From positions 702-64,701 of IMG/VR virus record IMGVR_UViG_3300031576_000039: 64,000 nucleotides of DNA; one strand, 5' to 3'. The translations under genes were made by a program, and so were the position numbers. The notes under the pieces were generated by a model. That model was not told the DNA's origin, made no database searches, and was given only the letters and a program-made list of their open reading frames with translations. This document shows positions 1-64,000 of this stretch, in pieces. This DNA is from a virus. Taxonomy: Duplodnaviria > Caudoviricetes. Numbering within the stretch: the stretch's first letter is position 1; each line of letters starts with the position of its first letter.

Positions 1-176
1 CCGTCGATCGTGGTGAGGTTCTGGGTGGCGGACGAGGTCAGGCCGGTGAACGTCCGCTTGAGCGGAGTCATCATCGTCCCCAGGTTCGCCTTGCCGATCG
101 CGTCGGCGTGGCGATCGGGGTCCGCCTTGTCCAGGACTGCCTGCGTCGTGGTGACCTGCGTTGCGGTGACGGCCAT
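1..176 (-). CDS. Putative virion structural protein, runs off the window edge (MAVTATQVTTTQAVLDKADPDRHAD...)
   Basis: Translated by hand; ATG at 176 with GGAGG RBS upstream; open to position 1. Confidence 0.6.
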   Translation of the reverse strand, partial: MAVTATQVTTTQAVLDKADPDRHADAIGKANLGTMMTPLKRTFTGLTSSATQNLTTID

Positions 177-196
177 CGTGGTTTCCTCCCGTGCTG

Positions 197-580
197 CTAC
201 GCCTTCTGGCCGAGCAGCACTTTCACAGTCGTGTTTACGCCCGGTGTGCGTGTCAAGTCAATCGCGGTGACCGGAACCGACGCTGACTCCATCACGAAGA
301 AGTCCTCCACCGGCACGGCCTGGGTGGCGCCGTAGGCGCTCGTCAGGCGCGCGCGCACCGGCCCGCCCGACACGACCTTGAGGAGCACGAGATTGGCTAG
401 GGTGACGCCGCCGAACGCGACCGCCACCGGCGTGTCGACGGCGACGGCGACGTCGTCGTAGTGCTTCACCGAGAGCACCATGCCCTCGGCGACGGGTGCC
501 GTGATCGACGGGTCGGCCGACGCGACCCCGCTGGCCGGGGTCACCGTGTAGGCGCCGGACAGGTTGAAGACGTCGGCCAT
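197..580 (-). CDS. Putative virion structural protein, 127 aa, Val/Thr/Ala-rich beta type
   Basis: Coherent ORF with GC3 bias in the head-gene region. Confidence 0.6.
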   Translation of the reverse strand: MADVFNLSGAYTVTPASGVASADPSITAPVAEGMVLSVKHYDDVAVAVDTPVAVAFGGVTLANLVLLKVVSGGPVRARLTSAYGATQAVPVEDFFVMESASVPVTAIDLTRTPGVNTTVKVLLGQKA

Positions 581-586
581 CCCAGC

Positions 587-787
587 TCAGCGACCGCCGG
601 TGGCCATCGGCCCGAGGACGAAGGGCGACGGGTCCTTGCCCTTGGGCAGCTGCGTGGTGGGGAGCAGCGACTCCTCGTCACCGGTGCGAGGCACGTTCGC
701 CTCGTACGAGCCGTAGCCAGCGTCGTAGGCGTCCGTCGCGTCCTTGTAGGTCTCGGCCTGGCCGATGCTCTTGGGGTCGATGGGCAC
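587..787 (-). CDS. Small acidic protein, 66 aa, with YD..YG.YE and PSPFVLG motifs
   Basis: GAGGAG RBS; paralogous to 798-965. Confidence 0.65.
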   Translation of the reverse strand: MPIDPKSIGQAETYKDATDAYDAGYGSYEANVPRTGDEESLLPTTQLPKGKDPSPFVLGPMATGGR

Positions 788-797
788 AGTACCCTCC

Positions 798-965
798 TCA
801 GTAGGGGTTCTTCAGGTTGAACGGGGGTGGCTGGGTCCGCGGCGGGGTGCCGGGCGCGAGGCTCGGGGACTGCTCCTCGTACCTCCCGTAGTACGAGTCG
901 TACACCTCGGGGACGTCCTTCTGGGACTCCTGCCCCGCAGATCGGAACTCCTCGCTGTTCGGCAT
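798..965 (-). CDS. Small acidic protein, 55 aa (MPNSEEFRSAGQESQKDVPEVYDSYYGRYEEQ...PPPFNLKNPY), absent from the ORF track
   Basis: Hand translation; AGAGGAGG RBS upstream; fills the gap between neighbours. Confidence 0.65.
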   Translation of the reverse strand: MPNSEEFRSAGQESQKDVPEVYDSYYGRYEEQSPSLAPGTPPRTQPPPFNLKNPY

Positions 966-988
966 GTGCGGCACGGGTCCTCCTCTGG

Positions 989-1189
989 TCAGCCGAGCTT
1001 GAACGGCGTGGTCGGGTTGACGGGCATCCCCTCACCCCCGACGTTCTCCGCCTGCTCATCGTAGTGGGAATGGGGGAGGTTGGGCAGGAGCGGGTGCCCG
1101 CACTGCGGGCAGTGCTTGACGTCGGAGTCGAAGCCCGACGGGTCGGTCCCGATCTCGAGCGCGCGGGTGCGCGGCGTGCGCATGGGCAT
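989..1189 (-). CDS. Small protein with CxxC, ending PTTPFKLG
   Basis: AAGGAG RBS; tightly packed with neighbours. Confidence 0.6.
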   Translation of the reverse strand: MPMRTPRTRALEIGTDPSGFDSDVKHCPQCGHPLLPNLPHSHYDEQAENVGGEGMPVNPTTPFKLG

Positions 1190-1191
1190 GG

Positions 1192-1521
1192 TCAGCGCTC
1201 CTTGCGGGCCGAGGCGGGCAGCCCCGACCGGAACGGCGTGTGCTTGGCGGCGATGTGAGCGCCGTCCGCGCCCATCGCTGGTGCCACGGTCTTCGACAGC
1301 GATGCGAACGGCTCGCCCGGCGACTCGAACGATGCGCGGGAATCGAACCCCGGGATCTTCTCGAGGCCGAGGTCCCCCTTGTCCGCGCGCTCCGCGTGCT
1401 CCGGGGGCAGCGCGTAGTGCGACGCGGCGCCGTGGAAGTCGGCCTCGCGGTGCATGACGCCGGGACGCAGGAGCACCGGCTCGTCGATGGGGTGTCCCCT
1501 CCCCGTGGGTGCGCGTGCCAT
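1192..1521 (-). CDS. Hypothetical protein, about 109 aa
   Basis: ATG at 1521 lies 7 nt below a -10 box. Confidence 0.55.
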   Translation of the reverse strand: MARAPTGRGHPIDEPVLLRPGVMHREADFHGAASHYALPPEHAERADKGDLGLEKIPGFDSRASFESPGEPFASLSKTVAPAMGADGAHIAAKHTPFRSGLPASARKER

Positions 1522-1528
1522 GACGTGG

Positions 1529-1557
1529 ATCCTACAGGTGAGTGGGTGGCGGCGCAA
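1529..1557 (-). promoter_or_regulatory. Sigma70-type promoter TTGCGC-17-TAGGAT, probably leaderless
   Basis: Canonical spacing; ATG 7 nt after the -10 box. Confidence 0.5.
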
Positions 1558-1567
1558 GCACCCAGGA

Positions 1568-1774
1568 TCACCAGAACCAGTGACCGGCGAGCACGCCCAT
1601 GGTGAAACAGGAGATCATCACCAGCGGCCACCACCTGCGCGCGGTGCGCCGGATGACCTCGCTGTACGTGTCACCCTTGCGGTCGTTGAGGGCGAGGCCG
1701 AGGTCGATCGCGATCACGAGGACGATCACGGCGACCGTGACCACGACCCCGTAGGTGGGCGCGTCCTCGTGCAC
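1568..1774 (-). CDS. Small membrane protein with two TM segments, ending GHWFW
   Basis: Two hydrophobic segments. Confidence 0.6.
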   Translation of the reverse strand: MHEDAPTYGVVVTVAVIVLVIAIDLGLALNDRKGDTYSEVIRRTARRWWPLVMISCFTMGVLAGHWFW

Positions 1775-1775
1775 C

Positions 1776-2390
1776 TTAGCCCTCCAGCAGAGAGACGGAC
1801 ACGTACCGCACCTCGACGGAGGTGGCCCCTACGAGCTGGCCTTCGAGGCGGTACGTGCGCGAGCCGCTGCGCAGCGGCTGCGTGGTGGAGAACCCGAACT
1901 CGACCCAGGTACCGCCCGTGTCAGGCACGCTGAACGACCCGAGTACCACGGGGCCCAGCACGACGTCGTCCTCGACGAGCTGGAGCTGCGCGCCCGTCCC
2001 GGTGGCTCGCACTCCGCCAACGATGCGCGCAGCAGCACGCTTGAGGTTGGGCGTGAAGAAGCCGGGGTTCGCAACCACGCCACCGAGAGTCGACCAGAAC
2101 TCCGTGAGCGCGATGACGCCGTCGACGAGTTTGGAACTGACGTGGAACTTTGGCCCGCCCGCTCGCGGAGCGGACGGCGTGGTTGACAGCGGCCCCGCCC
2201 AGCGACCCCTTCGGATCAGGTCCTCCTCCACGACGCCCTGGATCTCAGCGTCCGTCTTGGTCGTCGAGAACGAGTACGTCTCTGGCACGGCCACACCGTC
2301 TACGGTGGCCGCGACCACGGAGAAGCTCTCGGTCGCGCCGGAGAACGGGTTGACCTCTGTGCGCTCCGTCCTCGTGATCACAACGGCCAT
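1776..2390 (-). CDS. Putative virion structural protein, 204 aa
   Basis: Coherent ORF; GGGAG RBS. Confidence 0.55.
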   Translation of the reverse strand: MAVVITRTERTEVNPFSGATESFSVVAATVDGVAVPETYSFSTTKTDAEIQGVVEEDLIRRGRWAGPLSTTPSAPRAGGPKFHVSSKLVDGVIALTEFWSTLGGVVANPGFFTPNLKRAAARIVGGVRATGTGAQLQLVEDDVVLGPVVLGSFSVPDTGGTWVEFGFSTTQPLRSGSRTYRLEGQLVGATSVEVRYVSVSLLEG

Positions 2391-2394
2391 CGTC

Positions 2395-2670
2395 TCACTC
2401 CCTCTCCGTCGCCTGCCACTCGACCTCGCAGTTCTGCGCGGCCTGGAAGCCTATCGTGAACCCGGCGTACAGGTTCCCGACCTTCGCGTACGCGGTGCGG
2501 AATGGGATGGTCGAGGTCGAGTTGAGGACAGTGAGCGTGAGTCGCGGTGCCTTGCTGAACAGCACCTGGTTGCCCGCTACGTCGAGGAACCTAGCCGTTC
2601 CTACCTTGGAGTAGTTGAACACGATGGTCCCCGAGATGACGTTGGCGTCGACGGCGAGGTGGCGCGGCAT
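2395..2670 (-). CDS. Putative virion structural protein, 91 aa (MPRHLAVDAN...)
   Basis: ATG overlaps the upstream TGA (TGATG). Confidence 0.55.
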   Translation of the reverse strand: MPRHLAVDANVISGTIVFNYSKVGTARFLDVAGNQVLFSKAPRLTLTVLNSTSTIPFRTAYAKVGNLYAGFTIGFQAAQNCEVEWQATERE

Positions 2671-3311
2671 CAGGTCACCACCACCACACTCGTCGAGAGG
2701 ATCCCGAGGTTGTCCACGGTGATCTGCCACTGGGTGCCGTTGGGCGACGTGAGCACGACGCGGTTCAGCTTCGCCTTGTCCGCCGCCGACATGAACCCGT
2801 CGACGGACGCGGTGGCGAGCAAGTGCTGGGTACCACCTCCGCGCTGCCCGTGCTGCGCGTCGGTCGCGAGCCTGCCGACCGCGACGCCAGCCCCGTCCGC
2901 GACGATCGACCCGTCGGCGGACGGCAGCACCGCGAGGGTGCCGCCGATCGGCGTCGTGAGCCCGGCACCCGCGCTCACCGTTGGCCCAGCTGGTCCCACC
3001 AGCCCCTGCGGACCGGCTTGTCCCGCAGCGCCCGTTGGGCCCGTGAGTCCCGGCACGCCCACGAGGTCGGCGCGCGGGAGGAAGACCACCAGTTGCGCCG
3101 CGGCGGACAGGTCGGTCGCCGCCGGGGTGGTCTCGCTCAGCTCGAGGATCTCGAGCGCAGCGCCGATCAGTGCCGCGCCGCCGAGCTTGAGGATGACGTT
3201 AGCAGCGGAGTCGGGTACCACCGCCCAGCCGCCGGCCGGCAGCGTGCCGGTGTACGGCGCAGGCATCTGGACCGCGGCGCCGAGCTTGTTCTTGACGAGG
3301 GTGGTGGGCAC
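2670..3311 (-). CDS. Fibre-like protein with a short Gly-X-Y collagen stretch and the shared N-terminal module
   Basis: GLTGPTGAAGQAGPQGLVGPAGP; GFMSAADKAKL fibre-type motif. Confidence 0.65.
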   Translation of the reverse strand: MPTTLVKNKLGAAVQMPAPYTGTLPAGGWAVVPDSAANVILKLGGAALIGAALEILELSETTPAATDLSAAAQLVVFLPRADLVGVPGLTGPTGAAGQAGPQGLVGPAGPTVSAGAGLTTPIGGTLAVLPSADGSIVADGAGVAVGRLATDAQHGQRGGGTQHLLATASVDGFMSAADKAKLNRVVLTSPNGTQWQITVDNLGILSTSVVVVT

Positions 3312-3326
3312 GAGAGGCGGGTCGGA

Positions 3327-3872
3327 TCAGACGAGCGGGACCACGTTGGTGAACGCGGTCTCGACGTAGGCGTTGAGATCCGGGTGGTACATCAGGGTGA
3401 TGTTGTCCCCTTGCGCGAGCACGCGCGTGGCGGCGCCGAGCTTGAGGCCACTGCCCGGCAGCGTGCCGCCGTCCTGTAGCGTGACCGTGAAGATCGCGCA
3501 GTTGATGAGGATGACCACCTGACTGTCCCTGCCGGCCGGGATGGTCGGCGTCGCGTTCAGCACCAGGTTCGAGGTCGGGTTGAGGTCGACGACCATCCCC
3601 TTCGCCTGGATCTGCTGCCCGGCGGAGGCGATGGTCTGCGGGCGTGACGCGCCGAGCGTGTACGCGTTCGCGTCCGCCTCGGCCTGCTGGCTGGCGAGTC
3701 CGGGACGAACGTCGAACAGGTCGACGACCGCGTCGACGCCGCCGAGGTTGGCGATCACGGCCGCCTCGTCGTCGGGCAGCGCCAGGGACCCGCCTCCGGG
3801 GATCACCCCTCGGTACGGCGGTGGGAGGGTCACGGGAAACGCGGTGATGTTGCGAACGATCGAGACGGCCAG
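3327..3872 (-). CDS. Putative virion protein with the shared N-terminal module; probable CTG start
   Basis: AAGGAGG RBS precedes CTG at 3872; N-terminus aligns with three paralogues. Confidence 0.6.
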   Translation of the reverse strand: MAVSIVRNITAFPVTLPPPYRGVIPGGGSLALPDDEAAVIANLGGVDAVVDLFDVRPGLASQQAEADANAYTLGASRPQTIASAGQQIQAKGMVVDLNPTSNLVLNATPTIPAGRDSQVVILINCAIFTVTLQDGGTLPGSGLKLGAATRVLAQGDNITLMYHPDLNAYVETAFTNVVPLV

Positions 3873-3888
3873 CTGCTCCTCCTTCTTC

Positions 3889-4173
3889 TCACACGTCCGT
3901 GGTCGCCTGCACCAGTGCAACGGGGACGCCCGCCGAACCGCGCAGCCACAACTTCTTCGCCTTCGACGGGACCACGTCGCCCACGTTCTTGTCCAGCGGT
4001 GCCGCGCTTGCCTCCACGCGCCCGTGGTCGTTCACGCCGTCGAACGAGTACAGGACGTCGTTGACGGCGTCGTCGTTCTTGATGTGCCAGCGGTCCGGGA
4101 CGAACGCGAGGCTCACCTGCGGCGTCGCGGGGTAGGAGGCACCCGTCGTGATCTCTGCGTAGAACGCCGGCAT
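3889..4173 (-). CDS. Putative virion structural protein, 94 aa
   Basis: AGGAGGAG RBS. Confidence 0.6.
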   Translation of the reverse strand: MPAFYAEITTGASYPATPQVSLAFVPDRWHIKNDDAVNDVLYSFDGVNDHGRVEASAAPLDKNVGDVVPSKAKKLWLRGSAGVPVALVQATTDV

Positions 4174-4182
4174 CAACTCCTC

Positions 4183-5772
4183 CTAGATTGCCCTCGTCGT
4201 GATCGCGCTCGTGTCGCCCGTCGGCGCCGTGGCAGACCCTTCGAGCATACGCGTGAAGTTGCCATTGAAGCCAACCGCCTCCTCGAAGGCACCCGCCCCG
4301 GTACCGAGCGCGACGGCGGCGCCGGTTTCCACACGCAGGGCTCCACCCGTGCCACCGATGGTCAGCAGGTCGCCGCCGTTGACCCGCACGCGCGACCCTC
4401 GACGCGCGCGGATCCCGACGTGGGTGTTCCGCGCGCCGCCAACGGCGACGCCCGACTGGAACAGGAGGGTGCTGCCCACGTCGACCGTGATCGCACCCTG
4501 GCCAGAGCTGAATCCGATCGAGTCGTACACGCTCACGTTCTTCTGGAACGAGTAGACCCCAGCGTAGAAGCCGGTGGACGGACTCGCGCTGCCGACGAGG
4601 ATCTGCGGCCACGCCCCACCGCCACCGGCGGCTGGAGATCCGCCCGTGATCGCGACGCTGGGCGTGGGGAACAAGACGGGCCCAAGCGAAGCTGGCTGCG
4701 CGCTCGACGTGCCGGCGAGGAACAACACCGTCCACAACGCGCAGTTGACAAAGCCGACCGCGTCGCCGTTGAAGAACACGCCGAACCCTACGGCGGTGCG
4801 ACCCTTGAACGTGCAGCGGTCGCAGGCGACACCGTGGGCGCGCGCCGTCCACATGTCCTCGAACGCGACCCGCTCGAACGTCATCCGGTCCGTGCCGCCG
4901 CTGTCCAGATCGACCGCGGTCCCGTAGCCGACCATGGTCATGATGCCGAAGTTCTCTCCACCGGACGGAGCGGTGAGGACCGCGGCGGGACGAACGATCC
5001 GCACCTCGTCGGTGGAGAGCAGGTTGCCGACGATCCCGACGGTGTCGACGAACACCGAGTCCCCGTCGTTCTCCGAGATCGGTAGCTCGTGGAACACCGC
5101 GGCGCCCGAGCGCCTCACGCGCACGAACGAACCGACGAGGTTGTTCGCTGTCCAGCCAGGCGATGGGCTGAAGTCGAGCCGCGTGCGCTGCCCCGTCGCG
5201 CTCGGAGCGCCCGCCTGGTCCACGCGCACAGCGGGCGTCACAGCGAGTGTGGGCGCGGACGCTCCGATCGATGCCGCGATGGGGAGCATGTCGGGGCCGC
5301 GGTACGCCCAGCTCGAGAAGACGGGCTCCTCGCCGCCCCCGAGCCAGACGGTGTCCTGGACGTACCTGGTCTCCCCGATCCCGGAGGAGGGGCCGGCGAG
5401 GTTCACGAGCACGCGTGCGTACTCGGTGAGCAGGATTGGGTAGCGCGCGCGCAGCGCCTGGAGGGTCCGCATCGGGCGCGTCGCCGCGCGACCGTCCGCC
5501 TGGTCGTCGCCGTGCTCCGCGTCGACGAACAGGTCCAGCGATCCACCTCGGAGCAAGACGGGTACCGGGATCGACGGCGCTGGCACGAGGCCACCCTGCT
5601 CGACCGCGCGGAGAGACAGGGCTCCGCGGATCGCCACAGCGCCGCCGAGCGCCGCTTCCACTGTCGCTGGCTCATCGCCCAGCACGACGCCCGCGCCGGG
5701 GGGCAGCACGCGCGAGTAGGGCGCTGGCAACGTGGCTGGCCCTGCGCTGATGTTCGTGACGAGGGTCGGCAT
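4183..5772 (-). CDS. Putative spike/fibre protein, 529 aa (shared N-module plus beta-helix-like region)
   Basis: FVDAEHGDDQADG...PMRTL motif typical of pectate-lyase-like beta-helix starts; Gly/Val-rich. Confidence 0.55.
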   Translation of the reverse strand: MPTLVTNISAGPATLPAPYSRVLPPGAGVVLGDEPATVEAALGGAVAIRGALSLRAVEQGGLVPAPSIPVPVLLRGGSLDLFVDAEHGDDQADGRAATRPMRTLQALRARYPILLTEYARVLVNLAGPSSGIGETRYVQDTVWLGGGEEPVFSSWAYRGPDMLPIAASIGASAPTLAVTPAVRVDQAGAPSATGQRTRLDFSPSPGWTANNLVGSFVRVRRSGAAVFHELPISENDGDSVFVDTVGIVGNLLSTDEVRIVRPAAVLTAPSGGENFGIMTMVGYGTAVDLDSGGTDRMTFERVAFEDMWTARAHGVACDRCTFKGRTAVGFGVFFNGDAVGFVNCALWTVLFLAGTSSAQPASLGPVLFPTPSVAITGGSPAAGGGGAWPQILVGSASPSTGFYAGVYSFQKNVSVYDSIGFSSGQGAITVDVGSTLLFQSGVAVGGARNTHVGIRARRGSRVRVNGGDLLTIGGTGGALRVETGAAVALGTGAGAFEEAVGFNGNFTRMLEGSATAPTGDTSAITTRAI

Positions 5773-5970
5773 CTACATGCCCTCCGCGAGCCGACCACCT
5801 CGGCCAAGGTACTCGCGCGCGATCACGTGGAGGAGATCCGGGCGCGAGCTGGCGGGATCGATCCCAGCCGCCACCTCGAGCCACAGCGCTGGGTCGAGCG
5901 CCCACGCAGGCGCGCTGCCCGGGTTCGGGGGCAGACGCTGGACCAGATCGAACGCTCGGCGGCTGACCAC
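5773..5970 (-). CDS. Small protein paralogous to the C-terminus of 5978-6373
   Basis: Shared P.W..D...W......DP....V.A..Y...GG pattern. Confidence 0.55.
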   Translation of the reverse strand: MVSRRAFDLVQRLPPNPGSAPAWALDPALWLEVAAGIDPASSRPDLLHVIAREYLGRGGRLAEGM

Positions 5971-5977
5971 GGGATCC

Positions 5978-6373
5978 CTACTTCACCTTGCCGCCCATGC
6001 GCTCGTAGACGTACGCGACGACGGCCCACGGCTCGTCGTAGTCCCCGCCGCGCCCCTCGGGATCCACCGCCTCCTTCGCGCGCTCCCAGGTGTCCTCGTC
6101 CGCGACCCAGACGGGCGGGTTGTCGTCGGGGTCGAAGTCGGCCATCAGCTTGTCGAGCCGCTTGTTCCGCTTGCCGTCCTTCATCGCCTTGGCGACCTCG
6201 TCGGCCATCTTCTCGTCGTCGGTGAGGTCTCCCCCGTCCTCGCCGCCGCCCTCGTCCTCGTCCTCCTCATGGTTCGGCCGCATCATTGGCTTGACCTTGG
6301 GGGGCGGGAACTTGGGCCGCTTGTTCTGCTTCTCCTCCACCATCGCGGCGAGCTTGTTCGGGTCGATGGGCAT
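5978..6373 (-). CDS. Highly charged 131-aa protein, possibly head-internal or scaffold-like
   Basis: AGGAGG RBS; acidic tracts; lies downstream of the head-morphogenesis gene. Confidence 0.65.
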   Translation of the reverse strand: MPIDPNKLAAMVEEKQNKRPKFPPPKVKPMMRPNHEEDEDEGGGEDGGDLTDDEKMADEVAKAMKDGKRNKRLDKLMADFDPDDNPPVWVADEDTWERAKEAVDPEGRGGDYDEPWAVVAYVYERMGGKVK

Positions 6374-6411
6374 CGCGGATCCTCCTGATCTACGACCTAT
6401 ACCACAAGCGC

Positions 6412-7082
6412 TCAGCGGATCGGCACCCGACGTCCGCCGAGGAACCTCCCGGTCAGCGGGTCGATCTCCCGCTCTGGGTAGTGCCTGCGCAGGTGGTCCG
6501 CGCGGGTCGGGATCAGCTCCAGGTTCTCGATCCGGTTGTCGGACCTGTCGCCGTTCACGTGGTGGACGTCCTCGGCGGGCAGCAGGTAGCGCCCCAGGTG
6601 CTGCTCCATGACGAGCCGGTGCTCACGGACGTAGCCAGACTTGTGGACGAACGGGTGGCCTGGTCTCAGCAAGTCGACGTAGCCGTCCGATCGAAGCTTG
6701 TACCCGACCTCCGGCTTGTCCGGCAGCGTCCGCTTCCTCCTCGCGCGTACCATGGCGAGGACAACCTGCTGGGTCGGGCCTTTGCCCCGCTTCGCGTCGG
6801 AGATCGATCTGGTCTCGACCCCGGCCTCCGCTAGCCAAGTGATCAACGTCGTCGCTGACACGCCCCAGGGTGCTTGAAGGATCTGCTGCCTTGCCTGGTT
6901 CCTCCCCTTCGGACCTCGATCCCGTGAAAGCGAAGCCATCGCAGCACAACCTTGGGCGCGACGCCGTAGCGCCTAGCAATCGCGTCGGACGACTCCACAG
7001 CGTACATGGCCACGAGGGCGCCATGAGGCGGAGGTTCATGCTTGGTTCCGTATTTACCACTCGCTTTCCTTGTACCAGGCAT
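6412..7082 (-). pseudogene. Free-standing HNH (HNH_3-type) homing endonuclease with N-terminal HTH repeats, split by a frameshift near 6870
   Basis: GYVREHRLVME...VHHVNGDRSDNRIENL; the two HTH-like repeats lie in different frames; lower GC. Confidence 0.7.
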
Positions 7083-7089
7083 GCACGAG

Positions 7090-8043
7090 TTATACACTAA
7101 CTCTGCGCCCACCGCGCCAAACCCACCCAGGTATTCCCCATTCTTTCCTAAAAGGTTGTAGCACGGCCCGATCGTTTGGACGGTTCGGCGGGTGCGACCA
7201 AGTCAGGCCGACGAGCGCGGGTGGCACTTGCGTCCGCCCCTTCGCGTCGGCGACCGGCGACGACGACGGCATGGTGAAGACGTCCCCAGCCGCCGTCACC
7301 TGCCCGTGCATCGCCAGGGAGTCGACGGCGACGCGGTCGTCGAGGGGGCGACCGGTCGCGTCGTCCACGTACTCCGACCACCGCATCATGAGTCCAGGCA
7401 GGGCCTCGGCAGACTCAGCAATTCCATCAGCGGTGGTGGCCCCGAAGGCCCAAGCAGTCTCGGTCCTCCCGATCCTCTCCGCCCGGTACCACTCCATGTC
7501 GTCCACCCGCATGACGCGGTCGATCGCGCTGCCGGTCGTCTCCCCGGTCGCGAGCGAGAGGGACAACTCCCTCTCCATCCTCCCGATCGTCTGCGCTCCG
7601 TAGCGGGCCATCGAGGTGGCGTGCATGCGCAGGAGCGAGGTGCGTCGGCGGTCGACCACGCCGCGGAACCTAGCCGCCTGCTCGATCGGCAGGGTCACGG
7701 TGGCGCCGCGGAACTGGCGCTCGAGCCTCGCGACGTCGCGCGTGAGCCCGCGCAGCGCGTCCACCTGCGCGTCCTGGCTCGCGTCCCCCAGGGTGCCGGC
7801 CATCGAGCGTGCCAGCCTCACCTTGCCCTCCTTCACCTGGGCGAGCAGCATGCGCTGCTGGTAGGCGGTCATCGTGTCGCCGGCGCGCCCGCGCGCCGCT
7901 GCCGCGAGCTTGCGCTCCAGCTCCGCGCCCGCCTCGTCGTAGAGGCGCTTGAGAGGAATCAGGGTGCGGCGCTCGGCCAGGCGCTCGAGACGCGCACGGT
8001 GCTCGCTCATCGCCTCGAGCACGGCGGCGGGCACGCGCGGCAC
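7090..8043 (-). CDS. Head morphogenesis protein (Mu gpF / SPP1 gp7 family)
   Basis: RAERIGRTETA and HPPNRPNDRAVL motifs. Confidence 0.8.
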   Translation of the reverse strand: MPRVPAAVLEAMSEHRARLERLAERRTLIPLKRLYDEAGAELERKLAAAARGRAGDTMTAYQQRMLLAQVKEGKVRLARSMAGTLGDASQDAQVDALRGLTRDVARLERQFRGATVTLPIEQAARFRGVVDRRRTSLLRMHATSMARYGAQTIGRMERELSLSLATGETTGSAIDRVMRVDDMEWYRAERIGRTETAWAFGATTADGIAESAEALPGLMMRWSEYVDDATGRPLDDRVAVDSLAMHGQVTAAGDVFTMPSSSPVADAKGRTQVPPALVGLTWSHPPNRPNDRAVLQPFRKEWGIPGWVWRGGRRVSV

Positions 8044-8045
8044 CC

Positions 8046-8204
8046 TTACCCGACCAGTAGCGGTGGATCCAGCGGGGGAGGCTCCACCGGGTCTGGCCCG
8101 TCGACGTTCTCGACGGTCCCGGAAGTCTCGTTCGGGGGATCCGGAGGATCGCGCCGCGTCTCCTCGGTCTCGGACTCGTTCGGTGTGCTGGTCTCGTCGG
8201 TCAT
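8046..8204 (-). CDS. Small acidic Pro-rich protein, 52 aa (MTDETSTPNESETEET...)
   Basis: Hand translation; AAGGAGG RBS; fills the gap. Confidence 0.45.
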   Translation of the reverse strand: MTDETSTPNESETEETRRDPPDPPNETSGTVENVDGPDPVEPPPLDPPLLVG

Positions 8205-8207
8205 CGT

Positions 8208-8579
8208 TCAACCCTCCTTGTCAGCCTCCCTACCCTCGTCGTGAATGGCGTCGTGGCAGGAGTCGCAGGTGACGACGATCCCTCTCGGGTCGTTCGTCTT
8301 CTCGCGGGCGGCCCACTTCGGCGACGCCTCCGCGAACGCCTTGTGGTGCAGACCCAGGTCCTCACGCCCGCCGCACCGCTTGCAGCGGAACCCGTCGCGT
8401 CGGAACACGCCGAGCGCGAGGGACGGCGGCAGCCCGCCCTTGCCATCGGATGCGAGAGTGGCGCCCTCGCGCCTCGCCTCCTGCCTGAGGTTGCGCAGGG
8501 CGACGCGCTCGCCAGGGGCCAGGCTGTCTCGCTGCGGGCGGTCCCGCATGCGCATGTACTTGCCCAACTGCTCGCTCAC
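8208..8579 (-). CDS. HNH endonuclease with CxxC pairs, packaging-associated type
   Basis: RRDGFRCKRCG...LGLHH...CDSCHDAIH. Confidence 0.75.
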   Translation of the reverse strand: MSEQLGKYMRMRDRPQRDSLAPGERVALRNLRQEARREGATLASDGKGGLPPSLALGVFRRDGFRCKRCGGREDLGLHHKAFAEASPKWAAREKTNDPRGIVVTCDSCHDAIHDEGREADKEG

Positions 8580-8761
8580 CGGGACACCAGGATCGTTCTC
8601 CGATCGCGGCAGCCCTCGCACCCGCCGGTAGTGGGGCGCCGGTAGCCAGCGCAGCTCGGGCACCAGACAAAGCCCCAGTTGGCTGGTTCGGCCGGGTCGG
8701 CGACGCAGCACGAGCAGTCCGTCAAGGGCCGGCCGCAGCGCGTGCACGCGGAACAGATCAT
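8576..8761 (-). CDS. Small Cys-rich Zn-binding protein
   Basis: Multiple CxxC; 4-nt overlaps with both neighbours. Confidence 0.5.
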   Translation of the reverse strand: MICSACTRCGRPLTDCSCCVADPAEPANWGFVWCPSCAGYRRPTTGGCEGCRDRRTILVSR

Positions 8762-9165
8762 CCCGGGACCTGCACCACCGCGTTGTCCGGACCGGGACCC
8801 GACGAGAACTCGACCAGCACCCAGCTCGGGTGGTGCGCGGCTGCGCGCTCCAGCGTCGTGCGGCACGACGAGCACGCGTAGACCCTGCCGAGCAGCACGA
8901 ACTTCCCGTACGTGAACTCGACCACTGGCACGCTCCCGCCGTGCTGCACCGCCATGGCGATCAGCACCTCGGGAGCATGTCGATCGAGGTCCTCGACCGT
9001 GGCGAACGACCGGCACAGGATGGCCGCCGGCTGCCCGCACCTGCACCTCTCGCCGCCGAACGCGTTGGCGCGGTGGAACTCCTCCGCCGTCACCCGGCCA
9101 CCGAACAGGCGGGTGCGGTGGATGACTTCCCTGCGCTCTGCCTTAGACTTGGACTCCTGCCCCAT
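8758..9165 (-). CDS. Hypothetical Zn-binding protein, 135 aa
   Basis: CRCG and CSSC; preceded by TTGCGC-18-TAACGT-7-ATG. Confidence 0.55.
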   Translation of the reverse strand: MGQESKSKAERREVIHRTRLFGGRVTAEEFHRANAFGGERCRCGQPAAILCRSFATVEDLDRHAPEVLIAMAVQHGGSVPVVEFTYGKFVLLGRVYACSSCRTTLERAAAHHPSWVLVEFSSGPGPDNAVVQVPG

Positions 9166-9205
9166 GCCTCTCACGTTACCTTCCGCTGCGCCCGGGGCGC
9201 AACCG

Positions 9206-9706
9206 TCACTTCGCGTGGGTGACCGCACCGGACTTGGCCTGCCCGCGAAGGCGCACCAGCTCCTGCTGCTGCGCGACGTACAGCTTCTCAAGCTGCGCGA
9301 GGCGGCTGGTGGACTCCAGCTCCGCGAGCCTGATCCTGACCCGCTCGTAGTCCTCGAGCCGCCCGCGCTGCTCATTGAGGATATCTTGCACGCGCGCCCA
9401 CTCGCCGGTGTCCACCAGCATCCCGACCCCGCCGCCCTCCCGCTCCATCACGAGGTGCACCGAATCGCTGTTGCGGCCGTTCTGGTAGGGCTCGTAGGTC
9501 AGCTCGAAGATCTCCGGCTTGCACGGGTACAGTTCGTTCGCGATCCCTCGAATGATCCAGTCACCGGGCGTCGCGACGTGCTCACCTTCCAGAGTCTTGA
9601 TGAAGTACGCGGCACCGCGCATCACCACCCCCGGAGGCCACGTGGGTTGCTCGGGCCAGAACTGCTCGGCCTCGATCACGATCGGCTTCTTGCGGAACTT
9701 CTGCAT
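9206..9706 (-). CDS. Conserved phage protein of unknown function
   Basis: KFRKKPIVIEAEQF...IKTLEG...GDWIIRG...YPCKPEIFELTYE family signature. Confidence 0.8.
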   Translation of the reverse strand: MQKFRKKPIVIEAEQFWPEQPTWPPGVVMRGAAYFIKTLEGEHVATPGDWIIRGIANELYPCKPEIFELTYEPYQNGRNSDSVHLVMEREGGGVGMLVDTGEWARVQDILNEQRGRLEDYERVRIRLAELESTSRLAQLEKLYVAQQQELVRLRGQAKSGAVTHAK

Positions 9707-9709
9707 CAG

Positions 9710-10168
9710 TCACCTCCCCTTGATGGCGCCGTACGCCGGCTGCCCGTAGATCCGCGCGACCTCCCCCCAGCTCATCGCCGTCGGCCCGTGGCCGATCCGC
9801 ACGGCGCGGTCGTCGAGGAAGAGGTCCGCCAGCGGCTTGCCCTGGCGCCCGTCGTCGACCGCGTCGAACACCCCGGGCAGTTCGCGCGCCACGAACTCGA
9901 CCATCGCCCGCTGGCGCGCCTTCGCCAGCACACGGTCCGCGTAGGTAGTGGAGGCGGGCGCCGCCGCGCCCGCTCGCACCAGGGGGTCCAACTCGGGCAG
10001 GTGCTGAAGCGCGCGGTTGGAGCGCGCGCTCCACAGCAGCAGGACGTGGCCAGCGCGCTTGAGCGCGGCGAGCCCCTCGCGTGCCCCAGCCCTCAGCACC
10101 AGCGGACCCACGTGGGAGTAGGGCTCCTGCTCCACCACCGTCCCGTCGAAGTCGATCGCGACTATCAC
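9710..10168 (-). CDS. HAD-superfamily phosphatase (BT0820-like)
   Basis: IAIDFDGT-type DxD motif I (VAIDFDGTV), WSAR motif II, KP.AD..LDDRA motifs III/IV. Confidence 0.8.
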   Translation of the reverse strand: MIVAIDFDGTVVEQEPYSHVGPLVLRAGAREGLAALKRAGHVLLLWSARSNRALQHLPELDPLVRAGAAAPASTTYADRVLAKARQRAMVEFVARELPGVFDAVDDGRQGKPLADLFLDDRAVRIGHGPTAMSWGEVARIYGQPAYGAIKGR

Positions 10169-10353
10169 GCGCTGCCCTTCCTCACGACGATCGTCCACGG
10201 CTCGCAGGAGCAAGCGCGTGGATCCCGACCACTCGAGCACCACGGCTCGTGCACGATGATCTCGTCCCCGTCCTCGCTCTCCACCATCGCCGTGAGGATC
10301 GCCTCCTCTACGGTCGTGTAGAGCACCTCAAGCGTCTCGGCTGGGTCAGGCAT
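10165..10353 (-). CDS. Hypothetical protein, 62 aa
   Basis: Overlap-coupled ORF. Confidence 0.5.
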   Translation of the reverse strand: MPDPAETLEVLYTTVEEAILTAMVESEDGDEIIVHEPWCSSGRDPRACSCEPWTIVVRKGSA

Positions 10354-10489
10354 CGCGGTCCCACCTCGCGGTCGCCAGAGCCAGTCCCAGCCAGCCGGCG
10401 AGTAGGGTCAGGAAGACGCCGTCGGCCGGCGCAGGCGCACGCCAGGCCAGCAGCGCCAAGACCGTGACGAAGACCGCGTGGCCGATCAT
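10346..10489 (-). CDS. Small membrane protein with two TM segments
   Basis: Hydrophobic; ATGA overlap. Confidence 0.5.
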   Translation of the reverse strand: MIGHAVFVTVLALLAWRAPAPADGVFLTLLAGWLGLALATARWDRDA

Positions 10490-10716
10490 CGCGGCTCCAG
10501 CGCTGGCAGCACCCCGGCGGCCCAGTGGTCCGAGTAGACCCACACGCCCTCAGCGAGGTCGGGCCGCGCGACGATGGCAGCGGCCAGCCACTGGCGGCGG
10601 TGGCGCCGCGTGGCGCTGTCGAACGTGGAGCCGTCGTCCTCGCCGAGGTCCGCGACGTGCTGTACAACCCACGCGGCGCGCATGCGCCGCGCGAGCGCGA
10701 CGATCTCCGGTTCCAT
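10486..10716 (-). CDS. Hypothetical protein, 76 aa
   Basis: TGATG coupling. Confidence 0.5.
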   Translation of the reverse strand: MEPEIVALARRMRAAWVVQHVADLGEDDGSTFDSATRRHRRQWLAAAIVARPDLAEGVWVYSDHWAAGVLPALEPR

Positions 10717-11183
10717 CACGGCACCTCGATCCCGACGGCGCGGGCGAGGTCGAGCAGGACGAGGTGGTGCCTCTCCGCCTTCGTCGGCCCCCAGCGCTCG
10801 GTCGTCGTCAAGTGGAGGACCTCGAGCGCGGCGTGGTGGAGGCGTTCGTCGCACACGCAGGCGAGCACGAACGCGCGCCCCGACACCGGCGATCCGGGCC
10901 AGAAGGCCGCGATGGTGGCGGCCCAGGACGGCACCCAGGTGGAGGTGGAGGCGTGGAGCTGCCTCAGCACGATGGAGGGCACGACCTGCTCGATCCAGTG
11001 CTCCCCGTCCAAGCGTGTCCAGCCGTGCTCCCCGTCCAAGCGTGTCCAGCCGTCGGGCTGAACGGAGACGTAGCTGGCCTCGCACTCGTGGACCTTGGAT
11101 CGAAAGACCTGCACGCAGAACGGGCAGTACATGAGTTGATAGGGGCCAGCGCTGGCTGAGGATCTCACGACCGAACCTCTCAT
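10716..11183 (-). CDS. Hypothetical Cys-containing protein
   Basis: Preceded by the GATCAAGGCA motif; contains a 27-bp duplication. Confidence 0.45.
   Translation of the reverse strand: MRGSVVRSSASAGPYQLMYCPFCVQVFRSKVHECEASYVSVQPDGWTRLDGEHGWTRLDGEHWIEQVVPSIVLRQLHASTSTWVPSWAATIAAFWPGSPVSGRAFVLACVCDERLHHAALEVLHLTTTERWGPTKAERHHLVLLDLARAVGIEVP
10998..11051. repeat. Perfect 27-bp tandem duplication (GWTRLDGEH x2)
   Basis: gtgctccccgtccaagcgtgtccagcc occurs twice. Confidence 0.9.
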
Positions 11184-11186
11184 AGA

Positions 11187-11372
11187 TCAGTGCCTTGATC
11201 GATCCGGGCGATCGTCACCACGCACCTCGACGAGCACCGGGTGGCGCAGGACGCGCGCGGCGAGGCGCAGGAGGACCCACCCGACGTGGAGGCGCCAGCG
11301 CAGGATCCCCCACGGGCGCCGCGCGGCCACCCTCGCCGGGGTCGGGGCAGAGGTGCGGACCAGGGCGGGCAC
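11187..11372 (-). CDS. Small basic/hydrophobic protein, 61 aa
   Basis: GTG directly after the portal stop; high GC3. Confidence 0.4.
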   Translation of the reverse strand: MPALVRTSAPTPARVAARRPWGILRWRLHVGWVLLRLAARVLRHPVLVEVRGDDRPDRSRH

Positions 11373-13232
11373 TCAGGCGTCCCCACCGCCCGCCATCATG
11401 GCCGCGACGCCCGGCACCCTCTCCGCGGCGTCCGGCGACTCCGCCAGGGTGCTGGTGGCGTAGATCTGCACGTACTTCGCCCGGTACTGCGGGAGGGTGA
11501 GGTCGCCGTCCTCGATCGGGCCCAGGCCCTTGCTCGCGCGCACCTCATTGATCGTGACGATCCCCCCCTCGATCTCGTACTGGAAGAACTTGACGCCCTC
11601 CGCTGGGGGCGCAGCCTGCTCCTCGCGCGGCAGCGCGCCGAGGGCCATCGCCTCCAGCTCCGCCTGCTCGCTCACCTGCGAGGCGCGCACGCGGTCGAGC
11701 ATGGCGCGCGCGTCCTCAACGCGGAAGTAGGGGGCGACGTAGTGCACGGCGACCTCGTCGTCGATCACGCCCCCGCCCTTGGCCGACACGGCGGCGGTGA
11801 CCGCCTTCTGCGCGTCGTCCACCGACGGCTCGAAGTAGCCGGGCCACTGGAGCTTGAGCGTGCCGCCGGCGCCGAGCCGCCGCTCCACCCGCTTGCCTTC
11901 CCCCGTGAAGCGCGGGGGGAGCACGAGGGAGGACCGGACGAGGTTGCCCTCGGCGTCCGCGCGCGGCTCCCCGAGCGCCCGCGCCGCGCGGACCATGCGG
12001 TCGATCAGGCGCTTCACCCCCCTCTCCCCGTACTGCTCGCGCAGGACGTCGGCCTTGGAGAGCATGGAGGAGTAGACCCGCTCGATCTCGGTGGCGGTGC
12101 GGTTGGAGGTGTCGGGGTGGTCGAGCACGCACTGTGCGACCTCGAGCACCTGCGAGCGCAGCTGCCCCACCAGGTCCATCGCCGACTTAGGCCCCGAGCC
12201 CGAGATCTCCATGTAGCTCGCGCCGCCGCCCTTCTCCAGGACGAGGGCGTTGTCGGAGCCCTTCCGGAGGTCGGCGACCTCGCGGTCGGTGGTGATGGTG
12301 GCGGTGGGGTCGCAGTTCGACTTGGTCCCGCGGATCGCCTGCGACTGGAGCTGGTCGATCTCCTCGATCGTGTCGAAGACGCCGTGGGCGTCGGGCTCCC
12401 CGTCCACGTCGTCCACCACGGGCAGGTTCTGGATCCAGGTGCCGGGGAAGAACCCGAGACCGTGGTCGACGCGCTCGCGCTCCCTCCACGCCGGCTCGTC
12501 CCCCTGCCCCACCATCTCCGGCTCGTACACGACGTCCGAGGAGGTGTCGATCACGCGCCGGTACCACACCATGATCGTCACCCACAGGCCCGACTCCGGG
12601 TCGCGCGTCTCGATGGGGTACTGGTAGCGGATCTCCAACCCCTCCAGGTCGAGGGCCTGGCGGTCGCGCCAGTAGGGGGTGACCCATCGCGGGTCGTGCA
12701 CCTCGACGAGGGGCAGGCCGTTCGAGAACTGGAACGTGAGCACGGCGGTGCCGGTGGCGCCCCCGTAGTTGCGGGCGAGGATCATCGCCGGCCACAGGCG
12801 GGACACCTCCGCCAGAGCGCGCGCGAAGTCCTCAGTGGTCGGGTCGCCCTCCATGCGCACCTGCGGGTGCTGCCGCTCGGAGAACAGGAGGCCGGTGAAG
12901 CGGTGCACGATGGCGCGCGCGAGGTGGTAGGGGGCGGAGGGCCGGCGGAACTTGAGCGGCAGCTTCGAGGTCTGCCCGCCGGCGTCGTAGAAGCCGGGCG
13001 GGATGTAGCCGGCGGACGCGATGGCCTCCCGCGCGAACTCGTCGACGCACGGAGTGCCGTCCCAGTCCACCTGCCGCGTGTCGTACTGCGAGCAGCAGTA
13101 GTAGGACCACCGGCGGTTCAGCGACTGCTGGCGCGGCGACATGCCGAGGTTCTCGAGCCGGCGGATCGCCTTCGGCTCCACCTGGGGCGACATGCGCCGC
13201 CACGCGTCGGGCTGGTAGCCGGGGCCGCTCAC
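11373..13232 (-). CDS. Portal protein
   Basis: 619 aa; IVHRFTGLLF, HGLGFFP, and TINEVRASKGLGPIEDGD portal-type motifs; between terminase and gpF. Confidence 0.8.
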   Translation of the reverse strand: MSGPGYQPDAWRRMSPQVEPKAIRRLENLGMSPRQQSLNRRWSYYCCSQYDTRQVDWDGTPCVDEFAREAIASAGYIPPGFYDAGGQTSKLPLKFRRPSAPYHLARAIVHRFTGLLFSERQHPQVRMEGDPTTEDFARALAEVSRLWPAMILARNYGGATGTAVLTFQFSNGLPLVEVHDPRWVTPYWRDRQALDLEGLEIRYQYPIETRDPESGLWVTIMVWYRRVIDTSSDVVYEPEMVGQGDEPAWRERERVDHGLGFFPGTWIQNLPVVDDVDGEPDAHGVFDTIEEIDQLQSQAIRGTKSNCDPTATITTDREVADLRKGSDNALVLEKGGGASYMEISGSGPKSAMDLVGQLRSQVLEVAQCVLDHPDTSNRTATEIERVYSSMLSKADVLREQYGERGVKRLIDRMVRAARALGEPRADAEGNLVRSSLVLPPRFTGEGKRVERRLGAGGTLKLQWPGYFEPSVDDAQKAVTAAVSAKGGGVIDDEVAVHYVAPYFRVEDARAMLDRVRASQVSEQAELEAMALGALPREEQAAPPAEGVKFFQYEIEGGIVTINEVRASKGLGPIEDGDLTLPQYRAKYVQIYATSTLAESPDAAERVPGVAAMMAGGGDA

Positions 13233-13239
13233 CGACCGG

Positions 13240-13248
13240 ATCCTAACA
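13240..13248 (-). promoter_or_regulatory. Extended -10 promoter TGtTAGGAT, probably leaderless portal mRNA
   Basis: GTG start 7 nt downstream; no SD. Confidence 0.5.
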
Positions 13249-13304
13249 CGGCGACTGCTTCTTGCCGTCGCCGATCACGCGGAGCAGGGCCCACCACTCC
13301 GCTG

Positions 13305-13532
13305 TCACGGCGCCGCCCTCCCGCAGCCCGGCCTCCACCAGTATCCGCGCCCCTGAGGCTCGGAGTAGTAGATGCACCCGATCTCCCACGCGCGGCACAG
13401 CGCGCCCGCGTCGCGCAGGCACGCCCCGAGGTTGCTGAGCGACCGCTGGAACGCGATGGCGTCAGTGTGCCCTAGCGTGCTTCTCCACGCCGCCCAGAAC
13501 CACGCGCCGTCGGTGGTGTGCTCGAGCTTCAC
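13305..13532 (-). CDS. Hypothetical Trp-rich protein
   Basis: GTGA overlap. Confidence 0.5.
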   Translation of the reverse strand: MKLEHTTDGAWFWAAWRSTLGHTDAIAFQRSLSNLGACLRDAGALCRAWEIGCIYYSEPQGRGYWWRPGCGRAAP

Positions 13533-13873
13533 GGCTGCACCTTCCCGCCGCGGTCAGCGATGGCGCGGATGTCGCGGGTCACCTGCGCCAGCACCTCCTT
13601 GGCCCTCTCCATCTCGGCGATGAACTGGGGCCCGGCGTACGGCCCGTTGTGCACCTGTGCTGACACCCACACGGCCACGTACTCGGGGGCGGCGGCGACT
13701 TCCTCGATTCTGCGCACCAAGTCGCGGAGGACTTCCTCGATTCTGCGCACCAAGTCACGGAGGTCATCGCGCTCGTTCTCCACCGCATTCGCGCGGAGAC
13801 GCTGCGACTCGGCCTCCGACATCCATGTTCCGAGGCGATCCCTCAGGTCATCTATTGTCTGGTCGGCGGTCAC
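13529..13873 (-). CDS. Coiled-coil hypothetical protein
   Basis: GTGA overlap; contains a 33-bp duplication. Confidence 0.5.
   Translation of the reverse strand: MTADQTIDDLRDRLGTWMSEAESQRLRANAVENERDDLRDLVRRIEEVLRDLVRRIEEVAAAPEYVAVWVSAQVHNGPYAGPQFIAEMERAKEVLAQVTRDIRAIADRGGKVQP
13697..13762. repeat. 33-bp tandem duplication with one mismatch (LRDLVRRIEEV x2)
   Basis: Seen directly. Confidence 0.9.
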
Positions 13874-14106
13874 GAGCTGGGCTCCTCGTCCCGCCCCCGC
13901 GGAGCCGCTGCGCGCACAACTGCCGCCCACGGCTGGAGGTTCTCCCGCGCCGCGTCCATCACGAGGGCTCCGTCGTGGATCCGCAGGACAGCCCCGAGCC
14001 GCACGTCGTAGCTGTTGCCACCAAGCTGCGCGAGATCGAACGGGTCGATCACGATCAGGCCGTCCTCGATGGCGGCCAGGATAGAGGAGTCGCTCAGGAT
14101 GCTCAC
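13870..14106 (-). pseudogene. dcd: Truncated dCTP deaminase, N-terminal about 55 aa only
   Basis: ILSDSSILAAIEDGLIVIDPFD.AQL..NSYDVRLG; lacks the RSS and DPG motifs. Confidence 0.7.
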
Positions 14107-14321
14107 GGCCTGGGCCCCGGCGGCGCCACCCGCAGTCTTCGCTCCACTTCGAAGGCGATGGCTAAGGCGAGGCCCTCCACAGCGACGACGGCGCAAGGTC
14201 GGCACCCGTGATCGATGGTCTCTCCAAGGTGATGGTCACACCTGCCGACTCGCGTCAAGATCGAGCAGTAGGGCGCCAGCTCGTTGACCAACGCGAGCGA
14301 GGCTTCGTGAAGGTTCGTCAT
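14103..14321 (-). CDS. Hypothetical protein
   Basis: Overlap-coupled. Confidence 0.45.
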   Translation of the reverse strand: MTNLHEASLALVNELAPYCSILTRVGRCDHHLGETIDHGCRPCAVVAVEGLALAIAFEVERRLRVAPPGPRP

Positions 14322-14599
14322 GCGGTGAACTCCTTGATCCCCCTCCCCGCGACCTCGCGGAAGCGCGAGGCCCAGGACGCCACACGCTCGGCGTGCACGG
14401 CGGCCTCGCGGTGGCCCGTCATGTCACCAGCCTCCACGCAGAACTCACGCACCAGCGCGAGCAGCGCGGGGATGTCCGAGATCCGGATCGAGTCCTCGGC
14501 AGCGCGGATCGGGCAGGTCGCGCAGCACAGCCTCCCGTGCTGGTCGACGTAGCGCGCCTCGTTCTCGCAGGCGCCGTACCCGCAGCGGGACCGGCTCAT
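14318..14599 (-). CDS. Hypothetical Zn-binding protein
   Basis: CGYGAC and CCATC; ATGA overlaps. Confidence 0.5.
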   Translation of the reverse strand: MSRSRCGYGACENEARYVDQHGRLCCATCPIRAAEDSIRISDIPALLALVREFCVEAGDMTGHREAAVHAERVASWASRFREVAGRGIKEFTA

Positions 14600-15339
14600 C
14601 GCAGCTCACCCAGGATGGCCGCGGCCACGCGCTCGGCGTGCCTCTGCGTGGCCCGCTCACTCGCTCCGTCCGAGAGGTCGCCCTCGTCGATCAGCGCCTG
14701 CATCTCGTGGGCGTACTCCGCGACCAGCTGGCCAGCCAGGACGTAGGCCCACCTGCGATCCGACACTACTGTGATGGACGCGGCGTGGGCCACCCTGGCG
14801 GACTGTGTTGCCGCCTGGACCCTGCCGCCCACGACCCGCTCCCCGTCCTCGGCCAGCACGCCGGGCAGCAGGCACTGCTGGCAGTCCCGGCAGACGCTGA
14901 AGATGACGGACCGGAACGCGGCCCCGCACCGCGCGCACGTGCGGTCGACGGTGGACCCCTCGTGCACGAGGTGGTCGACGACGGGCGCCTGTGCGGATGG
15001 GTGCAGGTGAATGGTTGTCCTCAGGCCGGTGGAGCTGCACCAGTTTGGGCCGCCGTCCGGCGGCGGCTTGGTGACCAGCGACCCTACGGCGTCGATGGCG
15101 TCGCACCGTACCTGCTCGAGCGACTTCAGGTCCTGCAACGGCCGCTCGCCGGCGTCCAGGATACTGAGGGCGAACTGCGCCAGCTGCGCGTTGCTCACGG
15201 CGCCTTGCTCCTGGACCACCCGCGCGAGCGCGACGTCGAAGGCCCACGCGAGCAGCTCTGGTGGGTACTCCCCGCCCGCCCGCCTGAGCGCCTCGAGTCC
15301 CTCCTCACGGCCGACCAGGTTCTCGATCGGTTGGGTCAC
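14596..15339 (-). CDS. Hypothetical protein with a Zn ribbon
   Basis: CARC...CRDC; GTGA overlap. Confidence 0.5.
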   Translation of the reverse strand: MTQPIENLVGREEGLEALRRAGGEYPPELLAWAFDVALARVVQEQGAVSNAQLAQFALSILDAGERPLQDLKSLEQVRCDAIDAVGSLVTKPPPDGGPNWCSSTGLRTTIHLHPSAQAPVVDHLVHEGSTVDRTCARCGAAFRSVIFSVCRDCQQCLLPGVLAEDGERVVGGRVQAATQSARVAHAASITVVSDRRWAYVLAGQLVAEYAHEMQALIDEGDLSDGASERATQRHAERVAAAILGELR

Positions 15340-15506
15340 AGCCGCACGCCCTTCCCGCGCAGCCACTGGAGGACCAACGCCTCCGCGTCGGTGGGCTGCC
15401 GGCCGATGCTGCCGACCACGGCCATCGCCCACCTCCGCATCGGGCGTGGGTCACCGCGGTTGTCCCGGTGGTAGATTCGTCGCACGTCCTTGGATCGCTT
15501 GCTCAT
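15336..15506 (-). CDS. Small basic protein (MSKRSKDVRR...)
   Basis: ATGA overlap; preceded by the GATCAAGGCA motif. Confidence 0.5.
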   Translation of the reverse strand: MSKRSKDVRRIYHRDNRGDPRPMRRWAMAVVGSIGRQPTDAEALVLQWLRGKGVRL

Positions 15507-16018
15507 ATCTCCCCTGCCTTGATCGCACCGTTGAGGTCTGTTGAGGTCTCCAGCTGCCGCGCGAGGTCCTCGACCCACCCGCGCACGACGTCGCGGGTCC
15601 GGTAGGTGCACCACAGGCCCAGGTCGGGGAGACCGACTACTGGGCCCAGGCTCAGGCCCGGCGCCAGGTCGTCGTGGTGCACGCAGTCGAAGCCGATCCA
15701 CCAGACGGCGTCGGGTTCGCCTGGGTGCGACGCGTGGCAGACGTGCCCGCTGCGCGCCGCGGCGTAGGAGACCCCACCGTGGACGCTGACGCCCAACTGC
15801 TCGTCGTCGAGGTCCAGCCCGTAGTAGGGGTGGCCGGGTGGCAGTCCCACGTAGCCGCACCACGCACCGACCCGGCTGCGGACCATCAGGCATGGGAACC
15901 CGCGCGCCCGCCACTCGACGCGGTCCTCCGGCTCCGCGTCCCACGGCCCGGGCGGCCAGCAGGTCCGGTCGACCTCGTGCTCGTCTGCGTTGCTCATCAG
16001 GACCTTCCTACTCTCCAC
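15503..16018 (-). CDS. Conserved phage protein of unknown function
   Basis: WCGYVGLP.GHP...VHGGVSY...WWIGFDC.H..D signature. Confidence 0.75.
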   Translation of the reverse strand: MESRKVLMSNADEHEVDRTCWPPGPWDAEPEDRVEWRARGFPCLMVRSRVGAWCGYVGLPPGHPYYGLDLDDEQLGVSVHGGVSYAAARSGHVCHASHPGEPDAVWWIGFDCVHHDDLAPGLSLGPVVGLPDLGLWCTYRTRDVVRGWVEDLARQLETSTDLNGAIKAGEI

Positions 16019-16442
16019 TTTCGAGCCTCGCCAGCTCGGCCTTCACCTGGGCGACCATCTCCGTTTTCCCAATGGCCTCGAACGACTTGATCATCCGCCG
16101 GAGATCCGTACAGCGGTCTGCTCTATCGCGTGCAACCTTCTTCGCGTGGACCTTCGGCGCGAGGACGGTGGGGTCGGCGGCCGCGACCATCGTCACCTGC
16201 ATGACCTGGATCGCCGCGAACAGGTTCGCGATCACCTCGTCGAGATGCGACTGCTCCTCCGTGCGGAAGCGGGACTCCGCACGGCAGAGGTAGCCGGCGA
16301 TTGCCTCGTCGATCGCCCTCGAGATCTCATCGCCGGCCCGGCCGTACTCCTCGACGGCCTCCTCTAGCTCCTCCTCGGTCCCGGCGTTATTGAGGCCGTT
16401 GACCAGTGAGGCGAACTGCTTGCGGGCTGCTCCGGCGTCCAT
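16008..16442 (-). CDS. Helical hypothetical protein, 144 aa
   Basis: Coherent ORF; preceded by the GATCAAGGCA motif. Confidence 0.55.
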   Translation of the reverse strand: MDAGAARKQFASLVNGLNNAGTEEELEEAVEEYGRAGDEISRAIDEAIAGYLCRAESRFRTEEQSHLDEVIANLFAAIQVMQVTMVAAADPTVLAPKVHAKKVARDRADRCTDLRRMIKSFEAIGKTEMVAQVKAELARLESGE

Positions 16443-16466
16443 ATCCGTGCCTTGATCGATCCGAGG

Positions 16467-17936
16467 CTACCTCGTCATCAGGTCCAGGCTCGCCCACCCC
16501 GCCTTCGACCGCGCCATGCGGTCGCCCTCGCGGGCGAACCACATGGACATCAGCCGGTCGCCGGTGTGGCCGGCGGGGTCGTAGAACCGCATCTCGTTGA
16601 TCAGCGCCGCCAGCTCCGGGTGCACGCTGCCGCTCCCATCGTTAGGGAAGATCCATCTGCCCGCCGCCATCTCCGCCGCGATCGACTCCACGCCGAACTC
16701 CGGGTGCGCCTTGTTACGCCCCGTGGTGAACCCGCGGATGGGGACGGCCGCGTGCTGGGTGCGCGTGAACTGGACTAGGTACTGCTGGGCAGCGTTGTTC
16801 TCCACCACCACCAGGGAGTTGTAGCGCCGGTGGTGGTCGACGATGCGCGCCACGATGTCCGGCCCCGCCCACCGGCCGCTCTCGATGCACAGCACCTCGC
16901 GGTCCCCGTTGGGGTGCGCGATGACGGAGGTGAGCACGGTGAGGTCGGCGGAGGAGTGCTGCTGCACCGCCAGGTCCACGCCGGTCACCGTGCGGCAGCC
17001 GGCCGGCACGTTCTGCAACCCGAAGGCGAGGGAGCGGCCGCGCCCCTTTTCCAGGCAGCGCTGGATCCACTCCTCCTTGAACCGCGCCGCCGTGTCGTCG
17101 CGGGGCTGGCACAGGAGCTGGCGGGCGAACTCGAGCGGGCCCATGTCCAGGCGCGCCCGGGCGATGCGCGCCGGCGGCCACCGCTCCGGCCAGGTGGGCA
17201 CCCCGCGCTCGTCCACGACCGGGAAGCGCCAGGCCTCCCAGCCCGGCGAGCGCGCGAGCCGGTAGAGCAGGTCGTCGGGGTGGTAGGCGTTGCCGATGAT
17301 GATCACCCGCGAGTCGGCGGTGAGCCGGCCGGAGAGGGTGCTGAGGTACCACTCGTACAGGTCGGTGCGGGCGCGCGGCGTGCGCGCGTTCTCGTAGTCG
17401 AGCACGTCGTCAAGCACGAGGAGGTCGATGCGCGACCCGAGGATGTTGCCGTGCACGCCGCACCCCTGCACGCTCGGGTCCTTGCTCACGACGGAGCGCC
17501 TCACGAACAACTGGTCGTCCCGCCAGGGGTAGCCGGGGCGCAGCCCCGTCACCTTGCGCGCGTCCTCGCCGCGCTCGATGTACCGCCCGATCGTCCGCAC
17601 GATCTTGCTCGCCTGCCCATGCGTGTTGCTCACGATCGCGACGCGCAGGCTGTGCTCGCGGCCCAGCTCGTACAGGACGCGACCGACCGCGACCTGTACG
17701 GTTTTGCCCGCCTCCACGTGGCTCCACAGGATCAGGCGGGGGTGCTTGCTGATCAGCGCGTGCCACCGCTCGTGCGTGGGGGTGAGCCGGATGGGCTGGC
17801 CGGTCTGCTCGTCGCGGAGCACCAGGGAGCAGAACAGCACGGGGTCGACAGCGGCCTGGGCCAGCAGGCTCTCGCGAGCGCGCTGGGTGCGCGTCCACTG
17901 CGAGAGCACGGCGCCGTCGGCGCGCGGCGACGTCAC
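16467..17936 (-). CDS. terL: Terminase large subunit
   Basis: Walker A (HVEAGKT), Walker B (LLVLDDV), nuclease GVDLA, ENNAAQ and HTGDRLMS motifs. Confidence 0.9.
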   Translation of the reverse strand: MTSPRADGAVLSQWTRTQRARESLLAQAAVDPVLFCSLVLRDEQTGQPIRLTPTHERWHALISKHPRLILWSHVEAGKTVQVAVGRVLYELGREHSLRVAIVSNTHGQASKIVRTIGRYIERGEDARKVTGLRPGYPWRDDQLFVRRSVVSKDPSVQGCGVHGNILGSRIDLLVLDDVLDYENARTPRARTDLYEWYLSTLSGRLTADSRVIIIGNAYHPDDLLYRLARSPGWEAWRFPVVDERGVPTWPERWPPARIARARLDMGPLEFARQLLCQPRDDTAARFKEEWIQRCLEKGRGRSLAFGLQNVPAGCRTVTGVDLAVQQHSSADLTVLTSVIAHPNGDREVLCIESGRWAGPDIVARIVDHHRRYNSLVVVENNAAQQYLVQFTRTQHAAVPIRGFTTGRNKAHPEFGVESIAAEMAAGRWIFPNDGSGSVHPELAALINEMRFYDPAGHTGDRLMSMWFAREGDRMARSKAGWASLDLMTR

Positions 17937-18211
17937 CGACCCGGCCGCCGGGTGGGACCACCTGAGTCGAGGGCGGCGCCCCGACGGTAGCGCCGGCCGG
18001 CGCGGCTCATGACGTAGTCGACCACCGACTTGAGGCTCTGCGGGTCCAGCTCCGGCTGGTCCCCGCACGCGGCGTTGCGGGCGGTGCGCGCGGAGACCCC
18101 GGCGGCACGCGCGATGTCCGCATAGGTGTACGAGAACCTCATGGGCCCGCGCTCACGGTGGTTCGGGTGGTCGCGCAGGCACCCACCGGGCATCCCGATG
18201 TCGTCGCTCAT
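17933..18211 (-). CDS. HTH DNA-binding protein
   Basis: YTYADIARAAGVSARTARN. Confidence 0.65.
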   Translation of the reverse strand: MSDDIGMPGGCLRDHPNHRERGPMRFSYTYADIARAAGVSARTARNAACGDQPELDPQSLKSVVDYVMSRAGRRYRRGAALDSGGPTRRPGR

Positions 18212-18296
18212 GACGGATCTCCGCTGACAACTATCACGTGGGCGTGACCTCGTCCACCTCCGCCCATGCAGAACGGGCACTCCTCGACGAGCTAGG

Positions 18297-18680
18297 TCAC
18301 GGGTCCAGCCTGACCGTGCACGCCTTGCCGCAGCCCCACCAACCGCAGCACACGACGCCGGTGACCCGCCGACCGTCGCGGTTGGTCGCCGCAAACGACC
18401 GCGAGCGGATGTCGTCGCAGCGGTTGGCAGCGGCTGGGCCGAGCTGGACGTCGCGCAGCTCCGCGCCCCTGAGCACCGCCCTGGCGTCGTCCTCGCCGAG
18501 GCTAGGACCCACGAAAAAGAGCCAGCCGAGCAGGGCGAGGCCGACGAGGACGAGCGCCCCGATCGCCAGGGCGGTGGCGAGGTAGGCTGCCGCACGCCAG
18601 GGACCCCGCCGGTGCGGGAGACAGTTGAGATCCTCCGCACTTGGAGGATCAGTGGACCTGCTTGCTGGCTTCCTCGTCAC
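18297..18680 (-). CDS. Membrane-anchored small Cys-rich protein
   Basis: TM segment followed by FAATN.DG.RVTGVVCCGW...KACTVR. Confidence 0.6.
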   Translation of the reverse strand: MTRKPASRSTDPPSAEDLNCLPHRRGPWRAAAYLATALAIGALVLVGLALLGWLFFVGPSLGEDDARAVLRGAELRDVQLGPAAANRCDDIRSRSFAATNRDGRRVTGVVCCGWWGCGKACTVRLDP

Positions 18681-19506
18681 GACCGTTGCCTTGATCCTCC
18701 CGCGGCTCCGCGACGAGGCCGCGGTCGCGCGCCAGCTGGAGCACGTAGTGCGCGTGCTCGATGTCCCGGGCCGCCTCCTCGAGCGTGGCGGGCTCGACGC
18801 GCACGCCGATCACGTCCGTCGGCGAGCCGACGCGCAGGCGCTCCAGTTGCATCGCGAGGTGGCCGGCCTGGTTGGCCTCCCTCACGACCCTGCCCATGAC
18901 CTCCATGAACTTGAGCGCCTGGCCGAAGGAGAGGCTGCCCGACTCGGCCTCCTTGGTGATCACGGCGGCCACGTACTTGGCGCGGGTCAGCACCTCCTGC
19001 ACGAAGGCCATGTGGTGCAGCACGGTCTTGCGCGCTCCGCGGCACAGGATCGCCTCGTCGGCGCGCTGCTCCACCGCATCCACGCCGATCTTCTCCAGCA
19101 GTTCGTTGTACTTGCGCTTGGCGCGGACCTCGGCCAGGATGACCTTCTCGCGCGCCTGGTCCTCCGCCTCGCGGATCACCTCGGCGGCGTGGGCGCGCGC
19201 CTCCTCCATCCGCTCCTCCACCGACCGGCTGGCCTCCTCGACGATCCTCCTCGCGTACTCCTCGACGGAGACCTTGCGGTCCTCCAGCTCGCGGTCGAGC
19301 CGGCGGGCGCGCGCCAGGTCCCGCTCGCCGTCGAGCAGCTCGCGGATCGCCGGCCACCCCCGCTCCGGCCAGCCGCGCTCCCACGCCCGCTTCGCCGTGG
19401 CCCGGGACACCCCAGCCGAGGCGCCGATCGCGGAGTAGGCGGAGGGGTCCGGATTGTCCCGGTACGCCTCGAGCAGCCGCTGGTAGTCCTCCTCGTGGAT
19501 TCTCAT
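18649..19506 (-). CDS. HTH plus coiled-coil protein; candidate terminase small subunit
   Basis: AIGASAGVSRATAKRAW HTH; long coiled coil; upstream of terL. Confidence 0.55.
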   Translation of the reverse strand: MRIHEEDYQRLLEAYRDNPDPSAYSAIGASAGVSRATAKRAWERGWPERGWPAIRELLDGERDLARARRLDRELEDRKVSVEEYARRIVEEASRSVEERMEEARAHAAEVIREAEDQAREKVILAEVRAKRKYNELLEKIGVDAVEQRADEAILCRGARKTVLHHMAFVQEVLTRAKYVAAVITKEAESGSLSFGQALKFMEVMGRVVREANQAGHLAMQLERLRVGSPTDVIGVRVEPATLEEAARDIEHAHYVLQLARDRGLVAEPREDQGNGRDEEASKQVH

Positions 19507-19566
19507 AGTTGGGTGAGAGCATCGTGCAGGATGGTCCGAGACCTCAGGGCCGCTCGCGCCCCGAGC

Positions 19567-19815
19567 CTAGCACGGGACTGGCGCACGCGAGGTCGAGAAG
19601 ACCGAGGGCGCTAGTCGAGCCTCGGTGTCCGCGACGAACAGGGCAGCGCGCCGCACGCGGTGGTCGAGGCAGGCACGGAGCAGCCGCACGAACAGTTCCT
19701 CCAGTTCCTCCAGCGACAGGCAAGAGTGGTAGGAGCTGACCTCCCGCAGCGGTCCCCACGCGACGTAGAGGTCGGGACGCGCAGTCCACTGGCGACCCAC
19801 CTTCAAGCCGTCCAA
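19567..19815 (-). CDS. Hypothetical protein
   Basis: TTG-start ORF; frame uncertain. Confidence 0.3.
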   Translation of the reverse strand: MDGLKVGRQWTARPDLYVAWGPLREVSSYHSCLSLEELEELFVRLLRACLDHRVRRAALFVADTEARLAPSVFSTSRAPVPC

Positions 19816-19839
19816 CGCCGTGGTGGGTGCGCGCGCGCG

Positions 19840-20736
19840 TCACCCGGGGACCGGGCCGATCACCAGCCCCGACGAGCCGGCGGTACCTGCCGTCCCGATG
19901 CCGTTGCCCGTCCCCCCCGCCCCGCCGGTGACGTCGGTCGTTCCGCTGCCAGTGTAGCTCTCGGTGACGATGCAGATCAGGCCGCCCTGGCCGCCCCCGC
20001 CACCAGCCGAATCGGAGTTGACCGCGTTGGCCCCGTTGCCCCCCTTGCTCTGGATCGTCCCGTTGTTCACGATGCGGCTGGCGATCACGAGGTTGGGCGG
20101 ACACCCCGAGCCACCGCCCCCGCCGACCTGCGTGCCGTTACCCGCCCCGCCGCCGCCGCCGCCGCCGGATCGGACGAAGTCGAGGCCGGGGATGCCGTTG
20201 CCGACGAAGGCCATCTGCCGCATGGCGACGCTGTCCCGGATGTCGCCGGAGTCGGCCGCGCGCACGGTCGCGCCGCCACCGGCACCACCGTTGCGCGCGC
20301 CCGAGCTACCACCCGCACCTCCGGTCCCGGTGTACCCGAACGGGACTGGAGACACGATGGAGCCACCGCCTCCGTTGCCGGTGGCGGAGTTGCCCCCGTT
20401 CGCCGCGCTGTCGATGGGCCTGGCCACCGACGGGGCACTGGCCCCTGAGGACGCGGTAGCGTCGGTGCCGTTGCGCCGGTAGGTGCCGCCGGCATCGATG
20501 GTCAGCGTGCCCTTGACGAAGGCTATGTACCCGTCGGTGAGCAGGATGCCGCCCGACTGGATCGTCAGGTCGGCGTAGTACATGTTTCGCGTCAGGGTGG
20601 TCGTACCAGACGCGATCACGACGTTGCCGTCCGACCCGTCCCCGTAGATGCCCTTGGCGGCGCCCACGAAGGTGTCGCCGGTCGGCAGTCGCTTGAGGGT
20701 GCCGGCGTCGATGATGAGTGGCGTCTGGACCGCCAT
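19840..20736 (-). CDS. Glycine-rich virion fibre protein
   Basis: YGDGSDG motif and poly-Gly runs typical of phage Gly-rich domains. Confidence 0.7.
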   Translation of the reverse strand: MAVQTPLIIDAGTLKRLPTGDTFVGAAKGIYGDGSDGNVVIASGTTTLTRNMYYADLTIQSGGILLTDGYIAFVKGTLTIDAGGTYRRNGTDATASSGASAPSVARPIDSAANGGNSATGNGGGGSIVSPVPFGYTGTGGAGGSSGARNGGAGGGATVRAADSGDIRDSVAMRQMAFVGNGIPGLDFVRSGGGGGGGAGNGTQVGGGGGSGCPPNLVIASRIVNNGTIQSKGGNGANAVNSDSAGGGGGQGGLICIVTESYTGSGTTDVTGGAGGTGNGIGTAGTAGSSGLVIGPVPG

Positions 20737-20745
20737 CGCGGGCCC

Positions 20746-21087
20746 TCAGGAGAGCCGGGTGAAGGTGCCCGCCGTCGTGTCGAAGTGCCACCGCCCCTTG
20801 GTCGGGTCGACGACGTTGATCCCCCGCTCGGTCGCGAGCGCGTTGACGCAGTTGACTAGCGTCTGGATCGCCGCGCGGGCCAACTGCCTGCCCTGCTCCC
20901 TCCGCTTCTCAGCCTCCTCGACCTGGAGGTCGAGGTCGGCGAGCGCGATCTTGGCTACGCCGACGGCGTGGTCAAGGGCCTGGACCTCTGCGCGGATCTC
21001 CTCGGGCAGCGTCACCTGCTCGGGCCTGATCGGGATCACGTTTTCGCCGTTTGTCTTCATCGCCTTCCTCGCCTTCCTCTTGGCCAT
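20746..21087 (-). CDS. Small coiled-coil protein, possible fibre chaperone
   Basis: Helical; lies between fibre genes. Confidence 0.5.
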   Translation of the reverse strand: MAKRKARKAMKTNGENVIPIRPEQVTLPEEIRAEVQALDHAVGVAKIALADLDLQVEEAEKRREQGRQLARAAIQTLVNCVNALATERGINVVDPTKGRWHFDTTAGTFTRLS

Positions 21088-21126
21088 GCCAGCTGCCCTT
21101 GATCGTTCAGCTACTACGTCACGAGG

Positions 21127-23961
21127 CTAGAGGACGACGCCGTCACCGATCTGGATCGCGATCTTCACCGCGCCGGTGCCTCCGCGCGTGACGATGCCGA
21201 GCTTGATCACGGTCGAACCGGCCGTGGACGGAGCGGTCAGCGTGACCTTGCCCGCGGTCTCCGAGAGGAAGAACTTCTTGCCGACGTCGGCGACGGCGGG
21301 GACGACGTCCCAGACCGCATCGGCGATCGACCGCTCACCGTTGTCGTAGACCGTGATCACGTCGTTGAGCACGACGGCGGCAGCGTTGAAACCGACGACG
21401 TTGACAAGCTCGCCAGCGCCGTTAGCGTCCGCGTTGAACACCTTGGCGGTGCCGGCCGCATCATCGAACACAACCGGGGCGCCGGCCGCGATGGTCTCGC
21501 CCGCCGTCCCGGAGATCTGGGTGTTGGTCGCCGCGGCAGCCGCGTGGTTGTGCAGGATTGTCGTCGACCCATTCGTCAGTTCCGTGAGGTTCGCGGCGGT
21601 GACGGTCGCGGTGGTCGCGACGCCTTCGATCTGGAACCGCGCCGAGGCGTTCTGCGGCAGGTTGATGTTGCCCGTCGAGGTCGTCGCGAGCGTGACGCCG
21701 GCCTGGACCGTGAGCGCGGCGTCTGCGACGGCGAGCCTGGTGGCACCAGCCGTCTGGAGATTGAGCCCGGCGGTGCCGTTGATCGTCAGCGCGCCAGCGG
21801 AGGTCGACCACGTGGCTGCTGCCGCGGACGTGATGGTCAGCGCCCCAGCCGAAGTCGTGAAGCTCGAGGTGGCGTTCGCGCTGAGCGACACTGCACCGGT
21901 GAGCTGGGTCAGCCCGCCGGTGACGGTGGTCGTGATCCCCGAGGCTCCGACCGCGATGGCAGAGGTGTTCGTTGCACCGATGGTGACGGTGCCGTTGGTC
22001 CCCGCCCCAGTCGCTGCACCACCGAGGACTGTCACGCTACCGCCGTTGGCTCCACCGCCACCATTGTTGGCACCAGCCGTCCCGCCTCGCAGAGTGAGAA
22101 GCGCACCCGCTCCTGCGGTCGTCGCCGCCCCACCCGCCCCGCCATCACCGCTCACGATGACGAGTGCCCCGCCGACGGCTCCGCCATTCGTGCTGGCGGC
22201 CCCGGCGCCGCCTGCGGCGCCAGACATTTGGCTGGCAGCCCCAGCGCCAGCAGTGCCGCCCGCCGTCGTGCTCGCCGCTCCTCCGGTTCCACCAGCTAGC
22301 TGGGGCGCCCCGCCCTGTCCCGCCGGCGTGGCGCCACTCGCTGCACCACCGTTACCACCAAGCACGTTCACGGCACCACCCGCACCCGTCCCCACACCGC
22401 CGTTGCCCCCCTTGACCGTGAGGGCACCTCCCTCTGTGGATGCCGTCGTCGACGCGTCGACGACGATCGTGTGGTTCACCTCCTTGAGGAAAGTGATGTT
22501 CCCGACGACGTTGCTCGTGAACGTGATCGTGTCCGTCACGGCGTTGCCGACCTGGACGTTGCCGTTGAAGGTCGCCGCCTCCGACACGGTCAACGCACCA
22601 TTGACCGTTGTCGTCTGGCCTGTCCGACTCACGGACACGGACGTCGCATCCGTCGTCCCGAGGTTCAGCGCCGTCGCTGCGTCAACCGTGAGCGCTCCAG
22701 CCGACGTCTTCCACGTCGCTGCGGCTGCAGAGGTGATCGTCAGCGCACCAGCGGACGTGCTCCAAGTGGAGGCCGCAGCTGCAGTGATCGTCAGGGCACC
22801 GGCCGACGTCGTGAAGCTCGAGGCCGCGTTGGCGGTCAGGGTCACTGACCCAGTGAGTTGACTCAGATTGCCGGTGACTTGCAGGAGGTTGCCCGCGACG
22901 CCGATGAACACAGTGCTCGTCAGCGTTTCACCAATCCGAATGGAACCAGCAGTCCCTGCCCCACTGGCTGCCCCGCCGCGCAGGGTGAGGCCGCCGCCGT
23001 TCGCCCCGCCAGCACCGCCGTCAGTTCCTGCGTTACCACCTTGGATGGTGGTCGATCCACCAGCGCCAGCAACGCCGGTGGCAGTTCCAGCACCGCCGGA
23101 TCCACCGAACCATGAAGCAATACCACCCGCACCAGCTGCCCCTGTACCAGCAGCCGCCGCACCACCAGTTCCAGGACGCAGGGTGGAGGCACCACCAGCC
23201 GCGCCCGCAGTGGCGCCCGAAGCGGCGGAGCCTGTGCCGGAGAGGATCGTCAGCTCGCCACCGGCCGTCGAGACCGTCGTCGAGGCGTCGACGCTCACCG
23301 TGTGGGCCGTCTCCTTCAGGAAGTTGATGTTGCCAGCCACGCGGCCCGTGAACGTGATCGTGTCCGTGGCAGCGTTGCCGAAGGTCGTGTTGCCCTCGAA
23401 GGTGACGTTGCCCTGGAAGGTCGTCGCGCCGACCACCGTCTCCGTCCCGTCCACCTGGAAGTTGCCGAGCACGGTCGTGAGCGCGCCGACCTTGCCGATC
23501 GAGATCGCGGAGGCGTTGACGGTGCCGATGCTCAGGACCGCAGCGGTCGATCTGTCCACCCCGCCGTCCGCGGAGATCGACGCGGTGAACGTGTTGCTCG
23601 ACCCGCCGAAGGTCGCCGCCCCGGTGGTCGTCTTGAAGACGCCGGACCCGCCGGAGAAGTCCAGGGCGGCCGTACCCGCCGCGAGCAGGGACTTGCCGGT
23701 GGCGAGAGTCGCGTCGCCGAGGAGGCTCACGGCACCCGTCGACGTCTTGAAGACGCCGGACGCCGTCGAGAAGTCGAGAGCGCCCACCCCACCACCGGAC
23801 AGCAGCGTCTTTCCGGACGCGACCGTGACGTTGGTCCCGGCCGGCGTGACCGTCAGGTCGCCGGCGTTGGTCTTGATCCCGGCGCCGATGATCAACGAGT
23901 CAGCATCCTGCTGCTGCTTGTAGGTGCCAGACTGGATGGTTAGTGAGCGGAAGTCAGCCAT
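21127..23961 (-). CDS. Large Gly/Ala/Thr-rich fibre protein, 944 aa, internally duplicated, with a C-terminal capsid-cement-like domain
   Basis: Repeated GNA.TDTITFT..V.GNI.FLKE and TSAGALTIT.AAAATW units. Confidence 0.75.
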   Translation of the reverse strand: MADFRSLTIQSGTYKQQQDADSLIIGAGIKTNAGDLTVTPAGTNVTVASGKTLLSGGGVGALDFSTASGVFKTSTGAVSLLGDATLATGKSLLAAGTAALDFSGGSGVFKTTTGAATFGGSSNTFTASISADGGVDRSTAAVLSIGTVNASAISIGKVGALTTVLGNFQVDGTETVVGATTFQGNVTFEGNTTFGNAATDTITFTGRVAGNINFLKETAHTVSVDASTTVSTAGGELTILSGTGSAASGATAGAAGGASTLRPGTGGAAAAGTGAAGAGGIASWFGGSGGAGTATGVAGAGGSTTIQGGNAGTDGGAGGANGGGLTLRGGAASGAGTAGSIRIGETLTSTVFIGVAGNLLQVTGNLSQLTGSVTLTANAASSFTTSAGALTITAAAASTWSTSAGALTITSAAAATWKTSAGALTVDAATALNLGTTDATSVSVSRTGQTTTVNGALTVSEAATFNGNVQVGNAVTDTITFTSNVVGNITFLKEVNHTIVVDASTTASTEGGALTVKGGNGGVGTGAGGAVNVLGGNGGAASGATPAGQGGAPQLAGGTGGAASTTAGGTAGAGAASQMSGAAGGAGAASTNGGAVGGALVIVSGDGGAGGAATTAGAGALLTLRGGTAGANNGGGGANGGSVTVLGGAATGAGTNGTVTIGATNTSAIAVGASGITTTVTGGLTQLTGAVSLSANATSSFTTSAGALTITSAAAATWSTSAGALTINGTAGLNLQTAGATRLAVADAALTVQAGVTLATTSTGNINLPQNASARFQIEGVATTATVTAANLTELTNGSTTILHNHAAAAATNTQISGTAGETIAAGAPVVFDDAAGTAKVFNADANGAGELVNVVGFNAAAVVLNDVITVYDNGERSIADAVWDVVPAVADVGKKFFLSETAGKVTLTAPSTAGSTVIKLGIVTRGGTGAVKIAIQIGDGVVL

Positions 23962-24001
23962 GGTCTATCTCCGTTGCTGGCGGGTGGTTGTGCAGGATCG
24001 G

Positions 24002-24226
24002 TCACGGGATCTTCTGGAACCTCGGGTCGGCTTCCATGCAGCGGAGTGCCCTCGGATCGGTCACGTCGTGGCCGATGGGGGTTCCCGGCACGAACTCGGT
24101 GGCCGGCGGGACGGGGGCCAGGACCATGACGGTGCCGTCCTTGCACCGGCACCTGATCTGGAGCGTCCTGCCCATGACCAGCACGGCCGGGTTCTGAGGC
24201 TCCCCCAGGTAGATGAACCTCGCCAT
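24002..24226 (-). CDS. Small virion-region protein, 74 aa
   Basis: AAGGAGG RBS. Confidence 0.55.
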   Translation of the reverse strand: MARFIYLGEPQNPAVLVMGRTLQIRCRCKDGTVMVLAPVPPATEFVPGTPIGHDVTDPRALRCMEADPRFQKIP

Positions 24227-24244
24227 GTCCGTCCTCCTTGCTGC

Positions 24245-25090
24245 TCAGAGAATCGTGAAGTCGCGGTCGATGACGACCGCCAAGGTGGTAGCGTTGCGCG
24301 CGAACCCTAATTCCTGTACCACGGAACCGAGCGCCGTTGGGAAGTCGCCGTCGCCTACCCTCGCGATGCCACCGGGCGTGGTCGCCGAGTAGTAGGTCGA
24401 TCCCAACGTGAGGCCCGAGAACCCGCCCAGTTCACCCGCGTAGCGCACGGTGCAGGTGGTCGCCGATGGCTTGGTGACGACGAAGCCGATCGCCGGGAAC
24501 TTCGCCGGGTCGTCCGCGTCGGCCTTGTCGACGGCGTCGGCCGCTGACAGGTAGACGACGTCGCGCACTGCCACGGTGGCCGGGCAGGAGTATAAGCTCG
24601 CGCTGTCGACAGCGACCCCGCTGCCGCCTCCACCTCCCCCACCGACCGTCCAGGACAGGATCCCCGCCCCGTTGGTCGTCAGCACGTCGCTGGGGGCGCC
24701 GTCGGTCGCCGGCAGTGTCCAGATGACGTTGGCTGGGATGTTCGCCGGGGCCCGGAACGCGACGAAGTCGCTGCCGTTGGGCGTCATCTCGAACAGCTCG
24801 AGCGCGCTGGGGATCGTCGAACCCGGCGTCACGCCGATCCCCGGAGGCGCTCCGAGAACGACCGACCCGGCCGCCATGTTGGAGAGCGCGAGGGACAGCT
24901 CGGACTCGAGGCCAGGATAGATATCAAAGGTGGTGACGACGGTCCTCACGCCACCGAGGTTGCTGATGACCTCGTCGACCGAGCCGATCACGGGGATCTG
25001 TCCGCCCCCCGGAACCACCCCCTTGTACGGGTGGGGCAGCGCCACCGGGTTGGCGGTGACGTTCTGGATCACGGTGACGGGCGTAGCCAC
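24245..25090 (-). CDS. Virion protein: shared N-module, fibre repeat, and C-terminal cement-like domain
   Basis: WTLPATDG.P..VLTTNGAGILSW repeat; DVVYL...KADA...AIGFV domain; TGgTAGCGT promoter upstream. Confidence 0.7.
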   Translation of the reverse strand: MATPVTVIQNVTANPVALPHPYKGVVPGGGQIPVIGSVDEVISNLGGVRTVVTTFDIYPGLESELSLALSNMAAGSVVLGAPPGIGVTPGSTIPSALELFEMTPNGSDFVAFRAPANIPANVIWTLPATDGAPSDVLTTNGAGILSWTVGGGGGGGSGVAVDSASLYSCPATVAVRDVVYLSAADAVDKADADDPAKFPAIGFVVTKPSATTCTVRYAGELGGFSGLTLGSTYYSATTPGGIARVGDGDFPTALGSVVQELGFARNATTLAVVIDRDFTIL

Positions 25091-25129
25091 AGCGTTCCCT
25101 CTGAAGGAAACGCTACCACGCGACCCCGC

Positions 25130-25498
25130 CTAGGAGCGAGACAACGGCGTGACCGCCAGCTCGGATGGTGGAGGCTCCGCGCCGAGGCCGGTCAGATCGA
25201 CAACTCGACCTCCAGCCGCCGCGGTGGCGAGCATCTCGCGCCGCATACCACTTGAGATCCTTCCTCCGACCAGTACGATCCCGTCGCACCGCGCGGCCAT
25301 CGCCTCGTCGTCTCGCAGGCCCCTCTCGCGCTGCTGCGCATCCGCATCGGGGAGGACCTCCACGTACGGGATCCACGGGCAGCAGAACGCGCGGAGCGGT
25401 TCCTGATCGATGAGCCAGCGCAGCCACCGCCGGGCGCGCGCGACGTTGCCCGCGACGTCTCCGACGACCGGGTGGGCCACGTACCACACCTCCGTCAC
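25130..25498 (-). CDS. DUF4406-like protein (nucleoside 2-deoxyribosyltransferase fold)
   Basis: YVAHP..GD...N...A...CD.IVL.G.RISSGMRRE. Confidence 0.7.
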   Translation of the reverse strand: MTEVWYVAHPVVGDVAGNVARARRWLRWLIDQEPLRAFCCPWIPYVEVLPDADAQQRERGLRDDEAMAARCDGIVLVGGRISSGMRREMLATAAAGGRVVDLTGLGAEPPPSELAVTPLSRS

Positions 25499-26148
25499 AG
25501 CATCACCTCCAACCCACCCCCCTGCGCGCCGCCGAGACTGGACCAGCCACCGGAGCCGCGCCACAGTTCAACGAAGGCGCGGGGATCCTCCCCCCAGTAG
25601 ATCAGGACGGAGGGGAACGGGGCAGGCGCGTCGGCGCCTAGGAACCGGATCCTGCCCGGCCAGAAGTACACGGCGCCGGCGTGAGAGATGGCCTCGCGGA
25701 ACCACGCCGTGTCCGTGCGCGCGGCGACCAGCAGCACGAGCTGGTCGAGCCCGCGCATGCGCTGCCCCTCCACAGACGCCTTGCGCGCCCACGCGGCGAC
25801 GCCTCGCCCGTACGGAGGGTTGGCGAAGGCCAGCCCGTGCCCGGCCCACGGCTCGCGCAGCCCGTCCATCGCTCCGCACAGTTGCTCGCGCGGGAACCCG
25901 TCGAGGTCGGTGCCGTTGTGGTAGCCGACGGTCGGTCCGAACCACTCCTCGCACGCGAGCACGTGGCCGAGCTGGGAGGCGCAGGGGTCGAGACCCACCT
26001 GGCCGTCCGGCGCCAGCCTGCGGATCGGCCCGAGCACCTCGGGCGGCGTGCACCAGTCCATCCGCGCGCTCGACAGCAGGACGTCGGCGCGGAACGCGTT
26101 GTCGGCCTTCTCGCGGACACGATCCTCGACTGGGTGCTCCTCAGTCAC
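25495..26148 (-). CDS. dam: Phage DNA N6-adenine methyltransferase (T1/phage Dam family)
   Basis: DWCTP, LDPCAS, ANPPYG, ARTDTAWF motifs. Confidence 0.9.
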   Translation of the reverse strand: MTEEHPVEDRVREKADNAFRADVLLSSARMDWCTPPEVLGPIRRLAPDGQVGLDPCASQLGHVLACEEWFGPTVGYHNGTDLDGFPREQLCGAMDGLREPWAGHGLAFANPPYGRGVAAWARKASVEGQRMRGLDQLVLLVAARTDTAWFREAISHAGAVYFWPGRIRFLGADAPAPFPSVLIYWGEDPRAFVELWRGSGGWSSLGGAQGGGLEVML

Positions 26149-26888
26149 GGCAACCCAACGTGCTTGTGCAACTGCGTCGACAGCCGCCAGCGCGGGTGGC
26201 TCGCCACGAAGTCGACGCAGCGCTCGAGGTGCAGGCGGTAGGCGAGGTGGCCAGAGTCCCGCAGGTCCTCCCGCAGGTTGCCGGCGAGGTGGGAGACCTG
26301 GACGAGCCCGCGGTCGACCGGGTCCTGGGGCTGAACGAAGTAGTGCTCGAACGCCGACCCCTCCGCCATGCCCACCAGGTCCTCGTCTGTCCAGCCCGGG
26401 TCGTGGTGCTGCGCCGCGCCCGGCAGCACGACCTTCAGTTCGCTGCCGCGCTTGACCCGCCACGGTGCGCCGCGCTTGGGGGACACCGTGACCCATCTCA
26501 TCAGCTCGAGCGCCTCCGCGTCGACCGAACCGTTGGTCTCGACCGCGACCAGCCAACCCTCGTCGCGCAGGGCGGAGACCAGCCCGCGGTCGACCTGGAG
26601 CATCGGCTCGCCGCCGGTCAGCACGCACCAGCGCTCGCCCGCCGCGGGCTTGTCCTTCTGCCACGCCACGAGCATGCGCCGCAGGAGAACGTCCTGAGCG
26701 ACGCGCTCGCCATCCGCGAACGAGGAGTCGCACCAGCTCGCGCACGCCCCGGCACCGCGGTCGCGGTGCTCGGGGTGGCCGTCCCACAGGTTGCACCCGC
26801 TGAAGCGGACGAAGACGGCCTTGGTCCCCGCGCGGGCGCCCTCACCCTGGAGGGTGGGGAACACCTCTTTGACAACGTAGGACTTCAC
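26145..26888 (-). CDS. queE: 7-carboxy-7-deazaguanine synthase (radical SAM)
   Basis: EVFPTLQGEG...FVRFSGCNLW, LTGGEPMLQ, ETNG, VSPK, STQLHK. Confidence 0.92.
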   Translation of the reverse strand: MKSYVVKEVFPTLQGEGARAGTKAVFVRFSGCNLWDGHPEHRDRGAGACASWCDSSFADGERVAQDVLLRRMLVAWQKDKPAAGERWCVLTGGEPMLQVDRGLVSALRDEGWLVAVETNGSVDAEALELMRWVTVSPKRGAPWRVKRGSELKVVLPGAAQHHDPGWTDEDLVGMAEGSAFEHYFVQPQDPVDRGLVQVSHLAGNLREDLRDSGHLAYRLHLERCVDFVASHPRWRLSTQLHKHVGLP

Positions 26889-26889
26889 A

Positions 26890-27315
26890 TCACCTGCCTT
26901 GATCGTCCGCCCTGAACTCCGCGTAGCAGTTCGGCGTTTCGTGGCAGCGCACCGCGACCACCTGCACCTCAGGCTCGAGGGCTCGCCGAGCGACCTCGAA
27001 CACGTACGCCGCGAGGTTCTCGGCGCTAGGCGGCACCGGCAGCACGTAGAGCTTCTGCGCGTGCACGCTGAGCCAGTCGATGATCGGGTCCCCCTCCTGC
27101 GCGAGAAACCCGTGGTCCCAGTGCATGTCGAGCCAGCCCCCGACCCGCTCCTTGACCACGGAGAAGTCGATCACCCGTCCTACGTGATCGAGCTGTGAAG
27201 CACGGACGAACACCTCGAAGACGTATCGGTGGCCATGGACGTGAGCGCACTTCCCCTCGTGGTCTATCAACCGGTGCCCGGCGTCGATCTCGAGCCGGCG
27301 GGAGATGGTGGTCAC
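26890..27315 (-). CDS. queD: 6-carboxy-5,6,7,8-tetrahydropterin synthase
   Basis: DAGHRL...GKCAHVHGHRY, IDFS, DH, SAENLA, ETP. Confidence 0.92.
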   Translation of the reverse strand: MTTISRRLEIDAGHRLIDHEGKCAHVHGHRYVFEVFVRASQLDHVGRVIDFSVVKERVGGWLDMHWDHGFLAQEGDPIIDWLSVHAQKLYVLPVPPSAENLAAYVFEVARRALEPEVQVVAVRCHETPNCYAEFRADDQGR

Positions 27316-28880
27316 GGTGCCTCCTTCGGCTTGAAGTAGTGGGCGAGCAGGACCTCGATCGCCTCCTCCGGGTCCTCGGCGACCATCGCGAGGCGCGTGG
27401 CCGTGCGCGCCGTGACCTCCAGCTTCTTGAGCTTGGTCCCGTCGGCCTCCGGCGGATCGGGCACGACCACGTCGTCCGGCACCTGCTCCTCCGCCGGGCG
27501 CACGTCGGCGGCGGACAGGCGGTCGAACGAGAAGTCGACGGCGTCGAGGTACATCCGCAGCTCGCCCGCTGAGTAGGGCATGACCTCACGCATCTCGTCG
27601 ACCGACACCGACTCGTGGATGTCGCGCATCAGGTCGGCGAGGCGCACCTGGTCCGGCGACCCGCCCAGCTCGTTGAGGATGATCGTGAGCTGCTTGGCCT
27701 GCGCGTCGTCCATCTCGCCGACGTCCACCACCGGGATCTCCACCATCCCGATCAGCTGCGCCGCGCGCCAGCGGTGCTCCCCGTTGATGATCTGGTAGGT
27801 GCCGTCGGCGAGGGTCCGCACGACCGGGCGTTCGACGAACCCGAACCTGCGCAGTGAGGCGGCCAGCTTCGTGAAGTCGTCGTCCGACTGGACGTTGTAG
27901 TTCCACGGGTTGGGCTGGACCCGCGCGGCCGGGACCAGCTTCAACTTCTGATGGAGTCCCTGTGACCGCCAGACCACGCAACTACCAGAGCGGACCGCAG
28001 AGCCAGGCGGTGGGGGAAGTTGGTGGGAGATGACGGTGGCCATCAGGTTGCCCATGTACTGCCACTTCATGTCGAAGTCGAGCGCGCCGTCGAGGTGGCT
28101 GCGCAGCTTCCCGTATGCGACCTGGTGCTCGCGCTCGCACCACGCACGCCACGCCGTCCACTTGGGACTGTAGATCGACGCCTGCGGGACGGAGCCGCCG
28201 GAGAACAGGCTACCGCACCCGTACCGCCCAGCGTTGGTCCAGGTGGCAGAGTCGCAGCTCTCCGCCCTCGTGTGCCTGAGGATCTCCGGCGTGGTGCAGC
28301 CGAGGAGGTGCAGGCTCGGGTGGTCGCACTCGCGCAGTACGCGAGCGACGGCGAGGAGGAAGCTCTTTTCGTTGAGGCGCTCGAGCGTGCGACCCATCGT
28401 CAGCGACGACTCCCGCACCGCGACGCCCACGCGTCCCTTCTTGGCCAGCTCGCGCAGTCCTGCCTCGCCGTCCTGCCGGTGCCACACGTACATCACGCGG
28501 TTGGGCAGCTTCGCGAAGAACTCCTCCCGCAGCCTCCACACGAAGTCGGTGCCGTGGCTCTCCTGGACGTCGACCTCCACCACCTCGTGCTTCCAGCCCC
28601 AGCGCTGGACGTCTTCGACGTAGCGCTCAGTGAAGCGGAGGACGTCGTCCTCGGTCTGGAGAGTACCCGCCTCCGCGCCGTAGACGAGGGTGAACACGCC
28701 CGAGTCCATGATCCACTCGGCGTCATCTTCCGCCACCGCCTCCATGGTGCTGCTGAGGTCCAACCCCTTCGTGCGCTCGTTGGCGAGGTAGTGGTAGGAG
28801 CACAGCCGGAACGGGTAGTCCGCGAAGCGCAGGACCACGCCCATGTTGGCGCCCTCGGAGCCGGCCAAGAAGACCTTCAC
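27312..28880 (-). CDS. dpdA: DpdA(2)-like DNA-guanine transglycosylase fused in frame to a ParB/Srx domain
   Basis: IMDSGVFT, HLLG, SCDSATW (TGT-fold motifs); then PNPWNYN...GF...IINGEHRWRAA (ParB). Confidence 0.75.
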   Translation of the reverse strand: MKVFLAGSEGANMGVVLRFADYPFRLCSYHYLANERTKGLDLSSTMEAVAEDDAEWIMDSGVFTLVYGAEAGTLQTEDDVLRFTERYVEDVQRWGWKHEVVEVDVQESHGTDFVWRLREEFFAKLPNRVMYVWHRQDGEAGLRELAKKGRVGVAVRESSLTMGRTLERLNEKSFLLAVARVLRECDHPSLHLLGCTTPEILRHTRAESCDSATWTNAGRYGCGSLFSGGSVPQASIYSPKWTAWRAWCEREHQVAYGKLRSHLDGALDFDMKWQYMGNLMATVISHQLPPPPGSAVRSGSCVVWRSQGLHQKLKLVPAARVQPNPWNYNVQSDDDFTKLAASLRRFGFVERPVVRTLADGTYQIINGEHRWRAAQLIGMVEIPVVDVGEMDDAQAKQLTIILNELGGSPDQVRLADLMRDIHESVSVDEMREVMPYSAGELRMYLDAVDFSFDRLSAADVRPAEEQVPDDVVVPDPPEADGTKLKKLEVTARTATRLAMVAEDPEEAIEVLLAHYFKPKEAP

Positions 28881-29536
28881 GGCTGGTCCCACCTCGGGTA
28901 CAGCGCGAGCAGGCCCGCGGTCTCGAGGTCGCGTCGCATCAGCACGCAGTGGTGGCACCGGCGGCAGGGTACGTGCCCGCCCTCGTAGCAGTTCCACAGG
29001 CTGCCGAGGTCTACGCCAGCCTCCCTCAGGTTGAGGAGTAGCAGAGACTTCGGCAGGGCCCGGGCGCCGAGCGGCTGGGAGAACCGCACCGACACGCCCT
29101 TCTCCGAGCAGCGGGTGACGAGGTCGCCCATGCGCTCGTAGAACTCGGTGGTGCAGTCCCAGAAGCAGAAGGGATCGTCGTCCCGGTGGGTGGTCGTCTT
29201 GCTCCCCACCACCACCTCCTCCGCTCCGACCGCCTCCGCCAGGTTGGCCATGATGGTCCCGATCACCAGGTTGCGGATCGGCACGTAGGCGACCGGAACG
29301 CCGCCCGCCGCCAGGCCCATCTCGAGCGTGACCTGGCGATTGACGAGCCGCTCGAAGTGGGGGTAGCGGGCCGCGAACCACGACGCGAGGTACTGCGCGG
29401 CCTCCCGCTCCTGCCGCGCGTACGGCTGGCCGTAGTCGACGAAGGCGGCGGTGACCTGCGCACCTGCGTCGAGGGTGAGCTTGGTAGAGTAGGCACTGTC
29501 GTACCCACCCGACAGCTCGCAGACCACCTTCCTCAC
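28877..29536 (-). CDS. queC: QueC-like PP-loop ATPase, divergent
   Basis: LSGGYDS, DYGQ, YVPIRN, WNCY...CRRCHHC. Confidence 0.85.
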   Translation of the reverse strand: MRKVVCELSGGYDSAYSTKLTLDAGAQVTAAFVDYGQPYARQEREAAQYLASWFAARYPHFERLVNRQVTLEMGLAAGGVPVAYVPIRNLVIGTIMANLAEAVGAEEVVVGSKTTTHRDDDPFCFWDCTTEFYERMGDLVTRCSEKGVSVRFSQPLGARALPKSLLLLNLREAGVDLGSLWNCYEGGHVPCRRCHHCVLMRRDLETAGLLALYPRWDQP

Positions 29537-30405
29537 GGACGACCTCCGATCGCGCTGCGCAAGCTGGCGTGCTCCTTGTCCGTGCCCGACCACAGGAAGA
29601 CCTGGTAGCCGTCGCGCGTGCGGTACAGGTCGAAGCGCTGCGCGACCTCCTCTGGGATCGCGCTCAGCCTGAGGGTGAGCACCGGGCCGTCGCCGACGAC
29701 GTGCTCCGGGTCGAGCAGGGCGACGAGGAGCGCACGCCTCTCGTCGATCTTCTCCCGCAGCTTCTTCGCGTCGAAGAGATGGAGGACGCGCGCGAGGTCG
29801 GCGACGAGGGGGATGGCCGGCGTGTGCGGGGACTCCCTCCTCTGCTGGAACTGCTCCCTGTAGCGGGCGAGGTTGAGGTAACTGTAGGCCCCCCTCGAGT
29901 CGAGGAGGAGGTCCCACCCTCGGGGTGACACCACGACGATCCCCATCACCGGCAGAGCGCCCAGTTGCTTGCTCGTCACCGTGGTCCAGATCTCCGCCTC
30001 CTGGAGCGCCGGGTAGTAGGGAAACGCGCTCACCATGTCCACCATCCACGCCCCGACCTTCGGCGGGGGTGGCGTCGCGAACGAGGTCGCGGTGTCGTAG
30101 CCGACCCACGCAGCGTGGGTGGACTCAGGAGAGAACACGTCGTGCGCGCGGGCGAGCATCTCCAGACGCGCGGCGAACTCGAGGTCCGCACGCTCCACCC
30201 GCCACGAGCGGTTGCTGCTGGCGAACACCGACTCGTTCGCCAGCGTGCCGCTACCCGTGAGGAGCAGGACGTCGCTGTCGAGTGGGACCGAGAACCTCTC
30301 CCTGAACAGGTCCACCGCCTCGGTCAAGAGTTCGCGGTAGGTCGCACTGCGGTGGTGGAAGTTCCCGGGCTGTCCCGTGAGGGTCCTGGCGTTGGGACCG
30401 AACAC
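29533..30405 (-). CDS. PLP-dependent enzyme, aminotransferase class V-like, compact (290 aa)
   Basis: FGP, HHRS, LTGSGT, DMVSAF, SKQLG (PLP lysine), P.TP. Confidence 0.8.
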   Translation of the reverse strand: MFGPNARTLTGQPGNFHHRSATYRELLTEAVDLFRERFSVPLDSDVLLLTGSGTLANESVFASSNRSWRVERADLEFAARLEMLARAHDVFSPESTHAAWVGYDTATSFATPPPPKVGAWMVDMVSAFPYYPALQEAEIWTTVTSKQLGALPVMGIVVVSPRGWDLLLDSRGAYSYLNLARYREQFQQRRESPHTPAIPLVADLARVLHLFDAKKLREKIDERRALLVALLDPEHVVGDGPVLTLRLSAIPEEVAQRFDLYRTRDGYQVFLWSGTDKEHASLRSAIGGRP

Positions 30406-30406
30406 G

Positions 30407-30970
30407 TTACCCCACCCGCGTGAGACGCGAGAGGAACTCTGTCCTCACGCTCGAGTCCGACAGGAAGGCACCGCCCAGCGCCGTGGTGACCATCTCCGAG
30501 CGCTGCTTGCCGACGCCGCGCGCTGCCATGCACATGTGCTGCGCGCGAACCTCCACGCCCCACCCGATGGGGTTGAGGTGCTCCTGCAACGCCTCGCCGA
30601 TCTGGCTGGTCATCCGCTCCTGGATCTGGAGGCGGCGCGCGAAGCACTCGACCAGGCGGGCGAGCTTCGACAGGCCGACGACGCGCGCGCGGGGGATGTA
30701 CGCGAGGGACGCGACCCCGTGGAATACGAGGGTGTGGTGCTCGCAGAGGGAGAAGAAGTCGACCTCGCGCAGGACGACCATCGCGTTGTAGGTACCGCCG
30801 TCGAACTGCGCCGCGAGGATATCCTTGGGGTCCATCTCGTACCCGCCGCACAGCTCCGCCATTGAGCGTGCGACGCGGGCCGGCGTGTCGCGCAGGCCGT
30901 CGCGCTCCGGGTCCTCACCGACGCCCGCCAAGATCATGCGGACCCCCTCCGAGATCAGTGCCTCATCCAT
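30407..30970 (-). CDS. folE: GTP cyclohydrolase I
   Basis: TPARVA, SLCEHH, GLSKLAR, RLQIQER, HMCMAARG. Confidence 0.95.
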   Translation of the reverse strand: MDEALISEGVRMILAGVGEDPERDGLRDTPARVARSMAELCGGYEMDPKDILAAQFDGGTYNAMVVLREVDFFSLCEHHTLVFHGVASLAYIPRARVVGLSKLARLVECFARRLQIQERMTSQIGEALQEHLNPIGWGVEVRAQHMCMAARGVGKQRSEMVTTALGGAFLSDSSVRTEFLSRLTRVG

Positions 30971-32591
30971 GGACAAGCCGGCCTCCTTCCGCGCGCACGT
31001 GCACCGCCGTGCGCAGCCGGTCCTTGAGGTGCTGGGAGTGGGTGATCACGACGACGCACCTGGACTGTGCCAGGTCCTCTAGGACGGACGCAACCGCCGT
31101 GGCGCCCTGCTCGTCGAGCGCGTCGAGCACCTCGTCTAGCCACAGAGTGGACCCCTCCTGCGAGCCTCTCGCAGCCTGTGCGACGTCAGCGAGAGCGAGC
31201 ATCAGGGCGACGTCGATCCGGCGCCGCTCTCCGCCGCTAGCCCCGCGGTACCCGCGGCCGCCGCCCGCGCCGTCCACCTCGATCGAGATCGCCTCTGACA
31301 TCGCGCCCGACCGGCGCTCGGTGTACGGGCTCAGGCGGACCGAGAGCCCGCCGCCCGCGAGTCGATCCAGCCAGCCGTTGGCGGCGGCGGCGAGACCGTC
31401 CAGCGCCCGACCCAGGATGTGAGCGCGCACGCCGCGCATGCCCAGCACGCGCTCGCACGCCTCCAGCTTCGTTACCTCCGCGGAGAGCGACGCGACCTTC
31501 AGGGTCAACTCCACGACCTTCGCAGCCCGCGCGCCGAGGGCGTCCTGGGCCCCCCGAAGGTCGGTCTCCACCGTCATCCTCGCCTCTGCGGCCCCCCGCG
31601 CCCGGCCGAGGCCCATGTCCGCGGCGCGCGTCCTGGACTCCAGTTCCCGCAGCTCCTCCTCCGCCTCGTCTCTCTCGGCGCGGATCGCGGTGGACTGCTG
31701 GCAGACGTCTGTCAGGAGAGAGCGAGCGCGCGTGACGGCGTCGTTGAACCGATCCAGATCCACGACCTGCACCGGCTGCTCGCACGTCGGACACCGCCCG
31801 TCCGCGAGAGTCCGCGCCCGCTCCTCCGCGGATCGCAGCAGCCCACGTACCTCGCCCTCCTTCCGCGCCGCGTCGGCCCACCTGCGGGTCAGCTCCGCGA
31901 CCTGCCCACGGCAACCGGCGCCGAGGGCGCGGAGGTCCACCGTCCGGCGCTCGAGCAGCTGCTCGAGGTCGCCGGGATCCTCGAGAGCGTCCAGGCGAGC
32001 CTCGCACGCCGCGACCCTCCGACCCGCCTCCTCCTGGCGGGCGACCTCGACGGCCAGGTCGCGGTCGGCGGAGGCGTGCGCCACGGTGGCGGTGCGCAGG
32101 TCCAGCCGGCAAGCCTCGAGCGCGGCGTCGAAGCGGTCTAGCCCCAGCACCGACTCCAGCAGGCGCTTGCGCTCCGCGTCCGTAGCGAGAGTGAAGTGCG
32201 CGGCGTCGGCGGACGAGAACACGCACGACCGCCGCCACAGGTCCAGCGTGCCGACCTCGGCGTCGAGGGCGTCCTGCGCCTTGGTGGTGGACTCGTACGC
32301 GACCGCCTCCTCGCCGGCCCGGCACCACGACAGCTCCGACTTGCCGCTAGCTCGAGCGCGGTAGACGGCACGATCGGAGGTGAGGACTTGGACCTCGCAC
32401 CGGCCGCTCGAGGGCGTCGGGTCGGCTCCGCGGAGGGTCTTGCCCCACAGGCCCCACGCGACGGCCTCCAGGATGCTCGACTTGCCGGCGCCGTTGGGGC
32501 CCGTGACCAGCACGACCCCGCGCGCGGGGAGGTCCAGCCGCGTGCTCGCGTGCACCGTGAACCCCTGCATCTCGACGCGGCGGACGATCAA
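30963..32591 (-). CDS. SbcC/Rad50-like ATPase (T4 gp46-like)
   Basis: GPNGAGKS, CPTC zinc hook, SGGE signature, WLDE, ITH. Confidence 0.9.
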   Translation of the reverse strand: MIVRRVEMQGFTVHASTRLDLPARGVVLVTGPNGAGKSSILEAVAWGLWGKTLRGADPTPSSGRCEVQVLTSDRAVYRARASGKSELSWCRAGEEAVAYESTTKAQDALDAEVGTLDLWRRSCVFSSADAAHFTLATDAERKRLLESVLGLDRFDAALEACRLDLRTATVAHASADRDLAVEVARQEEAGRRVAACEARLDALEDPGDLEQLLERRTVDLRALGAGCRGQVAELTRRWADAARKEGEVRGLLRSAEERARTLADGRCPTCEQPVQVVDLDRFNDAVTRARSLLTDVCQQSTAIRAERDEAEEELRELESRTRAADMGLGRARGAAEARMTVETDLRGAQDALGARAAKVVELTLKVASLSAEVTKLEACERVLGMRGVRAHILGRALDGLAAAANGWLDRLAGGGLSVRLSPYTERRSGAMSEAISIEVDGAGGGRGYRGASGGERRRIDVALMLALADVAQAARGSQEGSTLWLDEVLDALDEQGATAVASVLEDLAQSRCVVVITHSQHLKDRLRTAVHVRAEGGRLVHG

Positions 32592-32598
32592 CGCCGCC

Positions 32599-32826
32599 TC
32601 ACTTGCCGTCACGCTCGAAGATCGCCTGCCGGCAGTAGACACAAGCATCGAGAAGCTCCTGGTATAGGTCGACGAGCGGATCGCGACCGTTGAACGCCTG
32701 GAGAGGCGTGCCGTACCGCAAGCGTCCGACGTTGTCCCTGGCCTCCATGTCTTCGATCACCAACGACCAGATCGGCATGGAACCGTTGGGCTGCGGTGGC
32801 CCCTGCTCCTCTACGAGATCGCTCAT
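32599..32826 (-). CDS. Small all-alpha NTP pyrophosphatase/MazG-like phage protein
   Basis: G..RYGT.L...NGRD.L.D.YQELLD..VY pattern. Confidence 0.55.
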   Translation of the reverse strand: MSDLVEEQGPPQPNGSMPIWSLVIEDMEARDNVGRLRYGTPLQAFNGRDPLVDLYQELLDACVYCRQAIFERDGK

Positions 32827-33965
32827 GTCAAGTACCCCCTCACCTGCTCGAGCACCGCCTGGCGGTCCACGCCGTCGGGCAGGTCCATCGCGGTGACGTA
32901 GTGGGCCAGCGCGTCCTCCAGGGTGCCGGCGTGGCGCGCGGCGTGTGCGGCGGTGGCGGCTGCCGCGCGCGCCTCGAACTCGTCGACCACGACCTCGCCG
33001 TCGGCCACGTCACCAGACGCGCGCCTGGCGGCGAGCCAAGCGAGGGCCTCCTCCATCTCCACCCGCGCAGCCTTGACGCGCACGAAGGACTCGTTCTCCT
33101 GGTCGCGCTGGGCCTCGGCGAGTTGGGCACTGACCTCCGGCATGGCACCGGACAGGAACCTCGGGCCCGGGACCTCCTCCCACGCCAGGCTGTCCTCGTC
33201 GGAGTCGTACACGGCGAGGGTCCCGTAGCCGGTGGACCCCGCGTCGCTGAAGCCCGTGGGGCACAGCGCGCCCACCTGCACCACCGCGACCTCGCCGTGC
33301 TGCCAGAGCCGGCGCCTGTGCCAGTTGCCGGCGAGCACGGCGGACGCCCCGCACCGCTGAGCCAGGTACCCCAGATCCGGCAGCTCTATCGCGTCGTGCG
33401 CCTTGCGCAAGAACGCGGGCGTGTCGGTGTCGACGATCCCGAGGTGCAGGGCGACGATCAGCGGGCCGGACGGGCGCTGGTCAACCGCCTCCGCGAGCGC
33501 GCCGGCCAGCCACCCGCGGGCGTCCCCGGGACGGAACGGGACGAATGCGACGACCGCGCCGCCGGGTAGCCGCCAGCCCGGTTCGTCGACCACGCTGATC
33601 CGCGGTCCGCCCTCGCGGTAGAAGCCGTCCAGCGGAGCGAACGCGTGGTCCCCGGGCTCGGAGCTGACCTGGTCGTGGTTGCCGGTCAGCAGCCACACCC
33701 GCTCTAGCGGATGGGCGACGAGCGCGTCGCGGGCGGCGCGCAGGACCTGCGGTGACGGGTCTGAGCGGTCGAACAGGTCGCCGAGCACCACGAGGTCGGA
33801 GCACCCGTCTGCGTACGCGGCAGCGCATGCGCGCTCCAGCGCCTCCACGACCAGCCGGCACCTGCCGTTGACTCCGACGCGGGCTGGTCCCCCGAACCGC
33901 GGAAAGTTGTGCACGTGCACGTCGGCGACGAAGCCGATCTTCCTCCTGGTGGTCTTCACGTCCAC
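32823..33965 (-). CDS. SbcD/Mre11-like metallophosphoesterase nuclease (T4 gp47-like)
   Basis: ADVH, GDLFD, GNHD, GNWH. Confidence 0.9.
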   Translation of the reverse strand: MDVKTTRRKIGFVADVHVHNFPRFGGPARVGVNGRCRLVVEALERACAAAYADGCSDLVVLGDLFDRSDPSPQVLRAARDALVAHPLERVWLLTGNHDQVSSEPGDHAFAPLDGFYREGGPRISVVDEPGWRLPGGAVVAFVPFRPGDARGWLAGALAEAVDQRPSGPLIVALHLGIVDTDTPAFLRKAHDAIELPDLGYLAQRCGASAVLAGNWHRRRLWQHGEVAVVQVGALCPTGFSDAGSTGYGTLAVYDSDEDSLAWEEVPGPRFLSGAMPEVSAQLAEAQRDQENESFVRVKAARVEMEEALAWLAARRASGDVADGEVVVDEFEARAAAATAAHAARHAGTLEDALAHYVTAMDLPDGVDRQAVLEQVRGYLT

Positions 33966-34882
33966 CCCAGCTTCGCCCGGGCCTCCTCGAGCAGGGCAGC
34001 GGACATCCGCGCGGCCTCCGGCACGAGGCCGCGGTCCTTAGCGTGGGCCAGGGTGGCCCAGTCGTCGTCCCACCCCGCGGCGTAGTCGAGGCGGACTTGC
34101 GCCTTGCGCCACGGTGGGGCGAGGCGGTTCTTGGTCGCGAGGAAGGTGACCACCTTCCCGGTGTGCTCGCCCTCATCCTTCACCGCCTTGCCACCGAACA
34201 GCTGAAGGCGGATCGACGCGTGGAACTTCACGGCGTGCCCGCCCGGGGTCGTGTACTTGTCACCGAACATCACGCCGATCTTCTCTCGCACCTGGTTGAC
34301 GAACAGGAGGCACGCCCGCTTCTCGACCGCCAGGGGGGAGAGCACCTTACAGATCTTGCCGAGCGCGCGGGCGCGCTCGCCGATGCGGTCGTCGCCGGAC
34401 AGCCCGTCGTCGACCTCGCGCTGCGTCGGGGTTGCGGCGATCGAGTCCCACACCACGGCGTTGGGACCGACGCTAGCCGGCACAGCGCCGAGGGCGGCCT
34501 CGATCTGCTGTCCCGCCTGCTCGATCGACCCGGGCTGCAAGAGCACCAGCTGCTCGACGTCGCAGCCGAACAGGCGCGCGCGGGCGTTGTCGATCCCGTT
34601 CTCCGTCTCCGCCCAGATCGCGATCCCGCCCTCGCGCTGCGCGCCCGCCGCGACCGTGTAGGCATAGGTCGTCTTCCCGACGCCCTCGTCCGAATACACC
34701 TCGACCAAGCGGCCGACCGGCATCCCACCCACCCCGAAGACGTAGTGGTCCAGCACGGCAACGCCCGTGGGGATCACCTCGCGCACCTCGCACGCCGCGC
34801 CGTCGGACAACCGCAGCGCGGACTCGTCCCCGAACTTCGCGCGCACCGCCTTGATGACGCGGTCGACGTGGTCACGGCTCAC
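33956..34882 (-). CDS. recA: RecA/UvsX recombinase
   Basis: GMPVGRLVE...GVGKTT, VWDSIAA, NQVREKIGVMFG, TPGG.A.KFHASIRL. Confidence 0.93.
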   Translation of the reverse strand: MSRDHVDRVIKAVRAKFGDESALRLSDGAACEVREVIPTGVAVLDHYVFGVGGMPVGRLVEVYSDEGVGKTTYAYTVAAGAQREGGIAIWAETENGIDNARARLFGCDVEQLVLLQPGSIEQAGQQIEAALGAVPASVGPNAVVWDSIAATPTQREVDDGLSGDDRIGERARALGKICKVLSPLAVEKRACLLFVNQVREKIGVMFGDKYTTPGGHAVKFHASIRLQLFGGKAVKDEGEHTGKVVTFLATKNRLAPPWRKAQVRLDYAAGWDDDWATLAHAKDRGLVPEAARMSAALLEEARAKLGWT

Positions 34883-35088
34883 GCTACCGCCTCCAACTCC
34901 GCGAGTAACTCGCGGAGGTCCGCGAGCACGCTCTCCATGGCCTCGACCTCTGCGCTGTGGACCACGGAGCAGATGCCGGGAGGTGCACCTCGCTCGCGCG
35001 TCTGCGCCAGCGGCCGCTCGAAGTCGCCCCCGTCGGCGGCGGCATCGAGGCGCCGGCAGGGTCACTGTGAAATGCGAGCATCGTCATT

Positions 35089-35853
35089 TCACCACTTCTC
35101 GCTGAAGTCGGCGTCGACGGAGTCCTGCACGCCCGACGAAGCGCGCGACTGGCGCGCGGGCGCGCCGCCCTCGGGAGGTCCGGATCCCCTGGCAGGGGCG
35201 CCGCCCGAGAGCATCGCCATGATCTCCTCCGCGGAGGCCACGCGGATCGACAGGTCGTGCGCCTCGTCGATCCACGACTGCATGGTCGCGGGGTCCGGGT
35301 GCAGCGGGGTCGAGTGGCGGGCCGGGATCACGCGGTACTTCGTGTCCTCCTTGCCCGTGCCCTCCCGCTGGATCATGACGTCGAACCCGTCGAGCGGGTG
35401 GGTGAAGTCGCCCCCGGCGACCTGGTCGGTGCGGATGGCGGTCAGCGTCTCGTGGATCGTCTTGCCGAACGTGAGGATCTGGGGACCCTTGTCCTGGTCA
35501 CCGCGGTCGATCGCGTTGGCCATCACACGCTTGCTGGGCCACAGCCCGGACGCCGCGTTGCGGTCCGCGGCGCTGCCGGTCTTGGACAGCTCGTCCGCGC
35601 GCACGCACGCCGGGCACAGCTTGTTGAGCGACACGCGCGGGCAGGCGAACACGGTCGCGCGCTGCTGGCCCGGCAGGGTGATGTAGTGCTGCGAGACGAT
35701 CGCGAACGGGGACTTCTGCCCGATCCGCGGGGGCAGGAAGCGGACGACGTTCTTGCCGACCTTGAGCTTCATGTACTCGCCGCGCGAGATCTCCTGCTTC
35801 TCCTGCTCGGCCTGGTCGACGCTGTACTCTCCGAACTTCACGAGGTTGGTCAT
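35089..35853 (-). CDS. Single-stranded DNA-binding protein (T4 gp32-like)
   Basis: VRFLPP, H...C...CP.C Zn site, DFTHPLDGFD, acidic C-tail. Confidence 0.75.
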   Translation of the reverse strand: MTNLVKFGEYSVDQAEQEKQEISRGEYMKLKVGKNVVRFLPPRIGQKSPFAIVSQHYITLPGQQRATVFACPRVSLNKLCPACVRADELSKTGSAADRNAASGLWPSKRVMANAIDRGDQDKGPQILTFGKTIHETLTAIRTDQVAGGDFTHPLDGFDVMIQREGTGKEDTKYRVIPARHSTPLHPDPATMQSWIDEAHDLSIRVASAEEIMAMLSGGAPARGSGPPEGGAPARQSRASSGVQDSVDADFSEKW

Positions 35854-35915
35854 TGGCTTGCTCCTGTCTTGGGTCTTGCTATTGGCGTTGGGTTGCTGTG
35901 GTTGCGGACTCGACT

Positions 35916-36374
35916 CTACTTCCGGATCTCCTTGCTGTCGCGCATCGCGGCGCGCAGCGACGGCTCCCCCTCCATCTCCATCCTGATGGTGGCACCGAGG
36001 GAGACGAGCATGTCCTTCTTCGCGTGCAGTGCGTCGACGACGCCGCGAAGGCGGACCTTCTCGACCTCCGCCTCGATCGCTTCGAACCGCGCAGTGCACA
36101 CGGCGATGTCCATGTCGACTGCCGCGTCGATCATGGACTCGGTGACCTTCTGCGTCTCGGCCATCTTGGCGCGCAGCTCGATCCGGCGCATGGCGACGAC
36201 GCGGTCGACGTTGAGCGACGCGATCAGGTGCGTGCGCAGGGCCTCCGCGTGATAGGCGTTCCAGTAGGCGAGGTCGGAGGAGAACTGTACGTACTCCTCG
36301 TTCAGAGCTAGCGGCTCGATGGACACGCACTTCTTGAGGTACGCGTCGACCTCGAGATCGTGGATCTTGGACAT
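35916..36374 (-). CDS. UvsY-like recombination mediator
   Basis: Helical; TESMI.A.V...A..AKKDMLVSLGA..R; next to SSB. Confidence 0.55.
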   Translation of the reverse strand: MSKIHDLEVDAYLKKCVSIEPLALNEEYVQFSSDLAYWNAYHAEALRTHLIASLNVDRVVAMRRIELRAKMAETQKVTESMIDAAVDMDIAVCTARFEAIEAEVEKVRLRGVVDALHAKKDMLVSLGATIRMEMEGEPSLRAAMRDSKEIRK

Positions 36375-36396
36375 TACTGGATCCGCCTTGATCGCC

Positions 36397-39300
36397 TCAC
36401 CGGCGTTTCTTGAGTGAGCCGTACGCCGGCCCGGTCTTCACGTCCGCGACGAGAGGGACACCGTTCTTCGTCGGCCACTGCTCCATGAGGGCCTTGGCGA
36501 CGTAGACGTACTCGTCGACGTAGTCCTCCCGCACCTCAGCCAGGATGGAGTCGTAGACCGTAAGGACGACCTTCGCGGGGATGTGCTCCTCCAGCACCCA
36601 CCGGACGATCGCGATCAGCGAGTACAGGGTGTAGAGCGCGGCGGTGCCCTGGATCGGCGTGTTGATCGCCTGCCTCTCCGCGTGCCCGCGCCTCTCGTCG
36701 TCGGGGTCGCCGATCCCGAGAAGCCAGCGGCAGTGCATGCGCTCGCCGGCCCACCAGTTCCACACGCGGCCCGTCTCGTGGGCGAGCCGGATCTGTCCCT
36801 CACACCAAGCGGTGAACGTGTCGAACTCCCCGAGGATCGACTCGATCACGCGGCGCGCCTCGCGGATCTGTGACTCCGTGGGGCGGGCGGTCTTGAAGAT
36901 CTCACCCGCGAGTTGCATCGCGCCGCGGCGGTAGATGATCGCGAAGTTGGTCGTCTTCGCCTGGCTGCGCTCCTTGCCCTCCGGTGGCACGTCCTCTGGC
37001 CGCATGCGCCACACGAGCGGTGCGATCAGCTGCGCAGTGCGGTAGTGGTAGTCGACGCCCGACTGGAAGATCTCGATCATCTTCCGGTCGTTCGACATAT
37101 CTGCCCCCACTCGAAGCTCGATCTGTGACTGGTCGACCTCCACCAGCACGTGACCGGACGACGCGACGAAGCAGTCGCGGGTGAGCTTGCCCTCCTCCGG
37201 CTCGGGCCGGCTCAGGTTGAACAGGTTGGGACCGTCGCACGAAAGACGACCAGAGTTGTGCGTGACGAACCCTCCGGTGACGTGGCTGTGGTCCTCCTCC
37301 ACGGTGAGCCCGTAGACCCGCTCCACCCCTTGCTCAGTGACGTGGGAGACGATCGACCACCCGAGCGCGGCTCGCTTCCCGACCACGTGGGTCTCCGGCA
37401 GCCAGCCCGTCACTGGAGCCCACTCCTCAGGTGGCGAGTGGACGACGACGTGATCCCCAGGCACGAGTCTGTCAGCGCGCACCCAGCCACCGTCGGTCGT
37501 CCTGTACTCATGGTTCGCGGACGTGCGGAGAACGTGGCCGAGCACGGTCGTCACCCGGTGCACAACTGCCTCCCCGTTGGGACCAGCTGCGGTCACCCGT
37601 CGTGCACGCCCCTCGTGCGTGAGCACAAGGTCCCCCACGCCGACGCGCTCCACCGGCAGGTACCCGCGATTCGTAAGGACAAGCTCTCCGGCCGGCAAGC
37701 ACTCCGTGCCGTCGATCCGGTTGTTCGGGTGGAACCTCCCGTCCGACCGCACCCACTGCGCCATGCCCCCGCAGCCGAGCTGGAAGGGCTCAGCCGGGGT
37801 CTCGCGGGACCCGCCGTCCGCATAGGTCCCGCGCTGCTTCGCGATACGGCGCCACTCGAGCAAGACCCCAACGACCGGGTGCTCCTCGAGCAGCTGCTCG
37901 AGCGCCGCCTCGTCGGTGGACGGCAGGCCGGTGCCCGTCGTCCTGCTGCACTGGAGATTCAGCCGGTTGTACAGCAGGTCCGCGACCTGCTGCGGGGAGT
38001 TGGGGTTGATCTCGTAGCGCGACAGGGCGGTGAGCAGGTTGCGCTGCTTGGCGTCGCAGGCGAGGGCGAACGCGTGGATCGCGTCCACGCTGGCGCCCAC
38101 GCCCCACCGCTCGACCTGGGCGAGCGTAGAGACGAGAGGCTGGTCCAACTCGCGCCACACCCGCGCGGCGTCCGGGTCCGCGGCGAGCCGCATCTCGAGC
38201 AGCTCAGCTAGGCGCGCGGTGGACGTCGCGTCGCGGCCGTTGTAGCGGTGGAGCAGCGGCTTGGGCACGGTAGCGAAGGACCACTGTTTGTCCGGCCACC
38301 CATCCCGCACGCCGCGCATGACGGCGGGGTCCACCGGCTCATGGAACATCATCTCCTGGGGGCCGTCGATCTGGCCGACCACCTGCTTCGCCGACCGCGC
38401 GCCGGCACGCAGGGCCTCCTCGATCTCCGCCTTCGCGCCGCCCATCCCGACCAGCTCCTGCGCCACCTCCAGCTTGCCAACCGCGTGGGACTCCAGGCGG
38501 CTGCGCCAGAGCATCGTGTCGCCCGCGATGGTGGGCTGGATCCCGAGGTCGCACCAGACGGCCTCGTAGTCGAACTTCGCGTTGTGCGCGACGAACCGCA
38601 GCTCGCGCAGGATCCGCAGCAGGGCGTCCCAGGCGGGTCCGGAGCGCGGCCCGGTACAGTCCCACACCCACGCGTCGTCGAAGCCGCGAGCGCACAGGCC
38701 GACGCACAGGAGGTGGAACTCCGGCTCGTACAGCGCGCCCGCCGACTCGACGTCGAGGACGCACCAGGCGGCGGCGCGCAGCTCCGCCTCGGCGGCTGCG
38801 GCGTCCTCGGCCGTCTGCACCACGTGGGCGACGCCGCTGAACCGCGGGGCGACCTCCGCCGAGAGCGCCCAGCGCAGGTCCGACTCGAACCACCGCGCGA
38901 CAACGCGGTTGCGCTTCGCTGCCGCCGGATTGACGGTGAGGAACACCGGGACCACACGCAGCCCGTCAGGAGCTATCGGATCGGCCACCGTGGTCCAACC
39001 GTACCCGCGGCGCACGGACAGGACGGGAGGGGAGCGCCCGAGCAGGGAGTAGGCCGCGAGCGAGCCCAGCGCGACGACCCGCTCCGGGCGCACCTCGCGG
39101 ATGGTCTGGGCGAGGAACCCGCGGCATGCGTCCGCGTGCTTCTCGGCCCCCTTCTTGTCCTCCCCGAGGAAGCACAGGAGGGCATTCGTGTACGCGGCCG
39201 GGCCCACGTAGTGCTTCCGCACGAGGCCGCGCAGGTACGAGCCGGACACGCCCACCATCGGCCGGCCCGCCACGTCCTCGTCGCGCCCCGGCGCCTCGCC

Positions 39301-39462
39301 GACGAGCAGCAGGCCACCGGGCTCGCCGTCGGCGGGCATACAGATCGTGCCCGCCCGCTGGCTCAGCGAGCAGCGCGTGCAGGTCCGGTCGAGGCCGAGC
39401 GGGCGCGCCTCCTCGACGGGCGCGCGCGGGACCTCCTGCCAGAGGGGAAGATCGGTGGTCAT
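36397..39462 (-). CDS. polA: Family A DNA polymerase with N-terminal family-4 UDG-like domain, 3'-5' exonuclease domain and mini-intein
   Basis: GEAPG; DVE/HNAKFD/YNGRD exonuclease motifs; DQSQIELR, AKTTNF, NTPIQG, VYDS. Confidence 0.93.
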   Translation of the reverse strand: MTTDLPLWQEVPRAPVEEARPLGLDRTCTRCSLSQRAGTICMPADGEPGGLLLVGEAPGRDEDVAGRPMVGVSGSYLRGLVRKHYVGPAAYTNALLCFLGEDKKGAEKHADACRGFLAQTIREVRPERVVALGSLAAYSLLGRSPPVLSVRRGYGWTTVADPIAPDGLRVVPVFLTVNPAAAKRNRVVARWFESDLRWALSAEVAPRFSGVAHVVQTAEDAAAAEAELRAAAWCVLDVESAGALYEPEFHLLCVGLCARGFDDAWVWDCTGPRSGPAWDALLRILRELRFVAHNAKFDYEAVWCDLGIQPTIAGDTMLWRSRLESHAVGKLEVAQELVGMGGAKAEIEEALRAGARSAKQVVGQIDGPQEMMFHEPVDPAVMRGVRDGWPDKQWSFATVPKPLLHRYNGRDATSTARLAELLEMRLAADPDAARVWRELDQPLVSTLAQVERWGVGASVDAIHAFALACDAKQRNLLTALSRYEINPNSPQQVADLLYNRLNLQCSRTTGTGLPSTDEAALEQLLEEHPVVGVLLEWRRIAKQRGTYADGGSRETPAEPFQLGCGGMAQWVRSDGRFHPNNRIDGTECLPAGELVLTNRGYLPVERVGVGDLVLTHEGRARRVTAAGPNGEAVVHRVTTVLGHVLRTSANHEYRTTDGGWVRADRLVPGDHVVVHSPPEEWAPVTGWLPETHVVGKRAALGWSIVSHVTEQGVERVYGLTVEEDHSHVTGGFVTHNSGRLSCDGPNLFNLSRPEPEEGKLTRDCFVASSGHVLVEVDQSQIELRVGADMSNDRKMIEIFQSGVDYHYRTAQLIAPLVWRMRPEDVPPEGKERSQAKTTNFAIIYRRGAMQLAGEIFKTARPTESQIREARRVIESILGEFDTFTAWCEGQIRLAHETGRVWNWWAGERMHCRWLLGIGDPDDERRGHAERQAINTPIQGTAALYTLYSLIAIVRWVLEEHIPAKVVLTVYDSILAEVREDYVDEYVYVAKALMEQWPTKNGVPLVADVKTGPAYGSLKKRR
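37255..37701 (-). mobile_element. Mini-intein (149 aa) in polA, no intact endonuclease
   Basis: Starts CLPAG, block B TSANH, ends VTHN followed by Ser; interrupts GTE|SGRLS. Confidence 0.9.
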
Positions 39463-39662
39463 GCCTCGGGTTCGATCGGCTCGTTGACGTCATGCTGATC
39501 GTAGCCCGCCAAGATCTCGGGGCGGTACCTGGACAGTTTCGCCTCCCGACACACGGCGCACACGCGGCACAACTCGATCCCCCGCGCGTCGAACGCCCAC
39601 AAGCTTCCGTCGGTCTTGTCGTGCGCGTGCCGCATCAGACGCTCGCGGGCTTCGTCGGTCAT
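39459..39662 (-). CDS. Small protein (DARGIELCRVCAVC)
   Basis: ATGA overlaps on both sides. Confidence 0.55.
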   Translation of the reverse strand: MTDEARERLMRHAHDKTDGSLWAFDARGIELCRVCAVCREAKLSRYRPEILAGYDQHDVNEPIEPEA

Positions 39663-40204
39663 GCCTGCGCGCCTCCGAGGAACAGCTCGGCGGCGCGCTT
39701 GACGCGGTCCTCCAGGTCCGTCGAGACGCGCATCACCGGGACCTTGTCCCGCACGCGCATCGCCTCTGCGAGCAGCTTGTCCGCGGTGCTGCACCCGCCC
39801 TGCTCGATCAGGAACACGAGCGCGGCCTTGAGAGTCTTCGCGCCGACCAACCCCTCGGGCAGGCCGGAGTCAGCGTCGATCGCCACCGCGCCGGCCGGTG
39901 CGCTGGGCGGGGGTGCCGTCTCCTTGGCGGTCTCCGATGGTACAACAGGAGGTGCTGTGGTCGGTGCCGCGGCAGACTTGCCGTTGCTCCGCGGCGGTGC
40001 AACGTAGGTACGCGCTACCTCGGGCACAGTGATCGTCGGCTCGACGCTCACGAGCGCCCCGTTCGAGAGCGCCTTGAGGATCCGGTAGCAGTCCTCGAGA
40101 GAGAGCCCGCGGATCACCATCGCGCCCGAGCTGAACGAGACCTCGCGAAGGTGGCCCAGCACCTCCGCGTCGGCGGTGAATTCCTTGATTCTGGTCGTGA
40201 TCAT
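39659..40204 (-). CDS. Hypothetical protein with a Pro/Ala linker
   Basis: AAGGAG RBS. Confidence 0.6.
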   Translation of the reverse strand: MITTRIKEFTADAEVLGHLREVSFSSGAMVIRGLSLEDCYRILKALSNGALVSVEPTITVPEVARTYVAPPRSNGKSAAAPTTAPPVVPSETAKETAPPPSAPAGAVAIDADSGLPEGLVGAKTLKAALVFLIEQGGCSTADKLLAEAMRVRDKVPVMRVSTDLEDRVKRAAELFLGGAQA

Positions 40205-40956
40205 GTCGTTGCTTGCTCCTTCTTCCTGCCTTGATCGTTCTTCCTGGCACCGCGGGCGCCAGCCAACGTCCAGTACGCAACGTACGAACTGCCCTCGATC
40301 TCCACCTCCAGCCGCGCGATCGGTGGGGCCGGCATGCGCAGGACGGCGGAGAGGGCGCGCGACGCGTGCCTATGGGTCCACCCGACCTCCCGCGCCAGCT
40401 CCTCAGTCGTCGCGGGGCCGCCCAGCGTGCGCAGCGCCGAGATCACGATCCTGTCGTAGGTGGCGTGCCCGTCCAGCGCCATGCAGCGCGCGCACGCGTC
40501 GTCGGGTACGCGCTTGTGGCGACCGCACTCGCACTTGTGCTTGTTCGGCTTCGCCCCGCGGCGTACCGCGCGGTTAAGGCGCTGTCTCGCGGCGATCGGC
40601 CCGTTCAGGCACGGGATGCAGAAGAACGCGATCCCGTCCTTGCGCCCGCGGTTCGCGTAGAACGCCTCCAACGCGACCCACTGCTCGCACCACGCGCACC
40701 ACGCGCAGGTAGCGGTGGCGTTCGGGCGCCAGCGGCGGGGCTGCGCGCCGCTGCGCCTCCTGTACGACTCGCGCTTGTGCTCGCCGTGGCAGAGCTTGCA
40801 GTAGGTAGAGGGTCCGCCGCGCGAGGTGAAGAAGCGGTCCTGAGGCTGCCACCTCTCGCACTTCGGGCAGCGGACCAGCCCGTCCTGCACGCGGCCCCGG
40901 AAGTACGGCCGGCGACGGCGGATCTCGTCCTCGAGCTGGACCAGCTCGCCGATCAT
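40201..40956 (-). CDS. Multi-Zn-finger protein with a C-terminal winged HTH
   Basis: CPKC/CKLC, CAWC/CIPC, CECG/CARC; TEELAREVGW. Confidence 0.6.
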   Translation of the reverse strand: MIGELVQLEDEIRRRRPYFRGRVQDGLVRCPKCERWQPQDRFFTSRGGPSTYCKLCHGEHKRESYRRRSGAQPRRWRPNATATCAWCAWCEQWVALEAFYANRGRKDGIAFFCIPCLNGPIAARQRLNRAVRRGAKPNKHKCECGRHKRVPDDACARCMALDGHATYDRIVISALRTLGGPATTEELAREVGWTHRHASRALSAVLRMPAPPIARLEVEIEGSSYVAYWTLAGARGARKNDQGRKKEQATT

Positions 40957-41801
40957 CAGCGCGTGATACACGACGCCGCCTCCCCCTCCAACCACGCGCG
41001 CGGCACCTCGTCGGGGTCGAGCGTCGGGGGGAGCCGCACGTGGCCGGCGCGCTGTCCGAGCAGCCGCAGCCGCAGCGCCAGGGACTCCCCCTCGCGCCAG
41101 GCGTCCCCGTCGAGGACCACCGCGACCGGACGCGCGGCGCCCGCCAGCATCTCGACCTGCGGGTCGCTGGGCTTGCCCAGCAGCGCGACGCCGTCGGGCC
41201 ACAGGGCGAGGGCGTCGAAGACGCCCTCCACCACCACCAGCGGCCGGTCCGTGTGGACGAGCAGGGCACGGGCGTTGAACACGATCGCCGCCCGGTGCAT
41301 GCCGCGAGGGTAGAGGTAGGGCCGGTCGACAGGAACCCACGAGCGCGCGACCCACCCGAGCCACTCGCCGCGGGCGTCCACGACGGGGACCACGACGCGG
41401 CCCGAGTAGCGGCCGGTGGCGCAGGCGCCGATCCCGACCTCGTCCCACAGCGCCGCCCTCACGCGGCGCGACGCTAGGTAGTCGCGCGCGGGCGCGAGGG
41501 CGAGCGAGCGCAGGCCGTCGGCGGTGGCGAGGGGGACGAAGTCCTCGGGCGGCCCCAGCTCGCCGGGCTCCGGCTCGGGCGGGGCTGCCTCCGCCTGCCG
41601 GTCGGCCCACGGCAGCCACCCGCGTGCGCCGCAGCGGAAGCACCCGTACCACCCGCGCTGGCTCACCCCCATCGACTTGCGCCGGTCCGACTTGCCGACG
41701 CGCGAGTCGCACAGGGGGCAGGCGACGCGGGTCCACCCGCCGACCTGCTGGCGCTCGCCGGACAGGGTGCGCTCGATCAGCTCGGCCTCCTCCCTGCTCA
41801 C
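40956..41801 (-). CDS. DNA primase (Zn ribbon plus TOPRIM)
   Basis: CPLC...CFRCG, YL.SR, VVEGVFDAL, LDGD. Confidence 0.88.
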   Translation of the reverse strand: MSREEAELIERTLSGERQQVGGWTRVACPLCDSRVGKSDRRKSMGVSQRGWYGCFRCGARGWLPWADRQAEAAPPEPEPGELGPPEDFVPLATADGLRSLALAPARDYLASRRVRAALWDEVGIGACATGRYSGRVVVPVVDARGEWLGWVARSWVPVDRPYLYPRGMHRAAIVFNARALLVHTDRPLVVVEGVFDALALWPDGVALLGKPSDPQVEMLAGAARPVAVVLDGDAWREGESLALRLRLLGQRAGHVRLPPTLDPDEVPRAWLEGEAASCITR

Positions 41802-43117
41802 GAGTCCCTCATGACGGGCGCGACGCGACCGAGCGCGAAGTCCGGCGGCAGCGGGCCCGCCACCAGGCCGGTCTCGCCGTGCCGGTTGGCTGCGACGTAG
41901 AACGACAGGCCGCGGCCCTCCACGTGGTTGATCGTCACCATCAGGTCCGTCTCACGCGCCTTGCCCTGCGACCCGGCAGCGTCGCCGACGTCGAGGCGGC
42001 GTCGCGCGTCCGAGCGGCCCTTCGGCTGGCTCGCCGTCCACACCCACATGTTCCGCTCGATCGCCATGGCGCGGAGGTCCCTCCACACCCGCGTGCCGAC
42101 CTCGTGCAGCGGCAGCTCCTTCTTGCCACGCACCGTGAGCAGGTCGCCGTAGTCGACGATGAGCACGTCGACCTTGCGCCCGCGGCCGTCCTCGAGCTGC
42201 TTGACCCAGTCCTCCATATCCGCGGGCGACGTCACACCACCGGTGAAGAACCGCACCACCACGTCCCCCCTACCCACCGACGCGACCTCCGCCAGGCGCG
42301 AGCGGGCGCGGTCCATGGCGCCGTTGAGCACGGAGTCGATCGGGATGCTGGTCACGTTCGCTACCACCCGCGCCTGCCACGCGACGTCCTGGATCTCCAG
42401 CGTGGCCCCGGCGACGAACAGCCCGTCCAGGTACGCCTGGGACGCGAGGTGGGAGAGGAACATCGACTTCCCCCGCTTCGGGTCCGCCATCACAAAGGAC
42501 AGGGTGCCGCGCGGCGGCCCGCCCGCGAGGATCCCGTCCAGCTCGTGGATCCCCGTCGACAGCCGGGCGACGTTGCGGATCCTCTCGAGCGCCTCGAACA
42601 CCCCGCCCTGGAGGGAGACGTCTGCGCACTCGTCGACGTCGCCGATCTCCTCCGCCTTGCGCATCTGGTCGGCAACGTCGTGGAGGTCGACGTCGGGCTT
42701 CGCGATCACCTTGGCGGCCTCGTAGAGGGCCCTCATGCGCGCCCGCTGCTTCAGCACCGGCACCACCTCGGCGAGCACGTCGGCCTCAGACAGCAGGTCG
42801 TCCTCGGCGTCTAGCAGGTAGGACTGGACCGCCTTGACCTGCTCGAGCGTGGCCCGGCCGTCGTCGCACGAGCGGCGCAGGCGCTGCACCACGGTACCCC
42901 CCGAGGCCGGCCCGCCGCCGGTCTCGCGGGCGAACGCCTGCGCGGCGCCGACGGCGAGCCGCGCCTCCTCGGTGCTGAGCGCGTCCGCGTCCAGCTTCGC
43001 GCCGACGCGGCCGAAGAACTTGCGCGAGTAGGACAGGTGCCAGGTGAGCGACCGCTCGAACTGCGGCGTGAACGGGTAGCGCTCGACCTTGGCGGGCGCG
43101 CTCACGCTGCGGCTCAC
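41798..43117 (-). CDS. dnaB: DnaB-like replicative helicase
   Basis: PKRGKS, TLE, IVDYGD, WTASQ, ANRHG. Confidence 0.88.
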   Translation of the reverse strand: MSRSVSAPAKVERYPFTPQFERSLTWHLSYSRKFFGRVGAKLDADALSTEEARLAVGAAQAFARETGGGPASGGTVVQRLRRSCDDGRATLEQVKAVQSYLLDAEDDLLSEADVLAEVVPVLKQRARMRALYEAAKVIAKPDVDLHDVADQMRKAEEIGDVDECADVSLQGGVFEALERIRNVARLSTGIHELDGILAGGPPRGTLSFVMADPKRGKSMFLSHLASQAYLDGLFVAGATLEIQDVAWQARVVANVTSIPIDSVLNGAMDRARSRLAEVASVGRGDVVVRFFTGGVTSPADMEDWVKQLEDGRGRKVDVLIVDYGDLLTVRGKKELPLHEVGTRVWRDLRAMAIERNMWVWTASQPKGRSDARRRLDVGDAAGSQGKARETDLMVTINHVEGRGLSFYVAANRHGETGLVAGPLPPDFALGRVAPVMRDS

Positions 43118-44769
43118 AGCCACTCCCCCAGGAACTCGCCGCACGCGACGCGGGCGCGCAGGGCGGCGGAGGCACGCTCGGCCTGCCCCCGCGCCTCAGC
43201 GAGCAGCCGATCGTAGGCGTCGCCGGGCAGGTGGCGGTCGACGACCTCGCGGATTCTCGGGTCGCGGCCCCAGCGGTCAATCCCCGCGGCGCGCAGGTCG
43301 CGGTCCATCGCGTGCCACAGGCGCAGGAGGCGCGACCACGCGCCCCCGCACACAACCGCCTGCTGCGCGCCCCACTCTGCGGACTCCGCCCGGAACCACC
43401 CGCCGTGCTCCGCGATCCGCTTCGCCGACCACACGAAGCCGGCCGGCGGCGCGCCCGCGTTCCCCATGGCGCGCCAGCTGCGCAGGCTCCACGCCGCCCA
43501 CGCCATCGGGGCGATCGGCGCGCGGGGCTCCCCCGTGTCCTCCCGCGGCAGGCCGGAGTCCACGAGCGCCTGCGCCGCGGCGCGCAGGGCGGGGTAGTCC
43601 CGGCGGCGCGCCAGGCCGTGCGCCCAGACCTTGCGGTGCTTGCCCGTCACCGCCGCGGCCAGGCTGGCGTGGACCTCGACGAGCACCCGAGCGCGCTCGA
43701 CGTCCGGGAGGTCGGGGTCCAGGGGGGGCGGGGCGGGGACCTGGTAGGAGACGATCGGGGGGCGGGACAGCGCGCGCTCGAGGTCGGCGGGCTGGTGGGG
43801 TGCTGGAGGGGGTAGGTCAGCGCAGGCTGGGGAGGCCGGGTGCTGGGGGGTGACGTTCTCCGGCTTGACGTCGCGGGGGGTGGGTGCGGGGTCCGGTCTC
43901 GCTGCGACAGGAAGATCTTGGCTGGGGTGCGCGGGCGGTTCCTCCGAGCGCGCGTTCGGGGACGGAGATCCCAGAGGGATCTCCGGATCCTGATCTGGGA
44001 TCTGATCGGAGATCAGATTGGTGGCGCTCTGGTGAATTGCCATTTGCGCTCTGGTGAATTCGTAGGTAGCTGATTTCGCTGTGGTGTCACGGATACTGAA
44101 CCCGTCCGCGGCGCCTTGATCCGTCGTGGGTGCGGCGGGGGGCGTTGACGGATCCGGTGACGGTTTCGCGTACGGCGCGCGCGGCGGCAGCCCGCGGCGC
44201 TCGCGCGCCTGGTCGGGCGTCTCCCCCTTGCGGGGCCGCCCTGCGCCGGGGCGCGCGCCGCCGGTGCCGTCGCGGGCTCCACCTCGCCCGGCCCTGTGCC
44301 GGTCCCCGTAGACCAGGGCCTTGTGCGGGACGCGCAGCAGGCCGACCTCGCCGGGCTCGGCGGCGCCGAGGCAGCGCCGGATCAGCAGCATCTTGCCGTA
44401 GCGCGGTTCCCAGTCGCGCACCCGGTCGCCCCGGTCGTTGGTGTACTCGGCGGGTACGAGCAGCCCCGCCTCCGCCAGCTTGGCGAACGCTCGGCGCGCT
44501 CGGTGCACGGAGACGAGCCCCCCCGTGAACGTGGAGTAGCCCTTCGGCGTGGGCCACACCCGGCCGGTGTACTTCGACTTCAGGGACCCGTCGCGGTACT
44601 CGCGCGCCCACTTCCAGATCGTCATGGCGAGGGAGCCGAGGGCGCGGTGGAGGAACGACTGCTCGGCCCTGAACGTGCCCGACGCGGTGGTCTGCGAGAA
44701 CAGCTGCCGCTTCCCCTCGCCCGCCCTGCCCTCAGTCTGTTGCCTACGCGCCGAGATCTGCGGAAGCAT
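43114..44769 (-). CDS. Putative replication initiator (N-terminal wHTH-like region, low-complexity middle)
   Basis: VWPT...S...ARRAFAKL.EAGLL wHTH pattern; directly upstream of helicase and primase. Confidence 0.5.
   Translation of the reverse strand: MLPQISARRQQTEGRAGEGKRQLFSQTTASGTFRAEQSFLHRALGSLAMTIWKWAREYRDGSLKSKYTGRVWPTPKGYSTFTGGLVSVHRARRAFAKLAEAGLLVPAEYTNDRGDRVRDWEPRYGKMLLIRRCLGAAEPGEVGLLRVPHKALVYGDRHRAGRGGARDGTGGARPGAGRPRKGETPDQARERRGLPPRAPYAKPSPDPSTPPAAPTTDQGAADGFSIRDTTAKSATYEFTRAQMAIHQSATNLISDQIPDQDPEIPLGSPSPNARSEEPPAHPSQDLPVAARPDPAPTPRDVKPENVTPQHPASPACADLPPPAPHQPADLERALSRPPIVSYQVPAPPPLDPDLPDVERARVLVEVHASLAAAVTGKHRKVWAHGLARRRDYPALRAAAQALVDSGLPREDTGEPRAPIAPMAWAAWSLRSWRAMGNAGAPPAGFVWSAKRIAEHGGWFRAESAEWGAQQAVVCGGAWSRLLRLWHAMDRDLRAAGIDRWGRDPRIREVVDRHLPGDAYDRLLAEARGQAERASAALRARVACGEFLGEWL
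43964..44060. repeat. Origin-like segment: 7 GATC in 48 bp, a 9-bp inverted repeat and two 15-bp direct repeats
   Basis: ggagatccc-aga-gggatctcc; gcgctctggtgaatt at 44024 and 44046. Confidence 0.6.
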
Positions 44770-44910
44770 GAAACGGCCCTCTAGTCTCCCCGACGATCGT
44801 CGGGGCCCGGGTGCCACCGAATCAAACCCCGCGCGGATCTGAGGACGCGGAGGATCCGACCCGGAGCACCGAGCAACCGACGAGGAGGCTGGATGGCCGT
44901 TTCAGATCCT

Positions 44911-44939
44911 TTGGTATCCCGACAGGATGGCACTGTCAA
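44911..44939 (-). promoter_or_regulatory. Sigma70-type promoter TTGACA-17-TACCAA upstream of the replication operon
   Basis: Consensus -35 in a low-GC intergenic gap. Confidence 0.5.
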
Positions 44940-45048
44940 GACCCCGTATGTGCGGATCGTCGATATCGCATCCCCGCCGCGGTATCAAGATCCTGGTCAA
45001 ACTATTCCAGAACGGTCGGGACTCCTTAGGTTATCTTCCCGGAATTCC

Positions 45049-45546
45049 CTAAGCGTACGAGCGCAGCTCCGCGTCGGAGAAGACGTGCACCTCGCCCGCA
45101 ACCCGCACGGACCACTCCAGGTGGGGTGCCTGGGCTACCACGCGTCCGACGAGGCCAGAGAGCCGGTGGCGGGGGTCGCTGCGCGGCAGCGGCAGGATCT
45201 CGACGCGGTCGCCGACCTTGGAGCTGCACACCGGGCACTGGTCGTCGGTAGGCGGAGGCAGCGACAGGGCGCCCGCCAGCACCGCGCGCTGCTCCGGCGA
45301 CATCGCTGCCACCACGCCCTTGAACGTGGTTGGCACGCCCGGTGGCGAGCCGGTCAGCGGGTCGGGCACGAGGGGAACGGACCCCTCCCGGCCGTGCGCC
45401 TCTTCCACCTGCGCCGCGTGCCGCCGCAGGGAGGACCGCGCCTCGAGTGCGTAGATCACCTGGGCGACGACGTAGAGGTCCTCCGCGGGCATCGCGCGGA
45501 GGCACCTGGTCAGCTCGTCGATCTGGGGTCCTGGCAGTGGCTTCAT
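45049..45546 (-). CDS. Hypothetical protein with an SH3-like C-terminus
   Basis: AGGAGG RBS; KVGDRVEI...GRVV. Confidence 0.5.
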   Translation of the reverse strand: MKPLPGPQIDELTRCLRAMPAEDLYVVAQVIYALEARSSLRRHAAQVEEAHGREGSVPLVPDPLTGSPPGVPTTFKGVVAAMSPEQRAVLAGALSLPPPTDDQCPVCSSKVGDRVEILPLPRSDPRHRLSGLVGRVVAQAPHLEWSVRVAGEVHVFSDAELRSYA

Positions 45547-45701
45547 CGCTTCCTCCTGTGGTGGACTCGGGCCATCGCCAGCGGTATCGGCATGGCAACC
45601 CGCCGCTTCGCGCGGCGGTGCCGCCAGATCATCGCGGCGAGCGTGGCGGCGTAGAGCAGCGCGAGCACGATCAACCCGACCACGGTGACGACGTTCCTCA
45701 C
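45543..45701 (-). CDS. Small single-TM protein
   Basis: Hydrophobic N-terminus; 4-nt overlaps. Confidence 0.45.
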   Translation of the reverse strand: MRNVVTVVGLIVLALLYAATLAAMIWRHRRAKRRVAMPIPLAMARVHHRRKR

Positions 45702-47086
45702 CGCGCGACTCCGCGCAGCTGGACCTGCGCCGCCGGCGCCCCGCCGTCGACAACCACCTCGTGGCCCTCGCCGACGTACGCCTTCATCCGCCTCCGCGCG
45801 TGCTTCTCGAGCCACGGGTCGCCCTTGTCGAGGACGTCCCACACCTCGAACTCCATCTTGCGCCCGCCGTCGGTGCGCATGCCGCGGCCGATCCGCTGGA
45901 GCGCCGCGATCGTGCTCTTGCCCGCCGACCCCACCACCACCGACGCGAGCGCCGGGATGTCGATCCCCTCCTGGAAGATCACGGAGCAGACGAGCACGTC
46001 CACGTCGCCGCGGGTCAGCCGCCGCACCGCCGCCTGCCGCCGCTCGGTGGCGACGTCGCCCCACACGAACTCGACCTTGACCCTGGCCCGCTCGAGAGCG
46101 CGCGCCAGCGCCTCGCCGTGGTCGATCTCCTTGACGAACAGGAGGCACGGCTTCGCCGCGCGCAGGGCGAGCTGGGCGAGAAGGTCATTGCGCTGGCGTG
46201 ACCCGACGACCAGCTCTCGGTAGACGTCGCTCCACCCGCCGTCCACCGACCCCTGCGGGCAGGCGACCATGCGGATCCTGGGCCGCGCCAGGACGCCCTC
46301 GTCGATCAGGTCGCCGGGGCGCAGGCGGAACACGCGCGGCCCGATCGCCGCCACCACCAGGATGCTGCGCTGGTCGGTGCGGTCGAACGGCGTGCCGGAC
46401 AGGCCGACCCGCCAGTACGCGCTCTTCGTGCGCATCGCGATCCGCCAGAACTGGTCGGCGCCGACCACGTGCGCCTCGTCGAAGACGGCGCCCTCGGTAG
46501 CACTCAGGAGCGCCTCCGCCCGCTTGTCCTTGGCGCGCAGGGCCGCCGCGATCGACTGGTAGGTGGCGACGGTGAACCTCCGCACGTCCCACAGGCCGTC
46601 GCCGACCCGGCCCGCGACGTCACCCGTGCGCAGCTCGTAGCGGTCGGCCGCCTGGTGCATGAGGTCCTTCCGGTGCGCCACGAACAGCCAGCGGCACGGG
46701 AGCACGCGGGCCAGCGCGACCGCCAGCTCGGTCTTGCCCGCGCCGGTCGGCAGGTGCACCACGCCGCGGGTCGAGGCCAGGATCGCGTCCACCGCCGCGC
46801 GCTGGTAGTCGCGCAGCCACGAGGTGTCCGCGGCGACGTCGGGCGGGCAGGGCACCGCGCGCCGGTCGACGACCTCGACGGTCAGCCCGTCCAACTTCGC
46901 CGCGCGCTTGACGTGCGGGATCAGGCCCGACGGGAACGACCCGGCGGTCTCGTTCCACAGGGCGCTGGACCTGCGCTTGCGCCGTCCGCGGTCCTCGTCG
47001 AACGCGAGGAAGTCGCGCAGCCAGGCGCGCTCGTCGGGCGTCACCCGGAGGGCGCGCGCGTGCAGGTTGTCCGCGTCGAGCCAGAT
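45698..47086 (-). CDS. SF2 DNA helicase (UvsW/Rad25-like); start either ATC 47086 or GTG 47044
   Basis: LRDYQ, PTGAGKT, DEAH, SGTP, EGIDIP, QRIGRGMR. Confidence 0.9.
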   Translation of the reverse strand: MWLDADNLHARALRVTPDERAWLRDFLAFDEDRGRRKRRSSALWNETAGSFPSGLIPHVKRAAKLDGLTVEVVDRRAVPCPPDVAADTSWLRDYQRAAVDAILASTRGVVHLPTGAGKTELAVALARVLPCRWLFVAHRKDLMHQAADRYELRTGDVAGRVGDGLWDVRRFTVATYQSIAAALRAKDKRAEALLSATEGAVFDEAHVVGADQFWRIAMRTKSAYWRVGLSGTPFDRTDQRSILVVAAIGPRVFRLRPGDLIDEGVLARPRIRMVACPQGSVDGGWSDVYRELVVGSRQRNDLLAQLALRAAKPCLLFVKEIDHGEALARALERARVKVEFVWGDVATERRQAAVRRLTRGDVDVLVCSVIFQEGIDIPALASVVVGSAGKSTIAALQRIGRGMRTDGGRKMEFEVWDVLDKGDPWLEKHARRRMKAYVGEGHEVVVDGGAPAAQVQLRGVAR

Positions 47087-47095
47087 GGCGTCACC

Positions 47096-47323
47096 TCACT
47101 TCGTGAGCCCGAGCGCCCGCGCGGCGTCCGGCCCGAGGTAGTCGATCAGCGAGCCGAACTGGACGTACCAGCTCCCGCCGACCTTCAGCCCGCCGAGCTT
47201 GTCGTTCTTCAGCAGCTCGTAGATGGTGGTCACGTGCCGGCCGATCCGGCGCGCCGCGTCCATCGCGGGGATGTACCCGCGCTTCGCCATGAGCTGCACC
47301 TGGTTGCTTCGCGCTTGCGGCAT
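47096..47323 (-). CDS. Excisionase/HTH_17-like DNA-binding protein
   Basis: DAARRIG....TIYELL....L.G.KVGGSWYV; TGcTAGGAT promoter upstream. Confidence 0.75.
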   Translation of the reverse strand: MPQARSNQVQLMAKRGYIPAMDAARRIGRHVTTIYELLKNDKLGGLKVGGSWYVQFGSLIDYLGPDAARALGLTK

Positions 47324-47372
47324 GTTCACCTCAGTGACTTGTGCGATCTCAGCGCCGTTATGGATCCTAGCA

Positions 47373-47969
47373 TCATTCGATCACGCCCGCGAGGCGCAGC
47401 AGCCCCTGGCCCAGGTCCGCGCCGCGGCCCGCCGCGCGGCGCAGCGCCTTCTTCGCGTCCGCCAGCTCGCCGCGCGTGCGGAAGGTCAGCTCGAGCAGGA
47501 ACACGGGGCCCGGGTCGTCGGGCTCGTCCATGTCCGGCACCTCGATCGGCGCGCCCACGTCGCCGACGTCCACGTCGCGGCCCGCGTCGAGCAGGTCGCC
47601 GACGGCCCAACCAGCCTCCGCCAGCTCCTGGGCGATCCCGGCCGCGCGCCCGAGGTCGACCTCGCCGCGCAGGCGGTTGAGCCCGACCCGGAGCGCCGCC
47701 TGCTGCCGCTCGTCCAGGGCCACCACGCGGGCGCGCACGGACGTCCTGCCCACCTCGCGCATCGCGCGGGCACGGTGGTGGCCGTCCACGATCACGAACA
47801 TGCTGGTCCCGGGAATCGGCGACACGACGATCGCAGCGAGGTCGCCGTAGGCGTCGATCGACCTCACGAGCAGCTCGTACTGCTCCCGGCCCATCACGTT
47901 GGGGTTGTCGTCGGCCTCGACGAGGTCGGCGATAGGGATGGTGACGATCGGGTGTTCCCCGTTGATCAC
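47373..47969 (-). CDS. ParB/Srx N-terminal domain protein
   Basis: NPNVM...SI..YG...IVV...IVDGHHR.RA...LNRLRG. Confidence 0.8.
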   Translation of the reverse strand: MINGEHPIVTIPIADLVEADDNPNVMGREQYELLVRSIDAYGDLAAIVVSPIPGTSMFVIVDGHHRARAMREVGRTSVRARVVALDERQQAALRVGLNRLRGEVDLGRAAGIAQELAEAGWAVGDLLDAGRDVDVGDVGAPIEVPDMDEPDDPGPVFLLELTFRTRGELADAKKALRRAAGRGADLGQGLLRLAGVIE

Positions 47970-48481
47970 GGCTCCTCCTTCCACAGGTCGTACAGGTCGG
48001 CGGACGCGAGCAGCTTGCGCCGCACCCGCGCGACCGCGGTCGGATCGAGACCGCGCGGGCGCTCGTGGTCCATGAACACGTACTGCGCCGTGTGCTCGTC
48101 GTCGTCCCCCGCGACCTGCCGCGCGATGCGCCAGATCCGCTCGCGCCGCCGCGCCTCGCCCACGAGTTGGTCGGGGCGGCCGAGCGCGGGCAGGTCCTCG
48201 GGGACCGCTGCGCGGTGGAGCCCGCGCAGCTCGGTCAGCTTGTGCGCCGACGCGCTCACCGGCGCGGACGCCTTCCACGCCCAGCGCCGGAGCGTGAGCA
48301 TCGCAGCGCGCCAGCAGTACGCCCCGACGGGAACGCCGACCCGCGGGTCGTGGGTGCGGCGTGCGCGCAGGATCGCCTCCGCTGCCTCCTGCGTCATGTC
48401 GTCGACGTCGGCCCACCAGCAGCGCGCCTTGTAGCGCGCCGCCGCCTGGGCGGCCATCTTGAGCACCTCGTCGGTGTCCAC
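47966..48481 (-). CDS. Sigma-70-like factor (region 2)
   Basis: DVDDMTQEA..AIL.A...HDP..G....AY pattern. Confidence 0.65.
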   Translation of the reverse strand: MDTDEVLKMAAQAAARYKARCWWADVDDMTQEAAEAILRARRTHDPRVGVPVGAYCWRAAMLTLRRWAWKASAPVSASAHKLTELRGLHRAAVPEDLPALGRPDQLVGEARRRERIWRIARQVAGDDDEHTAQYVFMDHERPRGLDPTAVARVRRKLLASADLYDLWKEEP

Positions 48482-48483
48482 GG

Positions 48484-48981
48484 CTAGCTCCCCCCCGAGA
48501 CGAGTCGGACGCGGACGAGCAGCGCCCGCCTGAACTTCTGCGACGACCTGGCGCGCCGGAGGTCCGCGCTGGACACGCGGGCGGCTGCGAGCTCGACCGC
48601 CCAGCCCGGCCACCCCACCCACTCGGCGTTCCCCGCGGTCCTGCCGATCGAGTTGGGCGGGCGACCGACGACACGACGAGGCCGCACCCCGGCGAGCGCC
48701 ATCGGCTCGACGAGCGTGACGCGCTGGATGACCTCCTCGTAGCCGGCCTTCTCGGCCGCGCGCACGCGGGCGGCGAAGTCGCGGGCCCTCCGGGCGGGCC
48801 TGCGGTCCGGCGGCGGGAAGCGCTCGTCGACCGCAGCGCGCACGGCACGCAGCGCGGAGGCCGCGGCCGACCTCGCGTTGCGCCGCGCGCGCGCGCCAGC
48901 GCCCTGCGACCTCAGGAGCCTCCGCAGGGCAGCGAGCAGTCGCCTGACGGGCAGCCCCAGAGGAGGCGACAGGACCGTCAC
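48484..48981 (-). CDS. Arg-rich hypothetical protein
   Basis: GTGA overlap. Confidence 0.45.
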   Translation of the reverse strand: MTVLSPPLGLPVRRLLAALRRLLRSQGAGARARRNARSAAASALRAVRAAVDERFPPPDRRPARRARDFAARVRAAEKAGYEEVIQRVTLVEPMALAGVRPRRVVGRPPNSIGRTAGNAEWVGWPGWAVELAAARVSSADLRRARSSQKFRRALLVRVRLVSGGS

Positions 48982-49154
48982 GACTCACCCCTGTGGTCGA
49001 GTGCGTCGTGGGTCGCCTCAGCGACTCGCACGAGGTCTGGGTACGCGAGCTTGTGGAAGACCGAGTGGAAGAAAGCCCGCTGGCACTCGGGGGATCCGAG
49101 CGAGCAGAAGATTTCCACCAGCTTGTCGGCCAGCACGAGCCGCGGGGCCCTCAC
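48978..49154 (-). CDS. Small hypothetical protein
   Basis: GTGA overlaps on both sides. Confidence 0.45.
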   Translation of the reverse strand: MRAPRLVLADKLVEIFCSLGSPECQRAFFHSVFHKLAYPDLVRVAEATHDALDHRGES

Positions 49155-50029
49155 GCTGCCGCCTCCGCCTCGGCGCGCGCCACGAGCTCCGCCGCCGCGA
49201 TGCCGGCGCGCAGCTTGCGGAGGCGCGCCGCGAGCGCGTCGAGTCCGGTCCCGAGCAGCTCCTCGTACTGCCGCACCTTCGCCTCCACGTCGGAGCAGCG
49301 CCGCGCCCGCCCGGCGAGGGCCCGGGCGCCGAGCGACTCGTCGACCAGCTCCGCCTCCATGACGTCGGCGGCCTCCGCCGCCTCCGCCTCGATCGCCGCG
49401 AGGACGGCCTGCACCGTCTCGTCCGTGCGCATCGCCGGGATGCGGCGCACGCGGTGCGCGGTGGCGGCCTCCACGGCGCCCGCGACGCGGCGCCAGTCGG
49501 CGGTCCGGCCTGCCGGCAAGAAGTAGAAGCCGCCCGAGTCGCGCAGCGACACGCCCCCCATGCGCTGCACGAGGCCGCACAGCCAGCCGGAGACGGCCTC
49601 GGTCTCCAGCGAGTCGAGGCAGCGGTCGTACGCGGCGGTGACCCTCGCCACCGCCTCGCGGTGGACCACGGCGTCCCCGAACCACTCCGGGCGCCCGACC
49701 GCGTTGAGCCGCACGCCGAGCACCTGGTGGTGGTCGAGGTGCTCGGACGCCCCGTCGTCGACCACCTCCTCGTCGACCACCGCCCACGTCCCGCGGCTGA
49801 TCGGGCGGGCGAGCCGGCGCCTGCCCCGCACGGTGGCGAGCGCGAGCCGGAGCGCCGCCTCGGGCGAGGTCGGCGGCGGGAGGGCGTCGGGGTTGAGGTC
49901 CGCGGCCTCCCACGAGGCCGCGAGGCGCGCGCGCTCCGCCGGCCCCGCGAGCTCCCAGTAGGTGAGGCAGCCGGCGGTCGCCAGGTCGCCGCTGGCGAGC
50001 GCCACGATCTGCGATGCGGGCGCAGCCAC
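49151..50029 (-). CDS. DUF6744/DUF3150-like phage protein
   Basis: LTYWEL...LPPP...GGVSLR.SGGFYFLP; C-terminal coiled coil. Confidence 0.55.
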   Translation of the reverse strand: MAAPASQIVALASGDLATAGCLTYWELAGPAERARLAASWEAADLNPDALPPPTSPEAALRLALATVRGRRRLARPISRGTWAVVDEEVVDDGASEHLDHHQVLGVRLNAVGRPEWFGDAVVHREAVARVTAAYDRCLDSLETEAVSGWLCGLVQRMGGVSLRDSGGFYFLPAGRTADWRRVAGAVEAATAHRVRRIPAMRTDETVQAVLAAIEAEAAEAADVMEAELVDESLGARALAGRARRCSDVEAKVRQYEELLGTGLDALAARLRKLRAGIAAAELVARAEAEAAA

Positions 50030-50031
50030 GC

Positions 50032-50505
50032 CTACGCCCCCGCCACGGTCTCGAGGTGGCCGCGCTTGATCAGCATCCGCACGCCATCGGACGCCTGCAC
50101 CGCGACGACCTTGCCGCGCGACACGTCGACCACCTTGAGGACGCCCTCGTCGATCAGGCCGGCGTAGGTCGGCGCGTGCTTGTCGCGCACCTTGACCTGG
50201 TCGCCGACCGCGAGCTCGCGGGCCGGGACCGAGGCGCGCCGCGTCGGGCGCCAGTCGGCGGGGAGCGCGTCGAGGCTGCGGATCGCGTCGCCGAGCGACG
50301 ACGCGGCACCGTCGACCATCTCGCTCGGGATCCCGAGCCCGAGGCGGTCGATCTCCTTGACGACGTTCTGGAGCAGGGTGACGCTGCGCCCGAGCTTGAC
50401 GGCGATCCGGCGGTGCCTCGCCAGCGCGGCGGGCGGCAGCGCAGCGATCAGCGAGGCGGGCGCGGGCTTGTTGTTGGTGTTGCTGCTGGGCTGGATCTTG
50501 GCCAT
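50032..50505 (-). CDS. Protein with a C-terminal SH3/KOW-like domain
   Basis: LAVGDQVKVRDK; CAA-rich leader and GAGGA RBS. Confidence 0.6.
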   Translation of the reverse strand: MAKIQPSSNTNNKPAPASLIAALPPAALARHRRIAVKLGRSVTLLQNVVKEIDRLGLGIPSEMVDGAASSLGDAIRSLDALPADWRPTRRASVPARELAVGDQVKVRDKHAPTYAGLIDEGVLKVVDVSRGKVVAVQASDGVRMLIKRGHLETVAGA

Positions 50506-50996
50506 GGTCTTGGTTCCTCTCACTCGTTGTTCGTTGTTGTTTGCTGTTTGCTGATCGATCGGGGAGGCGAGTCTACTGATCCTCGTCCGCGTCGGCCATC
50601 TCCCAGGCGCGGCGCATCGCCAGGAGCTCGAGTCCCGGCCCGCGCATCAGCGCCGCCAGGGTCCACTCGTAGAGATACCTTAGCGATACTCGTGCCAGCG
50701 TTGCAAGCATAATCCTCAGATACTTGCGAGGTCTGAGACTACTCATAGACCGTAGCGACTTCAGACACTCCGCCGCCAGGGCCGGCCCCGCGTGGATGAA
50801 TCGCTGGCGGTTACGCGGCGTTAGCCGGAGGGTGATCTCGCCAGCGACACCCTATGCAAAATTTGCGGGGTACGGCTAACGCCGCGTGTCCTCGTTCGGC
50901 CCCGCGGGCGCGGGGCCAGAAGCCGCACGCGGTATCGCCGGGTTAGCTGAGATCTATGATGTCGCCGTTGGCACTAAAATCGCTAATACCCCTCAC
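50506..50996. promoter_or_regulatory. Divergent control region with nested inverted repeats
   Basis: Only large non-coding gap at the strand switch; lower GC; 15-bp perfect inverted repeat. Confidence 0.6.
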
Positions 50997-51260
50997 ATGA
51001 CCATCACCGCCAAGTTCACCAGCATCTGCCCGGTCTGTAACGTCCGAATCACTCCCGGCACCAAGGTCGAGTGGAGCAGGGGCTCGCAGGCTCGCCACGT
51101 GGCCTGCACCGCCGCCGCGCCCGCCGCGCGCGCCGCGCGCTCTACCGCGTACACTGGTCCCGCGTACCGCGCGCGCGTCGGTGGCTCGGCTCCCCTCGTC
51201 GCCGGCTACTCGAGCTGGTGCACGGGCCGCGAGGGCTGCCGCTGCTACGACTGCGAGTAG
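50997..51260 (+). CDS. Small Zn-binding early protein
   Basis: ITAKF...CPVC...I.PG...W......H..C; C-terminal CRCYDC. Confidence 0.7.
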   Translation: MTITAKFTSICPVCNVRITPGTKVEWSRGSQARHVACTAAAPAARAARSTAYTGPAYRARVGGSAPLVAGYSSWCTGREGCRCYDCE

Positions 51261-51702
51261 TCGCACGACGACCAGCTCCAAGCACATCGCTCTCATCGAT
51301 CCTGGGTACACCGCAATCGTTGGGGACCTCTCCATCCTTGGCCGCGCGCTCGAGCATGCCCGCGGTAACTACCAGCAGGCGCGGTGGTCCACGCGCTACG
51401 GCCAGTCGCGCGATGCGCTCATCGGGCGGCTCTCGGGCGCTGAGATCCCGTGGTGCGAGGTACGCGCGCGACGCGGCGGCCGCCGCGTGCTGGTGCTCGG
51501 CACCGACGACCCCGGCGAGGCGCGCGCTGCGCACCCGTGGCTCGACGGTGGGCGCGAGTTGTTCCGCCGCTCCGTGCGGCTCCCCGCGATCACGGGCTCT
51601 GCCGCCTGCGCGGCGCTCCTGCCCGAGCCACGACGCGACGTCGTCCGCGCGCTGCGCGCCTCCGCGATGATGCGCGCCAGCGCGCTGACCCGATCGATCT
51701 GA
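51261..51702 (+). CDS. Hypothetical protein with no clear start codon, possibly degenerate
   Basis: Good codon bias from about 51280 but no in-gap ATG/GTG. Confidence 0.35.
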
Positions 51703-51735
51703 TCAAGGCAAACCCAACACAAGGACAAACCCAAC

Positions 51736-52977
51736 GTGCAGAACCTCCTCAAGACGATCCTGTTCACCCCCGGCGCCAAGGGGCGCTGGGGCCTCCCCGC
51801 GCTGTTCGAGGGCGCGCCCGGCACGGCGAAGTCGGCCGTGCTCGAGCGCCTCGCGGCCCAGACCGGGCTCCACTGCGAGACCGTGATCGCCGGCCTGCGC
51901 GCCCCCGAGGACTTCCTCGGCCTCCCGATCCCCGTCCAGGACGAGGTGGAGGAGGCGGAGGTCGCCGGGTGGCTCCTCGACGGGGCCCCGCGCGCCGAGG
52001 TCAAGCGCGCCGGCAAGGGCAAGGCGCGCGCCGTCACGCTCACGAGCGTGTCCTACGCGCCGCCGCGCTGGGCCCTCAACCTCGCGCGCGCCGGCCGCGG
52101 CGTGTGCTTCCTCGACGAGGTCAAGACCGCGCCGCCGGCCGTCCAGGCGGCGCTCCTGCGCGTCGTGCTCGAGGGCGTCGTCGGCGACCTCCGGCTCCCC
52201 GACACCGTGCGCTTCCTCGCCGCGTGCAACGCGACCGAGGACACCGCGGGAGGCTGGGACCTCGCGTCGCCGCTCGCCAACCGGTTCGGCCACTTCGACT
52301 GGTCAGCCCCCGGGGTCGACGACTGGGCTGGGTACATGGTCGGCGGCGGTGACTCCGGCGAGGCCAGCGGCGACGCGCGCGCCGAGGAGGAGCGCGTGCT
52401 CGCGGAGTGGCACAACCACTACCCGGCCGCGTGCGGGCTCGTCGTCGGGTTCCTGCGGGCGCGCCCGCAGCACCAGAACGCGCAGCCCAAGAGCGGCGAC
52501 CCGGCGGCGAGCAAGGCGTGGCCGAGCTGGCGCACGAACGAGATGGCCGTGCGCGCCCTCGCCTCCGCGCGCCTGCACGGCCTGCCCGAGGAGGAGCACT
52601 ACGACCTCGTCGGCGGCTACGTCGGACAGGGCTACGCGATCGAGCTGCGGGCGTACGCCAAGGAGGCCGACCTGCCCGACCCCGCAGCGCTCCTCGACGG
52701 GCGCGCGCGGTGGGAGCACCAGCCGATCCGGATCGACCGCACGGCCGCCGTGCTCGGCGCCTGCGCCGCGCTGGTCCGCTCGTCGTCGGAGAGGCAGAGG
52801 GAGCGCGCGGCGCGGCTGTGGAAGCTCATGCGCCCGGTCGCCGCGGACGCGGCGGACGTCTGCGTCCCGGCGGCGCAGGCGCTCGTCACCAAGCGCCTCG
52901 GGGTCGGCTCTGATGACAGCATCGAGGTGCTCGACAAGTGCTTCCCGGTCTCGGACGCCCTCCGGGGGGTCAAGTGA
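51736..52977 (+). CDS. MoxR-family AAA+ ATPase
   Basis: GAPGTAKS, FLDEV, AACN, PLANRF. Confidence 0.88.
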   Translation: MQNLLKTILFTPGAKGRWGLPALFEGAPGTAKSAVLERLAAQTGLHCETVIAGLRAPEDFLGLPIPVQDEVEEAEVAGWLLDGAPRAEVKRAGKGKARAVTLTSVSYAPPRWALNLARAGRGVCFLDEVKTAPPAVQAALLRVVLEGVVGDLRLPDTVRFLAACNATEDTAGGWDLASPLANRFGHFDWSAPGVDDWAGYMVGGGDSGEASGDARAEEERVLAEWHNHYPAACGLVVGFLRARPQHQNAQPKSGDPAASKAWPSWRTNEMAVRALASARLHGLPEEEHYDLVGGYVGQGYAIELRAYAKEADLPDPAALLDGRARWEHQPIRIDRTAAVLGACAALVRSSSERQRERAARLWKLMRPVAADAADVCVPAAQALVTKRLGVGSDDSIEVLDKCFPVSDALRGVK

Positions 52978-53786
52978 GGCAGGTCGCCCCGAGCCAGCGC
53001 GCCAAGGCCGCTGAGCGGCGCCTGCCGGCGCGCGCGGTCACCGCGTGGGTGCCGTGCTCCGCGGACCACCGCACCGGCCGGCACCCGGTCACCATCGTGC
53101 TCACAGCCGACGACCTCCTCCTGTCGATCCGGGCCGCGTGCCCGGACCGCGGTTCGTTCGCCGACGAGGTGCGCGAGCTGGGCGGGGCGTGCTGCGCGGA
53201 GGAGGTGCGCAGAGTCCGCACGTTCTACGAGGAGACGGACTCCTGGGGCCGCCACACCGGCCGCTGGGACAAGGGCCACGCGGTGCTGCGGGAGCGCGAG
53301 TTCACGATGCGCTCCTACGCCTGCCGGGTGCGCGGCGACCGCCACGCGGTCGCGGACCCGATGGTCGAGCGGTACCCGCAGCGCCACGCCAGCATGCTCA
53401 CCACGGCGGCGCGGGCCGTCTCCGGGATCTCGACGATCGAGGTGGCCGTGGCCGTGCCCTCGCCGGGCTGCCGCAGGGTCACCCACCGCGGGTACCTGCT
53501 CGCTGACCGGGACGCGGGCGGGCGGTGGGTCGTGAACGAGGAGGCGTTCCGGCAGGCGGCGGGGTCCACGCGCGGCACGGACATGCCGAGCGGTTACACG
53601 CGGTGCGAGGTGTGCCAGCTCGAGCTGGCGAGCTCGGGCGGCGCCAAGCTCCACCTGCGCGGCCGGCAGCACGCTGACGCGTTCGCGGCGCGCGCCTACC
53701 GGGTCGTCGCCTGGCTGCGCACGCGTGACCTGCGCGGGGCGAGGCCGGTGTTCCACCCCGAGATCTCAGACGGGAGGCTGCCGTGA
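52974..53786 (+). CDS. Hypothetical protein with a C-terminal matrin/JAZ-type C2H2 zinc finger
   Basis: CEVC-x12-HLRGRQH. Confidence 0.55.
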   Translation: MRQVAPSQRAKAAERRLPARAVTAWVPCSADHRTGRHPVTIVLTADDLLLSIRAACPDRGSFADEVRELGGACCAEEVRRVRTFYEETDSWGRHTGRWDKGHAVLREREFTMRSYACRVRGDRHAVADPMVERYPQRHASMLTTAARAVSGISTIEVAVAVPSPGCRRVTHRGYLLADRDAGGRWVVNEEAFRQAAGSTRGTDMPSGYTRCEVCQLELASSGGAKLHLRGRQHADAFAARAYRVVAWLRTRDLRGARPVFHPEISDGRLP

Positions 53787-55042
53787 GCAGATCGAACCCC
53801 AGGTCCAGGATCGCCGCCGCGCGCGCGGTCGCCGCGGCGCGCGCGCCCTACTTCGCGTCGGCCCTGCTGTCGCTCGTGCCCGTGCCCGTGCCCGGCCTCG
53901 GCACGATCGGGGTCACGGCGCGCATGCACCTCCTCTACGACCCCGAGGTCGTCGAGCGCTGGACCGCACCGCAGCTCGCGGGCGGGCTCGCCCACGAGGT
54001 GCTCCACGTGGTGCTGCACCACCTGTCGCGCCACAGGGAGCACGACCCCAAGGTCGCGAACGTCGCCCAGGACCTCGCGGTCAACCCGATGGTCCTGGAG
54101 ATGAGGCTCGAGCTGCCGCCGGGCAGCCTGTACCCGTCGCAGTTCGGGTGGCCGGCCGGGCAGAGCGCCGACTGGTACCTCGCCGAGCTGCTCAAGCGGC
54201 AGCAGCAGGCGGCCGGCGCCCCGCAGCAGGACCCGGCCGACGGGTCCAGCGCGCCCGGGGAGGGTGGCCAGCCGAGGCCGGGCTGCGCGAGCGGCCACTG
54301 CGGGTCGTGCGCCGGCCACGCGCTGCCGGGAGAGCCGGGTGAGGACGACGCGGCTGGCCGGGATCGCTCTGACGTCGCCGCGATCCGCAAGGAGGCCGCC
54401 GCCGCGGTCGAGGCTCACGCGCGCTCCAAGGGGCACGGCAGCGTCCCCGGCGGGCTCCTCCGCTGGGCCGAGGACCAACTCGCGCCTCCTAAGGTGCGCT
54501 GGCAGGACAAGCTCGCTGTGGTCGCGCGCAGCGCCGTGGCGGGCCAGCGCGGCATGGCCGACTACACGTACTCGCGTCCCAGCCGGCGCTACCTCGGGTC
54601 GGCCAAGCCAGGCGACCCCGTACGGCCGTCGCTGTGGGCGCCGCGCCCGCGCGTGGCGATCTGGGCGGACACCTCGGGCTCGATAGGCCCCGAGGAGCTC
54701 GGGACGGTGCTGTCCGAGTCGCAGGGCGTGGTGCGGGCGGTGGGCGCGGAGGTCGAGTTCGGCGCGTGCGGCGCCGTGATCCACGCCGTCAAGCAGGTGC
54801 GGTCGTGGAAGGAGCTGCCCGCGCTGCTCAAGGGTGGGGGCGGGACGGACTTCCGGCCGGTCTTCGAGCGACTAGAGCAGACCCCGCCGGACCGCCGTCC
54901 CGACGTACTCATCTTCGCGACCGACGGGTGGGGACCCGCGCCGGACCGGCCCCCCGTCGGGACCAAGGTGATCTGGCTCCTGGTCGGGCGCAACGCCACG
55001 AGGCCGTGCTCCTGGGGCACGGTCGTCGAGGTGGAGCCGTGA
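53783..55042 (+). CDS. DUF2201-type metallopeptidase plus VWA-like protein
   Basis: HEVLH, NVAQDLAVN, DTSGS MIDAS, GGGGTDF, TDG. Confidence 0.85.
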   Translation: MSRSNPRSRIAAARAVAAARAPYFASALLSLVPVPVPGLGTIGVTARMHLLYDPEVVERWTAPQLAGGLAHEVLHVVLHHLSRHREHDPKVANVAQDLAVNPMVLEMRLELPPGSLYPSQFGWPAGQSADWYLAELLKRQQQAAGAPQQDPADGSSAPGEGGQPRPGCASGHCGSCAGHALPGEPGEDDAAGRDRSDVAAIRKEAAAAVEAHARSKGHGSVPGGLLRWAEDQLAPPKVRWQDKLAVVARSAVAGQRGMADYTYSRPSRRYLGSAKPGDPVRPSLWAPRPRVAIWADTSGSIGPEELGTVLSESQGVVRAVGAEVEFGACGAVIHAVKQVRSWKELPALLKGGGGTDFRPVFERLEQTPPDRRPDVLIFATDGWGPAPDRPPVGTKVIWLLVGRNATRPCSWGTVVEVEP

Positions 55043-55317
55043 GCCGGGCGTGGCGGTGGTCCGCGGCGGACCTGATCCGCGTCCACCTCGAAGGCGCCAC
55101 CGACGAGGGGAACATGGTGCTCGACCGGGTCCAGCACCTCGGGCGCGCCCTCGCGGTCGTCCTGCCGGACCGCGTGCTGCGCCTGGAGGGCGCGTGGCGC
55201 GAGGTCGCCTCCGTGGACGAGGTGGTGTTCGTCGCGGAGGCGGACGTGGGCCACGTCGAGGTCAGGATGACGTTCGCGGAGGCCGTGCGACTGTGCGAGC
55301 GGGAGATCAAGGCGTAG
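55039..55317 (+). CDS. Hypothetical protein
   Basis: GTGA overlap. Confidence 0.5.
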   Translation: MSRAWRWSAADLIRVHLEGATDEGNMVLDRVQHLGRALAVVLPDRVLRLEGAWREVASVDEVVFVAEADVGHVEVRMTFAEAVRLCEREIKA

Positions 55318-55321
55318 CGCG

Positions 55322-55828
55322 ATGGGCCTCATGAGCAGGAACAAGGGCAGGCGGTTCGAGCAGGTGGTCGCGCGCGCCCTGCGCCAGCGCTGGCCGGGCG
55401 CGGTGGTGCGCCGCGCCTCCCAGGCGGACCGCGCGCACCGCAGCGACGTCTACTTCGAGGGCGGCCCGGAGCTGCTCGAGCGCCTGTGGCTGGAGCTTCA
55501 GGACGCCGCGTCCCCGACCCCCGAGGACAAGCTCGACCAGGCGACGCGCGACTGCCACAGCGCGCGGGAGGCCATGCGGACCGCCGGCAAGCGGGCGGGG
55601 GAGCCGCGCCTCTACCTGCCAGTCGTGGTCTGGCACCGGCTGCGCGAGCGCGCCGCCCAGGCCACCATGGCGCTAGGGACCCTCCTCGACCTGATCGGCA
55701 GCGAGCTGCGGGACCCGCGCGCGGCGCACGCGTCGGTCGACCTGGCGACCGTCACCCTCGACATGGAGGAGTTCCTGGACCTGCTCCAGTACGTCGCCGG
55801 GGAGGCCCCGGGTGCCACTCCCTGGTAG
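55322..55828 (+). CDS. PD-(D/E)XK nuclease, Holliday junction resolvase-like
   Basis: SRNKGRRFE..VA..L...SDV...WLELQ. Confidence 0.65.
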   Translation: MGLMSRNKGRRFEQVVARALRQRWPGAVVRRASQADRAHRSDVYFEGGPELLERLWLELQDAASPTPEDKLDQATRDCHSAREAMRTAGKRAGEPRLYLPVVVWHRLRERAAQATMALGTLLDLIGSELRDPRAAHASVDLATVTLDMEEFLDLLQYVAGEAPGATPW

Positions 55829-56318
55829 TGCCGTGCTTGAGGAGCCGTCGGTCGCCGTCCTGGCCACTCTGGCCAACCTCCCGGTGGCCGTCCTGGTCGG
55901 CCTCGCGCAGATGGTGTCGTCGCCGCGCGACGCCGCCGGCTGGTCGCCGGTGCGGTCCCTACCCGAACCCATGCCGGACCACGTGCCCAGGCTGCTGACC
56001 TTGGGGGTCCTCCAGGAGAGGAAGGTGGGCAGGGATACCTGGGTCAGCCCCACAGCGGTCACCCGCAGCGCCGCCGAGGACAGGTTCGGCAGCGTCGAGC
56101 GCGTGCGGCGCATGTCCCCGCTGGAGATCCAGCACCTGGTCGTCGGCGAGGTGCACGAGCGCGGCGTCTTCTCCGGCGGAAAGTGGCGCAGGGCGACGGA
56201 CGCCGAGTTGATGCACGCCGAGGCGAAGCTGGCCCACCTGATCATGGAGACGCGAGCGGCGGCGCCTACGCCTACGAAGTCGGCCGCCGGGCCGGGCGAA
56301 CCCGGATCGGCCGCCTAG
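55812..56318 (+). CDS. Hypothetical protein
   Basis: Last plus-strand ORF; overlaps the convergent gene. Confidence 0.45.
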   Translation: MPLPGSAVLEEPSVAVLATLANLPVAVLVGLAQMVSSPRDAAGWSPVRSLPEPMPDHVPRLLTLGVLQERKVGRDTWVSPTAVTRSAAEDRFGSVERVRRMSPLEIQHLVVGEVHERGVFSGGKWRRATDAELMHAEAKLAHLIMETRAAAPTPTKSAAGPGEPGSAA

Positions 56319-56820
56319 GTACCTCAAGCACCCAGGCGCGCACCGGCGAGATCCCGCGCAGGCCGAGCGCGGCGTAGGTCGTGAAGGCGAGGTCCAGGAA
56401 CCCGCGCCGCACAGACCCGGGTTGGAGGCGGATCTCCACCCGCCACGCCCCACGCGGGCAGCGCCGCCGCACCATCGGCCTCGTGCACGCCCCGTAGGGC
56501 CCGCGGTCCATGACGCGGCACAGGGTGGTGCGCCCGGTGCGGACGCTCTGCACCAGGAGCACGGTCCCGCACCGGTGGGTGCGGTGGGCGCAGACGTGCA
56601 TCCCGGCCTCGACCTTGTGGTCCGGGGCGCACGCTAGGCCCTGGCCGCCCCAGCGGGAATCCCCGGGGCCCCCGTAGCGGCTGGCCCCGCCCACCTCGTC
56701 TGGTGCTCGCGCAGGCTTCGCCCAGGCGAGGTCTGGCAACCCCCGCATGAGTGGGTCCGCGACGGCTACGGAGAACTGGGCAATGACGTAGAAGGCCAGG
56801 GGAAGGATCAGGAGGGGCAT
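56272..56820 (-). CDS. RlpA-like (DPBB) lytic transglycosylase with an N-terminal hydrophobic anchor
   Basis: ASRYG, CAHRT..CGT...V......GR....RV.DRGPY, LDL. Confidence 0.75.
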   Translation of the reverse strand: MPLLILPLAFYVIAQFSVAVADPLMRGLPDLAWAKPARAPDEVGGASRYGGPGDSRWGGQGLACAPDHKVEAGMHVCAHRTHRCGTVLLVQSVRTGRTTLCRVMDRGPYGACTRPMVRRRCPRGAWRVEIRLQPGSVRRGFLDLAFTTYAALGLRGISPVRAWVLEVPRRPIRVRPARRPTS

Positions 56821-56844
56821 CCGCGGACCATCGCACGGGCGGCC

Positions 56845-57183
56845 CTACGAGGCGTCCCCGTCGCGCACGAACCCGTGCCACCCGCACGGCGCGCCCTGGA
56901 GAAGCACGCTGGCAGCACCCGGTCCCACGAAGCTGAGGTCGTCGATCGTGGTGCCGCTAGGGACCCAGCGACCCGGCTTCGGGTCTAGGTCGTCCGGCAC
57001 CTTGCCGACGAACCAGCACAGGACGCTGTGCGCGCCGACCTTGGTGCCGAGCGTCTTGACGCAGCCTGGGCAGATGAACAGCAAACCGTCGGCCTCAGCG
57101 ACGGTGTCGACGTGGACGTAATGCTCCTCATCGCCGACGCGCTCGTAGCGGACGAGTCGGGCGTCGAGATCGCGGAGTCTCAC
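56845..57183 (-). CDS. Conserved Cys/His phage protein (DUF6527-like)
   Basis: ADGLLFICPGC...HSVLCWF...W..SGT..DDL...C.WHGFV.DG. Confidence 0.65.
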   Translation of the reverse strand: MRLRDLDARLVRYERVGDEEHYVHVDTVAEADGLLFICPGCVKTLGTKVGAHSVLCWFVGKVPDDLDPKPGRWVPSGTTIDDLSFVGPGAASVLLQGAPCGWHGFVRDGDAS

Positions 57184-57190
57184 TCACGTC

Positions 57191-57994
57191 CTAGACAGGG
57201 ACCCGACTGTGGGTGAACTCCAGGTGCATCGGGTCTTGGTAACCACCCTGCCACCGCCCGCCCCACGAGAACCCGCACGACTCGAACGCCTCGACGAACG
57301 CGCGCGGCACCCCGTTGGGCCACCGCTCGTTCCACTCCTGGGTCCACGGCTCCGGTCCGTCCCCGTGCTCGTAGTCCTCGCTGGTGTTGTCGTCGTAGGG
57401 GTTGACGTCTACGGCGATCCCCCACGAGTGGAGCGACAGCGGCAGGTTCGCCTTGTGGCGGATGTGCCGGAACACGAACCCGCCCGCGACGCGGACCACG
57501 TAGTTGGGCGCCGAGAGGCGCGCGCGCCGGAACGCCTCGCGCATGTACGGTTCGACAAGACGGTGGCACTTGAAGTAGTACCTCGCTGGGATCTCAGGGA
57601 TCGCGCCGGTGCCGTGCAGCTCGACGATGTTCGCGCGCTCCCACGCCGGGTCTGCCCGGTCAAGCTTCTGCCCCGGGTCGCCGAACATCTTGACCACCTC
57701 GACGCGGCTGCGCGGCGAGCGCTCGAGTGGCCCGTCGAACGGGGCCCACGGTCCGACCGTGCCGAGAGCCGGCGGCCCCGGGATCGGCGGCAGCGAGGCC
57801 GGCGCGAGTGTCGCGAGCGTGGCGTCGAGGGCGGCCTCTAGCGCGGAGTCGTACTTGCCGCTCGCCGGTAGCCCGCGCTTCTCCTGGGCCTCCGAGAGCA
57901 CCAGGGCAATCCGGCGCTGCGTGTTCGGCTTGAGGTCGCGTAGGCCGAGGTACCTCGCGTTGTGAGCAACTGCGTCGTCGAGGTCGAGCGTCAT
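57191..57994 (-). CDS. Endolysin, M15 family peptidase with a peptidoglycan-binding-like N-terminus
   Basis: R...SLHSWGIAVDVN...GFSWGGRW...DPMHLE. Confidence 0.88.
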   Translation of the reverse strand: MTLDLDDAVAHNARYLGLRDLKPNTQRRIALVLSEAQEKRGLPASGKYDSALEAALDATLATLAPASLPPIPGPPALGTVGPWAPFDGPLERSPRSRVEVVKMFGDPGQKLDRADPAWERANIVELHGTGAIPEIPARYYFKCHRLVEPYMREAFRRARLSAPNYVVRVAGGFVFRHIRHKANLPLSLHSWGIAVDVNPYDDNTSEDYEHGDGPEPWTQEWNERWPNGVPRAFVEAFESCGFSWGGRWQGGYQDPMHLEFTHSRVPV

Positions 57995-58404
57995 GCCCGA
58001 GATCGTACCTCCGCGAGGCCGACGATCACCAGTTCCTCGTTCGCGCATCGCTCCGCGCCCGTCTCGTCCTCGGTCCAGTAGACCCGAGCGAGCCACCGGC
58101 CGAAGTGGTCGGGGTCCTTGGCCGTCTCGATCCGCAACGGCCATCGGCCGAGGTTGGCCACCTCCTTGACCGCGGTCGGGCACAGCCACGAGGCGAGCTG
58201 CGCCTTGGACTCCGCCGCCGCCGCACGCTCGACGGCGCTGGCTGAGCGCACCTCCGGGGCGTCTACGCCGAGCAGCCGGAACCGGCACTGGCCGAGCTGG
58301 TGGAAGCCCAGGTCCACCAGCAGGTCCACGGTGTCACCGTCGACCACGCGCAGGCACTGCGCACGGAAGCTGCCCGTGGGGTAGGCGTAGGCCCGCACAG
58401 TCAC
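57991..58404 (-). CDS. Thermonuclease (SNase family)
   Basis: VVDGDT, RLLGVDAPE, D.FGRWLA. Confidence 0.88.
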   Translation of the reverse strand: MTVRAYAYPTGSFRAQCLRVVDGDTVDLLVDLGFHQLGQCRFRLLGVDAPEVRSASAVERAAAAESKAQLASWLCPTAVKEVANLGRWPLRIETAKDPDHFGRWLARVYWTEDETGAERCANEELVIVGLAEVRSRA

Positions 58405-58916
58405 CCACCTGCGCGGCCTGGGGCCGCGTCGCGGGCGCCATCAGCCCGCCGCGACGCCCCGAGGCGCCCCAGGATCACCTTGCGGATCTCGTCCGCCGCC
58501 CTCTTGCGGTCGGCCTTGGAGAAGCCCACGCGGTCGAGCAGCTCTGTGGCGCGCTGCACAGCGTCTCTCTCCTTGAGTTCCCCAGCGTAGGTGTTGCCGG
58601 CCTTCACCGCCTTGTGCGCCAGCTCCTCCACGTAGTGGATCGCCTCCTGCGCGATCTTCTGGAGGACGCCGTGGCTCTCGGCGTACCGCACGTACTTCGC
58701 CGTCTCCTTGCGGTGGCCCAGCCAGCCCCAAAGCCTCGTTCCGAGGGCCGAGATCCCGGCTACCAGGGTCCCGACCAGCAGCTTGTTCAGGGCGTCGCCG
58801 AGGTCGTCGCTGCCGGCTGGCCCGGCGGCCCCGGCGGCCAGCGCGGTGGCGGGGAGTAGCAGGATCGCGCAGAGCAGCAGGATCGCGCAGAGCACCGCGG
58901 TGCATAGTGGTCGCAT
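58401..58916 (-). CDS. Holin-like membrane protein
   Basis: Signal/TM segments then A..AI.YVEE...GE.K...A; TAGACA-17-TACGCT-7-ATG promoter. Confidence 0.55.
   Translation of the reverse strand: MRPLCTAVLCAILLLCAILLLPATALAAGAAGPAGSDDLGDALNKLLVGTLVAGISALGTRLWGWLGHRKETAKYVRYAESHGVLQKIAQEAIHYVEELAHKAVKAGNTYAGELKERDAVQRATELLDRVGFSKADRKRAADEIRKVILGRLGASRRADGARDAAPGRAGG
58858..58893. repeat. 18-bp tandem duplication (LCAILL x2)
   Basis: agcaggatcgcgcagagc occurs twice. Confidence 0.85.
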
Positions 58917-58949
58917 GCGGCCGAGCGTACGCCGGGGGTGGCGCGGTGT

Positions 58950-59195
58950 CTACGGTCGCGGCTTGCTGGCGGCGGGTACCGGCGCCGACCTAGAGATCGA
59001 CCGGGCCCTCTGCGTGGTCTTCCGGAGTTCCTCGACGTGCTGCACCAGGCTCGGCTCGTCGACGTCGAACTCGTCGGCCGGGATGCCGCTGAGGCTGTCC
59101 AGCGACGCGTCGATGGCCGTGATGTCGTCGTCGACCATCCGCTCACAGGCGGCGATCGAGTCCTCGATCTCACTCGGGAGGGGTGTCGTCGCCAT
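58950..59195 (-). CDS. Small acidic protein
   Basis: GAGGAGG RBS. Confidence 0.55.
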   Translation of the reverse strand: MATTPLPSEIEDSIAACERMVDDDITAIDASLDSLSGIPADEFDVDEPSLVQHVEELRKTTQRARSISRSAPVPAASKPRP

Positions 59196-59466
59196 TGGTC
59201 CTCCTCTTCTTCTGGACGGACTCCACCAGCTCGTGGGCCTTCGCCGACTGTCTCTCGATGAGCTTCACGAAGCGGTCGTTCAGGTCCCCGAGCTGCCGCT
59301 GGTGCTCCTCGGCGACTACCTGCGCCGCCACCTCGTGCGCGTCCCTCGTCGCGTGGTGCGCCCGCTCGGCCCCCCGCGCGCGCAACTCCGCCCAGCCGGC
59401 CCACAGGCCGAGGGGTCCCCAGCCGGCGAGGAGCTTGAGCCATACGGGCCAGTCGAGTGGATCCAT
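59170..59466 (-). CDS. TM plus coiled-coil protein, holin-like
   Basis: Hydrophobic N-terminus; first gene of the lysis region. Confidence 0.5.
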   Translation of the reverse strand: MDPLDWPVWLKLLAGWGPLGLWAGWAELRARGAERAHHATRDAHEVAAQVVAEEHQRQLGDLNDRFVKLIERQSAKAHELVESVQKKRRTNGDDTPPE

Positions 59467-59496
59467 GGGGGTACAGGGATGGTAGTACGGGCGCCG

Positions 59497-59922
59497 TCAC
59501 GGCGGAGGGTTCGTGGGCAGCGGCAGGGCCGCGGCGCGGACCCCGAGGTCCAGGTAGGACGGGCCGACCACCTGCTTGCTCGCGCCCGCCCTGCGCGCCC
59601 ACACGTCGAAGACGTGGAGGCCACCCAGGTCCCGGGTGTCGGTGGAGGCCACCTGGAACAGGTACGACCCGGCGGACAGCTTCGTCGCCAGCTTGGAGAA
59701 CGCCGGCTGGGCGACGAGCTGCGAGCGCACGGAGAGGACCATCTGGTCAGTCCCCGCGAGGTTCAGGTCGACTGGGAGGCCGAAGTGGTCCACCAGATTG
59801 ACCTGGACGGAGAAGTCGGTGCCCGAGGCGACCGCGATCGGCGTCGCCGTGACGGCCGTCGCCGCGGACCCGGCGATCGGTTCGCCGTCGCGGAATACCC
59901 CCCTGATGACGAAGTCGGCCAC
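59497..59922 (-). CDS. Tail/baseplate-associated Ig-like protein
   Basis: GAGGAGG RBS; PVDL..T...S...YLF..DT..L...FDV pattern. Confidence 0.5.
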   Translation of the reverse strand: MADFVIRGVFRDGEPIAGSAATAVTATPIAVASGTDFSVQVNLVDHFGLPVDLNLAGTDQMVLSVRSQLVAQPAFSKLATKLSAGSYLFQVASTDTRDLGGLHVFDVWARRAGASKQVVGPSYLDLGVRAAALPLPTNPPP

Positions 59923-59932
59923 GGTTGCCTCC

Positions 59933-61165
59933 TCAGGTGAATCGCCCGAGTCGCGGGGTGTACCTGTACTGGATCGAGCCGACCCGCAAGTTGGCGGCGT
60001 TCCCGGCGATCTCCAGGCGGAACGTCTTGAACGACGCGGCCTCGGTCGCGGCGAACGGGGTCACCTCTGACACTATCCAGGAGGCCGGGGGGTCCGTCAC
60101 CGTGATCCCCGCGATCTGCACCTCAGCGCCCGCCGAGTCGAAGGAGAAGACGCGGGCCGCCGTGATGTCGGCGACGCCGTCCCCGAAGCGGAAGAACGCC
60201 ACCCCAGTGAGGACGGATTTCACGGGCAACGCCAGCGGAAAACGGGCGAGGCACGCTCCCGTGGACAGCAGGTACCCAGACGAGAACGAGAACCCCGACA
60301 GGTCGAACGCCTGGAACGGGTGGATCTGGACCACCTCCTCGACCGTGGCCCCGTCCGCGTCGGACCCGTCGATCGCCCAGCGGTAGGTACCGCCACCGAC
60401 TGATACCACGCGACCGATCCTCCGCTGATAGACGCTACCGTTGGGGTTGGCGAGCGGGAGGCCGGTGCTTCCGGCGAACACAGGGGTGCCGACCGCGGGC
60501 GAACCCGGGGCCGTTGACTCCACGAGGCCACGCACCCGGACCAGCCCCACCTTCGCCGTCGTCCACGAACCCCCGTCCGCAGCGCCCACAGTGACGCCGA
60601 GCGTCCCTGTCACGTGGGTAGCAACCGTGGCCAGCGCTGCGGAGACTCCCAGCAGGCGTTCTTCGCCCGGGAGGCCGGTCTTGATCGTCGACTCGTCGAC
60701 GAACCTCACGATGGTCCCAGGCGTGAGGGTGCCGCCGGACGCGTTGCGGCACGCGAGGACGCCGGAGTCCCCGGCGACGCTGTCGAGCCGCTGGAGCGCG
60801 GCGTTGACGTGCGGCTTCCAGCCCTTCACGAGGTCGGCCTGGATCGTCTCCTGCGCCGCCGGCACGCGGAGGAAGCTCTTGAACTGCCGCACGGCGGCCA
60901 CCTTGCGGTCGACCGCCTCGGACGTGAGGCCGAGGTTGACCACGAGCTGGAGCAGGTACGTCCCCTCCTTCTTCGGCGTGAAGGTCGGGTTCTCGATCGC
61001 CGTCGCGGACAGCGCGTCGGCGGGACCCTCGGGCTGGTCGATGATGGTCCAGGTATACGTGGTCTCACCGCCGACGTCGGCGTTCGACAGCTGGACGAGC
61101 GTGTTGATCGGCAGGTCCGTGTTGGACGCCGCGATCCCGTTCACCTCGATGTTGGCTGCCGGCAT
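59933..61165 (-). CDS. Tail fibre-associated protein with a PKD-like N-terminus
   Basis: YTWTIIDQP.G...NPTFTP..EGTYLLQLVV. Confidence 0.65.
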   Translation of the reverse strand: MPAANIEVNGIAASNTDLPINTLVQLSNADVGGETTYTWTIIDQPEGPADALSATAIENPTFTPKKEGTYLLQLVVNLGLTSEAVDRKVAAVRQFKSFLRVPAAQETIQADLVKGWKPHVNAALQRLDSVAGDSGVLACRNASGGTLTPGTIVRFVDESTIKTGLPGEERLLGVSAALATVATHVTGTLGVTVGAADGGSWTTAKVGLVRVRGLVESTAPGSPAVGTPVFAGSTGLPLANPNGSVYQRRIGRVVSVGGGTYRWAIDGSDADGATVEEVVQIHPFQAFDLSGFSFSSGYLLSTGACLARFPLALPVKSVLTGVAFFRFGDGVADITAARVFSFDSAGAEVQIAGITVTDPPASWIVSEVTPFAATEAASFKTFRLEIAGNAANLRVGSIQYRYTPRLGRFT

Positions 61166-61177
61166 GGTTCACCCCGC

Positions 61178-62338
61178 TCAGTAGTGCAGGTGGCCGGCGA
61201 TGGTGTAGCGCATATCCTCCAGCGCCGCGTTGGTGTTGTTCGTCGTCGCGCCCGACTGGAACCGCGCGCGGGCGAACGAGTGCCACGTCTGCGTGGTCTG
61301 GCCCACGCTGATCGGCGGCACTGCCGCCGCCAGCTCGGTCTGGACGCCGACGGTCGCGGAGAGCAGGGCGGGTTCGCCACCGCTCTGGTACCCGCTGACC
61401 GCCTCGTTGATGCCGATCAGCGTGTTGGCGTACCCGTTGACGTCCATCGTCCCGCCGAGCATCTCGCCACCGACGACGTAGAACTCGATCTCGCCGCGCG
61501 TGGCGCCGGGTCCGAGTTGCACCGCGGCCACCTGGACGCCCGTCGGTGCCTCGATCCCGAGCGCCGTGATGATCGGGGACCCGCCGTTGTACTGGAGGCG
61601 CCACTGCCCAGAGAACGGGACCATCCCGCCGGGGTAGAGGAGCGGCCTGCGGTCGACGAGGTCGGCGGTGCCGATGGACGCCACGGCGGAGCCCACCCGG
61701 ATTTCTGCGACCTTGATGTACCCGGCGGTCGTCGGTGGCACGACGCCTGGGTTCGCGGAGACGCCGACCTTGTAGGATAGAGCCGCGGTGGAGATGGCCG
61801 GCGCGTTGACGGTGCCCGCCGACCCGGCGAGGGCAAAGGCCAGCGTCTTGTTCAGGCTGTTCGGCGAGAACGTCCCGGAGGGAGGGTCGAGGACCTGACG
61901 CGACAGCGGGTTTCCGAGCACGCGGTTGACGCGCACCTCGACGATGTCGATCCGCGTGTTGGGCCCGGCGGGCGCCGCCGGCACGGCGAAGGTCACGTCG
62001 GCGAGCAGCGGCAGCGGCTTGTAGCTCTCGAGGTCCGACAGGCCGACCACCCCGCCGATGGCCGCCGGCACGTCGGCGGGCACGTCGGTGAACCCGAGCC
62101 CAGCCTTGACCACCACCTGCATCGCCACCGGCGAGACCGGGACGACGCGGAGCCCGTTGCCGACGAACCCCGTCACGCGCTCGGGCGCCTCGGACCCGAA
62201 CGAGGTCCGGCGCGCGAGCGCCTCGTACAGGTAGCGCCGCACGGAGCGGTCGAGCTGGGACTCGGCCTGGTTGACGTCGACCGCCAGCGGCTTCTCTAGC
62301 GGGTACAGCACGGTGCGGTCGAAGGGTTGGTCTGGCAT
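61178..62338 (-). CDS. Baseplate/tail fibre protein
   Basis: MQVVV.AG, RIDIV, P.VPPT.AGYIK.AEI.V...I...DL.DRR motifs. Confidence 0.65.
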   Translation of the reverse strand: MPDQPFDRTVLYPLEKPLAVDVNQAESQLDRSVRRYLYEALARRTSFGSEAPERVTGFVGNGLRVVPVSPVAMQVVVKAGLGFTDVPADVPAAIGGVVGLSDLESYKPLPLLADVTFAVPAAPAGPNTRIDIVEVRVNRVLGNPLSRQVLDPPSGTFSPNSLNKTLAFALAGSAGTVNAPAISTAALSYKVGVSANPGVVPPTTAGYIKVAEIRVGSAVASIGTADLVDRRPLLYPGGMVPFSGQWRLQYNGGSPIITALGIEAPTGVQVAAVQLGPGATRGEIEFYVVGGEMLGGTMDVNGYANTLIGINEAVSGYQSGGEPALLSATVGVQTELAAAVPPISVGQTTQTWHSFARARFQSGATTNNTNAALEDMRYTIAGHLHY

Positions 62339-62341
62339 GGG

Positions 62342-63475
62342 CTACTCTCCCCGAAGCTCGATGGTGTGCCACACTCCGCCCCCCTTGATCGATCTGAGCA
62401 GGGCGTAGAGGTCCCGGTAGAAGGCGTTCCTCGGCGAGTCATCGCCGTCGAGGACCCAGAGGAACACGCTGGCGGAGTCCGTGTCCAGCGGCACGTCCCA
62501 TGCTGTAGTCGCCCTGCGCCCGCTAGGGTAGGCGAACCCGGAGGCCGCCGTGGTCGGGTCGTCCCACGCACCGCCGCGCTGCTCGATCGGGCCAACCTCG
62601 GGCACCACCACGACGAACGCCCCGCGCTCGTCCTCGATCCCGAGCCACCGGCCGGCGAACGGGTCGGTGCGCGGGTCGTCATAACCCCACGCGTGCAGCA
62701 CACCGAAGACCGGATCCACCGGCGGCGCGGTGTCGGGGTTGTCCCAACAGGACTGGTAGTGGTTCTCCCACGTCTCGATCAGATCGTAGGTCAGCCCGCG
62801 CGGGAGGAACACGGCGTCGAGCTGGCGGCGCAGCGCCGCGGGCGTGACCGTGTCGGGCAGTTCGCCGACACGTCCCCTGTACCTGCCGTCGTCCTCGCCG
62901 TGCAGCCTGTCGATCCCGCGGTCGTCGCCGTGCTGGTCCAACGCGCCGCACGACCCGCCGACGGCATCGACGAGTTGCCGCACCTGGAGCGCGGGCTCGG
63001 CCAGGAGCGGGCTGAGGAGTGGCAGGGGCAGGTCGCTGATCTCACCGGGCAGCGCCGTGCCGTCGAGGGTCACGCGCGGGCCCGGCTCGTTGTACTCCGC
63101 CCCGAACCACACCGCCTCCACCACCGCCTGCTTCGTGAGGTCCAGCGCGCCGAACGCGACGTCCGTGAGCGTCTGGAACCGGCGCCCACTACGCGGCGAG
63201 CGAGCGACCGTGCCGCGCTTGACCGTGAACGCGCCCGAGGCCACGGACGTCCTGTAGAACTCCACGGTGCAGAGGGCTTTCGCCCCGCTCGTCGCCGTGA
63301 TTACGAACGCCTCGCGTTCCGCCGACGCTGCGGCCGTCGAGCACCGGGCGAACGCCTGGGCGAACGCCTGGAGCAGCTCGTAGCCGGGCCCAGGATTCCG
63401 CAGCGGCTCGAGGTACCACTGCGGGAGGATCCGGTCGGCGAGCGCGAGGAGGTCGTCTTGCGTGAGCGCGGGCAT
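62342..63475 (-). CDS. Baseplate wedge-type protein
   Basis: LDQHG.DRGI.R..GE.D..YR.R motif; follows the J-like gene. Confidence 0.65.
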   Translation of the reverse strand: MPALTQDDLLALADRILPQWYLEPLRNPGPGYELLQAFAQAFARCSTAAASAEREAFVITATSGAKALCTVEFYRTSVASGAFTVKRGTVARSPRSGRRFQTLTDVAFGALDLTKQAVVEAVWFGAEYNEPGPRVTLDGTALPGEISDLPLPLLSPLLAEPALQVRQLVDAVGGSCGALDQHGDDRGIDRLHGEDDGRYRGRVGELPDTVTPAALRRQLDAVFLPRGLTYDLIETWENHYQSCWDNPDTAPPVDPVFGVLHAWGYDDPRTDPFAGRWLGIEDERGAFVVVVPEVGPIEQRGGAWDDPTTAASGFAYPSGRRATTAWDVPLDTDSASVFLWVLDGDDSPRNAFYRDLYALLRSIKGGGVWHTIELRGE

Positions 63476-63478
63476 GGG

Positions 63479-64000
63479 TCAGGGTGCGGTGGAGAAGCCG
63501 GTGGTCGGCTGGATGATGACGGCGTCGGGGTCGGGGAACGGGATGCTCGTCGTGATCCCCGTGAGCAGGGCGAGGCTGAACGTCGAGCGGAGCACCTGCA
63601 CCGCCTTGGGAACCACGGTCCCCGACGGCGTGGCGATCTCGTTCCCCGTGATGATCAAGCCGTTGACCTCCGTCAGCGCGGACAGGGCGTCCGCGGGAAC
63701 GAACGACTCGCCGGGTGCCAGCTCGTTGACGTAGGAGACGACGCGAGAGCGCGCGCGCGCTGCCACCTCCTCAAGATCCACACCCGCGGAGAAGGTGAGG
63801 TTGAGCCCGATCTGGAGCAGCACCACCTGCGCGACCTGCACCTGGACGAAGATCCCGCCGCACCTTGTGTCATCAAGCGAGTTGAAGACGGCGCTCGCGA
63901 GCGCCTGGCTCTGCACCGCGTAGCTCGGGTCCGTCGCGTTGAGCGTCGCGAGGGCGTCGGTGAAGCGGTCGGCGACGATCAAGTACACCCAGCGGTTCTG
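63479..64000 (-). CDS. Baseplate J-like protein, C-terminal part (start outside the window)
   Basis: L...R..GI.V.V...YVN.L.PGE C-terminal pattern. Confidence 0.7.
   Translation of the reverse strand, partial: QNRWVYLIVADRFTDALATLNATDPSYAVQSQALASAVFNSLDDTRCGGIFVQVQVAQVVLLQIGLNLTFSAGVDLEEVAARARSRVVSYVNELAPGESFVPADALSALTEVNGLIITGNEIATPSGTVVPKAVQVLRSTFSLALLTGITTSIPFPDPDAVIIQPTTGFSTAP

Follow-up and report, generated by a model that had tools for sequence, protein, structure and literature searches.

Closest described systems

The base 7-carboxy-7-deazaguanine (CDG) is made by FolE, QueD and QueE, with FolE carrying out the first step to the 7-deazaguanine base. In the DpdA/preQ0 clusters of the Saguaro type (Hutinet 2019; Cui 2023) these three proteins are encoded in one block together with a QueC-family, a DpdA-like and a ParB-like protein, and the order in Mycobacterium phage Saguaro itself is ParB-DpdA-QueC-QueD-QueE-FolE, with a QueC of canonical motifs and no PLP gene. 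The main text of Cui 2023 never uses the terms "PLP", "transaminase" or "ParB", and that of Hutinet 2019 never uses "PLP" or "ParB", as far as these two texts were available; we found no published description of a PLP enzyme paired with QueC.

The pairing considered here can be likened to Gat-QueC of phages 9g, MiCath and Megan, where QueC likewise has a physically linked partner that handles nitrogen within a phage dpdA cluster, although the partner there is a fused glutaminase and here a separate PLP protein of transaminase fold. Cap9 (type IV CBASS) and QatC are described in the accessible text of PMC13329287 and bioRxiv 2025.04.06.647259 as ligases of the QueC family that couple CDG, once activated by ATP, to a primary amine, and they belong to defence operons with a target protein (CD-NTase or QatB) that has an N-terminal glycine. 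In the capsule amidation module of Campylobacter jejuni, as set out in the available part of PMC11800397, the PLP enzymes Cj1437/Cj1436 yield an amine phosphate (serinol phosphate or ethanolamine phosphate) that Cj1438C couples to a carboxylate with ATP, and the HAD protein Cj1435 removes the phosphate.

The locus described here lies in a window of 64,000 nucleotides from a virus of the Caudoviricetes. It holds the functions of the Saguaro-type clusters in one block but differs from them in that a PLP gene adjoins queC, and the product of this queC falls in a clade of its own, in which canonical motifs are remodelled. We tentatively read the cluster, with a confidence falling slightly short of even, as a phage 7-deazaguanine DNA-modification pathway that carries a two-gene tailoring module, in which the PLP enzyme would make an amine, QueC would join it to CDG and DpdA would insert the resulting base.

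Gene content of the cluster

The six genes, folE, the 290-aa ORF, queC, a dpdA-ParB fusion, queD and queE, are all on the minus strand, and their coordinates bear out the earlier description of a single chain with GTGA overlaps or 1-nt gaps, every junction being a 4-nt overlap or a 1-nt gap. The gene folE (30407-30976), encoding a GTP cyclohydrolase I of 189 aa, matches Pfam GTP_cyclohydroI at 1.4e-64 and TIGR00063 with 208.9 bits, above the cut-off of 181.6. The 290-aa ORF (29533-30405) starts 1 nt past the folE stop and ends in a TGA that overlaps the GTG start of queC (28877-29536; 219 aa) as GTGA, and the start of the 522-aa dpdA-ParB ORF (27312-28880) overlaps the end of queC in the same way. 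Next come queD (26890-27315), a 6-carboxytetrahydropterin synthase of 141 aa (Pfam PTPS 4.4e-31; phrog_2389 6.4e-42), and, after a gap of 1 nt, queE (26145-26888), a 7-carboxy-7-deazaguanine synthase of the Cx14CxxC type with 247 aa (phrog_2076 4.2e-23; TIGR04508 2.4e-53, with 181 bits under the cut-off of 240). By Pfam, PHROG and NCBIfam assignments, the base-synthesis genes folE, queD and queE are all in the same block as the dpdA-like gene.

The 522-aa ORF combines a DpdA-like transglycosylase over approximately residues 1-230, where phrog_887 (queuine tRNA-ribosyltransferase) matches at 5.4e-14, with a ParB_N domain at residues 312-403 (about 27672-27947; Pfam ParB_N 3e-14, with matches to ParB PHROGs as well). 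A Pfam TGT match was not obtained for this ORF, and its nearest isolates are the phages phiFN37 and Roos, with 28% identity to the annotated phiFN37 enzyme. In agreement with the first-pass annotation, which had recognised no QueF, none reaches the cut-off in the 64.7-kb record, which is estimated to be 66% complete and leaves the absence of tailoring genes unproven; the sole QueF match there has 21.2 bits against a cut-off of 27.3 and falls inside folE. Neither a HAD phosphatase nor an ATP-grasp gene is present in the record of this virus.

The 290-aa protein has the predicted fold of a class-V transaminase

The motifs LTGSGT, DMVSAF and SKQLG, on which the protein had earlier been assigned to the class-V PLP enzymes, are all present in the 290-aa product, and that assignment stands even though Pfam does not see it: at E ≤ 10 the only Pfam match is a spurious one to HWE_HK (0.078), Aminotran_5 is absent, and the PHROG search was also without a match. 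The best family member for Aminotran_5 (P0102) reaches 16 bits against a gathering threshold of 21.5. The NCBIfam model for pyridoxamine-pyruvate transaminase gives 2.6e-7, far below that model's cut-off. Against PDB sequences, a profile of the 290-aa family matches only chains of the class-V type, among them 3f0h (1.7e-20) and the SerC 3ffr (3.8e-16). The AF2 model has a pLDDT of 95.1, and Foldseek places it with class-V transaminases at 1e-16 to 1e-13 (1iug at 1.2e-16) with query-normalised TM scores of 0.74-0.80, the value being 0.80 for both 3f0h and 7e7g.

The glycines and serine of GSG 51-53, Asp123 and Lys146 are invariant in 32/32 family sequences, and in the family profile K146 and D123 are aligned to the segments SQK and CDxVSAF of 3f0h, which we take to hold its cofactor residues. 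The protein is thus predicted, from sequence profiles and a structure model, to have the class-V aminotransferase fold with its PLP residues kept. The fold and the cofactor Lys and Asp are common to the class-V (subgroup IV) aminotransferases such as SerC, 2-aminoethylphosphonate transaminase and alanine-glyoxylate aminotransferase, and the N-terminal His-Arg pair that in E. coli SerC contacts the distal anionic group of a substrate analogue is also retained. Unlike these enzymes, which have 350-400 aa, the present protein has only about 290 aa, so that the target-normalised TM is only 0.56-0.69; it stays under the Aminotran_5 threshold, and its family is without an invariant C-terminal Arg. 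Both decarboxylation and transamination had been suggested as the source of the amine; since all close structural relatives are transaminases, decarboxylation is the less likely of the two and transamination the part of the suggestion that is retained. Among the closest solved relatives are 2-aminoethylphosphonate transaminases, which turn an aldehyde into a primary amine.

A divergent QueC clade

The window QueC shows the FWDC motif and the preceding KTTTHRDDDP loop reported earlier, and its description as an altered QueC holds. The protein passes the Pfam QueC threshold of 22 with 84.6 bits (9e-24) and reaches only 73.6 bits against the cut-off of 150.3 of the QueC equivalog TIGR00364. Its best identity among 50,697 phage records is 31.6%, compared with 49-50% to the QueCs of two other PLP loci (L002 and L003), and the PADLOC QueC model is matched by 15/15 clade members. 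The canonical SGGxDS and VPxRN are present as SGGYDS and VPIRN, and all clade members share S8, G9, G10, D12, S13, P85, R87 and N88. The YxQxHxxE motif, in the form given for cluster 1 in the available text of PMC13329287, is replaced by YGQPYARQE, with Tyr in place of His and one extra residue. In the clade this 1-residue insertion turns the motif into xGQxYxxQE, the His being lost in 16/16 members and the first Tyr absent in 5/16. YPDC is replaced by FWDC in the window and by [FWY]xD[CS] in the clade, in both cases with 5 extra residues ahead of it; the aromatic residue and the Asp are kept. The zinc cysteines C182, C190, C193 and C196 are invariant, with a first spacer of 7 residues compared with 8 in the canonical C(x)8CxxCxxC. 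According to the same accessible text (PMC13329287), the E. coli QueC mutant Y35A is dead and Y131F keeps partial activity.

Whether these QueCs form their own clade had also been asked, and the tree favours this. It is a quick tree whose references are limited to four QueCs, those of E. coli and Saguaro and two Gat-QueC sequences; the 16 PLP-adjacent QueCs and 22 database proteins group apart from the references with an SH-aLRT of 94, just under the tool's mark of 95, and the Gat-QueC sequences fall among the canonical QueCs and not in the PLP-adjacent clade. On sequence, then, the adjacent QueCs appear to be a distinct clade with derived indels in two canonical motifs.

In the available text of bioRxiv 2025.04.06.647259 the deazaguanine is held in Cap9 by the aromatic residue of YxDC, by its Asp and by the Arg of RN, and the counterparts of these residues (the aromatic residue two before D126, D126 and R87) are invariant in the clade. 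The Cap9 variants Y/FxQ(x)5E and C-x7-C at the first zinc spacer, as given in the accessible part of PMC13329287, are matched in the window by Y-G-Q-PYARQ-E and C-YEGGHVP-C, a spacing that is a resemblance and no proof of function. The QueC model (pLDDT 92.5) has Cap9 9nto_B and the QueC structures 2pg3/3bl5 as its top folds; the lead of Cap9 (4.5e-11) over canonical QueC (3.5e-10 and 3.8e-9) is so slight that the fold search does not discriminate, and by phmmer the sequence is no closer to Cap9 (7e-4) than to QueC (6.1e-5). The neighbours of the window QueC are FolE, the PLP enzyme, DpdA-ParB, QueD and QueE, a DNA-modification cluster and not a defence operon. No partner protein with an N-terminal glycine is found here, and the proposed acceptor is a small molecule.

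Genomic contexts of the PLP family

The pairing of PLP enzyme and QueC recurs in other uncultured phages. The family of small proteins of about 290 aa was found at 84 non-redundant loci, 18 in que/dpdA clusters, 44 in an ATP-grasp context and 22 elsewhere, several of these last being surface-glycan loci with HAD and ATP-grasp genes. Within the 18 que-context loci, whose G+C spans 27-70%, QueC is present in 17 and directly adjacent to the PLP gene in 15, and it is the only QueC in the PLP/que loci. One of them (L004) combines the Saguaro order with a PLP gene and a clade QueC. When viral contigs were scanned in reverse, starting from the motif of the QueC clade, 10 QueC loci came up, one of them new (L133), with an adjacent PLP gene in 10/10. 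The first-pass annotation had asked whether PLP homologues are consistently adjacent to queC/dpdA; this holds for the clade QueCs whose context could be viewed, but only 18 of the 84 family loci are linked to que genes at all, and DpdA is found in 9/18 of these, the fused window gene counted. PLP genes from que loci do not form a single clade in the family tree, where the starred branches require a minimum of 4 switches of context; the enzyme is, as judged by sequence, a portable part and not one specialised for deazaguanine.

Of the 44 loci in the ATP-grasp context, 42 have the ATP-grasp gene next to the PLP gene and 32 include a HAD gene; a natural PLP-HAD fusion exists as well. These contexts would by analogy match the Campylobacter capsule module, with the HAD phosphatase completing the set. 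The que loci would share with that module the logic of a PLP-made amine phosphate and an ATP-dependent ligase, in an analogy only: the ligase here is a PP-loop QueC and not an ATP-grasp protein, and the analogy is incomplete because 0/18 que-context loci, and likewise the record itself, have a HAD phosphatase or ATP-grasp gene.

Proposed pathway and alternatives

In the pathway we propose, CDG is supplied by the established route through FolE, QueD and QueE. The shortened transaminase would convert a small carbonyl compound, probably bearing a phosphate or other anionic group, to a primary amine. The QueC-family enzyme would adenylate the C7 carboxylate of CDG and capture this amine instead of, or before, ammonia, giving an N-substituted 7-carboxamido-7-deazaguanine. 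The DpdA-ParB fusion would then put this base in the place of guanine in phage DNA, or else CDG may be inserted first and the ligation occur on DNA. This reading builds on what the sequences and models show: the chained genes, the folds with their conserved catalytic residues, a pairing that recurs, and a QueC clade set apart from the canonical enzymes. The fuller statement, that the clade QueC is a small-molecule amide ligase joining CDG to an amine from a dedicated miniature class-V transaminase, with the product placed in DNA and the same transaminase shared with glycan modules, seems to us possible but somewhat more doubtful. The earlier interpretation is partly supported: ligation of an amine by the altered QueC has a precedent in the accessible accounts of Cap9 and QatC, and the usual non-que neighbour of the PLP family would by analogy also be an ATP-dependent carboxylate-amine ligase, but dPreQ0 or dADG may yet turn out to be the product, and DpdA would need to accept a bulkier base.

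That the QueC is a divergent but ordinary synthase of preQ0 (or ADG), with the PLP enzyme as a helper only, we consider less likely. The enzyme may still use ammonia in this way because the clade keeps SGGxDS, VPxRN, the aromatic-x-Asp in the YPDC position and the four zinc cysteines, and because Y131F of E. coli is partly active (available text of PMC13329287); moreover, it is the sole QueC in its loci, and its company of FolE, QueD, QueE and DpdA is the very one seen in Saguaro, a preQ0 phage. The PLP enzyme would on this account raise the local supply of a nitrogen donor, as is thought for the Gat-QueC glutaminase (amidotransferase-fused phage QueCs exist in MiCath and Megan), or adjust host metabolism. 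Transaminases, however, move an amino group to a carbonyl and release no ammonia, as is established enzymology; the clade has uniformly lost the His of YxQxHxxE, and in 5/16 the Tyr at which an Ala substitution inactivates the E. coli enzyme (same source); and the pairing of the family elsewhere with ATP-grasp ligases and HAD phosphatases points towards an amine made to order and not ammonia.

A direct action of the PLP enzyme on the C7 substituent, by which 7-formyl and 7-aminomethyl groups would be interconverted in a QueF-independent route to or from preQ1, seems improbable to us, as does action on an amino-acid adduct once the base is in DNA. The aldehyde chemistry of the 2-aminoethylphosphonate transaminases, the lack of a QueF at cut-off in the 64.7-kb record and the PLP-dependent steps on DNA-bound adducts known, from the part of the literature available, in thymidine hypermodification would fit such a role, but the conserved gene set has no reductase for a 7-formyl intermediate, the constant partner is the ligase-type QueC and not DpdA (9/18 loci), and the same family occurs in glycan loci without any deazaguanine genes. 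There is similarly little to recommend the view that the PLP gene is a passenger, for instance from a glycan or metabolite pathway, placed beside queC by an accident of phage gene order: 66/84 non-redundant family loci are outside que clusters and the context has changed several times on the tree, yet the adjacency is seen in 15/18 que-context loci across the 27-70% G+C range and in every reverse-scan locus, the PLP stop overlaps the queC start in the window, a single QueC clade is involved in the link, and no other glycan-type partner gene is present in these loci.

Should the amine-ligation pathway prove correct, the DNA of these phages would contain a previously undescribed base, an N-substituted 7-carboxamido-7-deazaguanine, with a side chain that is possibly hydroxyalkyl or phospho(no)alkyl. 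The transaminase would then be a common amine-making part of wider modules that make an amine and ligate it to a carboxylate, glycans included.

Gene Chain in the Window

The viral record, which is 64.7 kb long with about 70% G+C and an estimated completeness of 66%, carries six genes closely packed head to tail on the minus strand. The chain opens with folE (30407-30976, minus; Pfam 1.4e-64), and the 290-aa ORF of the PLP enzyme (29533-30405, minus) starts one base past the folE stop. The queC gene (28877-29536, minus; Pfam 9e-24) begins at a GTG inside the GTGA that ends the PLP gene, a further GTGA overlap joins it to a 522-aa ORF (27312-28880, minus), and queD (26890-27315, minus; Pfam 4.4e-31) and queE (26145-26888, minus; TIGR04508 2.4e-53) complete the chain. 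Family searches bear out five of the six genes, and the chain read in the first-pass annotation, along with the motifs quoted there, was found in full in the window.

The first 230 residues of the 522-aa ORF are of the type of DpdA, the transglycosylase that swaps guanine in DNA for a deazaguanine (5.4e-14 to the PHROG of phage queuine tRNA-ribosyltransferase), and residues 312-403 match ParB_N (Pfam 3e-14). DpdA-like and ParB proteins are encoded by separate, adjoining genes in loci L002-L005 and L007 of our collection, in Mycobacterium phage Saguaro and in phiFN37, whereas the window has both in a single ORF. Bacterial DpdA is described as requiring the ParB-like ATPase DpdB for preQ0 insertion (PMC10164549). 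The ORF looks like a natural fusion of the DpdA-DpdB type, unless an assembly frameshift merged two genes.

The 290-Residue PLP Protein

The 290-aa protein is recognized by neither Pfam nor PHROG, and its sole match in NCBIfam, weak and local, is to the pyridoxamine-pyruvate transaminase model (2.6e-7; 29.8 bits, where the cut-off is 600). Relatives of equal length were gathered by a word-indexed search (148 proteins at E ≤ 1e-3), and an exhaustive search of 1.84 billion representatives returned 263 representatives of the family at E ≤ 1e-3, with 84 at ≤ 1e-30. Invariant in a 32-member alignment are the N-terminal H18-R19, G51-S52-G53, D123, S126, F128-P129 and K146. The profile built from this alignment, when run against solved structures, matches class-V aminotransferases, with 3f0h as the best (1.7e-20), the SerC-type protein 3ffr (3.8e-16), 1iug (2.1e-15) and the aminoethylphosphonate transaminase fusion 6pd1 (5.9e-13). 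The AlphaFold model (pLDDT 95.1, pTM 0.92) superposes on the same class-V group with E of 1e-16 to 1e-13 and TM of 0.74-0.80 by query, and the ESM Atlas gives the same fold neighbours, its leading entries including aminoethylphosphonate transaminases and transaminase/nucleotidyltransferase fusions. All three comparisons agree with the class-V PLP call made earlier from the sequence, and the protein is a shortened class-V aminotransferase of about 290 aa, compared with 350-400 aa, that lies under the Pfam threshold.

In the alignment, the invariant H18-R19 falls on the His-Arg of 3ffr, the SerC-type chain, and in E. coli SerC the pair His41-Arg42 is described as touching the acidic group at the distal end of a substrate analogue (PMC6797613); this correspondence hints that the far end of the family's substrate may bear a phosphate or carboxylate. 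A Rosetta-stone search for a PLP-QueC fusion found none, and the two longer members it did reveal are natural fusions to a HAD phosphatase (protein P0150) and to a SAM methyltransferase (protein P0166). PLP ORFs of about 475-490 aa also occur at L090:8001-9425 and L116:1522-2988.

The Divergent QueC

The window QueC shares 49-50% identity with the QueCs of loci L002 and L003 and at most 31.6% with any QueC in 50,697 isolate phage records, and it scores 73.6 bits against the NCBIfam QueC equivalog, for which 150.3 are needed. The canonical signature is given as SGGxDS, YxQxHxxE, L75, VPxRN, YPDC, K165 and C(x)8CxxCxxC (PMC13329287, 2026), and in the E. coli enzyme Y35A, R99A and Y131A are reported as dead and Y131F as partly active (PMC13329287). 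When 16 PLP-adjacent QueCs were aligned with those of E. coli and Saguaro and two Gat-QueCs, SGGxDS, VPxRN and the four cysteines were found to be retained. The second motif reads xGQxYxxQE, one residue longer and with Tyr in place of His (the first Tyr is absent in 5 of 16), the stretch around L75 is missing from this alignment, and a five-residue insertion, GSKTxxxRxxDP[YF][SC], is followed by [FWY]xD[CS] in place of YPDC.

A quick tree of 49 rows, with these four references included and two short rows left out, joins the 16 PLP-adjacent QueCs and 22 database proteins sharing the insertions into one group, split from the four references with an SH-aLRT of 94, just below the 95 mark. The check proposed earlier, whether such QueCs form a clade of their own, comes out positive to this extent. 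A clade profile returned only 30 proteins at E ≤ 1e-3 in a search confined to short-word sharers, and a gap follows roughly the 24th of them. A reverse scan that took the motif of the clade through 2.9 million viral contigs yielded 10 QueC loci, nine of them already known from the PLP side; in the tenth, the new locus L133, a PLP gene again lies immediately upstream of QueC. The link between the PLP enzyme and this QueC is tight as seen from the QueC side.

The cluster of Saguaro serves for comparison. This phage has the order ParB-DpdA-QueC-QueD-QueE-FolE, with canonical QueC motifs and without a PLP gene, whereas L004 has ParB-DpdA-PLP-QueC-QueD-QueE-FolE with a clade QueC. The PLP gene and the altered QueC are thus a pair added to a known architecture.

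Genomic Contexts of the PLP Family

To characterize the family as a whole, we gathered 26 viral, 14 genome and 80 metagenome loci (the best 80 of 115), typed neighbouring genes with HMMs built from the first locus set, and collapsed the PLP proteins at 90% identity, which reduced 121 loci to 84 groups. Que/dpd genes accompany 18 of the 84: QueC is present in 17 and directly adjacent in 15 (the contig of L026 ends 111 bases past the PLP gene), folE, queD and queE occur in 11 each, and DpdA in 9 with the fused window gene counted. These at least 18 non-redundant que-context loci span 27-70% G+C. The largest share, 44 groups, lies beside an ATP-grasp ligase gene (adjacent in 42), with a HAD-type phosphatase in 32 and a PIG-L deacetylase in 17, as well as sugar-nucleotide transferases, a methyltransferase and unknowns. 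The other 22 groups have no match to the neighbour models; several are surface-glycopolymer loci by Pfam, with a HAD gene directly upstream in seven, an L-amino-acid-ligase-type ATP-grasp in five, and a sugar nucleotidyltransferase or TagF-like transferase in others. Searching PDB sequences with the ATP-grasp and HAD-like neighbours yielded no useful match, and tblastn with the window PLP protein and an ATP-grasp-context member found no match in the 50,697 phage records.

A quick tree of 82 near-full-length PLP representatives, from which two partial ones were left out, requires at least four context changes to account for the que-linked members, and in it the window protein belongs to a small group of que-linked members surrounded by ATP-grasp-linked ones. 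Since the family occurs in que, ATP-grasp and glycopolymer contexts and is fused to HAD and methyltransferase domains, it is not specific to deazaguanine. The check proposed earlier, whether PLP homologues lie consistently beside queC/dpdA, comes out negative from the PLP side (18 of 84 groups) and positive from the QueC side, where all 10 reverse-scan loci carry the pair.

Outside the que clusters, a conserved module recurs in L006, L008-L011, L015, L019, L021 and 36 metagenome loci (e.g., L009:3417-11170). It comprises one or two RimK-like ATP-grasp ligases, the PLP enzyme, a HAD-type phosphatase, a PIG-L deacetylase, a methyltransferase, two nucleotide-diphospho-sugar transferases, an MptE-like protein and three families without a Pfam or PHROG match. 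This undescribed module probably decorates a glycan with an amide.

Proposed Role of the PLP-QueC Pair

The best-supported reading, which we hold tentatively and at slightly under an even chance, is that the PLP enzyme would make an amine, that the QueC-type enzyme would ligate this amine to 7-carboxy-7-deazaguanine (CDG) to give an N-substituted 7-carboxamido-7-deazaguanine, and that the DpdA-ParB protein of the window would place this base into DNA. It combines two precedents. Cap9 of type IV CBASS and QatC are QueC-family proteins reported to join ATP-activated CDG to the N-terminal primary amine of a partner protein, and Cap9 is described as gripping the deazaguanine through the aromatic and Asp of YxDC and the Arg of RN (bioRxiv 2025.04.06.647259; PMC13329287). 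The clade counterparts of these contacts (R87, D126 and the aromatic two residues before D126) are all invariant, and the window QueC has the Y-x-Q-(x)5-E spacing and 7-residue zinc spacer of Cap9 as given in PMC13329287. Its top fold match is Cap9 (4.5e-11), with canonical QueC marginally behind (3.5e-10). In the Campylobacter jejuni capsule, PLP enzymes are described as producing serinol phosphate or ethanolamine phosphate, which an ATP-dependent amidoligase couples to the glucuronate carboxylate, and a HAD phosphatase as stripping off the phosphate (PMC11800397); this gene set is the one found around the PLP family outside the que clusters.

Several observations weaken the amine-ligation reading. 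A HAD or ATP-grasp gene is found in none of the 18 que-context loci nor in the window's record, which counts against it, as do the movement of the PLP gene between contexts, the larger base that DpdA would need to take, and the few references in the QueC tree. The clade QueC may simply make preQ0 or ADG, and it keeps most of the catalytic residues. The predicted complex of the PLP enzyme and QueC (score 0.00, mark 0.32) weighs neither for nor against a pairing. We rank low a role for the PLP enzyme as an ammonia source, since its near relatives are all transaminases, and likewise a route through 7-formyl-deazaguanine to preQ1, since no reductase is conserved. A phosphonate route, with PEP mutase and decarboxylase feeding an aminoethylphosphonate transaminase, was also considered; there is no sign of such enzymes, as the 380-aa and 427-aa unknown neighbours in non-que contexts have no Pfam match.

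We found no paper tying such a PLP enzyme to 7-deazaguanine DNA modification, a point on which supplementary neighbourhood tables may bear. The main text of the QueC-family survey (PMC13329287) contains no occurrence of "aminotransferase", "PLP" or "DpdA", the one 7-deazaguanine/phage/DpdA paper found with the word "aminotransferase" uses it for archaeosine-forming amidotransferases, and the carboxymethylcytosine paper (PMC12783734) has no bearing on the pairing. We rate the case as a DNA-modification system of a known kind whose tailoring pair is undescribed. Every new 7-deazaguanine derivative of DNA has so far brought a new enzyme and a new resistance to restriction enzymes. Eight such derivatives are listed by Cui (2023). 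The conserved, compact pair marks uncultured phages whose base is unpredictable from the known tailoring enzymes. If the amide-ligase reading is true, it would mean a new natural DNA base, a QueC made into an amine ligase in viruses as it has been in anti-viral defence (Cap9, QatC), and a function for about 260 representative proteins unrecognized by Pfam; if it is wrong, the clade keeps its value as an outlier for working out which QueC residues nitrile formation requires.

Additional Genes at Que-Linked Loci

Two genes lie directly 3' of queE, at about 25130-26150 (minus) of the window: one for an N6-adenine methyltransferase of the Dam type (Pfam Dam 3.7e-11, phrog_111 2e-28) and one for a DUF7768 protein matching a nucleoside 2-deoxyribosyltransferase PHROG (8.9e-8). 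Within the same block, they may give the phage a further DNA modification or a step in nucleoside handling. Annotation by eye and clustering places three ORFs 5' of folE (30963-35065, minus): a 561-aa SbcC-like ATPase, which the window shares with L002/L003 and L012/L025, an SbcD-like nuclease-sized ORF, and one that is RecA-like.

Three low-G+C que-context loci have a phosphoribosyltransferase-like gene adjoining folE (L012/L025:4775-5260 and L027:406-813; phrog_8995, 4.6e-16), which may hint at a nucleotide-level step in these phages. A second, far more divergent QueC-like type is present at L013:7279-9867, in L014 and at L018:15399-16088 (phrog_1550, 1.3e-14). The clade insertion is missing from it, and the quick tree groups it with neither the clade nor the references. 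It adjoins the PLP gene in L013/L014 and is 6 kb from it in L018. It has DpdA on one side and the PLP gene on the other, and next come a 170-aa unknown and a dCMP-deaminase-like gene.
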